DNA from: an uncultured Methanosarcinales archaeon
GTDB taxonomy: Archaea; Nanobdellota; Nanobdellia; Woesearchaeales; DSVV01
Assembly: GCA_964593285.1 (NCBI GenBank)
Contig: CAZQHZ010000012.1
Location: 1-38,010 of the forward strand
Direction: 5' to 3'
Length of the DNA stretch: 38,010 nt
A program made the position numbers and the translations under genes. This document shows positions 1 to 38,010 of this stretch, in pieces (position 1 is the stretch's first letter; every line of letters begins with the position of its first letter). A model generated the notes under the pieces. It saw nothing but the letters and a program-made list of their open reading frames with translations, made no database searches and had not been told where the DNA came from.

Positions 1-36
1 AAATATTAAATACTACAAAGCCTTTCTATAAAATTA

Positions 37-495
37 ATGAAAACAAAACATATATTTGTCCCTGCTTTAGATGTTGGAGAATTAGTTCCGTTTTTGGTTA
101 AAGAAAAGAATAATTTAATTGATTCTATAAAAGAACAAAAAAGAGCAAAAACAGAATTAGAAAAATTTATAGAAATTCTTCAAAAAAATTTTAAAGAAAA
201 AATATATTATATAGGTATGGATATTGATGAGAAAACTTATGAAAGATTTATTTTTGAAAAATCTGGCTTTTTAGAAGTAATGATTGAATCACCTTTAGCT
301 TTAGTTGCACATTTTATCAAAGAAAAAAGAGCAAAAAATTTTCATGTAGCACTAAAAAAATCTTTATTTGAAATACTACCAAAAAATAAAATAAGTGAAT
401 TATTTATTAATTCTATTGAAGTTCAAACAGAAAAAGAACAAATGCTTACATATTATAAATGGAATAAAATGAAAAAAATAAATAATCCATTTTAA
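37..495 (+). CDS. Hypothetical soluble protein, paralogue of the N-terminal domain of 613..1308
   Basis: 152-aa ORF that aligns by eye with the next ORF (RAKTELEKFI/RAKEELAQFI, ERFIF/EKFIF, KRAKNFHVALKKSL/KRADKFNKALKKTL). No family recognised. Confidence 0.75.
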   Translation: MKTKHIFVPALDVGELVPFLVKEKNNLIDSIKEQKRAKTELEKFIEILQKNFKEKIYYIGMDIDEKTYERFIFEKSGFLEVMIESPLALVAHFIKEKRAKNFHVALKKSLFEILPKNKISELFINSIEVQTEKEQMLTYYKWNKMKKINNPF

Positions 496-612
496 AGTTT
501 TAATTTAATAAAATTGTTCTAATAAAATATTTAAGTAAAAGGCAATTATATTGGTAATAAAAATCTTTAATTTTAATAACTTTTATATATATAAAGTGTA
601 TTAAATTGTTTT

Positions 613-1308
613 ATGAAGGGTTTTAATAAATATAAATCACAAGAATTTTATACTATTTCTATTACAGATGTTGAAAATATTATTAGTTTTTCAATAAAAG
701 ATACTAATCAATTAAAAGATAATTATCATGAAGAAACTAGAGCTAAAGAAGAATTAGCACAATTTATTTCTACACTACATTCATATTATCATGAAGAAAT
801 AATTTATTTAGGTGAAGAAAAAACATATGATAAACATGTTGAAAAATTTATATTTAATCATGGCGGAGCTATGGAGATAATTTTAGAAAATCCTGTCGTT
901 ATAAAAGCTAATTTTGTTAATAAAAAACGAGCTGACAAATTTAACAAAGCATTAAAAAAAACCCTAAAATTAATTATTAAAGAACATCCAATAAAAGATA
1001 TATTTATTAATGAAATTGATGTTGAAAAAACAATTAAAGATCCAATTAATATTGAAAAATGGATGAAAATTAAACATATTATTTTAAAAAAATCTATTAT
1101 TTATTCATTTATTGCATTGTTTATTTTTATAATATTTGAAATGATTAAAGCAATTTTAAGTTTTATTTCATTAAATTTATTTGAAATTGAACCAACAACA
1201 AAATATTTAATTATTTCAAGTATTATTAGTGCAACTATTGTTGCATTATTGTTTGAACCAATCAGAAAATTTATTGAACAATTAATCAATAAATATTTTA
1301 TGAAATAA
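613..1308 (+). CDS. Hypothetical membrane-anchored protein (same domain as 37..495 plus two C-terminal TM helices)
   Basis: 231-aa ORF with hydrophobic segments SIIYSFIALFIFIIFEMIKAILSFISL and YLIISSIISATIVALLF. TATA-like TTTATATA about 25-30 nt upstream. Confidence 0.78.
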   Translation: MKGFNKYKSQEFYTISITDVENIISFSIKDTNQLKDNYHEETRAKEELAQFISTLHSYYHEEIIYLGEEKTYDKHVEKFIFNHGGAMEIILENPVVIKANFVNKKRADKFNKALKKTLKLIIKEHPIKDIFINEIDVEKTIKDPINIEKWMKIKHIILKKSIIYSFIALFIFIIFEMIKAILSFISLNLFEIEPTTKYLIISSIISATIVALLFEPIRKFIEQLINKYFMK

Positions 1309-1319
1309 AATTTTGGAGG

Positions 1320-2090
1320 TTGATTAAAATAGCTATAAAAAAATTAGAAAGAGTAAAAACAAAAATTAAAGGTTTTGATGAATTAGTTGAGGGCGGTATT
1401 CCAAAAGGACATAGTGTGTTAGTTACTGGTGGGCCTGGAACTGGTAAGAGTATTTTTTGCATGGAATTTTTAGTAAATGGTGCAAAACAAGGTGAAAACG
1501 GTTTATATGTTTCATTTGAACAAAATGACGAAGATATTAAAATGCAAGCATTACAATTTGGATGGGATTTAAATGAACTTGAAAAAAAGAAAAAACTAAA
1601 TGTTATGTCTATTAAAGTAAAAGATATTAATAAAAAAACTATTGATAAAATTAAATCTTTTGCTAAAAAAAATAATATTAAAAGATTAGTTATTGATAGT
1701 TTATCAACATTAATTGTTAATGCACCAATTTATGAGGATTTATCTAAACTTGGAGTTACTGATTATTTGTCTAATAGAACTTTTTACTCACCTCCAATTA
1801 TTGGTGATAAGGTTGTAAATAGATTTTTGTATAATTTTATTGATGAAATAAAATCAATTAAAGATTGCACAACATTAATTGTGGCTGAAGCTAGTGAAAA
1901 TGGTATGAGTAACGAAATTATTTTGGGTGAGTATAGCTGCGATGGAGTTATTAAGATTACTTTTGAGAGCTTAGGTGGTGAGTATTCACGGTCTTTGATT
2001 GTTAGAAAGATGAGAATGACTAAGAATAATGATGATGTCCATCCAATGGAGATTAGCAATAAAGGAGTTATTTTACATAGTTTAGGGTGA
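1320..2090 (+). CDS. Single-domain KaiC-like / RecA-superfamily ATPase
   Basis: GFDELVEGGIP N-terminal motif, Walker A GGPGTGKS, YVSFEQ, Walker B RLVIDS, C-terminal RKMR. Start codon uncertain (TTG 1320 or ATA 1329). Confidence 0.9.
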   Translation: MIKIAIKKLERVKTKIKGFDELVEGGIPKGHSVLVTGGPGTGKSIFCMEFLVNGAKQGENGLYVSFEQNDEDIKMQALQFGWDLNELEKKKKLNVMSIKVKDINKKTIDKIKSFAKKNNIKRLVIDSLSTLIVNAPIYEDLSKLGVTDYLSNRTFYSPPIIGDKVVNRFLYNFIDEIKSIKDCTTLIVAEASENGMSNEIILGEYSCDGVIKITFESLGGEYSRSLIVRKMRMTKNNDDVHPMEISNKGVILHSLG

Positions 2091-2094
2091 TAAC

Positions 2095-2928
2095 ATGAAT
2101 AATTTTATTTTTCCTTTTTTTAAAACTACAAAATTAAGAAAGCATAATATTAATTACTTAGATACATATGCTAAAAGGAAAAAAAATAATAAAAATATTT
2201 TATTATTTATTCCTGGAGCTGGTGGATGTGTTTACAATTGGAAACATCAAATAGAATTTTTTTATAAAAAAGGATATAGAGTTATTTCATACGATCCAAT
2301 TTCACAAGGTCAATCAGATTTTGTTAAGGACTATAATTTTGATGAACATTTTAAAGATTTTCTTGCTTTATTAGACTTTTTAAAAATCAAAGAAAATTTA
2401 ATTTTGATTACGCATAGTTCATCAACACAAATTGCACTAAGATATATTAAAAATAAAGACGAATATAACGGAAGATTAAAAAAATTAGTATTAATTAGTG
2501 TTTCTTTAAAAGAAAATGATCCTTTTTGGTGGAAATTATTTATTTCAATGCCACGGTTTATTTTAAATAAAATATATAAGAAATTATCAAAGAAAACTAA
2601 TTTAATTCATTATTTATATTTTTCAAAAAAAACACCACGAAAAATTGTTGTTGAATTTTTAAATGAAAATAATATTCCAAATATTGAAACATTACTAATT
2701 TTTAAAACTTATTGGTATTTTGATGCAGAGCCATGGATTAAAAAATGTGATATTAAAACACTAATATTATCTGGAAAAGAAGATATATTAGTTAAAACAG
2801 AAAATGATATAGAAGTATCTAATACTTTTATAAACTCAAAATTAGAATTTATTGAGGATGCAGGGCATATGTGTTATTATGAAAAACCAGATGAGGTTAA
2901 TAAAAAAATTAATAATTTTATAAAATAA
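2095..2928 (+). CDS. Alpha/beta-fold hydrolase
   Basis: FIPGAGG oxyanion region, YDPISQGQS, nucleophile region THSSS, GKED acid residue, DAGHM histidine followed by EKPDEVN. Confidence 0.85.
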   Translation: MNNFIFPFFKTTKLRKHNINYLDTYAKRKKNNKNILLFIPGAGGCVYNWKHQIEFFYKKGYRVISYDPISQGQSDFVKDYNFDEHFKDFLALLDFLKIKENLILITHSSSTQIALRYIKNKDEYNGRLKKLVLISVSLKENDPFWWKLFISMPRFILNKIYKKLSKKTNLIHYLYFSKKTPRKIVVEFLNENNIPNIETLLIFKTYWYFDAEPWIKKCDIKTLILSGKEDILVKTENDIEVSNTFINSKLEFIEDAGHMCYYEKPDEVNKKINNFIK

Positions 2929-2930
2929 AA

Positions 2931-4076
2931 ATGGCAATTATTGATAATACAAAAAAAAAAGAAAATAAAATTTCAAAATTTTTTCTACATCTAGTTGCAT
3001 ATGGTGGATTTAATGTTCAAAAAGGAATTATTAATGTATGGGGGGATCCTTGCTCTTTTTTTCCAATTAATGCGTTTGTAAAATTTCAAAAACAAATCTA
3101 TGATAAAATAGGTTATAAAAAAACAGCTGAATTATTTTATTGGCTTGGAAGATTAACAGGAAGAAATGCTACAATCATGTTAATAAAAAGATTTGGTGTT
3201 AAAAAAGAAGACATCCCTAATTTTGTGAATGGTGCAACCCAAGATGGTTTTGGTTATATGAAAATACAAGAGTATGATTTAGATATAGGATATGGAATTG
3301 TAACTGGAGAAAATTCAACTTTTGCAATTGAATATAAAAAAGAATTTTCAAAACAAAAAGAAGTTCAAGACCACTATATAAGAGGTATTTTATCAGGTGG
3401 TGCAGAACCATTATTTAATTTACATATTAAAGTTATTGAAGAAGAATGTATGGCACAAAGTTTTAAAAAATGCAAATATGTTTTCTCAAAATTAGAAAAA
3501 AAACCAATTTTTTCTTTTTTTAAAAAAATAACTTTAAATGAAGATAAAATTATTGAAAAAACTAAAAATCTTTCTTTAAAAAGACAATCTAGTTTTAAAA
3601 TAATTAAAGAGAAATCTATTAAATTTGGTGATGGTAGTTTTGTTTTAGATAATTGTATTGGAATTAATATGATGAATTATGCAAAAGTTATTTTAGATGA
3701 AATTTTAAAACAATTATTTCCTAATGAATATGAAAAAATATTAAAAGAATTTGCATATAATTGTATATATTCAATAAAAGATCGATTGATTAATAAAAAC
3801 ATTAGACAAATATTAAAAGAATTGGAATTGTTTGGATTTGGTGTATTTGAAGTTAGAGCAATGGTTGGAAAAAAATTAATTTTATTTAATAATAATAATC
3901 CAAACCCAAAAAATTATTTAAGCTTATTTAAAAAAGAACCTTTTTGTATTGATTTATTTTCTTGTTTTTTGTTAGAATCAGCATTTAAAATAGTTAATAA
4001 AGAATGTGAAGTAATTGAAAAAAATTGTATTGCAAAAGGAGATAAAGAATGCATATTTGAAATTACATTTAAATAA
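2931..4076 (+). CDS. Tandem V4R (4-vinyl reductase-like) ligand-binding domain protein
   Basis: Two repeats ending EEECMAQSFKKCKY and EKNCIAKGDKECIF, each preceded by a GFG motif; DHYIRGILSG in the first repeat. Confidence 0.8.
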   Translation: MAIIDNTKKKENKISKFFLHLVAYGGFNVQKGIINVWGDPCSFFPINAFVKFQKQIYDKIGYKKTAELFYWLGRLTGRNATIMLIKRFGVKKEDIPNFVNGATQDGFGYMKIQEYDLDIGYGIVTGENSTFAIEYKKEFSKQKEVQDHYIRGILSGGAEPLFNLHIKVIEEECMAQSFKKCKYVFSKLEKKPIFSFFKKITLNEDKIIEKTKNLSLKRQSSFKIIKEKSIKFGDGSFVLDNCIGINMMNYAKVILDEILKQLFPNEYEKILKEFAYNCIYSIKDRLINKNIRQILKELELFGFGVFEVRAMVGKKLILFNNNNPNPKNYLSLFKKEPFCIDLFSCFLLESAFKIVNKECEVIEKNCIAKGDKECIFEITFK

Positions 4077-5019
4077 GATTTGATAGTCTAAAAACACGAT
4101 ATAAATCCAATATAGGTAATTTATTTTTATGCAAATAAAATGTTGGGTGTTCTTCACCAATAAATCTTGATTTTGTAAAATCTAAGCCCTTAAAATTATA
4201 AAACATATTCCCTTTATTGTAAACAAAATTAAAAATTTTTTTTAAATTTTTACTTTCATTTGGGAAAAAGATGTTTTGTTTTAAAGGTGATAAACCTAAA
4301 TTTATATATTTATTTTCATTTTTAAAAGTATTAAATCCTTCATTAATCAATGCATAATAAATACCTTGCTTAAAATCTTTTGAAGAACGACAAATATTTG
4401 GGACATAACCAATAATTTTTTGATTTGAATATAATGGATCAAAAAAAATTAATCCAATTGGTTTGTCTTCCTTATATGCAAAAAATTTTCGTGTATCTTT
4501 TTCTATCATATTCATTGGTCTTACTAAAAAGGAAATTTCTTTTGATTTTGTTTTTCGTGTATTTAACCATTCATTAGATAAAAATTCATAATTTTTTTCA
4601 GAAGGATTTTCTTTAATAATAATGTTATCTTTTTTTATTTTATTAATAGCAGTTCTAATATTTTGTTTTTTTTTGCCTTTTAAATTCCAATAAGAAGGAA
4701 TAATTGTTTCAATACCCATTTGAGTTCCAAAAAAATTAAATTCTGTTGTTAATAAATCTCTTAAATAATTATTTGTTTGCAAAAAACCTACTTTTTTATT
4801 TGAATTAATAAATTCTCCAGTTATATTTTCCATATTATCATATGAACAAACAGGATTACCAAGAACAAATAATTTATTACCTGTTTTTTTATATGCAATG
4901 TACCCTTTGTCTTTTACATCAAAATATTGCATTCCTGGCTGTAATGTAGAATAAGCCATACAATGACTTCCATACTCTTTTAAGTATTCCATCCGTTCTT
5001 CTAAACTGAATTTTGTCAT
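4069..5019 (-). CDS. Stand-alone DUF2156 (MprF C-terminal / VlmA-like) aminoacyl-tRNA-dependent transferase
   Basis: YSTLQPGMQYF, LGNPVC, LKGKKKQNIRTAIN, FFDP, NLGLSP and FYNFKGLDFTKSRF match the LPG-synthase C-terminal GNAT fold. No TM domain. Confidence 0.82.
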   Translation of the reverse strand: MTKFSLEERMEYLKEYGSHCMAYSTLQPGMQYFDVKDKGYIAYKKTGNKLFVLGNPVCSYDNMENITGEFINSNKKVGFLQTNNYLRDLLTTEFNFFGTQMGIETIIPSYWNLKGKKKQNIRTAINKIKKDNIIIKENPSEKNYEFLSNEWLNTRKTKSKEISFLVRPMNMIEKDTRKFFAYKEDKPIGLIFFDPLYSNQKIIGYVPNICRSSKDFKQGIYYALINEGFNTFKNENKYINLGLSPLKQNIFFPNESKNLKKIFNFVYNKGNMFYNFKGLDFTKSRFIGEEHPTFYLHKNKLPILDLYRVFRLSNLI

Positions 5020-6119
5020 TTTTTCATGTAAGGTTTTATTATTTCATTCTTTACAAATTCTTCTAGCATATATGAAAATAATTCTCTATTCATTCCAATT
5101 TTTTTATGTGTTTTTAATGCAGAATCTGTATTTTTTGTATCCCATGTTGGATCATGATTTAAACAATATGGATCAAATGGTTTAACAAACCTAATAGCTC
5201 GTCTTTCAATTGGTGTTTGATTTTCAATTTTTTCTTTTGTATAATCTATTCCTGAAAATTTTAATGAATTTTCAACACCATACTTTACATCATCACCAAC
5301 AATATTATTACTAGTTAAATGATATGTTTTTTTAATACAATCTGAATCTATAATATCAGTAATCATTCCAACAACATCATCAATACATATAAAATTTTTC
5401 TTAGTTTTAGGATGGCCTTTTAATCTTAAAGGAACTTCTTCAATTTTTCCAGAATTGTAATGCTCTAAAAAGTTTTTTTCATTTCCAAAGTGTTTTAATA
5501 ATGAACTATAAATTCCTAAAACATAGCCATAAATCATCCGCATTTCCCCTTGGGGATCTCCTGTTTTAGAATCACCAATAACAATAGATGGTCTAAAAAT
5601 GGTATATGGTATATCTAATGCTCTAACTTTTTTTTCACAATGATATTTTGATTCTTCATAGCTATTTTTAAATCCTTTATTTTCACATAAACCATCTTCT
5701 AAAATAACACCATTATTATTTCCAGAAACATATGCAGTTGATACAAAAAATAAATTTTCTAAATTATTATTGTTTTTTGCAAATGATAAAATATTATCTG
5801 AGCCAGAAATATTAGTTTTAATAATTTCATCTTTTTTTCTTTCATCAAAACTAGTTGCCGCTGCAAAATGCCAATATTTATCACATTTTGATACAATTTT
5901 TGAATCTTTATAATTTAAACCAAATGAAGGAAAAGTTAAATCTCCACATACAAAATTAATTCTTTCAGGTGATGCCCATTTTAATCTATCTTTAATTGAT
6001 TTTTTGGATGCTTCAGATCTTACAAGTAAATGAAATTCATCATCTGTATTTTTTAATAAATACTCAAGCATATTTCTACCCAAAAACCCATTTGCTCCAG
6101 TTATAAATGTTTTTGCCAT
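5016..6119 (-). CDS. Extended SDR oxidoreductase (fatty acyl-CoA / thioester reductase-like)
   Basis: TGANGFLG Rossmann motif, GDLT, HFAAATSF, VSTAYVSG, catalytic YEESK, FRPSIVIG. Four-nt overlap with the DUF2156 gene indicates translational coupling. Confidence 0.88.
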   Translation of the reverse strand: MAKTFITGANGFLGRNMLEYLLKNTDDEFHLLVRSEASKKSIKDRLKWASPERINFVCGDLTFPSFGLNYKDSKIVSKCDKYWHFAAATSFDERKKDEIIKTNISGSDNILSFAKNNNNLENLFFVSTAYVSGNNNGVILEDGLCENKGFKNSYEESKYHCEKKVRALDIPYTIFRPSIVIGDSKTGDPQGEMRMIYGYVLGIYSSLLKHFGNEKNFLEHYNSGKIEEVPLRLKGHPKTKKNFICIDDVVGMITDIIDSDCIKKTYHLTSNNIVGDDVKYGVENSLKFSGIDYTKEKIENQTPIERRAIRFVKPFDPYCLNHDPTWDTKNTDSALKTHKKIGMNRELFSYMLEEFVKNEIIKPYMKK

Positions 6120-6279
6120 AATTTATTTAAAAGAACATAAGTTATATATAAATATTTCGTTACTTGATAGTGAAAAATTATAGATCAAATAATTAAGTGT
6201 TTTTTTCATAAAGCTATTTTTCTAAGAAATTTTATAAATATTTTAGTTATAACCTAAACTAATAATCTTTAAATTATTT

Positions 6280-6337
6280 TGTTATAATGTAATATAACAC
6301 TTTTCTAAAAAGTAATATAGTACAATATAACACTTTT
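6280..6337. promoter_or_regulatory. Putative operator: TGTTATA-N6-TATAACA inverted repeat plus 14-bp direct repeat
   Basis: Perfect 7-bp inverted repeat at 6280-6299. AATATAACACTTTT occurs at 6291-6304 and 6324-6337. Lies between divergent genes. Confidence 0.4.
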
Positions 6338-6454
6338 TTAAAATTTGTTAAGTTGATTTGACAAAAATACTTTTATTTTTTTGAAAAATAACCACTTATT
6401 TTTTCCAAAACAAAAACTTTATTAATATCAAAATATACATATTACTACTATAAG

Positions 6455-6778
6455 ATGATTAGAACGCCAACTATTGAACAAATTGTTTTTGCATATAAGG
6501 AAGGTCTTGATTTTGAAGTTTCAAATAAAAAAACAAACATAAAAGGATATTTTTTCCCAGACCTTTATCTAGTCGAGTTATATATAAAAAATATTGAATC
6601 AAAAAAAGATTATTTAATAACAATAGGACATGAATTTATGCATTTTATTAAACCAAAATATTCTGAAGAGAAAGTTGAAGAAATTGCACAACAAATTGTA
6701 GAAAAAACACCTGAAATTATTTATTTTATGAAAGATATTTTTAAAATTCCAAATTATAAAAAATCCATTTATAATTAA
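6455..6778 (+). CDS. Small HExxH zincin-like putative metallopeptidase
   Basis: TIGHEFMHF followed by EEKVEE, a possible third ligand; TATA-like TTTATTAA upstream. Confidence 0.6.
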   Translation: MIRTPTIEQIVFAYKEGLDFEVSNKKTNIKGYFFPDLYLVELYIKNIESKKDYLITIGHEFMHFIKPKYSEEKVEEIAQQIVEKTPEIIYFMKDIFKIPNYKKSIYN

Positions 6779-6809
6779 TTCTAATTTAAAAAAATAAACA
6801 AGTGAAAAA

Positions 6810-7532
6810 TTAAATTTTAACACAAATAAAAAGACCACGGTTTTTTGAAAAACCATTTTTTAAATATTTAGCTTTAAGATTATATTTTTCCATTATCTTT
6901 AAAGTTTTATCAATTTCAAATAATCCAAGTTCATGTCTATCAATAAAATGCAAAACTGTTTTATTTTTTTCTGCAATTAAATAATGCATATCTAAAATTG
7001 AAACATTTTTTTTTATATTTGAAACAGATAATCTTGCAATTTTTATTTTATCATCTTCATATACAGTCATATGCGGCAGACCTTTTTTATAAATAGCCAT
7101 AGTAAACCATGGCTCAATTATTAAAACACCGCCTTTATTTAAATTAAGAGAAAAGTTTTTAATTGTTTTTTCTAAATTTTTATAAGTTTTAACATATCCA
7201 ATTGAACTAAATAAACAAGTTATAATATCAAATTTTTTATTTAAATTAAAATTAATCATATCAGCTTTTTTAAAACTAACATCTTTTACATTTTTCTTTG
7301 CAATATTTAAAATGCCTAAATTTAAATCAATTCCAATACAAGAAAAATTATTTTTTAAATAACTTAAATGTTTTCCAGTGCCGCATCCAACTTCAAGTAA
7401 ATTATTACCATTACTTTTTTTATATTTTAAAATTAATTTAACAAGTTTTTCTGATTCTTTCATATAATCTTTCCAAGAATAAATTAAATCATAATATTTT
7501 GCTAAATCTGTGTATAAAGACTTTTGTTTCAT
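6810..7532 (-). CDS. Class I SAM-dependent methyltransferase (resembles TylM1/DesVI-type N-methyltransferases)
   Basis: LLEVGCGTGKHL motif I, ADM, FDIITCLFSSIGY, GGVLIIEPW. Confidence 0.88.
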   Translation of the reverse strand: MKQKSLYTDLAKYYDLIYSWKDYMKESEKLVKLILKYKKSNGNNLLEVGCGTGKHLSYLKNNFSCIGIDLNLGILNIAKKNVKDVSFKKADMINFNLNKKFDIITCLFSSIGYVKTYKNLEKTIKNFSLNLNKGGVLIIEPWFTMAIYKKGLPHMTVYEDDKIKIARLSVSNIKKNVSILDMHYLIAEKNKTVLHFIDRHELGLFEIDKTLKIMEKYNLKAKYLKNGFSKNRGLFICVKI

Positions 7533-7577
7533 TTTAAGATATATTAATAATTATATATTTAAATTTTTATGAAAAAA

Positions 7578-7910
7578 TTAACTAATTATTTTAATTATTT
7601 TTGAAATAACATCAAAATATTTAGCTTTTGATATTTTACAAAATTTTTTTAATATTTGTTTTTTAGATGCTGTAAAAATCATATTGCATCTAATAAAACT
7701 ATCAATAATTAAGGAACCACCAATTGTTTCATCTTTTTTTAACTCTATACAATTTTGATCTTTTTTAATATTTTTTGAAGTAATTTGACACAAAATTATA
7801 TCATTGTTAAATTCATTAGAAATAACTAAACAAGGTCTAACTTTTCTATTAGTTAAATCTGTATAAGGAAAAGGAAATAAAACTACATCTCCTTTTGTAA
7901 ATGTTTCCAT
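7578..7910 (-). CDS. PemK/MazF-family toxin (mRNA interferase)
   Basis: KGDVVLFPFPYTD, KVRPCLVIS, LCQITS. Likely start is ATG at 7910 (METFTK), overlapping the antitoxin end; the ORF track starts at 7937. Confidence 0.88.
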   Translation of the reverse strand: METFTKGDVVLFPFPYTDLTNRKVRPCLVISNEFNNDIILCQITSKNIKKDQNCIELKKDETIGGSLIIDSFIRCNMIFTASKKQILKKFCKISKAKYFDVISKIIKIIS

Positions 7911-8131
7911 GCTTCTTCCTCTTCTTTTAATAACCAATTTTTTGCAAGATTTTCTTCTGATGCTTTATATGTTAAAAAACCATTTAATGACTTTTCTTCA
8001 TTTTCAAAAAGTTTTTCTCTTAATAATTCTCTAATAAAATCTTGTAAATTGTTATATCCTTTTATTTTTGCATAGCTTTTTGCTGTATTAAAAATTTCAT
8101 CAGATAATTTTAGATTGATTTGAGTACTCAT
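7883..8131 (-). CDS. Putative antitoxin, ribbon-helix-helix N-terminus
   Basis: QINLKLS beta-ribbon, LQDFIRELLREKL helix, acidic EEEEAW tail; directly upstream of and overlapping the MazF-like gene. Confidence 0.75.
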   Translation of the reverse strand: MSTQINLKLSDEIFNTAKSYAKIKGYNNLQDFIRELLREKLFENEEKSLNGFLTYKASEENLAKNWLLKEEEEAWKHLQKEM

Positions 8132-8256
8132 AGATATTATAAAATATCAATAAATATATAAATTTTTACAAAAAAACACAATAACCTTTTTAAATAAATA
8201 ATAAATCCAATGATTAAAAAACCGCAAAATTTGAGTTTTTTAGGAGGAAATTAAAA

Positions 8257-8538
8257 ATGCCAGAACCAAGATTTAGGTCAAGAAAACTTAGGAGAATAAA
8301 GGTAACTACTCCAGGCGGTGAAAACAAAACTGTTTATGAAAAAAGAAAACCTTCAAAAGCAGTTTGTGGAAACTGTAAAAAACCTTTACATGGAGTGCCA
8401 AGGGAAAACCCTGCAAAAATGAGAAATATGCCAAAAACCAAAAAAAGGCCAGAAAGACAATATGGTGGAGTTTTATGCAATATTTGCTCACAAAAAAAAG
8501 CTGTTTTAAAAGCAAGAGAGGATGAAGAAAATGTATAA
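8257..8538 (+). CDS. rpl34e: 50S ribosomal protein L34e
   Basis: VTTPGG, CGNC and CNIC zinc ligands, RPERQYGGVLC; AGGAGG Shine-Dalgarno upstream. Confidence 0.95.
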   Translation: MPEPRFRSRKLRRIKVTTPGGENKTVYEKRKPSKAVCGNCKKPLHGVPRENPAKMRNMPKTKKRPERQYGGVLCNICSQKKAVLKAREDEENV

Positions 8539-8857
8539 TGTTGGAAGAATTTGCATAAAAACAGCTGGAAGAGATGCAGGTAACTATTGTATGGTTATTG
8601 AACAATTAGATGATAATTATGTTTTAATTGATGGTTTAACTAGAAGAAAAAAATGTAACATTAAACATTTAGAGCCAACTAAAAAAATTGTTAAAGTAAC
8701 AAAAAATGCAGATACAAAAACAGTATTAGATGCTCTAAAAAATGAAAAAATTACAGTTAAAGAGAAAAAAGAATCAACTAAAGAGAAAAAAGAAAAACAA
8801 CAAAGACCAAAAAAACAAAAAGTTAAACGAGAAAAAGAAGTTAAACAATCTAAGTAA
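8531..8857 (+). CDS. rpl14e: 50S ribosomal protein L14e with Lys/Glu-rich tail
   Basis: VGRICIKTAGRDAG, YVLIDG, RRKKCNIKHLEP. Start at ATG 8531 or 8522. Confidence 0.93.
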   Translation: MYNVGRICIKTAGRDAGNYCMVIEQLDDNYVLIDGLTRRKKCNIKHLEPTKKIVKVTKNADTKTVLDALKNEKITVKEKKESTKEKKEKQQRPKKQKVKREKEVKQSK

Positions 8858-9884
8858 AAAAAGAATCTAATGATTTTTGATTTTTATTATTAAATTTTTT
8901 TAATTTTTCTAATTGTGAATTAATTCTATCAAATGAAGAATCATGATTTTTGCACATAATTTCAATTATTTTATCATAATTTATTTCTTTAAAATCTAAA
9001 CTATAATCGTCTGTAACTTTTGTTTTTTTAAATGCATAAAAAACATCTTGCCATGAAAATTTAAAATGTTCATCCCATTTTATTTCTTTGAATAACTCAT
9101 CAAAATTATTTTTATGTTTTTTTACTAAAATTAATGCTTTTTTTGGACCTATTCCTTTAATGCCACCATAATTATAATCAGTTCCTGTAAGCATTGCAAT
9201 AACTATTAATTGATTTATATCAATACCTAAAAAATTTAAATTTTCAGACAAATTAACTAATTCTATATCTATTGATTTATAAGCTGGAGAATTTGCAATT
9301 TTTTTCTTTTTTGTAATTGATAAATTTCTAATAATTTTTGGAGATTCAAATAATAATGCATCATAGTCTTGTGAAACAACTGCATATGCATCATTTTTTT
9401 TAACCATATGTGCAGCTTGTGCTTCTCCTTCTGATGGTGCTTGAACTATTGGTAAGCCAAATGCTAAAATTAATTCTTTTGCTTCATCTACCATTTCTTT
9501 AGTTAATCTAGAAGTTCGTTTTGCAAATTTGTTCATAAGCGATATGTCTTCTATTTGCTTTGCTTGATCGTATTGTTTTTGTGCATTTATTTTTAATTCT
9601 TTTCGTCTTTCTTGCTCTTTTTGTTTTAAAAGAGGTGGTTTTCCATCAAAAACATAAACTAATTTAATGTTTTTTTCAAGTAAATTAACAGTTCTACTAA
9701 ATAAACCAACTAAATGACTAGTAATGTTGTTATTTGAATCAACTAAAGGAGATCCATCTTGCTGGCGTATTGTTGTTAAAAATTGATATAATATATTATA
9801 TGTATCAATTACAACAATTTTATTATTTAATTGATCTATTTTAAATTCATTTTTTTTTATTAAATTATTAAATTTAACTCCCAT
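8850..9884 (-). CDS. fen: Flap endonuclease 1
   Basis: MGV start, YQFLTTIR, VFDGKPP, APSEGEAQAA, SQDYDALLF, GTDYN, GIGPKKA, C-terminal PIP box QKSLDSFF. Confidence 0.97.
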   Translation of the reverse strand: MGVKFNNLIKKNEFKIDQLNNKIVVIDTYNILYQFLTTIRQQDGSPLVDSNNNITSHLVGLFSRTVNLLEKNIKLVYVFDGKPPLLKQKEQERRKELKINAQKQYDQAKQIEDISLMNKFAKRTSRLTKEMVDEAKELILAFGLPIVQAPSEGEAQAAHMVKKNDAYAVVSQDYDALLFESPKIIRNLSITKKKKIANSPAYKSIDIELVNLSENLNFLGIDINQLIVIAMLTGTDYNYGGIKGIGPKKALILVKKHKNNFDELFKEIKWDEHFKFSWQDVFYAFKKTKVTDDYSLDFKEINYDKIIEIMCKNHDSSFDRINSQLEKLKKFNNKNQKSLDSFFT

Positions 9885-9905
9885 TATAAAAACCTTAATT
9901 TAATT

Positions 9906-10937
9906 TTATAAACCACATACAACAACATTAGTATATTCTTTTTCTAATGATTCTTCAGCTTTTTTCATTAATTCTCCTGAAATTAATAATAAAACAGGTA
10001 ATTTTTTTGTCTGTCCCATTACAAAAATTGATGCAATATCGCTTTCATTTAATTTCTTTTTATTTTTTGCACGACAATAAAATTTAATATCACCAATAGC
10101 AGAAGGTATTTTTAAATAATATTCAAGTTCACTATTTTTTCTAATTAATTTTGAATTTAATACTAAAATATTATTTTTTTCAAAAAAAGATATTGCCTTT
10201 TTATGAAATTCATCATCAATATCATCTTTAAAATTTAATTTTTTTTGTATATTTTCATTATTTTTTTTGAAATTTTTTTCGTTTTCTTTTATTTGTTCAT
10301 TTGATTCTTCATTTGATTTTTCTTTTGTATTATCTTTAATAGAATCTTTTTCTTTTAATTCTTCTATGTTTTCTTCTTGTCTTTCTTGTTGTTTTTCTTG
10401 CTCTTTTTGTTGTTCTTTTAATTCTTCATCATCTTTATTTTTTTGGTTTTGTATTTTTTGTTCTTCATTATTGTTTTCTTGTTTTAAAATATCAGAATTT
10501 GAAAAATATCTTTTTTTAATTATTTCTTCTGTATCTTTTAGTGAAAGTAAAAACCATTTCCAAAATAATTTTTCAGAATTATTTATTGTAACTTTAATTG
10601 GCTGTGCAAAATCTTTTATTTGTCTTAGTGAAAACCGTAAAAGAGGTGTTTGTTCTTCATCTAATAAAACTAATTTATGTTTTAATAAATCATATGCTTG
10701 TTTATCTTTTTCATTTAAATAATTTGAATAATTAACTAGTTTATAGTTTTGTTCTAAAACATAATATAGAGGGCTTGTTCCAACTTTTAAATTTGAAACA
10801 CATAATTTTTTTGATTTAACTAGTTCTGATAAAAATGCACCAATAATTATAGTATTTTGATTAAAATTTTTTGTTAATTGAGCTGGAACACTAGGGCCAT
10901 TATATTTTATAAATTCTACAATCTTTTCTTTATCCAT
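9906..10937 (-). CDS. Hypothetical protein (HTH-like N-terminus, Glu/Lys/Asn-rich linker, alpha/beta C-terminal domain)
   Basis: 343-aa ORF co-oriented between endA and fen; low-complexity charged centre. Confidence 0.75.
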   Translation of the reverse strand: MDKEKIVEFIKYNGPSVPAQLTKNFNQNTIIIGAFLSELVKSKKLCVSNLKVGTSPLYYVLEQNYKLVNYSNYLNEKDKQAYDLLKHKLVLLDEEQTPLLRFSLRQIKDFAQPIKVTINNSEKLFWKWFLLSLKDTEEIIKKRYFSNSDILKQENNNEEQKIQNQKNKDDEELKEQQKEQEKQQERQEENIEELKEKDSIKDNTKEKSNEESNEQIKENEKNFKKNNENIQKKLNFKDDIDDEFHKKAISFFEKNNILVLNSKLIRKNSELEYYLKIPSAIGDIKFYCRAKNKKKLNESDIASIFVMGQTKKLPVLLLISGELMKKAEESLEKEYTNVVVCGL

Positions 10938-10961
10938 TTTTTAATCACAAAATAATTTAGT

Positions 10962-11498
10962 TTAGGGTTTAATCCATCTAGATTCCCAATAACTAACATC
11001 ACCCTCACAATCAACAACTGCAAGTAATAAACGTTTTTTTGTAGAATGCGCTACTCTATTTTTTGCAGAAAATTCATGCCATGTTAAAATTGATGTTTCA
11101 CTTACTGCAAAAACAACCCATTTTGCATGATCTTCACCAGGTTTTACTCCTCTATCATAAACTCTAAAGTCTGCTCCAAATTTTAATGCAGTTTTTACAA
11201 TATATCCTCTATCTCGTAAATCTTTAAAAACAAAAAATTTTGTCCAAAATAATTTATCTTTTCGTAAAACTTTTTTTAAAAATAAATCTTCATTTACTTC
11301 TTTATTTTTTAAATCAAATATTTTTATCTTTTTTTTTTGTAATAAATAAAAAGCTTCAATGAAAGATAATTCAATTTTTTTACTTTCATTAATAAAGCCA
11401 AAAACATTTTTATTATATAATTCTCTTGCTAAATCACTATCATTAGTTATTACATTTTCTTTTAAAAAAAAAGCATCTACAATTTTTTTTTCTACCAT
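10962..11498 (-). CDS. endA: tRNA-intron (splicing) endonuclease, single catalytic unit
   Basis: LSFIEAFYL, DLRDRGYIVKTALKFGADFRVY, catalytic Tyr/His/Lys (VY...EDHA...STKK). Confidence 0.95.
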   Translation of the reverse strand: MVEKKIVDAFFLKENVITNDSDLARELYNKNVFGFINESKKIELSFIEAFYLLQKKKIKIFDLKNKEVNEDLFLKKVLRKDKLFWTKFFVFKDLRDRGYIVKTALKFGADFRVYDRGVKPGEDHAKWVVFAVSETSILTWHEFSAKNRVAHSTKKRLLLAVVDCEGDVSYWESRWIKP

Positions 11499-11639
11499 TT
11501 ATTTAAAGAACAAAATACCATATTTAAAAGTTTTCAATTAAAAATAAATTTTTTGATTTATTTTCTATATAGAAAATAAATGTTTTTCTTTTTTAAAAAT
11601 AACACAATTATTAAATAATAAAGTTGCTTTCAAAAAATT

Positions 11640-12530
11640 ATGCAAATAATATTTTTAGGAACTTCTTCAATGGTTCCAACAAAAGATAGAAACCATTTTT
11701 CTTTTTTTATAAAATATAATGAAGAAGGGATGCTTTTTGATTGTGGTGAAGGTACACAAAGACAACTTAGAATTGCAAAAATTAAACCAACTAGTATTAC
11801 AAAAATTTTTATTTCACATTTTCATGGAGATCATGTTTTAGGACTTCCTGGATTAATTCAAACAATGAGTGCTTCTCAATATGAACAAACATTAGAAATA
11901 TATGGTCCTGTTGGATTAAAAAAATTTATGAAAAAAATGTATGAATTGTTTATTTTTGATAATAAATTACAAATTAAATTACATGAAATAAAAAAAATAA
12001 ACTTTTTAGATTTACCAAAATATAGCATAAAAGCCTACAAATTAGATCATAGTGTTAAATGTCTTGGTTATAAATTTATTGAAAAAGATAAAATTAGAAT
12101 AAATTCTAAAAAAGCACAATCCTTTGGATTAAAAGAAGGGCCTTTACTTGGAAGATTACTACTGGATAAAAAAATTGTTGTTGATAATAAAACAATATAC
12201 TCTAAAGATTTAACATATAAAACACAAGGTAGAATTGTTGGTTTTATTGCAGACACTGCCATGGTTAATAATTGCTTGAAAATTGCAGATAATTGTGATA
12301 TTTTAATATCTGAAGCAACGCACACTTCAAAACACATAGAAAAGGCAGAAAAATATAAACATTTAACCTCAAAGCAAGTTGGATTTATTGCAAATGATTG
12401 TAATGTAAAAAAATTAATACTCACACATTTCTCACAAAGATATAAAGATATTAATGAATTAATAGATGAAGCAAAAGATATTTTCCCAAATACAATTGCT
12501 GCGTATGATTTTTTAAAAATTAATCTTTAA
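11640..12530 (+). CDS. rnz: Ribonuclease Z
   Basis: FLGTS, FDCGEGTQRQ, SHFHGDHVLG, ADT, SEAT, LTHFSQRY, GP-type exosite. Confidence 0.96.
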   Translation: MQIIFLGTSSMVPTKDRNHFSFFIKYNEEGMLFDCGEGTQRQLRIAKIKPTSITKIFISHFHGDHVLGLPGLIQTMSASQYEQTLEIYGPVGLKKFMKKMYELFIFDNKLQIKLHEIKKINFLDLPKYSIKAYKLDHSVKCLGYKFIEKDKIRINSKKAQSFGLKEGPLLGRLLLDKKIVVDNKTIYSKDLTYKTQGRIVGFIADTAMVNNCLKIADNCDILISEATHTSKHIEKAEKYKHLTSKQVGFIANDCNVKKLILTHFSQRYKDINELIDEAKDIFPNTIAAYDFLKINL

Positions 12531-12533
12531 AAT

Positions 12534-12743
12534 TTATTTTTTTGCTGCAAGCTTTATATCTGTTGCTTTTACTGTTTTTCGTCCAGCATGCATTGCATAT
12601 TTTACAGCATCGTGTGCTATTTCTTCTGCAATATCTTCAATGGCATTTTTTAGTGCTTCTTTAGCTTTATCTGAAACCCTTTGTGCACCAACATTTTTCA
12701 TAACTTTTTCCATTGAAGCTAGAGGAATTAATCTTTTTGACAT
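12534..12743 (-). CDS. Archaeal histone (HMf-like)
   Basis: IPLA...GAQRVS...HAGRKTVKATDI histone-fold signature; AGGTGA Shine-Dalgarno upstream. Confidence 0.95.
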   Translation of the reverse strand: MSKRLIPLASMEKVMKNVGAQRVSDKAKEALKNAIEDIAEEIAHDAVKYAMHAGRKTVKATDIKLAAKK

Positions 12744-12868
12744 TTTAAATCACCTTAATAAACTTTAATACTAAGAAACTTATTATTTATATAAATATTT
12801 TGATTTTAAAAAAAAATATATACAAAAAAATAAATAATTAAATAAAACAAGCTTTTTCTTTAATTAAA

Positions 12869-13255
12869 ATGAATAAAAAAGCTAAAGGAAGCGATGCTGA
12901 ACGAAATTTAGTTCATATGTTTTGGAATACTAAAATTTGGGTTGCTCATAGAATTGCAGGTTCTGGTTCATCAAAATATCCAAGTCCAGATTTAATTGCA
13001 AGTAACAATATACGAAAATTAGCAATTGAATGTAAATCTAGCTCAAAAAAAATAATTTATATTCCAAAAAATGAAATATTACAATTACAAAAATTTGGTA
13101 AAATGTTTGGTGCTGAAGTTTGGCTTGCTTTTAAATTTTTAAAAGAAGAATGGTTATTTACAACTATTGATAATATGAAAGAAACAAATTCATCTTATTG
13201 TATAAAAAAAGAAGAAATTAAACAAAATGGATTATTGTTTGAAGAATTAATATGA
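12869..13255 (+). CDS. hjc: Holliday junction resolvase Hjc
   Basis: KGSDAER, RIAGSG, PDLIA, IECKS nuclease motifs. Confidence 0.93.
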   Translation: MNKKAKGSDAERNLVHMFWNTKIWVAHRIAGSGSSKYPSPDLIASNNIRKLAIECKSSSKKIIYIPKNEILQLQKFGKMFGAEVWLAFKFLKEEWLFTTIDNMKETNSSYCIKKEEIKQNGLLFEELI

Positions 13256-14161
13256 AAGCCAAGGATAACTTCGTTCAACTACTTCAACAAAAGTTGAAGG
13301 TCTATAAATACCAAGTTCTGAAATAATTCCTGAAATTTTTGAAGGTTCTATAAAATCAAATGCGGGATTGCATATCTTAACATTTTTTGGACATTTTTCC
13401 CAAATTTCATTACTACAACGATTTTCTATTTTTTCATCCTCTCCAAAAATAGTTTTAGGATCAAATTTCCAAGAATTCATACAACAATAAACAGGAATTC
13501 CTAATTTAAATGCAATTTCTGCAAACATTAAAGAACCTATTTTATTAATAACTCTTCCATCTGATTGTATTGCATCTGCACCAATTAAAACAATGTCTGC
13601 TTTTTTTAATGCAAACATAGCTGCTGAATCTATATAATGCGTTACTAAAATATTACTTTTTGATAATTCAAGTGCAGTTTTCCTACCTTGAAATAATGGT
13701 CTTGTTTCGGTATTGTGAACTTCAAAATTAATTTTTCTTTTTTTTGCATTAATTAAAATATCAACAACTGTAGAAGAATGGCAATGAGTAAATACAATAT
13801 AACTTTTTTTTATTTTTTTAGAACCAACTTCTATTATTTTTTTTTTTGAATCAGAAAAATGAGTTAAAACTACATTTATTCTTTTATTTAATTCATTTGT
13901 AAAATCTTTAATACTATTAGAATTTTTTACAGATATACTATTTAAAATAAAATTTAAACTATTTCTCATTGCAGGTTCTGTTGGTCTTGTTAAAATAAGT
14001 TGTTTTATTGCAACATTTAATTCTTTATTTAAATTTTCAATAGAAGTTGCTTTTGAATTTTTCAAAACTAATTTTAAAGATTTAACAGCTTCAATTGCAA
14101 TATTTTCTGCACCTTGAATTTTTAATGATTTTATATCTTTTAAGACTTTTTGAAACGACAT
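13247..14161 (-). CDS. Ribose-1,5-bisphosphate isomerase (eIF2B-like family)
   Basis: IQGA, TRPTEPAMRN, THCHS (catalytic Cys), ETRP, GADAI (catalytic Asp), NKIG, NPAFD. Confidence 0.85.
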   Translation of the reverse strand: MSFQKVLKDIKSLKIQGAENIAIEAVKSLKLVLKNSKATSIENLNKELNVAIKQLILTRPTEPAMRNSLNFILNSISVKNSNSIKDFTNELNKRINVVLTHFSDSKKKIIEVGSKKIKKSYIVFTHCHSSTVVDILINAKKRKINFEVHNTETRPLFQGRKTALELSKSNILVTHYIDSAAMFALKKADIVLIGADAIQSDGRVINKIGSLMFAEIAFKLGIPVYCCMNSWKFDPKTIFGEDEKIENRCSNEIWEKCPKNVKICNPAFDFIEPSKISGIISELGIYRPSTFVEVVERSYPWLSY

Positions 14162-14206
14162 TAAAATTCACCAATTATAAAAAAATATATAAAAATCTAA
14201 AAAAAA

Positions 14207-14485
14207 TTATCTTCTTTTAGATTTTTTTTTTGTTTTTGTTGCTACTTTACTTACTTTCTTTTTACTACCTAATTTTTTTTTAACTTCGTTTAATTCTTTT
14301 TCAATATTAAATTCTTCATCTAATATTTTTTTTTCATCTTTTACTAATTTTAAGACTATTTTTTCAAGATGTAGCTCCATTCGTGCAATTCTTCTCTCCA
14401 TTATAACAACATATCTCAAACTAATAATAATAGCAGCAAGTGTACCTACAACAATTGAAGCCAAAACATAAAGAAATGAATCCAT
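14207..14485 (-). CDS. Small membrane protein (one TM, coiled coil, Lys-rich tail)
   Basis: GGAGGT Shine-Dalgarno 9 nt before ATG 14485 (ORF track uses TTG 14491); N-terminal hydrophobic helix; tail KTKKKSKRR. Confidence 0.75.
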   Translation of the reverse strand: MDSFLYVLASIVVGTLAAIIISLRYVVIMERRIARMELHLEKIVLKLVKDEKKILDEEFNIEKELNEVKKKLGSKKKVSKVATKTKKKSKRR

Positions 14486-14944
14486 TTTCAAATTACCTCC
14501 TTTTTAAAATTTATTTAATTTAATATAATAATTATTTAATTTATATTTAACTATAAAAAACTTTCTTTTTACTAATAAATAAAAAAACTTTATTATTAAG
14601 TTTTTATTACAAATAATGCTTTTTAAAAATTCATAAAATTTTATATATAATATATTTATTTTTTAACAAATAAAATATTATTAACAATAATAAATATACA
14701 TATTTTATTTAGTTTATATTTATAATTTATTAAAACTTTATATAATATCGCTACTTTAATACATGAATAGATTAGAGTAAATTTATATTTTATAAATAAT
14801 AAATTTTGAAAATTTTGAAAAGCGAAGTGCTAGCGAATGAACAAATAAATTCATGTTAAATAAAAATCAACTGAAAAGAGAAGTGTAATGTCAAAAGTGA
14901 TCTAAGCGAGGGTAGAGTTACAAAATTTTTTTTTATATTATGTC

Positions 14945-15379
14945 TTATTTTGTTTTCATTAATTTAAACCAATCAGAAGATGATTTCTGAAATAATAAAA
15001 CAAGTGCAACTATTTGTAATATGGTTTGACCTATAGCAATAATTCCAGAAATTGGATTTGCCATTAATGATTGTACTAAAGGTAAAATTGAAAAAGGAAT
15101 GCCTATTATAAATAAAACTAAAAATATAATTCTAGCCCAATTTTTGCCTTTTCCAATCATGTAAATGAAGAAAGATATGATTGCTAAACTAATAAATGCT
15201 GTAAAAATTACAAATCCTATAGCTAAACCAAAATAAAAACCTTGTTCAATTAAAACTTCTAATGTATTTGGCAGTTCAATAATACTTCGTATTATCCCAA
15301 CTACAATAGTTATCCAAAGTAATTTAACAGCAATAGAAACTTTATTAGGTCGAACTATATTATTTTCATTTTGTATCAT
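14945..15379 (-). CDS. Hypothetical four-TM membrane protein
   Basis: 144-aa hydrophobic ORF with GKNWARI and C-terminal SSDWF motifs seen in small membrane families. Confidence 0.75.
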   Translation of the reverse strand: MIQNENNIVRPNKVSIAVKLLWITIVVGIIRSIIELPNTLEVLIEQGFYFGLAIGFVIFTAFISLAIISFFIYMIGKGKNWARIIFLVLFIIGIPFSILPLVQSLMANPISGIIAIGQTILQIVALVLLFQKSSSDWFKLMKTK

Positions 15380-15467
15380 TATAAAATTATATTTATTGAT
15401 ATAATATAAAAAAGTTTCTATTCTAAAAATAATTTTTTAATTTTTTTTAAATTATTATTTAAAAAAT

Positions 15468-15496
15468 GACCATCACACCATGATTTCCTATGGAGA
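15468..15496 (-). promoter_or_regulatory. ORB-like box A
   Basis: Minus strand reads TCTCCATAGGAAATCATGGTGTGATGGTC: TCCAnnGGAAA core plus G-rich tail. Confidence 0.65.
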
Positions 15497-16045
15497 TTTT
15501 TTTTAAAAAAATAAAAAGCTAAAAAAAAAGTAAAAAAAATTCTTTATTAAATAAACATTACATTTAATTAACAAAATAAATATACTTAATTAATAGAATT
15601 TAAAAAAAAATATATTAAAAAAAAAATATATATATATGTATAAATAATAAATAATAAAAAATAAATATATTTTAATTATAATATATAAGAAATTAATATA
15701 ATTTATCACAATAATATTATATTTAAATTATTATAACAAAATTAAGCATATAAAAAATAAAATTAATAAAAATATAATAATAATGTAATAATAATAAAAA
15801 CAAAATATTTAATTATATAAAAAAAAAAGTAATAATAAAATAAAAAAATTATTTTTTAAAAAAGATATTGAAAAAAATAATAATAAATAAATATTAAAAA
15901 AATTTAATTATATAAAAATAAAAATATTATATTTTAATTTATTTTTTTTTTAATAAAAATAAATATTCATATTATTTTTAATAATGTTAATTTATAATAA
16001 TAATATAATATTTGATTTATTAAATATATATAATATAATAAAAAT

Positions 16046-16067
16046 AAACCTTTATTTCTAATAGAAC
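16046..16067 (-). promoter_or_regulatory. ORB-like box B (degenerate)
   Basis: Minus strand reads GTTCTATTAGAAATAAAGGTTT. Confidence 0.55.
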
Positions 16068-16206
16068 TTTTTTTCTTATGGAATTATATTTATTTATTTA
16101 TTTTCTATATGGAAAATAATTAATTAATTAATAATATTTTTTTTATTGACTATTTTTATTATATTTATTTATTTTATTGATATATTTTATTTTTTTTTTT
16201 TATTTT

Positions 16207-16233
16207 GTTCCAATGGAAATTAAAGGGTCTGTG
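16207..16233 (+). promoter_or_regulatory. ORB box C (best match to consensus)
   Basis: GTTCCAATGGAAATTAAAGGGTCTGTG, close to the euryarchaeal ORB pattern GTTCCAnTGGAAAnnnnGGG. Confidence 0.8.
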
Positions 16234-16240
16234 TTTTTTT

Positions 16241-16260
16241 AAATTCAAAATATTTATAAA
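16241..16260 (+). promoter_or_regulatory. BRE/TATA promoter of cdc6 operon
   Basis: CAAAA-TATTTATAAA ending 24 nt before the cdc6 ATG, suggesting a nearly leaderless transcript. Confidence 0.55.
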
Positions 16261-16279
16261 CCTTTGTTTCTTTTGGAAT
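16258..16279 (-). promoter_or_regulatory. ORB-like box D between cdc6 TATA and start codon
   Basis: Minus strand reads ATTCCAAAAGAAACAAAGGTTT; imperfect direct repeat of box B. Confidence 0.55.
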
Positions 16280-16283
16280 TATT

Positions 16284-17495
16284 ATGAAAAAGAAATCTTT
16301 AACTGGTTTTTTTGAGGCTTTTTTAGATAAAGAACCTATTTTTAAAAATAAAAGAGTTTTAGAAGAAAATTATGAACCTGAAAAAATTGAACATAGAGAA
16401 GATCAAATTAATCAAATAGCAAATATTTTAGCTCCTGCATTAAGATTCGAAAAACCATCTAATATTTTTTTATATGGAAAAACTGGTACTGGAAAAACTT
16501 TATGTGCAAAACATACAACTTTAAAATTATTAGAAGTTGCAAATTCTAAAGATATTCCTCTTAGGGTTATTTATTTAAACTGTAAATTAAAAAGAGTTGC
16601 AGATACAGAATATAGATTAATTGCTCAATTAATAAGTGATTTAGGTATTGATATTCCTGCAACTGGTCTTCCAACTGATGAAGTATATAAAGTTTTTATA
16701 AGATTACTTGAGAAAAAAAAAATGTTTTTGATTTTAATTTTAGATGAAATTGATCAATTAGTTAAAAAAAGTGGAGATGGAATTGTTTATAATTTAACTA
16801 GAATTAATTCTGAATTAAAAAATAGTCAAATCACATTTATTGGTGTTTCAAATGATCCTTTGTTTGTTGATAATATTGATTCTAGAATCAAATCTTCTTT
16901 AAGTGAAGAGGATATTATTTTTCCAACATACAATGCTTTGCAGCTTCAAGATATTTTAAAAAAAAGAGCAAAAGCAGCTTTTATGGAAAATATAATTGAT
17001 TCTGGTGTTTTAGAAAAATGTGCTGCATATGCTGCACGTGATCATGGCGATGCAAGAAGAGCTTTACAATTATTGAGAGTTGCAGGGGAGCTATGTGAGA
17101 GAGATAATTCATGTAAATTAGAATTAAAATATTTAGATTTAGCTGAACAAAAAATAGAAAAAGATAAAGTTAGTGATATTATAAGTACACAGCCAAAACA
17201 ACATCATGCAACATTATATTCAATTATTTTTTTATGGCAAAAAAGAAAAGAAGCTATTTCAACTGGTGAAGTTTATAATTTTTATAAAGAAATATGTGAA
17301 AAGGTTAGTTTAAGGCCCTTAACTCAAAGAAGATTATCAGATATAATTTCAGAACTTGATATGCTTGGTGTAATTAATGCTGATGTTATTTCAAAAGGTA
17401 GATTTGGAAGAACAAAAGAAATATATTTATGTATCCCACAATCTAATATTTTAATAATAAAATCAATGCTTGAAAAAGCTCTTGATTTAAAATAA
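16284..17495 (+). CDS. cdc6: Orc1/Cdc6 replication initiator
   Basis: Walker A GKTGTGKT, YLNC, Walker B LDEID, HGDARRA, wHTH with ELDMLG and SKGRFGRT. Confidence 0.97.
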   Translation: MKKKSLTGFFEAFLDKEPIFKNKRVLEENYEPEKIEHREDQINQIANILAPALRFEKPSNIFLYGKTGTGKTLCAKHTTLKLLEVANSKDIPLRVIYLNCKLKRVADTEYRLIAQLISDLGIDIPATGLPTDEVYKVFIRLLEKKKMFLILILDEIDQLVKKSGDGIVYNLTRINSELKNSQITFIGVSNDPLFVDNIDSRIKSSLSEEDIIFPTYNALQLQDILKKRAKAAFMENIIDSGVLEKCAAYAARDHGDARRALQLLRVAGELCERDNSCKLELKYLDLAEQKIEKDKVSDIISTQPKQHHATLYSIIFLWQKRKEAISTGEVYNFYKEICEKVSLRPLTQRRLSDIISELDMLGVINADVISKGRFGRTKEIYLCIPQSNILIIKSMLEKALDLK

Positions 17496-17513
17496 ATTTA
17501 TATAATTTTTAAA

Positions 17514-19103
17514 ATGCAAAATAATCTTGAATATAAAAAAAATATTGTTAATGATTTTTTTAATAATGGTATTTTAATTAGTCCTGATATTTTAAATCTT
17601 GAAGATAATTTACAAGAAGTATTTGAAAAAAAAGAATTAATATTAAATGAAAAATTTAAAAATTTTATAATTATAAATAATGATAGTTTAAATTTATTTA
17701 AATTAGATAAAGATGAAGTTAATTGGTTTGAAATTGATAGATTAAAAGTAATGCAAGAAAAAAAAAATATTACTAAACCTTATGAATCAATGGTTAAATT
17801 TTTGTTAAAAGAAAAAGATAAAATAAACGATGAAACTTCATCTAATTTGTACCCATTAGAAGTTATTTCTTCATATGAAAAAGAAATTAAAAAAAAATCA
17901 ATTGATAATTTTATTCATTATTTTAACCATAGGTATAAAGAATTAGAAAAGATGTTAAGCTTAAGACAAGAATTAACTAATTTAACTTCTATTTCTAGAA
18001 TTAAATCAAAAAAAGATAAAGAAAATGTTGCATTAATTGCTATGGTTTATGAAAAAACAATAACTTCAAACAATAACATTATTTTAAAAGTTGAAGATTT
18101 AACAGGACAGGTTAATGTTTTAGTTAGTAAAAATAATCCTGATGTTTTTGAAATTGCCAAAGATATTGTTGATGATGAGGTTATTGCGATAACTGGTGTT
18201 TGTGGGGATAATATTGTATTTTCAAATAATGTTATTTTTCCAGATATTCCATTAACTAAAGAAATAAAAAAACATCCAGAAGAAATTTATGCAGTTTTTT
18301 TATCAGATTTACATATTGGTTCTAATACTTTTATGGAAAAAGAATTTAATAAATTCATTGAATGGATAAATGGAAAAGCTGGAAATTGTGAACAAAAAGA
18401 ATTAACTGATAAAATAAAATATATTTTTATTGCAGGAGATTTAGTTGATGGTGTTGGAATATATCCAAAACAAGAAGAAGAATTAGTTATTGAAGATATT
18501 TATGAACAATATAGTGAATGTGCAAGGTTATTATCTAAAATACCAAAAGATATTAGAATAATTTTATGTCCTGGAAATCATGATGCAACACGGCTTTCAG
18601 AACCACAACCAGCACTTTTTAAAGATTTTACAAAGCCTATTACCAAAATGAGTAATGTTACAATGCTTAGTAATCCATGCGTTGTAAATTTTGCAGCAAC
18701 TAAAAATTTTTCAGGTTTTGAAGTTTTAATGTATCATGGATATTGTTTTGATTATTTTATTGCAAATGTTGATAGTATTAGAAATAATGGTGGTTATGAT
18801 AGAGCAGATTTAGTTATGAAATTTTTACTTCAAAGACGACATTTAGCACCATCACATAAATCAACCCTATATGTTCCAGATGATGAATTAGATCCTTTAG
18901 TTATAAAAAAAGTTCCAGATTTTTTTGTTTGTGGACATATTCATAAAGTTGCTGTATCAACTTATAGAAATGTATCTTTAATTTGTGGGTCTTGCTGGCA
19001 ATCTATTACTAGTTTTCAAAAAAAAATGGGACATCATCCTGAACCTGCAATGGTTCCTATTGTAAATTTACAAACACGAGAGACAAAAATTTTAGAATTT
19101 TAA
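17514..19103 (+). CDS. polB: DNA polymerase D small subunit DP1 (exonuclease)
   Basis: OB fold (VEDLTG), phosphoesterase motifs SDLHIG, GDLVDG, PGNHD, YHG, GHIH, and RRHLAP. Confidence 0.96.
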   Translation: MQNNLEYKKNIVNDFFNNGILISPDILNLEDNLQEVFEKKELILNEKFKNFIIINNDSLNLFKLDKDEVNWFEIDRLKVMQEKKNITKPYESMVKFLLKEKDKINDETSSNLYPLEVISSYEKEIKKKSIDNFIHYFNHRYKELEKMLSLRQELTNLTSISRIKSKKDKENVALIAMVYEKTITSNNNIILKVEDLTGQVNVLVSKNNPDVFEIAKDIVDDEVIAITGVCGDNIVFSNNVIFPDIPLTKEIKKHPEEIYAVFLSDLHIGSNTFMEKEFNKFIEWINGKAGNCEQKELTDKIKYIFIAGDLVDGVGIYPKQEEELVIEDIYEQYSECARLLSKIPKDIRIILCPGNHDATRLSEPQPALFKDFTKPITKMSNVTMLSNPCVVNFAATKNFSGFEVLMYHGYCFDYFIANVDSIRNNGGYDRADLVMKFLLQRRHLAPSHKSTLYVPDDELDPLVIKKVPDFFVCGHIHKVAVSTYRNVSLICGSCWQSITSFQKKMGHHPEPAMVPIVNLQTRETKILEF

Positions 19104-19109
19104 AAAGGA

Positions 19110-22100
19110 GTGTGTATATTGGAAGATATGAAAGAAAGTGAAGATATGAAAAAGTATTTTTTAAAAATTGAAAAGGATGTTTTACATGCTTATGATGTTT
19201 CAACTAGTGCTAAAAGTTTAGGTTTTGATCCAGAGAATAGTGTAGATATAAAAATTGCAAAAAATATGGCTGAAAGAGTAGAAGGATTAATTTCTGCTGT
19301 TGCTCCAAAGTTAGTTGGTTCTGGAATGGCTAAAAGAATTATTGAGCTTGAAGAGGAATATTCACCATTGGACTGGAGAGTTGCTTTAATTATTGGAAAA
19401 GAAGTTGCAATGGAAAAATTTTGTAAGTTTGATAATAAAAAATTAGCACTTGAAATAGGTATTAGAGTTGGTTTTGCATACCATACATCAGGAATTGTTG
19501 CAGCACCACTTGAAGGGTTTATTGAGTTAAAAATAAAAAAACGAAAGGATGGAAAAGAATATTTATGTCCTTGTTATGCAGGTCCTATTCGTGGAGCTGG
19601 TGGGACTGCTGCTGCTTTTTCTTTAATTTTATGTGATTATGTTAGGGTAATGCTTGGGTATGATAAGTGGGATCCAACTAATGAAGAGATATCAAGAATT
19701 AAAACAGAAATTGTTGATTATCATGAACGTGTTACTAATTTACAATATTTTCCATATGATGAAGAATTAGATTTTTTATTAAATAATTTACCAATTGAAG
19801 TTTCAGGTGACCCTACTGAAAAATTTGAAGTTTCAAATTATAAAGATATTGAAAGAATTGGAACTAATAGAATTAGGGGCGGTGTTTGTTTAGTTTTAGC
19901 TGAAGGTTTATCACAAAAAGCTCCAAAAATTTGGAAAAGACTTGAAAAATGGGGAAATGATTTTTCTTTAGATTGGAATTTTTTAAAAGAATTTTTAGAT
20001 TTAAAAAAAAAATTATCTTCTGGAAAAAATAATACTGATACAAAAAATAGTGAAAAACCAAAAATTACACCTAATTATACTTTTATTAAAGATTTAGTTG
20101 CAGGACGACCTGTTCTTAGTTTTCCAATGGCAAACCGCGGTTTTAGATTAAGATATGGTAGAACTAGAATTTCTGGATTTTCTACAGCTTCCATAAATCC
20201 TGCAACAATGGTTATTTTAGATAAATTTATTGCAACAGGAACACAATTAAAAATTGAACGACCAGGAAAAGCAGCTTCTGTTGTTCCATGTGATGAGATT
20301 TTAGGACCTGTTGTTAAATTGGATGATGGAAATGTTGTGTGTATAAATGATATGAAAAAAGCTAAAGAATTAAATTCACGAATAAAAAGAATTTTATTTT
20401 TAGGTGATATTTTATTTAATTATGGTGATTTTTCTGAAAATAATCATGCTTTAGTTCCATGTGGATTTAATGAAGAATGGTGGTTATTGGAATTAGAAAA
20501 ATCATGTTTGGATAAATTTAAAGATTTTAATTCTGAATTAATATTTAACCATTGTAAAATTTCAAAAGAAAAAATAAAAGAAATATTAAAAAATCCATTA
20601 ACTTTTGATATAAGTTTTGAGGATGCTTTAGTTTTATCAAAATCTTTTAATATACCAATTCATCCAAAATATAATTATTTTTGGAATTTAATAACAAATG
20701 AAGAATTAATATTATTAGTAAGATGGCTTAAATTTTTAAATTTAAAAAAAGAAGATGATAAAATAATTAAAGCTATTTTACCTTATAAATTAGAAGAAAA
20801 AAAAATTATTGAAAATTTGTGTATTCCTCATATTTTAGTAAACAATGAATTTGTTGTTTTTGAATATGATTTTGCTCATTCGTTTTTATATTCTCTTGGT
20901 TATTTTAATTTTTTAGAAAATAGTAAAATTTTAAATAATATTAATTTAGATGAATCTATTTTAAAAAATATAAATAATTTATCTTCTATTTTAATTAATG
21001 ATAAAGCGGGTACTTTTATTGGTGCAAGAATGGGAAGGCCTGAAAAGGCAAAACAGAGAAAAATTCATGGCTCTCCTCATTCCTTATTTCCTGTTGGTGA
21101 GGAAGGTGGTAGATTTAAAAGTTTTCAAGCTTCAAATGAATCAGGATTTGTAAATTCTGAATTTATTTTAAGAAAATGTGAAAATTGCAATAATGAAACT
21201 GTTTATACTGTATGTGAATTATGTAATTTTAAGACAAAACAACTTTATTATTGTAGAAGTTGTGATAAAATTTTAACTACAAAAGAATGTAAAATTCATG
21301 GTGAAAATTTAAAATTTAATAAACGAAAGATAGATATAAAGAATTATTTTAATTGTGCATTGAAAAAAATAAAGACAAGGGTTTATCCTGAATTAATTAA
21401 AGGTGTAAAAGAAACAAAAAATCAATTTCATTATTGTGAAAATTTAGTTAAAGGGATTTTACGAGCAAAAAATAATGTTTTTGTTAATAAAGATGGTACA
21501 GTAAGATATGATATGACAGAGCTTCCAATGACTCATTTTAAGCCATTTGAAATTAATGTTTCAATTGAAAAATTAAAAGAATTAGGATATAATAAAGATA
21601 TTTATGGAAAAAATTTAGTTGATATTCAACAGATAATTGAATTAAAACCGCACGATATTGTTCTTCCTGCATCTAAAGAAACCTTAGATGAACCATCAAA
21701 CGATGTTTTATTTAGAATTACAAAATATATTGATGAATTGTTAGTTAGTTTGTATAAACAAAAGCCTTATTATAATTTAAAAAATAAAAATGAATTAATT
21801 GGGCACTATGTGATTGGTCTTGCACCACATATTTCTTGTGGGACTGTTGCACGTATAATTGGTTTTTCAAAAACACAGGGTTTTTTTGCACATCCATTGA
21901 TGCATGCTGCATTTAGACGAGATTGTGATGGGGATGAAGCTGCAGTAATTATGTTAATGGATGCTTTTTTAAATTTTTCAAGGGAGTTTTTACCAAATTC
22001 TAGAGGAGCTAAAACCATGGATGCACCACTTGTATTAAATTATAAAATAATACCTTCAGAAGTTGATGATATGGTGCATGGCTTAGATGTTGTATCAAAG

Positions 22101-22673
22101 TATGAGCTTGATTTTTATAATGGTGCAATGAATTATTTAAAACCATTTGAAATAAAAATAGATCAATTAAATAAGTTTTTAAACACAAAAAGACAATATG
22201 AAGGTTTTGGATTTACCCATAATATTTTTGATATAAATTGTGGGATAAATTTTTCTGCATATAAATCCTTACCATCAATGGAAGAAAAATTAAAAGGACA
22301 AATGACTTTAGCAGAAAAAATAGATGCTGTAGATGAAAGTGAGGTTGCAAGATTTGTAATAGAAAAACATTTTTTAAAGGATATTAAAGGAAATTTAAGA
22401 AAATTTTCAATGCAACAATTTAGATGTGTTAAATGCAATCAAAAATATAGAAGACCACCTTTATCTGGTAAATGTAAATGCATGGGTAAATTAATTTTCA
22501 CAATTTCACAAGGCTCAGTTATTAAATATTTAGAGCCAAGTTTAAGTTTAGCGAAAAATTATAATGTATCAAAATATTTACAACAGTCATTAGAATTATT
22601 AAACCAAAGGGTAGATGAAGTTTTTGGAAGAGAAAAAGAAAAGCAAGAAGGTCTTGGGAAATGGTTTGGTTAA
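19110..22673 (+). CDS. polC: DNA polymerase D large subunit DP2
   Basis: AAPLEG, GPIRGAGGT, FRLRYGR, GARMGRPEKA, catalytic RRDCDGDE, Zn fingers, PIP-like QEGLGKWF. Start may be TTG 19119 or ATG 19128. No intein evident. Confidence 0.97.
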   Translation: MCILEDMKESEDMKKYFLKIEKDVLHAYDVSTSAKSLGFDPENSVDIKIAKNMAERVEGLISAVAPKLVGSGMAKRIIELEEEYSPLDWRVALIIGKEVAMEKFCKFDNKKLALEIGIRVGFAYHTSGIVAAPLEGFIELKIKKRKDGKEYLCPCYAGPIRGAGGTAAAFSLILCDYVRVMLGYDKWDPTNEEISRIKTEIVDYHERVTNLQYFPYDEELDFLLNNLPIEVSGDPTEKFEVSNYKDIERIGTNRIRGGVCLVLAEGLSQKAPKIWKRLEKWGNDFSLDWNFLKEFLDLKKKLSSGKNNTDTKNSEKPKITPNYTFIKDLVAGRPVLSFPMANRGFRLRYGRTRISGFSTASINPATMVILDKFIATGTQLKIERPGKAASVVPCDEILGPVVKLDDGNVVCINDMKKAKELNSRIKRILFLGDILFNYGDFSENNHALVPCGFNEEWWLLELEKSCLDKFKDFNSELIFNHCKISKEKIKEILKNPLTFDISFEDALVLSKSFNIPIHPKYNYFWNLITNEELILLVRWLKFLNLKKEDDKIIKAILPYKLEEKKIIENLCIPHILVNNEFVVFEYDFAHSFLYSLGYFNFLENSKILNNINLDESILKNINNLSSILINDKAGTFIGARMGRPEKAKQRKIHGSPHSLFPVGEEGGRFKSFQASNESGFVNSEFILRKCENCNNETVYTVCELCNFKTKQLYYCRSCDKILTTKECKIHGENLKFNKRKIDIKNYFNCALKKIKTRVYPELIKGVKETKNQFHYCENLVKGILRAKNNVFVNKDGTVRYDMTELPMTHFKPFEINVSIEKLKELGYNKDIYGKNLVDIQQIIELKPHDIVLPASKETLDEPSNDVLFRITKYIDELLVSLYKQKPYYNLKNKNELIGHYVIGLAPHISCGTVARIIGFSKTQGFFAHPLMHAAFRRDCDGDEAAVIMLMDAFLNFSREFLPNSRGAKTMDAPLVLNYKIIPSEVDDMVHGLDVVSKYELDFYNGAMNYLKPFEIKIDQLNKFLNTKRQYEGFGFTHNIFDINCGINFSAYKSLPSMEEKLKGQMTLAEKIDAVDESEVARFVIEKHFLKDIKGNLRKFSMQQFRCVKCNQKYRRPPLSGKCKCMGKLIFTISQGSVIKYLEPSLSLAKNYNVSKYLQQSLELLNQRVDEVFGREKEKQEGLGKWFG

Positions 22674-22993
22674 TTTGTAGATATTTGTTATTTTTACTAT
22701 TTTTCAAGAAATGTTAATTTTTACTATCACTTGATATCAAATTGTGTTCATTTTTGGTTGATAAAAATTATTTTTTTAAAAAATTTATTAAATTAATAGA
22801 AAGATATTTATATCAGTATGTATTTATGGTTTTTAAAAGTTTTAACTTTAAAGTGTAAACAAATATTAACTGATTTAAAGTTATTACCTTTTTTTAGTAA
22901 AAAAACATAATATTTTAATAGTAGTGCTCTTGTTTTATCATAAACTACAGCTAAAAAATAGTGGTTTTTGATAAAAAAGGGGGGTGTAATTAA

Positions 22994-23815
22994 ATGATTG
23001 TAAAAGAAGAATTTTTAAGCAAACTGAGAAGATATTTTTCTTTAAATTTATATGAGGTTAAAATATGGGCTGCATTGTTATCTAGGGGTGTATCTACTGC
23101 TGGTGAATTATCAGATATAGCAAATGTTCCACGATCTAGAAGTTATGATGTTTTAGAAAGCCTTGAAAAAAAAGGTTTTGTTGTAATGAAAATTGGAAAA
23201 CCAATAAAATATTTGGCAGTTCCACCATCTGAAGTAATTGAACGAGTAAAAAAAAATATGAGACTAGAAGCTGATGATAAAGTTAAGCGTCTTGAAGGAT
23301 TAAAAAATACTGATGTATTAAATGAATTAAATTCTCTTCATACACAAGGTGTTGAATTAGTTGAACCTGCAGATTTATCAGGGTCACTTAGGGGAAGACA
23401 TAATTTATATAATCACTTAGAATTAACAATTAGAAATGCAGAAGATTCTGTAATAATAATGACAACAAGCCAAGGTTTAATTAGAAAAATAGAAGGATTA
23501 AAACCTACATTTGAAAAAATAAAAAAACGAGGAGTTAAAATAAAAATTGCAGCTCCAATTACAAAAGAAGCAAAAGAAACTGTTGAAGATATTTTATCAG
23601 TTGCAGAAATTAGACATACTGATTCAAAAGCAAGATTTACTGTGGTTGATTCCAAAGAAATTATATTTATGGTTACAGATGATACAGAAATTCATCCAAC
23701 ATATGATATAGGTATTTGGGTAAATACTCCTTTTTTTGCAAAATCAATGACTGAATTATTTGAAGTTGCATGGAAAAGTTTAAAACCTGCAGAGAAAGTT
23801 CTAAAATCTTTGTAA
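22994..23815 (+). CDS. TrmB-family transcriptional regulator / chromatin protein
   Basis: LNLYEVK, VPRSRSYDVLESLEKKG, GKPIKY HTH, followed by a PLD-like effector domain (VVDSKE); GGGGGTG Shine-Dalgarno. Confidence 0.92.
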   Translation: MIVKEEFLSKLRRYFSLNLYEVKIWAALLSRGVSTAGELSDIANVPRSRSYDVLESLEKKGFVVMKIGKPIKYLAVPPSEVIERVKKNMRLEADDKVKRLEGLKNTDVLNELNSLHTQGVELVEPADLSGSLRGRHNLYNHLELTIRNAEDSVIIMTTSQGLIRKIEGLKPTFEKIKKRGVKIKIAAPITKEAKETVEDILSVAEIRHTDSKARFTVVDSKEIIFMVTDDTEIHPTYDIGIWVNTPFFAKSMTELFEVAWKSLKPAEKVLKSL

Positions 23816-23878
23816 TTTTTTATTATTTTTTTATTTTTAACAAAAATATTTATATAGTTATTTAATCTTTATTAAAAA

Positions 23879-25414
23879 ATGGATATTAATAAAATAATTA
23901 CTTCACTAAGTCCAGTTGAAAGAAAAATTTTTCCAATTTTTAAAACTGAAACAAATTTTGAAGAAATTGTAAAAAATTCTAATTTAGATAAAATTGAAGT
24001 AATGAGGGCTATTCAGTGGCTTGAAAATAAGCAATTAATTAAAATAAATAAAACAGATGAAGAAGTAATTGATTTAGATTTTAATGGAAAAAAATATTTA
24101 AAAAATCAATTACCAGAAAGGCGTCTTTTAAATTATTTAGAATTAAATAAATTATATGAATTAGATGATTTATTAAAAAATGCAAATATTTCAAATGAAG
24201 AATTAAATATAACAATTGGTATTTTAAAAAAGAGAGCAGCGATTGATATAATAAAAGATGATAAAATAAAAATTAAATTATCGAAAAATGGTTTTTTATT
24301 AAAAGAAAAAAATTTTTTAGAGGAAGAATTTTTAAAAAAAGATTTTCCAATTAAAGTTTCTAACTTAAAAGATGAAGATTTATTTTGTTATAAAGAATTA
24401 TTAAAAAGAAAAAATATAATTAAAAAAGAAAAAAAAAGTATTAGAGAAATTCAAATATTAAATTTAGGAAAAAAATTATTAAATTCTTGGAAAAATAATT
24501 TAAAATTAATTGAAAAATTAACTCCAGCTGTATTAAAATCAAATGCTTGGAAAAATATGCAATTTAGACGATATGATGTTTCAATAAATGTTCCAAAAAT
24601 TTATGGTGGAAGAAAACATTTTGTAGATCAAGCGATTGATTATATCAAACGAATTTGGCTTGATTTAGGTTTTACTGAAATGACTGGTGATTATGTACAG
24701 ACTGCATTTTGGGATTTGGATGCATTATTTGTTCCACAAGATCATCCTGCAAGAGAAGCACAAGATACTTTTTATTTAAAAAATCCAAAAATTGGAAAAA
24801 TTGAAAAAAAATGGCTTGATAAAATTAAAGAAGTTCATGAAACTGGTGGTGACACTGGTAGTACTGGTTGGAAAAATAAATGGCAAAAAGGGATTGCACA
24901 AGAAAATTTACTTAGAACTCATACTACAGTTTTGTCTGCAAAAGTTTTATCAGAATTAAAAAAAAGTCAAGTTCCAAAAAAATTTTTTTCAGTTGGGCGT
25001 GTTTTTCGAAATGAAGCATTATCATGGAAACACTTATTTGAATTTATTCAAGTTGAAGGAATTGTAGTTGATTATAATGCTAACTTTTCAAATTTAAAAG
25101 GTTATTTAAAAGAATTTTTTGGAAAGATGGGTTTTCCTGATGTTAGAATTAGACCTGCACATTTTCCATATACTGAGCCTAGTGCTGAAATAGATTTGTG
25201 GCATCCAACAAAAAAAAAATGGGTGGAACTTGGTGGATCTGGAATTTTTAGACCAGAAGTTACAAAGCCTTTGTTTGGAGAAGAAATTCCTGTACTTGCA
25301 TGGGGGTTTGGAATGGAGCGAACAATTATGCAATATTATAAATTTGATGATATTAGAAGTTTATATAAAAATGATATAAAACAACTTCGGGAAATAAAAT
25401 TATGGAGACAATAA
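23879..25414 (+). CDS. pheS: Phenylalanine-tRNA ligase alpha subunit
   Basis: PQDHPAREAQDTF, LLRTHTT, RVFRNE, FPYTEPS, ELGGSGIFRPEV, AWGFGMER; archaeal N-terminal extension. Confidence 0.97.
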   Translation: MDINKIITSLSPVERKIFPIFKTETNFEEIVKNSNLDKIEVMRAIQWLENKQLIKINKTDEEVIDLDFNGKKYLKNQLPERRLLNYLELNKLYELDDLLKNANISNEELNITIGILKKRAAIDIIKDDKIKIKLSKNGFLLKEKNFLEEEFLKKDFPIKVSNLKDEDLFCYKELLKRKNIIKKEKKSIREIQILNLGKKLLNSWKNNLKLIEKLTPAVLKSNAWKNMQFRRYDVSINVPKIYGGRKHFVDQAIDYIKRIWLDLGFTEMTGDYVQTAFWDLDALFVPQDHPAREAQDTFYLKNPKIGKIEKKWLDKIKEVHETGGDTGSTGWKNKWQKGIAQENLLRTHTTVLSAKVLSELKKSQVPKKFFSVGRVFRNEALSWKHLFEFIQVEGIVVDYNANFSNLKGYLKEFFGKMGFPDVRIRPAHFPYTEPSAEIDLWHPTKKKWVELGGSGIFRPEVTKPLFGEEIPVLAWGFGMERTIMQYYKFDDIRSLYKNDIKQLREIKLWRQ

Positions 25415-25418
25415 AAAA

Positions 25419-26144
25419 ATGGCATTTTTTGATGATATAAAAACAATTTTAACAAACCCTAAAAAATTTTTTATGAAAGTAAAAGATGAAAAAGATATTA
25501 AAAAATCAATGATATTTTTTTTAAAAATAGTTGGAATTTATTTAATAATTTCATTTATTTTTGATTCATTAATCCCAATATTATTTAATTTAAATCCAGA
25601 ACTTTTAGAAATAGCATCAATTTTGGATTTAGAAGTTGGATTTTTAATTAAAATAATTGCAATATTTTTTAGTTTATTTAGTTTAGTATTTAGTTTTTTT
25701 TTACTATGGGGTCTTTCATTTGTAATTGCAGGGATTTATCATGTTTTGTTAATGATTTTTGGAACAACAAAAAGTTATATAGAAACTTATAAATTATATT
25801 GTTATTGGTCTCCTATGTTATTAATTTTAACTTTACTTTCAGTTTTAAATTTATTTTTATTTTATTTTCAAAAAATTGATCAAAAATTATTTTTATATAT
25901 AACAATAGGCTTTATTATTTTATTTTATATAATATATCTAATATATTCATATTATGTATTAATTAATGGTGCTAAAGTGTTGCATGAATTATCGACTGCA
26001 CGATGTATTGCTGCGTTAATTGTAATTCCTTGGATTATTATAATATTTATTGCATCTTTAATAATATTATTTTTTATTTCATTTTTTTCAGTATCATCTT
26101 CAGGTGATATAATGACCGGGAATTTTATTAATAATTTTTTTTGA
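25419..26144 (+). CDS. Yip1-family membrane protein
   Basis: ILTNPKKFF N-terminal motif, about five TM helices, GAKVLHELS. Confidence 0.75.
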   Translation: MAFFDDIKTILTNPKKFFMKVKDEKDIKKSMIFFLKIVGIYLIISFIFDSLIPILFNLNPELLEIASILDLEVGFLIKIIAIFFSLFSLVFSFFLLWGLSFVIAGIYHVLLMIFGTTKSYIETYKLYCYWSPMLLILTLLSVLNLFLFYFQKIDQKLFLYITIGFIILFYIIYLIYSYYVLINGAKVLHELSTARCIAALIVIPWIIIIFIASLIILFFISFFSVSSSGDIMTGNFINNFF

Positions 26145-26153
26145 GGTGTTAAT

Positions 26154-26315
26154 ATGAGAATAAAAAAATTAAATTTAATTGTTGGTTTTTTACTTTTACT
26201 AACAATTGTATTAAAGTATTTTGGTTTACTTTCAAACATTGGAATTAGTAGTTTATATGTTGATTATTTATTTTTTGGAGCAGCAATATATTTAATTTTG
26301 AGAGGAATTTTTTAA
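26154..26315 (+). CDS. Two-TM microprotein 1 (53 aa, not in ORF track)
   Basis: GAGGTG Shine-Dalgarno at 26143-26148; MRIKKLNLIVGFLLLLTIVLKYFGLLSNIGISSLYVDYLFFGAAIYLILRGIF. Confidence 0.75.
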   Translation: MRIKKLNLIVGFLLLLTIVLKYFGLLSNIGISSLYVDYLFFGAAIYLILRGIF

Positions 26316-26351
26316 TTTTATGTTTATTATTTCAAACATGGTGATTTTAAA

Positions 26352-26507
26352 ATGAAAGCAAAAAAAACAAATTTAATTATTGGAATTAGTTTATTAATAA
26401 TAATAGTATTAAAAATGACTGGAATTTTAAATACATTTAAATTAACAGGTTTAGTAGATATTGCACTTATTGTAACTGCAATTTATTTGATAGTTAAAGG
26501 ATTATAA
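26352..26507 (+). CDS. Two-TM microprotein 2 (51 aa, not in ORF track), paralogue of microprotein 1
   Basis: GGTGA Shine-Dalgarno at 26340-26344; MKAKKTNLIIGISLLIIIVLKMTGILNTFKLTGLVDIALIVTAIYLIVKGL; stops 3 nt before pheT. Confidence 0.75.
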   Translation: MKAKKTNLIIGISLLIIIVLKMTGILNTFKLTGLVDIALIVTAIYLIVKGL

Positions 26508-26510
26508 AAA

Positions 26511-28163
26511 ATGCCAACAATTAGTTTTAATAAAAAAGAATTTGAAAAAAATTTAGGTAAGAAATTTGATTTAAATTATCTAAAAGATAGAATTAGTATG
26601 CTTGGAACAGATTTAGAAGGAATTAGTGATAATGAAATTCAAGTAGAAATTTTTCCAAATCGACCTGATATGCTATCAATGCAAGGGTTTACTAGAGCCT
26701 TTTCTTCTTTTGTTGGAATTAAAAAAGGTTTAATTGATTATAAAATAAATGATTCAAAAGAAAAAGTAATAATTGATGATTCTGTAAAAAATATAAGACC
26801 ATATACTGCTTGTGTAATTGTAAAATCTTTAAAGTTAGATGATGAAAAAATAAAAGAAATAATACAAATGCAAGAAAAATTGCACGTTACATATGGTAGG
26901 AATAGAAAAAAGGTTGCTATTGGAATATATCCTATAGAAAAAATAAAATTTCCAATAACATATAAGGCAATAGATAAAGAAAAAATAAAATTTAGGCCAC
27001 TTGAGTCAGATAAAGAAATGACCGCAAAAGAAATTTTAGAAAAACACACCGCTGGAATTGAATATAAGAAATTGTTAGATGGCTTTAATAAATATCCTGT
27101 ATTTATTGATGCAAATAATAAAATAATGTCAATGCCACCAATTATTAATTCATTTGAAACAGGTAGAGTTACAACAAAAACTAAAGAAATTTTTATTGAA
27201 TGTTCTGGAAATGATTTTGAAGTTTTATCAAAATGTTTAAACATGATTGCATGTGCATTTTATGATATTGGTGCAAAAATATATTCAATTGATTTAATGT
27301 ATAAAAATAAAATAACTAAATCACCTAATTTAAAACCAAAAAAGATGAAATTAGATATAAATTATATTAATAGAATTTTAGGTTTAAATTTATCTGAATT
27401 AAAAATAAAAGAATGTCTTGAAAAAATGGGTTATGGTTATAAAAATAAAGAAGTATTAATTCCATGTTTTAGAGCAGATATATTACATATGGTTGATTTA
27501 ATTGAAGACATTGCAATTGCATATGGTTATGAAAATTTTAAAGCAATAATTCCAAAAGTTGCAAGTGTTGCAAAAGAAAATGAATTTGAAATATTTAAAA
27601 AACAAATAATTGAAATTTTTATTGGTCTTAGATATTTACAGCTTAATTGTTTTCATTTATCTTCAAATGAAAAACAAAATAAATTAATGAATACAAAAAA
27701 AGAATTAATTGAATTATCAAATTCCATATCTAATGATTTTAATGTTTTACAGTCATGGCTTACACCAAATTTAGTTGATACTTTTAAATCAAACAAACAT
27801 TATGATTATCCACAAAAAATATTTTTAATTGCAAAAGTTTTTTCAAAAGATGAAAATAAAGAAACAGGTGTTTTTGAAAATTTTAATTTAGCACTAGCTT
27901 CATCAAATGAAAATGCAAATTATACTGAAATTAAACAAGTTTTAGATTATTTATTTAATTCACTTAATTTAGAATATGAAATAAAAGAAAAGGAATTTGA
28001 TTTTTTAATTAAAGGTAGGTCTGCAAGTATTGTTGTAAATAAAAAAGAAATTGGTTTTTTAGGTGAATTATCTCCAGAAGTTATTACTAATTGGAATTTA
28101 ATTATGCCTTGCTGTTTATTTGAATTAAATTTAGAAGAATTATTTAAACAAATAAAAAAATAA
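26511..28163 (+). CDS. pheT: Phenylalanine-tRNA ligase beta subunit
   Basis: MPTI start, PNRPDMLS, QEKLH...GRNRKK, SMPPIINS, RADILH..DLIEDIAIAYGY, GFLGE. Confidence 0.97.
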   Translation: MPTISFNKKEFEKNLGKKFDLNYLKDRISMLGTDLEGISDNEIQVEIFPNRPDMLSMQGFTRAFSSFVGIKKGLIDYKINDSKEKVIIDDSVKNIRPYTACVIVKSLKLDDEKIKEIIQMQEKLHVTYGRNRKKVAIGIYPIEKIKFPITYKAIDKEKIKFRPLESDKEMTAKEILEKHTAGIEYKKLLDGFNKYPVFIDANNKIMSMPPIINSFETGRVTTKTKEIFIECSGNDFEVLSKCLNMIACAFYDIGAKIYSIDLMYKNKITKSPNLKPKKMKLDINYINRILGLNLSELKIKECLEKMGYGYKNKEVLIPCFRADILHMVDLIEDIAIAYGYENFKAIIPKVASVAKENEFEIFKKQIIEIFIGLRYLQLNCFHLSSNEKQNKLMNTKKELIELSNSISNDFNVLQSWLTPNLVDTFKSNKHYDYPQKIFLIAKVFSKDENKETGVFENFNLALASSNENANYTEIKQVLDYLFNSLNLEYEIKEKEFDFLIKGRSASIVVNKKEIGFLGELSPEVITNWNLIMPCCLFELNLEELFKQIKK

Positions 28164-28171
28164 AAAAGAAA

Positions 28172-28465
28172 TTATCTTCTTTTTTTAGTTTTTTTAACAT
28201 TAGATTTTTTTTTTGTTCTTTTTATTTCTTTTGTCTTTACATTTTTGTCTTTTGGTAGCCCAATTACATGTAAAACTTGCTTTCCACCATGTATCTCTAT
28301 CATCATATTAAGAATGATGAATAATATTAATGTGTTTGTAACAAGTAATATTGTAAATACTATGTTTGCATTTTCTATAGATTTACCTATAAAATAAGCA
28401 ATTCCCATTGTTAATAAAAACAAAAGTGTAATAAACAATTTGTGGTGATCTGTTTTATGTTTCAT
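28172..28465 (-). CDS. Small two-TM membrane protein with Lys-rich tail
   Basis: Two hydrophobic helices, then KTKEIKRTKKKSNVKKTKKRR. Confidence 0.65.
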   Translation of the reverse strand: MKHKTDHHKLFITLLFLLTMGIAYFIGKSIENANIVFTILLVTNTLILFIILNMMIEIHGGKQVLHVIGLPKDKNVKTKEIKRTKKKSNVKKTKKRR

Positions 28466-28595
28466 TTTAAAGTAATTTATTAGTATTTATATTAAAACTT
28501 TTTTGATTATTTCCAAGTGGTTATTTATTTTAAAAAGAGCAATTTTATAAAAAATATACAAATGTTTTTATAGTAATATTATTTATTTTTTAATT

Positions 28596-30665
28596 ATGGG
28601 AAGTTTTAAAAAAATCTTTATTTTTTTATTTTTATTTCTTTATTTAAGTAGCTTTGTTTTTTCATCAGAATTTTATTTTAAAAATGAATTAGATATTGAT
28701 TTAAAAATTTATAATGAAATTGAAATAATTCCAAAAAAAACAAATTATAAGGTTTCAGAAATTAATGTAGATTTAAATTTTATTCCAGTAAATTATCATC
28801 GACAAAATTTAAAAGATATTTCTTTTTTTCCAAGTGCAAAAATTATTAATGATTCAATTAGATATAGCTGGAAAAACCCTACGGAAAAAAAATTAGAATT
28901 TGGATTTGATGCAAATGTTTTAAATACAAATAATTTTATTAAAGTAGATAATAAAGTTAATTTTCCTATATTAGATTTAGATGATGAATATAAAAAATAT
29001 TTAGTTGAAACAGATTATGTTGATTATAGTAATTATGAAATACGAAAACTTGCAAATGATTTAGCTTTTGGTTTAGATGATTTAATGGAAGTTACGTATG
29101 AATTTTCAAGATGGGTTAATGAGAATATAAATTATGAATTAAATTCAGATACAGTTGGAAAGACAAATAAAGCTTCGTGGGTTTTAGAAAACAAAATTGG
29201 TGTTTGTGATGAATTTAGTACTTTATTTATTTCACTTTTACGCTCTGTTGGAATTCCTGCAAAATTTGTTACAGGAATTTCTTATACTGAAGATTTAAGG
29301 TTTAGTGAAAAATGGAATTTTCATTCATGGGTTGAAATATATTTTCCAGGCTATGGGTTTGTTTCTTTTGATCCAACATATGGTGAATTTGGGTATGTAA
29401 ATACTGCACATATTAAACTTGCTGAATTTGTAGGACCTGGGGAGAGTAGTACATCATATGAGTGGATCTCAGAAAATGCTGAAATTAAAACAAATAATTT
29501 AAAATTTGATATTAATATAAATGATTTTAAAGATGAAAAAGAAACTTTATTAAAAATAAATTCTAAACTTTTTAATGATAAAGTAGATATTGGTTCTTAT
29601 AATTTATTAATTTTAGATTTTTTCAATGACAATGATTTTTATGTTATTGAAGATTTTTTAATTTCAAAAACTAATGGTATAGAATTTTTAGATGAACATA
29701 ATCATTTTATTTTTTTAAAACCAAATTCACAAAAAACAATTTTTTTACCTTTTAAAATAGATGATAATTTAGATGATAAATATATTTATACTTTTGATAT
29801 ATTAGTTGAAACAAAAAGAAAATCTAATTCAAATATAAAATTTGATGTTTCTAAAAATTTTAAATTTTTTTCTTTAGATGATGTTGAAGAATTTACTGAA
29901 AAAAATATTAAGGAAAGTAGTTTGCCTTCTTCAAAACAAATTAATTTAAATTGTACTACTAAAAAAAATAATTATTTAGTAGATGAAATTGTTGATATTA
30001 ATTGCTATTTAACAAATATAGGTAATACTTTTTTAGATAATTTATCGTTATGTTTAATGGATGATTGTATTTTTAAATCTCTTGGAATACTTGAAACAAA
30101 AAATGTAACATTTAATCATAAAATAAAAGACATATCTGATAATAAATTTACAATAGAGGCATATAATGAAGATATTTATAAAACAAGTGATATTTTTATT
30201 GATGTATTTAAAAGACCAATTTTAAATTTTGAATTTTTAAATTATTCTAGTGAAATTAAATATGGTGATGAATTTTCAATAGATTTTAAAATCAAAAAAA
30301 GTAATTTAGCTAAAATAAATTTTTTTAATGCAACTATTAGTTCAGAGAATATAAAACAAGAATGGTTTTTTGATGAATTTGATGATAATATAGTTTATTC
30401 ATTAGTTATTAATTCAAAACAATTATATTCAGAAAATAATGAATTTGATATTATTGTTATTTATGAAGATTCACTTGGAAAAAAGTATAAATTAGAAGAA
30501 AAAATAAATATAAAATTTATTGATGTTAGTTTTTGGGATAAAATAAATATGTCTTTTAATAAATTAATTGATAAAATTAATGAAAAAATTTTATATGTTT
30601 TAATATTTTTTATGATTATGTTTTTTATATTAATTATGGTTGTTTATTTTATAAAAAAAGAATAA
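28596..30665 (+). CDS. Secreted, membrane-anchored transglutaminase-like protein
   Basis: Signal peptide; Cys-His-Asp triad GVCDEFS / HSWVE / FDPT; LLRSVGIPAKFVTG; Ig/CARDB-like segment (LTNIGN); C-terminal TM. Confidence 0.88.
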   Translation: MGSFKKIFIFLFLFLYLSSFVFSSEFYFKNELDIDLKIYNEIEIIPKKTNYKVSEINVDLNFIPVNYHRQNLKDISFFPSAKIINDSIRYSWKNPTEKKLEFGFDANVLNTNNFIKVDNKVNFPILDLDDEYKKYLVETDYVDYSNYEIRKLANDLAFGLDDLMEVTYEFSRWVNENINYELNSDTVGKTNKASWVLENKIGVCDEFSTLFISLLRSVGIPAKFVTGISYTEDLRFSEKWNFHSWVEIYFPGYGFVSFDPTYGEFGYVNTAHIKLAEFVGPGESSTSYEWISENAEIKTNNLKFDININDFKDEKETLLKINSKLFNDKVDIGSYNLLILDFFNDNDFYVIEDFLISKTNGIEFLDEHNHFIFLKPNSQKTIFLPFKIDDNLDDKYIYTFDILVETKRKSNSNIKFDVSKNFKFFSLDDVEEFTEKNIKESSLPSSKQINLNCTTKKNNYLVDEIVDINCYLTNIGNTFLDNLSLCLMDDCIFKSLGILETKNVTFNHKIKDISDNKFTIEAYNEDIYKTSDIFIDVFKRPILNFEFLNYSSEIKYGDEFSIDFKIKKSNLAKINFFNATISSENIKQEWFFDEFDDNIVYSLVINSKQLYSENNEFDIIVIYEDSLGKKYKLEEKINIKFIDVSFWDKINMSFNKLIDKINEKILYVLIFFMIMFFILIMVVYFIKKE

Positions 30666-30692
30666 TAAATTGTTTGTAAAAAAATTTTAAAA

Positions 30693-31553
30693 ATGGTTTT
30701 TAAAAAAAGAGGACAAATTACAATTTTTTTAGCGATAGCAATTTTAATTATTTTTATGTTTGTTTACATTTTTTATGTAAAAAATTTAGAAACTAAAAAA
30801 ATTTTAGTTCCAAGTAGTTTAGATGATTCAGTAGAAAATTATGTTCATTTATGTATCGAAGAATCTATTGGTTATAGTTCTTTTTATATAGGAAAAACAG
30901 GGGGATTTAATTATCAAGTAGATAATTTTTATGTTGTTAATATTTCACATGCATTAAATTCAAATGTTTTAGCTTTTATAGACAATCATTTCTATGAAAT
31001 GTATAATGTTACATATTTATATAATTTGAAAACTAATAAACGTTTTCTTCCAACAATTGAACAATTACATGAGAATTATAAAAAAAAAATAAATGAAACT
31101 CTTTTTGATTGTTTTGATGATTTTACATATTTTAAAAATCAAAATTATGAAATTAATTTAAGTTATTTGGATATACATGTAGATATTAAAAAAAAATATT
31201 CTTTGGTTGATATTGATATGCTTTTAACTTATGAAAGAGGTGATGTTATACGAACAATAAATGATATTCCAACCACACATGTTCCATTAAAAATAGGTAA
31301 AGCACATGCAATTTCTGAGTATATAATAAATTCTTATACCCTTCTTCCTGCTTTAGGGGGAATAATTATAAATAGCGGATATGTTAATTATGTATATAAC
31401 AATTATGATATGGAATGGAGGGTTGTTAAAGATATAGATAATGGTGTTCATTATTATTTTATAAAACAAAACAATAAAGGAAAATACGAATTAGTTCATA
31501 ATTTTGATGAACATTTTTTATTTTTACTTGCAGTTAAACTTGAAGATGATTAA
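30693..31553 (+). CDS. Class III (prepilin-type) signal peptide protein
   Basis: MVFKKRG/QITIFLAIAILIIF, a typical archaeal prepilin cleavage motif followed by a hydrophobic helix. Confidence 0.8.
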   Translation: MVFKKRGQITIFLAIAILIIFMFVYIFYVKNLETKKILVPSSLDDSVENYVHLCIEESIGYSSFYIGKTGGFNYQVDNFYVVNISHALNSNVLAFIDNHFYEMYNVTYLYNLKTNKRFLPTIEQLHENYKKKINETLFDCFDDFTYFKNQNYEINLSYLDIHVDIKKKYSLVDIDMLLTYERGDVIRTINDIPTTHVPLKIGKAHAISEYIINSYTLLPALGGIIINSGYVNYVYNNYDMEWRVVKDIDNGVHYYFIKQNNKGKYELVHNFDEHFLFLLAVKLEDD

Positions 31554-34500
31554 AAAAATAATATTATTAATATTTGTATTTTTGGTTTTTTTAAATTTAA
31601 ATAATTTTGTTTTTGCTACGCCTCCATGCTCACTTCCATCTAGTTGTGTAAATTGGGGTGAATCAAAAACGTGCAGTTATGCTTGTGGAAATATTACTCA
31701 TCCACGAACTTGTCAAAGAACAAATATATGTAGTTATCCAAATTCTCCAGACATGGTTTTTAATTGGGTAAATGGAAATTATAATAATGTTCCAATAAAT
31801 AAATTAACTCATTATTGGCTTGGAAAAGTTATTCCTAATTGGAATCAGGCGCATTCTACTGGTGCTTTTAGATTAAGTAGTGCATTAGCACAAATATCTG
31901 GTTTAATAAATGCAAATTTTAATACAGATCATTTGTTTTATATAAGGTATAATTATGATACTCCTTATAATTCATTTAATATTATTTCTACTAGTCAATC
32001 TACTCAATCAACTATTGATTTATTAGAGGAAATAAATAGCTTTGATTATAACAAAATTAATAATGTTTTTTTATTTGATAAAACATTAAATGGAAAATTT
32101 GACACTATGATGTTTAATTTTAATACACCTTCAACTCAAGTAGAAATAAGAAATGGTAATAAAGGCAAAATTATTGGAAATGGTCCATTAGGAATTGATA
32201 ATAATGGTGATATTCGTATTGGAAGGGGTTTAACTTATATATATGAAGATTGTAATATGACTGTTTTAAATGATGGAGATTATATTAATGTTAATTTTGA
32301 TGCAAATAATGATATAATTTATCCAATTATTGCTTCAAAAAATGTTTTAATATCTTGTAATATTGATGATATATATTTTAAATTTTTAACTTTAGATGAA
32401 ACAAACATATTTGTTGATCAATTATTACCTAGTAACAAGGATGGATTTTCTTTTAATATAGTAAATGAAAAAAAAAATATTTATTTTAATGATGTAAATG
32501 TTATTTCTTTACTTGAAGGTATTTTACTTGAAGTTGATATTGAAAACGAATTTGATTTTTATATAGAAAATGAAGAGTCTATTTTACAAATTGGAGATTT
32601 AAAAAAAGAAGATTTAGTTTTTTTATGGAATGATATTGAAAAACTATTTGTTTTGTATGGTTTAGATGAAGAAGTAGTTACATTTGAATGTTTTAGTTGT
32701 GATAAAAATATAAATGGGCATATAGATAATTATGCAACTAATGCTTTTGAAAATTTTGATAATGTATTAATTAAAATAAAATATAATAATGCAATTATTG
32801 CAGAAATTGTGGGTGAAGCATTTTCTACTGAAATTATTGAAGGTGACACTGGGATTGGTAATTTACAAGGCGATGATGAGGAGTTAGAAGATGTTGGTAG
32901 TCATGAGCAAGAAGATTCATTTGAAGATTCTTCAGTTGAATATCAATGTGTTTATAGTGATTGGGAAGATATAGATTTTTTTTGCACCGATTGTGGAAGC
33001 GATTTGAATTATAATCAAAATTCTATAAATCCTACTGAAAGATCATCTTGTGGTGCATATAGTGGTTATATTGGTTCTGCTTTGTGTGCAGTTAATCATA
33101 ATACTGGACAAACACAACCTGTTGGAACTACTATGGAAATGACAAAATTAGAAGGTAGTGGTAATTGTCCTTTAACTGCAACTTGTGTTTCTGATTCTGG
33201 TAATAGTGGTAATGGTTGGAGTTGGAATAATAATTATATTAAATTGTATGAATGTTATAGTAAATTTTATCAGGATTATATGTTTACTACTAGTTCTAAT
33301 TGTTATGAAGGTAATGAACCTTCAAAAACTTATTATCCACTTGGAGAATTTGTTGTTTCAACAAATGATGTTAGTGGTTTAAAAAAATTATCAAGATGTG
33401 TAAAAGAGGATGGCAGAGTTACTCATGGAGTATCAGTTAATAATTGTAATGATTTAGACGGCTATTTTAATGAAGGTGCTGTTAATGATTATTCAGATAT
33501 TTATACAAAGCTTCATTTATATTCAGAACAAAAACAGGGTACTGTTCCTTTATATAGGCGTTATATACCAAAATATAATATTTATAGATTATATTATGAA
33601 GATTGTGGTGAAAATTGTGAATTGATTGGTTATGTTGATTTTATTAAAGTATATAGATCGCCTGTTTGTCCAATATCACAGATGTGTGGAGATTATGATG
33701 AAAACCAATGTGGTTATTGTGGTGAAAATTTTGAAAATCCAAATAATTTTGGTTTTCATGCAAGATGGGTTGATGTAGAAACTAATGAATTTATTGGTCT
33801 TGGTGGTTGTGGACATAGTTGTAGGCATAGATTTGATTGTGATGGAGAACATGGTAATTATTGTGGTTTAGTAAACTCAGGAGAAGAAGTTTGGTGGTAT
33901 TTAGATGAACCAAAAAAAATACGTTGTGAAATACATGATGGAAGTGTTAGTAATGTAAATTACCCTTATAAAAAATGTACTGGAGAGTGTAATGATGGTG
34001 TTTGTTCTGCTTTAGTTGTTAAAGAAGATGATTTAAAAGATGTTTGTATAACTGGAAAGGCTTATTGTAATCCATATTGGTATGGTGAAGATTATGGTTG
34101 TGGTGATGCTATGGGTAGTTACAGCCATACTTGGAATTTTCAAGGAACTGCAATAGAATCTGGTTGTCAAGAAGGTTATCAAAAAATAATTACTAAAATA
34201 GAATTATTAAATGAATTACCTATTGAATATGTTTGTGTTGATCAATCTTCAGGATGCGATTTTGGATTAAATTATAATTGCCTTGGTGGGTGCAGGAATG
34301 ATGAAGTTTGTATTAATGGTGTATGTGAAAAACGTGGCTGTCTTTTTGATGAAAATAAATATAAAACAAAAATGGTTGAATATTTAAACCATATTAATTT
34401 TGAATATGGTGAATTTGGACCAAGTTGGACGATTGAAAATTTAGAATCTGTTTTTAATAGTTTAGGAATTACACCATTACAACATTTTTTTCAACATGAT

Positions 34501-36834
34501 AAACATGGACATGAAGGACATATTAAAAAATTTTTAAAATTTTTAGCAGATAATAATTTTAATATTGAAGAAGATTTTTTAAGAGATTGCAATTTTGATT
34601 ATAATCAAGTTTCATTGGCATTTATAGATTATTTTAATCATCTTGAATATACTCCATATGATTTAGGACCAATATGGAATAAAAACGAATTTAATACTGC
34701 TTTATCGGGTGAATGGAGGAAAGATAAAACAGATAAACCTCAAGTAAATTTTCCAACAACACCAGAGTTATGGTTTTTAAAAGGTGTTGTAACTTCAAAA
34801 AAAGATGGATACCAAGTTGGCTCAAAACATACTGATTGGTTAAAAAGTAGTTCTCATGCTGATGTCTTATATAAAATGTGTGGAAATAAAGATAATTATA
34901 ATCTTGTAAATGATTGTATTAGGGGTATATATGATTCTGAAACTGAAGAAAGTTGTTCTGGTATTTGTAATGATGATGAAGTATGTATTAATGGTGAATG
35001 TGTTTATCTAGGAAAAGATAATAGGTATGTTAAACAAGAACGAAACTTGATAAATGGCGATCCTACTAAATGTAAAAATACTGTTAGGTTTATTGAAGAA
35101 CCTTGTGAAAGAGGTTATGAATGTGTTAATGAAGGTGAATGTATTGAGATTGATTTAAGTTGTAATTATCAGTCATGGATTGGAAATGATCCATTTCCAA
35201 ATGATTATAGTTCATTTTATTTTAAGCAACAAAGAACTTCTAATTGTAATAATAAACAAAGATATGTTTTAAATTTATGTGATGATTTAGATTTTTATTG
35301 TGAAGATGGAGCATGTAATGATTATGAAGAACTAGGTTGTGTATATGATGATTTTTTTTCTGTTTCTCCAAATGAATTTAAATGTGAAAATGGGGAACGT
35401 AAGGAATTGAAAGTACAACAATTAATTGATGGTGGAAGCGATGAAAATTGTGAATTACAAAAGGCAGAGTGGTTTGAAAATCCATGTCCAGATGATAAAA
35501 TATGTGAAGGTAATGGTGTATGTGTTGAAGAAAATGTAGGTTCATCATCTTTATATAGAATTTGTGAAGAATTTGAAAAATCAGATATTGAAGGGAAATA
35601 TTATCTTATTTATTCAGTTTTTGGTAATTTAAATGAAGATGATAGTTATACTATTGAATTAGTTACTGATGGTGGAATGCAAGATGAAAAAATAAATGTT
35701 GATTTAATTTCAAATCAAAAATTAAGTTATATTTATCAAGATTATGGCGAATATAACTATTTTTTAGATTTTAAATATAGTAATGGAACTTCTTTTGGTA
35801 GCTGTGATGGTGTTATAAATTATGTTGAAGAAAATGATTATAATTTAGTAAAAGTTGAAGATATTCAAATAAATAGAGAAGAAATTAAAGCTGATGGTAT
35901 TGATTCTGCAATTATTTCAGTTACTATGAATGATACTATTGATGATTGGAATGATTTAAATTTAGAATTAGATTTATCTATTGAAGGAGATTGCGATTTA
36001 GACCATTTTAATATTGATGAAGGGGATTTTAATGATATAACAAAGAATTTTACATTAACTGCAAATTGTGAAAATGATTTAAATGTAATTATTAGGGCAA
36101 ATTTTATTTCTAATGGTGAAAATTTTATTTCTGAAAAAAATGTGAATTTATTAATTCAAGGAAATTTTATTTTCGAATCTTCTTTACTGGAAAATGAGTG
36201 CCATGGTTTTGAAAAATCAGATGTTGAAGGGAAATATTATTTTATTTATTCAGTTTTTGGTAATTTAAATGAAGATGATAGTTATACTGTTGAATTAGTT
36301 ACTGATGGTGGAATGCAAGATGAAAAAATAAATGTTGATTTAATTTCAAATGAAAAATTAAATTATGCTTATTCAAATTATGGCGAATATAATTATTTTT
36401 TAGATTTTAAATATAGTAATGGAACTTCTTTTGGTAATTGTATTGGTGGAATTAATTATGATGAGGATAATGATGGTTTAGTAAAAGTTGAAAATATTCA
36501 ATTAAATCAAAATAAAATAGATGGTAATGGAATTGATTCTGCAATAATTTCTGTTACTATGAATGATAATATTGATGATTGGGATGCTTTAAATTTAGAA
36601 TTAGATTTATCTATTCAAGGAGATTGTGATTTAGACCATTTTAATATTGATGATGGAGATTTTAGTGATATAACAAAGAATTTTACATTGACTGCAAATT
36701 GTGAAAATGATGTAAATGTAATTATTAATCCACAATTTATTTTTAATGATGAAGAATTTATTTCTAATGAAATTAAAAATTTATTTGTTCAAGGTAGTCA
36801 AGAATTAGAAGTTGTTGAGGTAGATTTAGAATGA
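31546..36834 (+). CDS. Giant acidic, cysteine-rich secreted/surface protein (about 1760 aa)
   Basis: Likely ATG at 31546 (MIKKIILLIFVFLVFL...VFA signal peptide) overlapping the upstream stop; many Cys-rich modules; duplicated C-terminal domain; no obvious C-terminal TM. Confidence 0.85.
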   Translation: MIKKIILLIFVFLVFLNLNNFVFATPPCSLPSSCVNWGESKTCSYACGNITHPRTCQRTNICSYPNSPDMVFNWVNGNYNNVPINKLTHYWLGKVIPNWNQAHSTGAFRLSSALAQISGLINANFNTDHLFYIRYNYDTPYNSFNIISTSQSTQSTIDLLEEINSFDYNKINNVFLFDKTLNGKFDTMMFNFNTPSTQVEIRNGNKGKIIGNGPLGIDNNGDIRIGRGLTYIYEDCNMTVLNDGDYINVNFDANNDIIYPIIASKNVLISCNIDDIYFKFLTLDETNIFVDQLLPSNKDGFSFNIVNEKKNIYFNDVNVISLLEGILLEVDIENEFDFYIENEESILQIGDLKKEDLVFLWNDIEKLFVLYGLDEEVVTFECFSCDKNINGHIDNYATNAFENFDNVLIKIKYNNAIIAEIVGEAFSTEIIEGDTGIGNLQGDDEELEDVGSHEQEDSFEDSSVEYQCVYSDWEDIDFFCTDCGSDLNYNQNSINPTERSSCGAYSGYIGSALCAVNHNTGQTQPVGTTMEMTKLEGSGNCPLTATCVSDSGNSGNGWSWNNNYIKLYECYSKFYQDYMFTTSSNCYEGNEPSKTYYPLGEFVVSTNDVSGLKKLSRCVKEDGRVTHGVSVNNCNDLDGYFNEGAVNDYSDIYTKLHLYSEQKQGTVPLYRRYIPKYNIYRLYYEDCGENCELIGYVDFIKVYRSPVCPISQMCGDYDENQCGYCGENFENPNNFGFHARWVDVETNEFIGLGGCGHSCRHRFDCDGEHGNYCGLVNSGEEVWWYLDEPKKIRCEIHDGSVSNVNYPYKKCTGECNDGVCSALVVKEDDLKDVCITGKAYCNPYWYGEDYGCGDAMGSYSHTWNFQGTAIESGCQEGYQKIITKIELLNELPIEYVCVDQSSGCDFGLNYNCLGGCRNDEVCINGVCEKRGCLFDENKYKTKMVEYLNHINFEYGEFGPSWTIENLESVFNSLGITPLQHFFQHDKHGHEGHIKKFLKFLADNNFNIEEDFLRDCNFDYNQVSLAFIDYFNHLEYTPYDLGPIWNKNEFNTALSGEWRKDKTDKPQVNFPTTPELWFLKGVVTSKKDGYQVGSKHTDWLKSSSHADVLYKMCGNKDNYNLVNDCIRGIYDSETEESCSGICNDDEVCINGECVYLGKDNRYVKQERNLINGDPTKCKNTVRFIEEPCERGYECVNEGECIEIDLSCNYQSWIGNDPFPNDYSSFYFKQQRTSNCNNKQRYVLNLCDDLDFYCEDGACNDYEELGCVYDDFFSVSPNEFKCENGERKELKVQQLIDGGSDENCELQKAEWFENPCPDDKICEGNGVCVEENVGSSSLYRICEEFEKSDIEGKYYLIYSVFGNLNEDDSYTIELVTDGGMQDEKINVDLISNQKLSYIYQDYGEYNYFLDFKYSNGTSFGSCDGVINYVEENDYNLVKVEDIQINREEIKADGIDSAIISVTMNDTIDDWNDLNLELDLSIEGDCDLDHFNIDEGDFNDITKNFTLTANCENDLNVIIRANFISNGENFISEKNVNLLIQGNFIFESSLLENECHGFEKSDVEGKYYFIYSVFGNLNEDDSYTVELVTDGGMQDEKINVDLISNEKLNYAYSNYGEYNYFLDFKYSNGTSFGNCIGGINYDEDNDGLVKVENIQLNQNKIDGNGIDSAIISVTMNDNIDDWDALNLELDLSIQGDCDLDHFNIDDGDFSDITKNFTLTANCENDVNVIINPQFIFNDEEFISNEIKNLFVQGSQELEVVEVDLE
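35572..36795 (+). repeat. Intragenic tandem duplication, about 590 bp x2 (35572-36162 and 36208-36795)
   Basis: Near-identical DNA, e.g. TTTGAAAAATCAGAT(A/G)TTGAAGGGAAATATTAT at both starts; offset 636 bp. Confidence 0.92.
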
Positions 36835-38010
36835 AAATATTTAAACTAATTATTTATTTTTTTATTTTTTCCATTTTTTCATTTTTAGTATTTGCTACAA
36901 CATTAAATTATGTAAATAAAGATAATTTTAGAATAAATGTAGAATTTAATCAATTAGCCAATATAACTTTTTCTAAATTAAATGACCAAAATATTTTTTT
37001 TTTGCCAAAAAATCCAATAAATAATTATTATAGTAAAAATTTTTATAATGACACAAATATTGTTATAGAAAATATTTATACTTTAAATTTGAGTGCAAAA
37101 AATCAACATCAAAACATTTTAAAAAATGATTTTTATAGATATGATTTTGTATTTGATAAAACAAAGCCAAACTTTATTTTGATGATACCAAATAATAATT
37201 CTTTGATTAATGAAAAATTTAAAACTATAAAAATAAATTATGATGAAGCAATTGATTTAGAGTCTTGTAATTTAAATTTTTTGATTGGTAGTGGTAGTTT
37301 TTCAAATTTAAATTATCAAGGGTATGATCCTAAAAAGATTAAATTTGATATTGAATTTAATGATTTAAATCAACATTATAAAATCTTATTTTCATGTTCT
37401 GATTTTGCAGGAAATTTTAAAGATTTAATTATTGAATATGATTTATTTATTTTAGATACTATTTTAGTTGACCCCTTACATGGCTATTCATCAACAGAAG
37501 AATTTGATGTAAAATTAAATACAACAAACAATGCAATTTGTTCTTATTATGTAAATTATTTTGATGATAAAAACTTAGAAAATGCTGATTATATTGACTT
37601 TCATGAAACAGGAAATTTAGAACATTTATTATTAGATTTTAGATTAGAAGAAAATTTAGGTAAAACAGAATTATTTGTTAAGTGTAATTATACAAATATT
37701 GATAAAATTACTTATGATTTTTTTAATTTAAGTGTTGATTCAAACCCTTTAATTATAGATGTCGTTGCTAGTGATATTATTTCAAAACCTTTGTTTAGTG
37801 ATGTTGGTATTATTTTAAATAAAGTAGGGCAATGTAGGTATAGTTTAGAGCAAGAATCTTTTTCTGAGATGGTCCAGTTAGATAACGATAATTTTAATAC
37901 CGAATTTAAAATAACAAAAGAAGTAGAAGATAGTGAAGAATATACTTATTACATCTCTTGTAAAAGTAAAGCTGGTTTAATTACTAATGCAACTGCAAAT
38001 TTTATTGTTG
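36831..38010 (+). CDS. Secreted Ig-like-repeat protein, truncated by window end (not in ORF track)
   Basis: ATGA overlap with the preceding stop; MKIFKLIIYFFIFSIFSFLVFA signal peptide; DKTKP, CSDFAGN, CRYS, YYISCKSKAG motifs; frame open to the end of the window. Confidence 0.82.
   Translation, partial: MKIFKLIIYFFIFSIFSFLVFATTLNYVNKDNFRINVEFNQLANITFSKLNDQNIFFLPKNPINNYYSKNFYNDTNIVIENIYTLNLSAKNQHQNILKNDFYRYDFVFDKTKPNFILMIPNNNSLINEKFKTIKINYDEAIDLESCNLNFLIGSGSFSNLNYQGYDPKKIKFDIEFNDLNQHYKILFSCSDFAGNFKDLIIEYDLFILDTILVDPLHGYSSTEEFDVKLNTTNNAICSYYVNYFDDKNLENADYIDFHETGNLEHLLLDFRLEENLGKTELFVKCNYTNIDKITYDFFNLSVDSNPLIIDVVASDIISKPLFSDVGIILNKVGQCRYSLEQESFSEMVQLDNDNFNTEFKITKEVEDSEEYTYYISCKSKAGLITNATANFIV

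Follow-up and report, generated by a model that had tools for sequence, protein, structure and literature searches.

A conserved archaeal gene module in which a KaiC-V4R cassette converges with a predicted amino acid-lipid enzyme pair

The window, i.e., the whole 38,010-nucleotide stretch of DNA analyzed, belongs to a genome of 1.18 Mb, 96% complete, whose kin are labelled Nanoarchaeia, in keeping with the reduced, probably host-dependent archaeon proposed in the initial annotation. The plus strand encodes ORF1 (positions 37–495, 152 aa), ORF2 (613–1308, 231 aa), a single-domain KaiC-like ATPase of the RecA superfamily (1320–2090), an alpha/beta-hydrolase (2095–2928) and a double-V4R protein of 381 aa (2931–4076). 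The minus strand encodes an extended SDR of the NAD_binding_4 type, thioester-reductase/fatty-acyl-CoA-reductase-like (5016–6119), a stand-alone DUF2156 (LPG_synthase_C) protein (4069–5019) and a class I methyltransferase (6810–7532). All the genes named by the initial annotation were found in the positions given there, and profile searches agreed with its domain calls. The spacing of 2–11 nt that it ascribed to the plus-strand run holds from ORF2 to V4R (11 nt between ORF2 and KaiC, 4 nt between KaiC and hydrolase, 2 nt between hydrolase and V4R), but not for ORF1 and ORF2, which are 117 nt apart. The tail-to-tail overlap of this run with the minus-strand pair is indeed present (8 nt, V4R/DUF2156), and the SDR and DUF2156 genes overlap by 4 nt. 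Being convergent, the two units are not transcribed together. The methyltransferase is nearby, as had been indicated, but 690 nt, with a 107-aa ORF on the opposite strand, separate it from the SDR. Upstream of the SDR there is a 14-nt direct repeat (6291..6337, no strand assigned), with exact copies only at 6291 and 6324, 33 nt apart; allowing up to 2 mismatches, the window contains 7 matches versus 5.3 expected, a figure that indicates no enrichment of the motif elsewhere. The pair of copies may be a putative control site.

The first two genes had been described as one membrane protein with a novel domain. They are in fact two paralogous genes: ORF1, a soluble protein formed by one novel domain, is paralogous to the N-terminal domain of ORF2 (alignment A3), which carries in addition two C-terminal TM-like segments (residues 155–190 and 195–218) and is the sole membrane protein of the run. 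ORF1 matched no Pfam or NCBIfam family, its structure model (pLDDT 88.5) gave no clear fold match in the PDB, and a protein-atlas search with ORF2 gave no usable match. The ORF1/ORF2 family occurs in 24 of 401 genomes sampled from the phylum. Of 22 other loci with this family, 7 (8 if one weak hit is counted) have KaiC or V4R at a distance of up to 1.5 kb. In L007, an ORF2 homologue, 36% identical, stands divergently upstream of KaiC. Both genes are taken as accessory.

The KaiC-like ATPase scores 182.2 bits with PF06745 (E 1.3e-53; cut-off 26.6). Its Walker A, Walker B and catalytic glutamate are intact, the assignment of residues to motifs being our own reading: G37, P39, G40, T41 and K43 (Walker A), E67 and D126 are invariant across 25 cassette KaiCs. 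Identity with the cyanobacterial clock KaiC (TIGR02655) was rejected, as the protein is a single domain of 256 aa that scores 89.5 bits versus a cut-off of 546. Membership of the module proteins in the known anti-phage defence systems of PADLOC was also rejected, since the ATPase gave weak P-loop matches only (E 1.1e-5 and 1.5e-4); the neighbouring methyltransferase matched mad2 (E 5.2e-13), a generic SAM-methyltransferase-domain match.

The double-V4R protein, the sole V4R of its genome, matches PF02830 over two stretches (35.3 bits versus a cut-off of 31) and is made of two V4R/Bet3-like modules. Its V4R profile matches include MJ1460 and the sensor domain of MopR. A Foldseek search with its structure model (pLDDT 89.3, pTM 0.89) retrieved MopR and PoxR (E about 2e-7, TMt 0.73–0.79), Bet3 (5e-5) and MJ1460, with MopR, PoxR and DmpR as the best structural matches to the first V4R module. 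This fold, shared with the phenol sensors MopR and PoxR and with palmitate-binding Bet3, upholds the earlier view of V4R as a ligand-sensor type of domain. Residues E170, C173 and C181 form an E-x2-C-x7-C motif which is invariant in 35 members of the V4R family and which in MopR has a zinc role. V4R is predicted to bind a small hydrophobic ligand, and V4R domains are associated with such ligands (PMC2253512).

Concerning the minus-strand enzymes, the SDR matches PF07993 (E 7.2e-38, 130.6 bits versus a cut-off of 20.1), and in the PDB it comes closest to the MxaA reductase domain 4u7w (4e-13), the PKS chain 8v1x and the fatty acyl-CoA reductase 7eoz. Its TGxxGxxG, ST and YxxxK motifs all align with 4u7w, so that its description as thioester-reductase-like is sustained. 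With TIGR01746 it scored 91.1 bits, missing the subfamily cut-off of 213, and it is a stand-alone protein in a module without a carrier-protein gene. It also matches the Epimerase family (E 2.9e-18), and a sugar nucleotide could be an alternative substrate. The DUF2156 protein (316 aa; PF09924, E 7.2e-38, 130.8 bits versus a cut-off of 27.5) aligns over residues 11–288 with the Lys-PG synthase 4v36 (E 1e-12) and also matches the LpiA/MprF structures 6lv0 and 6lvf. It shows no TM-like segment and no membrane domain. Its assignment as bifunctional MprF (NF033480) was rejected in view of its length, the lack of a TM-like segment and a score of 61.8 bits versus a cut-off of 600. Homology relates the protein to the aminoacyl-tRNA-dependent synthase domain of MprF, and it is predicted to transfer an aminoacyl group to a lipid hydroxyl; characterised DUF2156 relatives aminoacylate PG, DAG, Glc-DAG and ergosterol from aminoacyl-tRNA. 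The nearest relatives of the window's protein form a clade of more than 335 proteins, the named members of which are bacterial. A bacterial relative (P0052) is fused to a receiver domain and provides therefore a precedent for regulated DUF2156 activity. The predicted joint outcome of the two enzymes is a lipid-like alcohol that bears an amino acid.

The conservation of the locus was studied in 12 loci encoding the V4R family of the window, which range from 22 to 55% in GC, have unrelated flanks and code for proteins about 30–50% identical, or about 26–62% when measured against those of the window. The conserved core consists of KaiC followed by double V4R, converging with overlap on SDR followed by DUF2156. 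DUF2156 was downstream of V4R in all nine loci with readable downstream DNA, being the next gene in eight and the second-next in one; the SDR adjoined DUF2156 in six of seven readable loci, and KaiC was upstream of V4R in eight of nine. Departures from the pattern were L012, where the 1 kb preceding V4R contains no KaiC, L006, where a GNAT-like gene stands in place of the SDR, and G274, where SDR and DUF2156 converge instead of lying in tandem. Within the 401-genome sample, the V4R family of the window was found only in G000 and G274, which are also the only genomes with a DUF2156 detectable by BLAST as kin of the window's. The pairwise identities of V4R and DUF2156 are only weakly correlated (r 0.39, Mantel p 0.04, 9 loci).

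As the arrangement recurs in divergent genomes, it goes beyond chance. However, the loci, drawn from related small-genome archaea and from metagenome contigs of unknown origin, cannot be counted as independent samples. The initial annotation had considered its proposal refuted if the two convergent units never co-occurred in other genomes; they were together wherever the DNA was readable, and therefore the KaiC/V4R and SDR/DUF2156 units are linked. One way to explain this linkage would be that the units co-travel only through transfer as one block, with no functional coupling. For both V4R and DUF2156 of the window, the nearest counterparts are in the metagenome contig L012 and not in same-family genomes, and this points to lateral movement of the block. 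Still, such an explanation is very improbable, as order and orientation are kept at about 30% protein identity, across GC contents of 22–55% and between differing flanks, and the type of V4R follows the type of enzyme across the phylum (see below).

The other two genes of the locus behave differently from the core. The hydrolase (PF00561, E 5.7e-19), which matched only generic alpha/beta-hydrolase families among the Pfam and NCBIfam profiles, is present in two of the seven loci showing the stretch from KaiC to V4R. Across 61 related genomes it has only one close orthologue, which is found at the equivalent position in L007/G022 (46% identity by tblastn, 45% by BLASTP), the remaining matches being 26–41% identical. 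In the three other loci whose sequence continues beyond the SDR (L007, L014 and L057), the methyltransferase does not accompany it. A full circuit of synthesis, sensing and degradation, with hydrolase and methyltransferase as integral parts, would agree with the position of the hydrolase inside the KaiC-V4R operon, at gaps of 4 and 2 nt, with the matching slot of its orthologue, and with the known pairs of aminoacyl-lipid synthase and hydrolase (PMC6103681). Nevertheless, the patchy occurrence of both genes makes it distinctly improbable: the methyltransferase is not a conserved member of the module and the hydrolase is a lineage-specific accessory, contrary to what had been supposed.

The pairing of KaiC with V4R extends beyond this family: for 26 of the phylum's 29 other V4R genes, the locus also contains KaiC. 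KaiC followed by V4R is a generic cassette in the phylum. Of 28 other loci, 12 have a FeeM-like N-acyl-amino-acid synthase beside it and 10 a class I methyltransferase, and the KaiCs of the cassettes with FeeM-like synthases are orthologous to the window's (41–57% identity). In the V4R tree, ten DUF2156-linked rows and one of unseen context form one clade (SH-aLRT 98), and eight of twelve FeeM-linked rows fall in another, i.e., V4R clades track the type of the neighbouring enzyme. The recurring link of KaiC-V4R to enzymes that join amino acids and lipids suggests a general rule, not a one-off.

Our literature search found no published description of the KaiC-V4R-DUF2156-SDR module, and this grouping is likely an undescribed make-and-sense control unit. 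The explanation that we tentatively favour, giving it somewhat less than an even chance, is that the two enzymes produce a hydrophobic alcohol or lipid esterified with an amino acid, and that V4R binds the product or a precursor and gates KaiC. The SDR would reduce an acyl thioester or carbonyl to give a hydroxyl acceptor, to which DUF2156 would move the aminoacyl group from aminoacyl-tRNA. The lipid would be bound by one or both V4R pockets, and the loaded V4R would alter the ATPase or the phosphorylation state of KaiC, by analogy with MopR, PoxR and DmpR, where a V4R-like sensor domain gates an ATPase in cis. KaiC might then feed back on the pathway or relay the signal onward, and the conjugate might act as an internal cue of membrane status or as a released signal. 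In the lineage of the window, the hydrolase within the KaiC-V4R operon would add turnover, and the unit would be held at the membrane by the ORF1/ORF2 domain. Something comparable is found in bacteria, where aaPGS genes occur in operons together with hydrolases and respond to sensors (PMC6103681). Against this explanation count the convergence of the two units, the departures seen in L012, L006 and G274, the weak correlation of V4R and DUF2156 identities, the possible sugar-nucleotide substrate of the SDR, the non-independence of the loci and the absence of a DNA-binding domain from the module.

The same proteins could be engaged in substrate handling instead. V4R would then extract membrane lipid and present it to the soluble DUF2156, replacing the membrane domain of MprF, with KaiC providing ATP-driven turnover. 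The lack of a membrane segment in DUF2156 and the resemblance of V4R to Bet3 fit with this, as does the immediate vicinity of V4R and DUF2156 in eight of nine readable loci; moreover, the isolated synthase domain of MprF is reported in PMC8131360 to be inactive in vivo because it cannot obtain membrane lipid. We consider this unlikely, given that KaiC-V4R also occurs beside enzymes of soluble substrates (FeeM-like synthases, methyltransferases) and that V4R is structurally closest to sensor domains. Besides, the V4R family has only 34 members and is far outnumbered by the bacterial relatives of this DUF2156, so the enzyme clearly works without V4R elsewhere, a point that weighs against the signalling explanation as well.

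It is also conceivable that the product is not a lipid but a natural product, with DUF2156 aminoacylating a soluble hydroxyl or amine supplied by the reductase, and KaiC-V4R acting as a regulator or as a sensor for self-protection. In favour of this count VlmA of valanimycin biosynthesis, a soluble DUF2156 relative that uses seryl-tRNA, and the fact that the best structural relatives of the SDR are NRPS/PKS terminal reductase domains. DUF2156 domains occur also within polyketide assembly lines (PMC3870968). However, profile searches of the compared loci revealed no carrier-protein, adenylation-domain or other tailoring gene conserved in the module and, together with the hydrophobic ligands linked to V4R domains, this renders a soluble product quite unlikely.

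Returning to the lipid ester sensed by V4R, it could be one case of lipid-amino-acid signalling throughout the phylum, with interchangeable synthase sets (DUF2156 plus reductase here, FeeM-like synthase with or without methyltransferase elsewhere), matched V4R receptor clades and one conserved KaiC readout. So broad a scheme is improbable, but if true it would give archaea an equivalent of the autoinducer synthase/receptor pairs, possibly acting between symbiont and host. DPANN-type archaea depend on host lipids. To our knowledge, tRNA-dependent lipid aminoacylation is so far known from bacteria and fungi, and from methanogens as homologues only; the ester reading, if true, would extend it to DPANN-type archaea. 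We also know of no archaeal signalling proteins proposed more widely than the KaiC-like ATPases, for almost none of which an input or output is known, and the module is an expressible test case, in which KaiC and a ligand-binding partner come with a two-enzyme pathway of guessable chemistry.

Among known systems, archaeal KaiC-like ATPases were reportedly presented as 'signal transduction hubs' by Makarova, Galperin and Koonin in mBio in 2017, a work cited in PMC5847659. The module resembles these hubs in that a single-domain KaiC-like ATPase is encoded beside a small sensor-type protein (the 26 of 29 phylum loci mentioned above), and differs from them in that the cassette is locked to the DUF2156 and SDR enzyme pair. 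With the phenol-sensing NtrC-family proteins MopR, PoxR and DmpR (PDB 5kbe, 5fru and 6iy8) it shares the control of an ATPase by a V4R-like sensor domain and the E-x2-C-x7-C motif. On the other hand, sensor and ATPase are here separate proteins, the ATPase is of the RecA/KaiC type, not AAA+, V4R is duplicated and there is no sigma-54 or DNA-binding output. Pfam and NCBIfam profiles detected no HTH or other DNA-binding family in any module protein, which sets the module apart also from LuxI-LuxR-type pairs.

Compared to MprF/aaPGS, the catalytic domain belongs to the same family (PF09924), with homology to 4v36, and a hydrolase is nearby in two loci, recalling the operon hydrolases AhyD, VirJ and PesT (PMC6103681). 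Unlike that system, the module lacks a membrane/flippase domain, has a thioester-reductase-like SDR as partner, belongs to an archaeal host and carries the KaiC-V4R cassette in place of two-component control. In fungal sterol aspartylation (PMC7334510), the DUF2156 enzyme ErdS adds an amino acid to a hydroxyl on a lipid other than a phospholipid, and the reaction is reversed by a dedicated hydrolase, ErdH, but ErdS is fused to an aaRS and is not known to have a KaiC, V4R or reductase partner. The FeeM-like cassettes of the phylum are also close to the module, with orthologous KaiC and a convergent gene for an enzyme that likewise links amino acids with acyl or lipid groups; the module differs from them in the predicted aminoacyl-tRNA-dependent O-aminoacylation plus reductase, and in its distinct, duplicated V4R clade.

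The conserved unit is formed by four genes, encoding the KaiC-like ATPase, the double-V4R protein, the DUF2156 enzyme and the SDR. In the window, which has a GC content of 22% and comes from a genome of 38 contigs (1.18 Mb, completeness 96%), the plus strand carries the paralogous genes ORF1 (37-495) and ORF2 (613-1308), of which only the latter encodes TM-like segments. They are followed by the genes of the single-domain KaiC-like ATPase (1320-2090; PF06745, E 1.3e-53), an alpha/beta-hydrolase (2095-2928) and a protein of 381 aa whose V4R match comprises two stretches (2931-4076). The V4R gene overlaps end-to-end, by 8 nt, with the minus-strand gene of a stand-alone DUF2156/LPG_synthase_C protein (4069-5019; PF09924, E 7.2e-38), and this one overlaps by 4 nt with the gene of a NAD_binding_4 SDR (5016-6119, minus strand; PF07993, E 7.2e-38). 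A class I methyltransferase gene (6810-7532, minus strand) lies beyond a 107-aa ORF of the opposite strand. All the genes named in the initial annotation were found in their places.

The V4R family is small: a word-indexed search with the V4R protein as query recovered 34 proteins among 5.8 billion. Twelve loci encoding the family, related or of unknown origin, were compared: the window, L005, L006 and L007 from a sister genus, L008 from the 0.7 Mb genome G432, L019 from the genome G274, and the six metagenome contigs L012-L017. Their GC contents range from 22 to 55% and their proteins are 26-62% identical to those of the window. DUF2156 was the next gene after V4R, in convergent orientation, in 8 of the 9 loci with at least 300 bp readable downstream; in the ninth, L006, it was the second-next, with a GNAT-like ORF between. 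The SDR adjoined DUF2156 in six of seven readable cases (the window, L007, L014, L017, L057 of G274 and L108 of G432), L006 being again the exception, and KaiC was upstream of V4R in 8/9, a divergent ORF taking its place in L012. The flanking genes vary by locus: L014 has eRF1, ScpB and a glycosyltransferase, L007 has FIST, and L008 has a rhomboid and a pilus ATPase. The KaiC/V4R and SDR/DUF2156 units thus co-occur in other genomes, contrary to the refuting case named in the initial annotation, in which they would never do so. Co-divergence of V4R and DUF2156 was weak in a Mantel test.

Two further genes of the initial annotation, the hydrolase, which it took to clear or perceive the signal, and the methyltransferase, which it listed as lying nearby, fall outside the core. 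The hydrolase is located between KaiC and V4R in only two (the window and L007) of the seven loci showing this stretch; among 61 related genomes, the L007 copy is its only close orthologue (46% identity by tblastn, 45% by BLASTP), the remaining matches being 26-41% identical. As to the methyltransferase, no counterpart was found beside the SDR in L007, L014 or L057.

Within the phylum, the V4R family occurs at full length only in G274 and the window's own genome among 401 sampled genomes. PF09924 was detected in 33 of the 401, with BLAST-detectable kin of the window's DUF2156 only in those same two; at the other 28 PF09924 loci, KaiC, V4R and SDR were all absent within 1.5 kb. More distant V4R genes, single (~220 aa) or double (~400 aa), came up in the same profile search in another 36 genomes of the phylum. 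Of 29 such loci examined, two of them from the unpublished genomes G394 and G284, 26 also contained KaiC, which was directly upstream in nearly all 26. The neighbours of these cassettes were surveyed by Pfam scans of 70 ORFs at 28 loci. A FeeM-type N-acyl-amino-acid synthase (PF21926) was present in 12 of them, one in G284, and a class I methyltransferase, sometimes fused to FeeM, in 10; radical SAM and ThiF were each found in three. The FeeM-like synthases, seen among loci L025-L044, are convergent with the KaiC-V4R cassettes and often have a class I methyltransferase alongside or fused to them; PAS genes also stand beside some cassettes. In the metagenome contig L014, a further set (7520-10091) comes after the module, made of a single V4R and two more KaiC genes, one of which carries a 180-aa N-terminal extension.

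The first V4R module was placed in a tree of 35 rows, obtained like the other trees by a quick search and with long branches. The ten DUF2156-linked rows plus one row without readable context formed one clade (SH-aLRT 98), and 8 of the 12 FeeM-linked rows were in another. Across all cassettes, KaiC keeps 37-62% identity, and its Walker A motif, E67 and D126 do not vary. Taken together, these data indicate a conserved ATPase whose V4R partner varies according to the adjacent enzyme. The window's genome contains three clear KaiC copies, and its only V4R gene is that of the module.

Concerning the properties of the proteins, the V4R model (pLDDT 89.3, pTM 0.89) gave as best structural matches the phenol-sensor domains of MopR, PoxR and DmpR (E ~2e-7, TMt 0.73-0.79), followed by Bet3/TRAPPC3, including a palmitate-bound entry, and MJ1460. 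Residues E170, C173 and C181 do not vary among 35 family members, and their spacing equals that of three of the zinc ligands of MopR. The SDR is closest to the terminal reductase domain of MxaA, a PKS chain (8v1x) and a fatty acyl-CoA reductase, and its nucleotide-binding and catalytic motifs align. Among solved structures, the DUF2156 protein can be aligned with that of the Lys-PG synthase 4v36 (E 1e-12); it also aligns with LpiA/MprF. Its nearest relatives, more than 335 proteins with 45-53% identity, are stand-alone, and the named ones are bacterial. In a quick tree, 40 sampled near relatives formed one tight clade, and nine V4R-linked rows fell outside on long branches, with those of the window and L012 closest to the bacterial clade; since this tree is unrooted, no direction of transfer is claimed. 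Plasmid matches were considered as instances of the same pairing and discarded, because they are only 25-28% identical and have NAD(P)/FAD oxidoreductases alongside, which makes theirs a different pairing. One of the near relatives, P0052 (473 aa; named ActR/RegA-family response regulator by JGI), is 49% identical to the window's DUF2156 and is a fusion with a response-regulator receiver domain, which hints at phosphorelay control of the stand-alone DUF2156 clade in hosts of this kind.

The products of thioester reductases are aldehydes or alcohols. Characterised DUF2156 enzymes transfer an aminoacyl group from aminoacyl-tRNA to a lipid hydroxyl, as is well established (PMC6103681). The simplest joint reading of both chemistries is that the SDR would supply a hydrophobic alcohol, which DUF2156 would then esterify with an amino acid. 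In MopR-type proteins, a V4R-like fold gates an ATPase. V4R domains, in turn, are regarded as binders of hydrophobic ligands that signal in cis or in trans (PMC2253512). On these two grounds the V4R protein is proposed as a lipid sensor for KaiC: it would bind the lipid of the pathway and, when occupied, would set the state of KaiC. The main alternative is that V4R presents the lipid to the DUF2156 enzyme, which is soluble, having no membrane domain. It is favored by the isolated synthase domain of MprF, which reportedly fails in vivo for lack of access to lipid (PMC8131360); gating of the MopR type favors a sensor acting on KaiC.

The domain of ORF1 and ORF2 was detected in 24 of the 401 genomes and in 114 representative clusters among 1.84 billion proteins. 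KaiC or V4R was within 1.5 kb of the gene in 7 of 22 other loci (8 with one weak match), including one in G394; genes for the stand-alone form are often neighbours of KaiC or V4R. In the 13 long matches listed (687-1548 aa, starting with Met), the domain makes up the C-terminal tail. Ahead of it come an N-terminal hydrophobic segment and then a TM-like helix, with 0-62 residues between the end of the helix and the matched stretch; a fourteenth (P0377) lacks the N-terminus. Ig-like domains were found in 6 of the 14 proteins scanned; P0329, P0336, P0341 and P0344 are among those with the domain as a tail. From this architecture of tail, helix and Ig-like domains, this is probably a cytoplasmic domain of single-pass surface receptors, seemingly a new one. 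Its model (pLDDT 88.5) had no Foldseek match in the PDB at E ≤ 1e-3, the best VIA-align score (Z 7.4, Med18/20) was within the stated background of the tool, and a protein atlas search returned no usable match.

Other features of the window were also recorded. The 107-aa ORF (6455-6778, plus strand), between the SDR and the methyltransferase, matches no Pfam family; it contains HEFMH, a motif of the HExxH type, and may encode a small metallopeptidase-like protein. Upstream of the SDR, a region of 335 nt contains a 14-nt direct repeat in two exact copies (6291-6304 and 6324-6337) that lie 33 nt apart; the window contains no further exact copy and no enrichment elsewhere. A MazF/PemK-like toxin gene (7578-7937, minus strand; PF02452, E 5e-14) and an 82-aa ORF overlapping it upstream (7883-8131, minus strand), a possible antitoxin, resemble a toxin-antitoxin pair of type II, adjoined by the archaeal flap endonuclease FEN-1 (8850-9884). 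PADLOC gave no meaningful defence-system match. A sigma-70 promoter scan, with a model that is uninformative for an archaeon, gave 70 sites versus 75.5 expected. No RNA run with this DNA was found in a sequencing-run search, the DNA matches being microbial-mat metagenomes of two studies, one of which may be where the window comes from.

A literature search found no account of a KaiC-V4R-DUF2156-SDR module, nor of DUF2156 enzymes in DPANN archaea; the supplementary tables of the Makarova 2017 KaiC paper might include this neighbourhood. The module is rated as the joining of a KaiC signalling cassette with predicted tRNA-dependent lipid aminoacylation, in what appears to be a new combination of known kinds of system.
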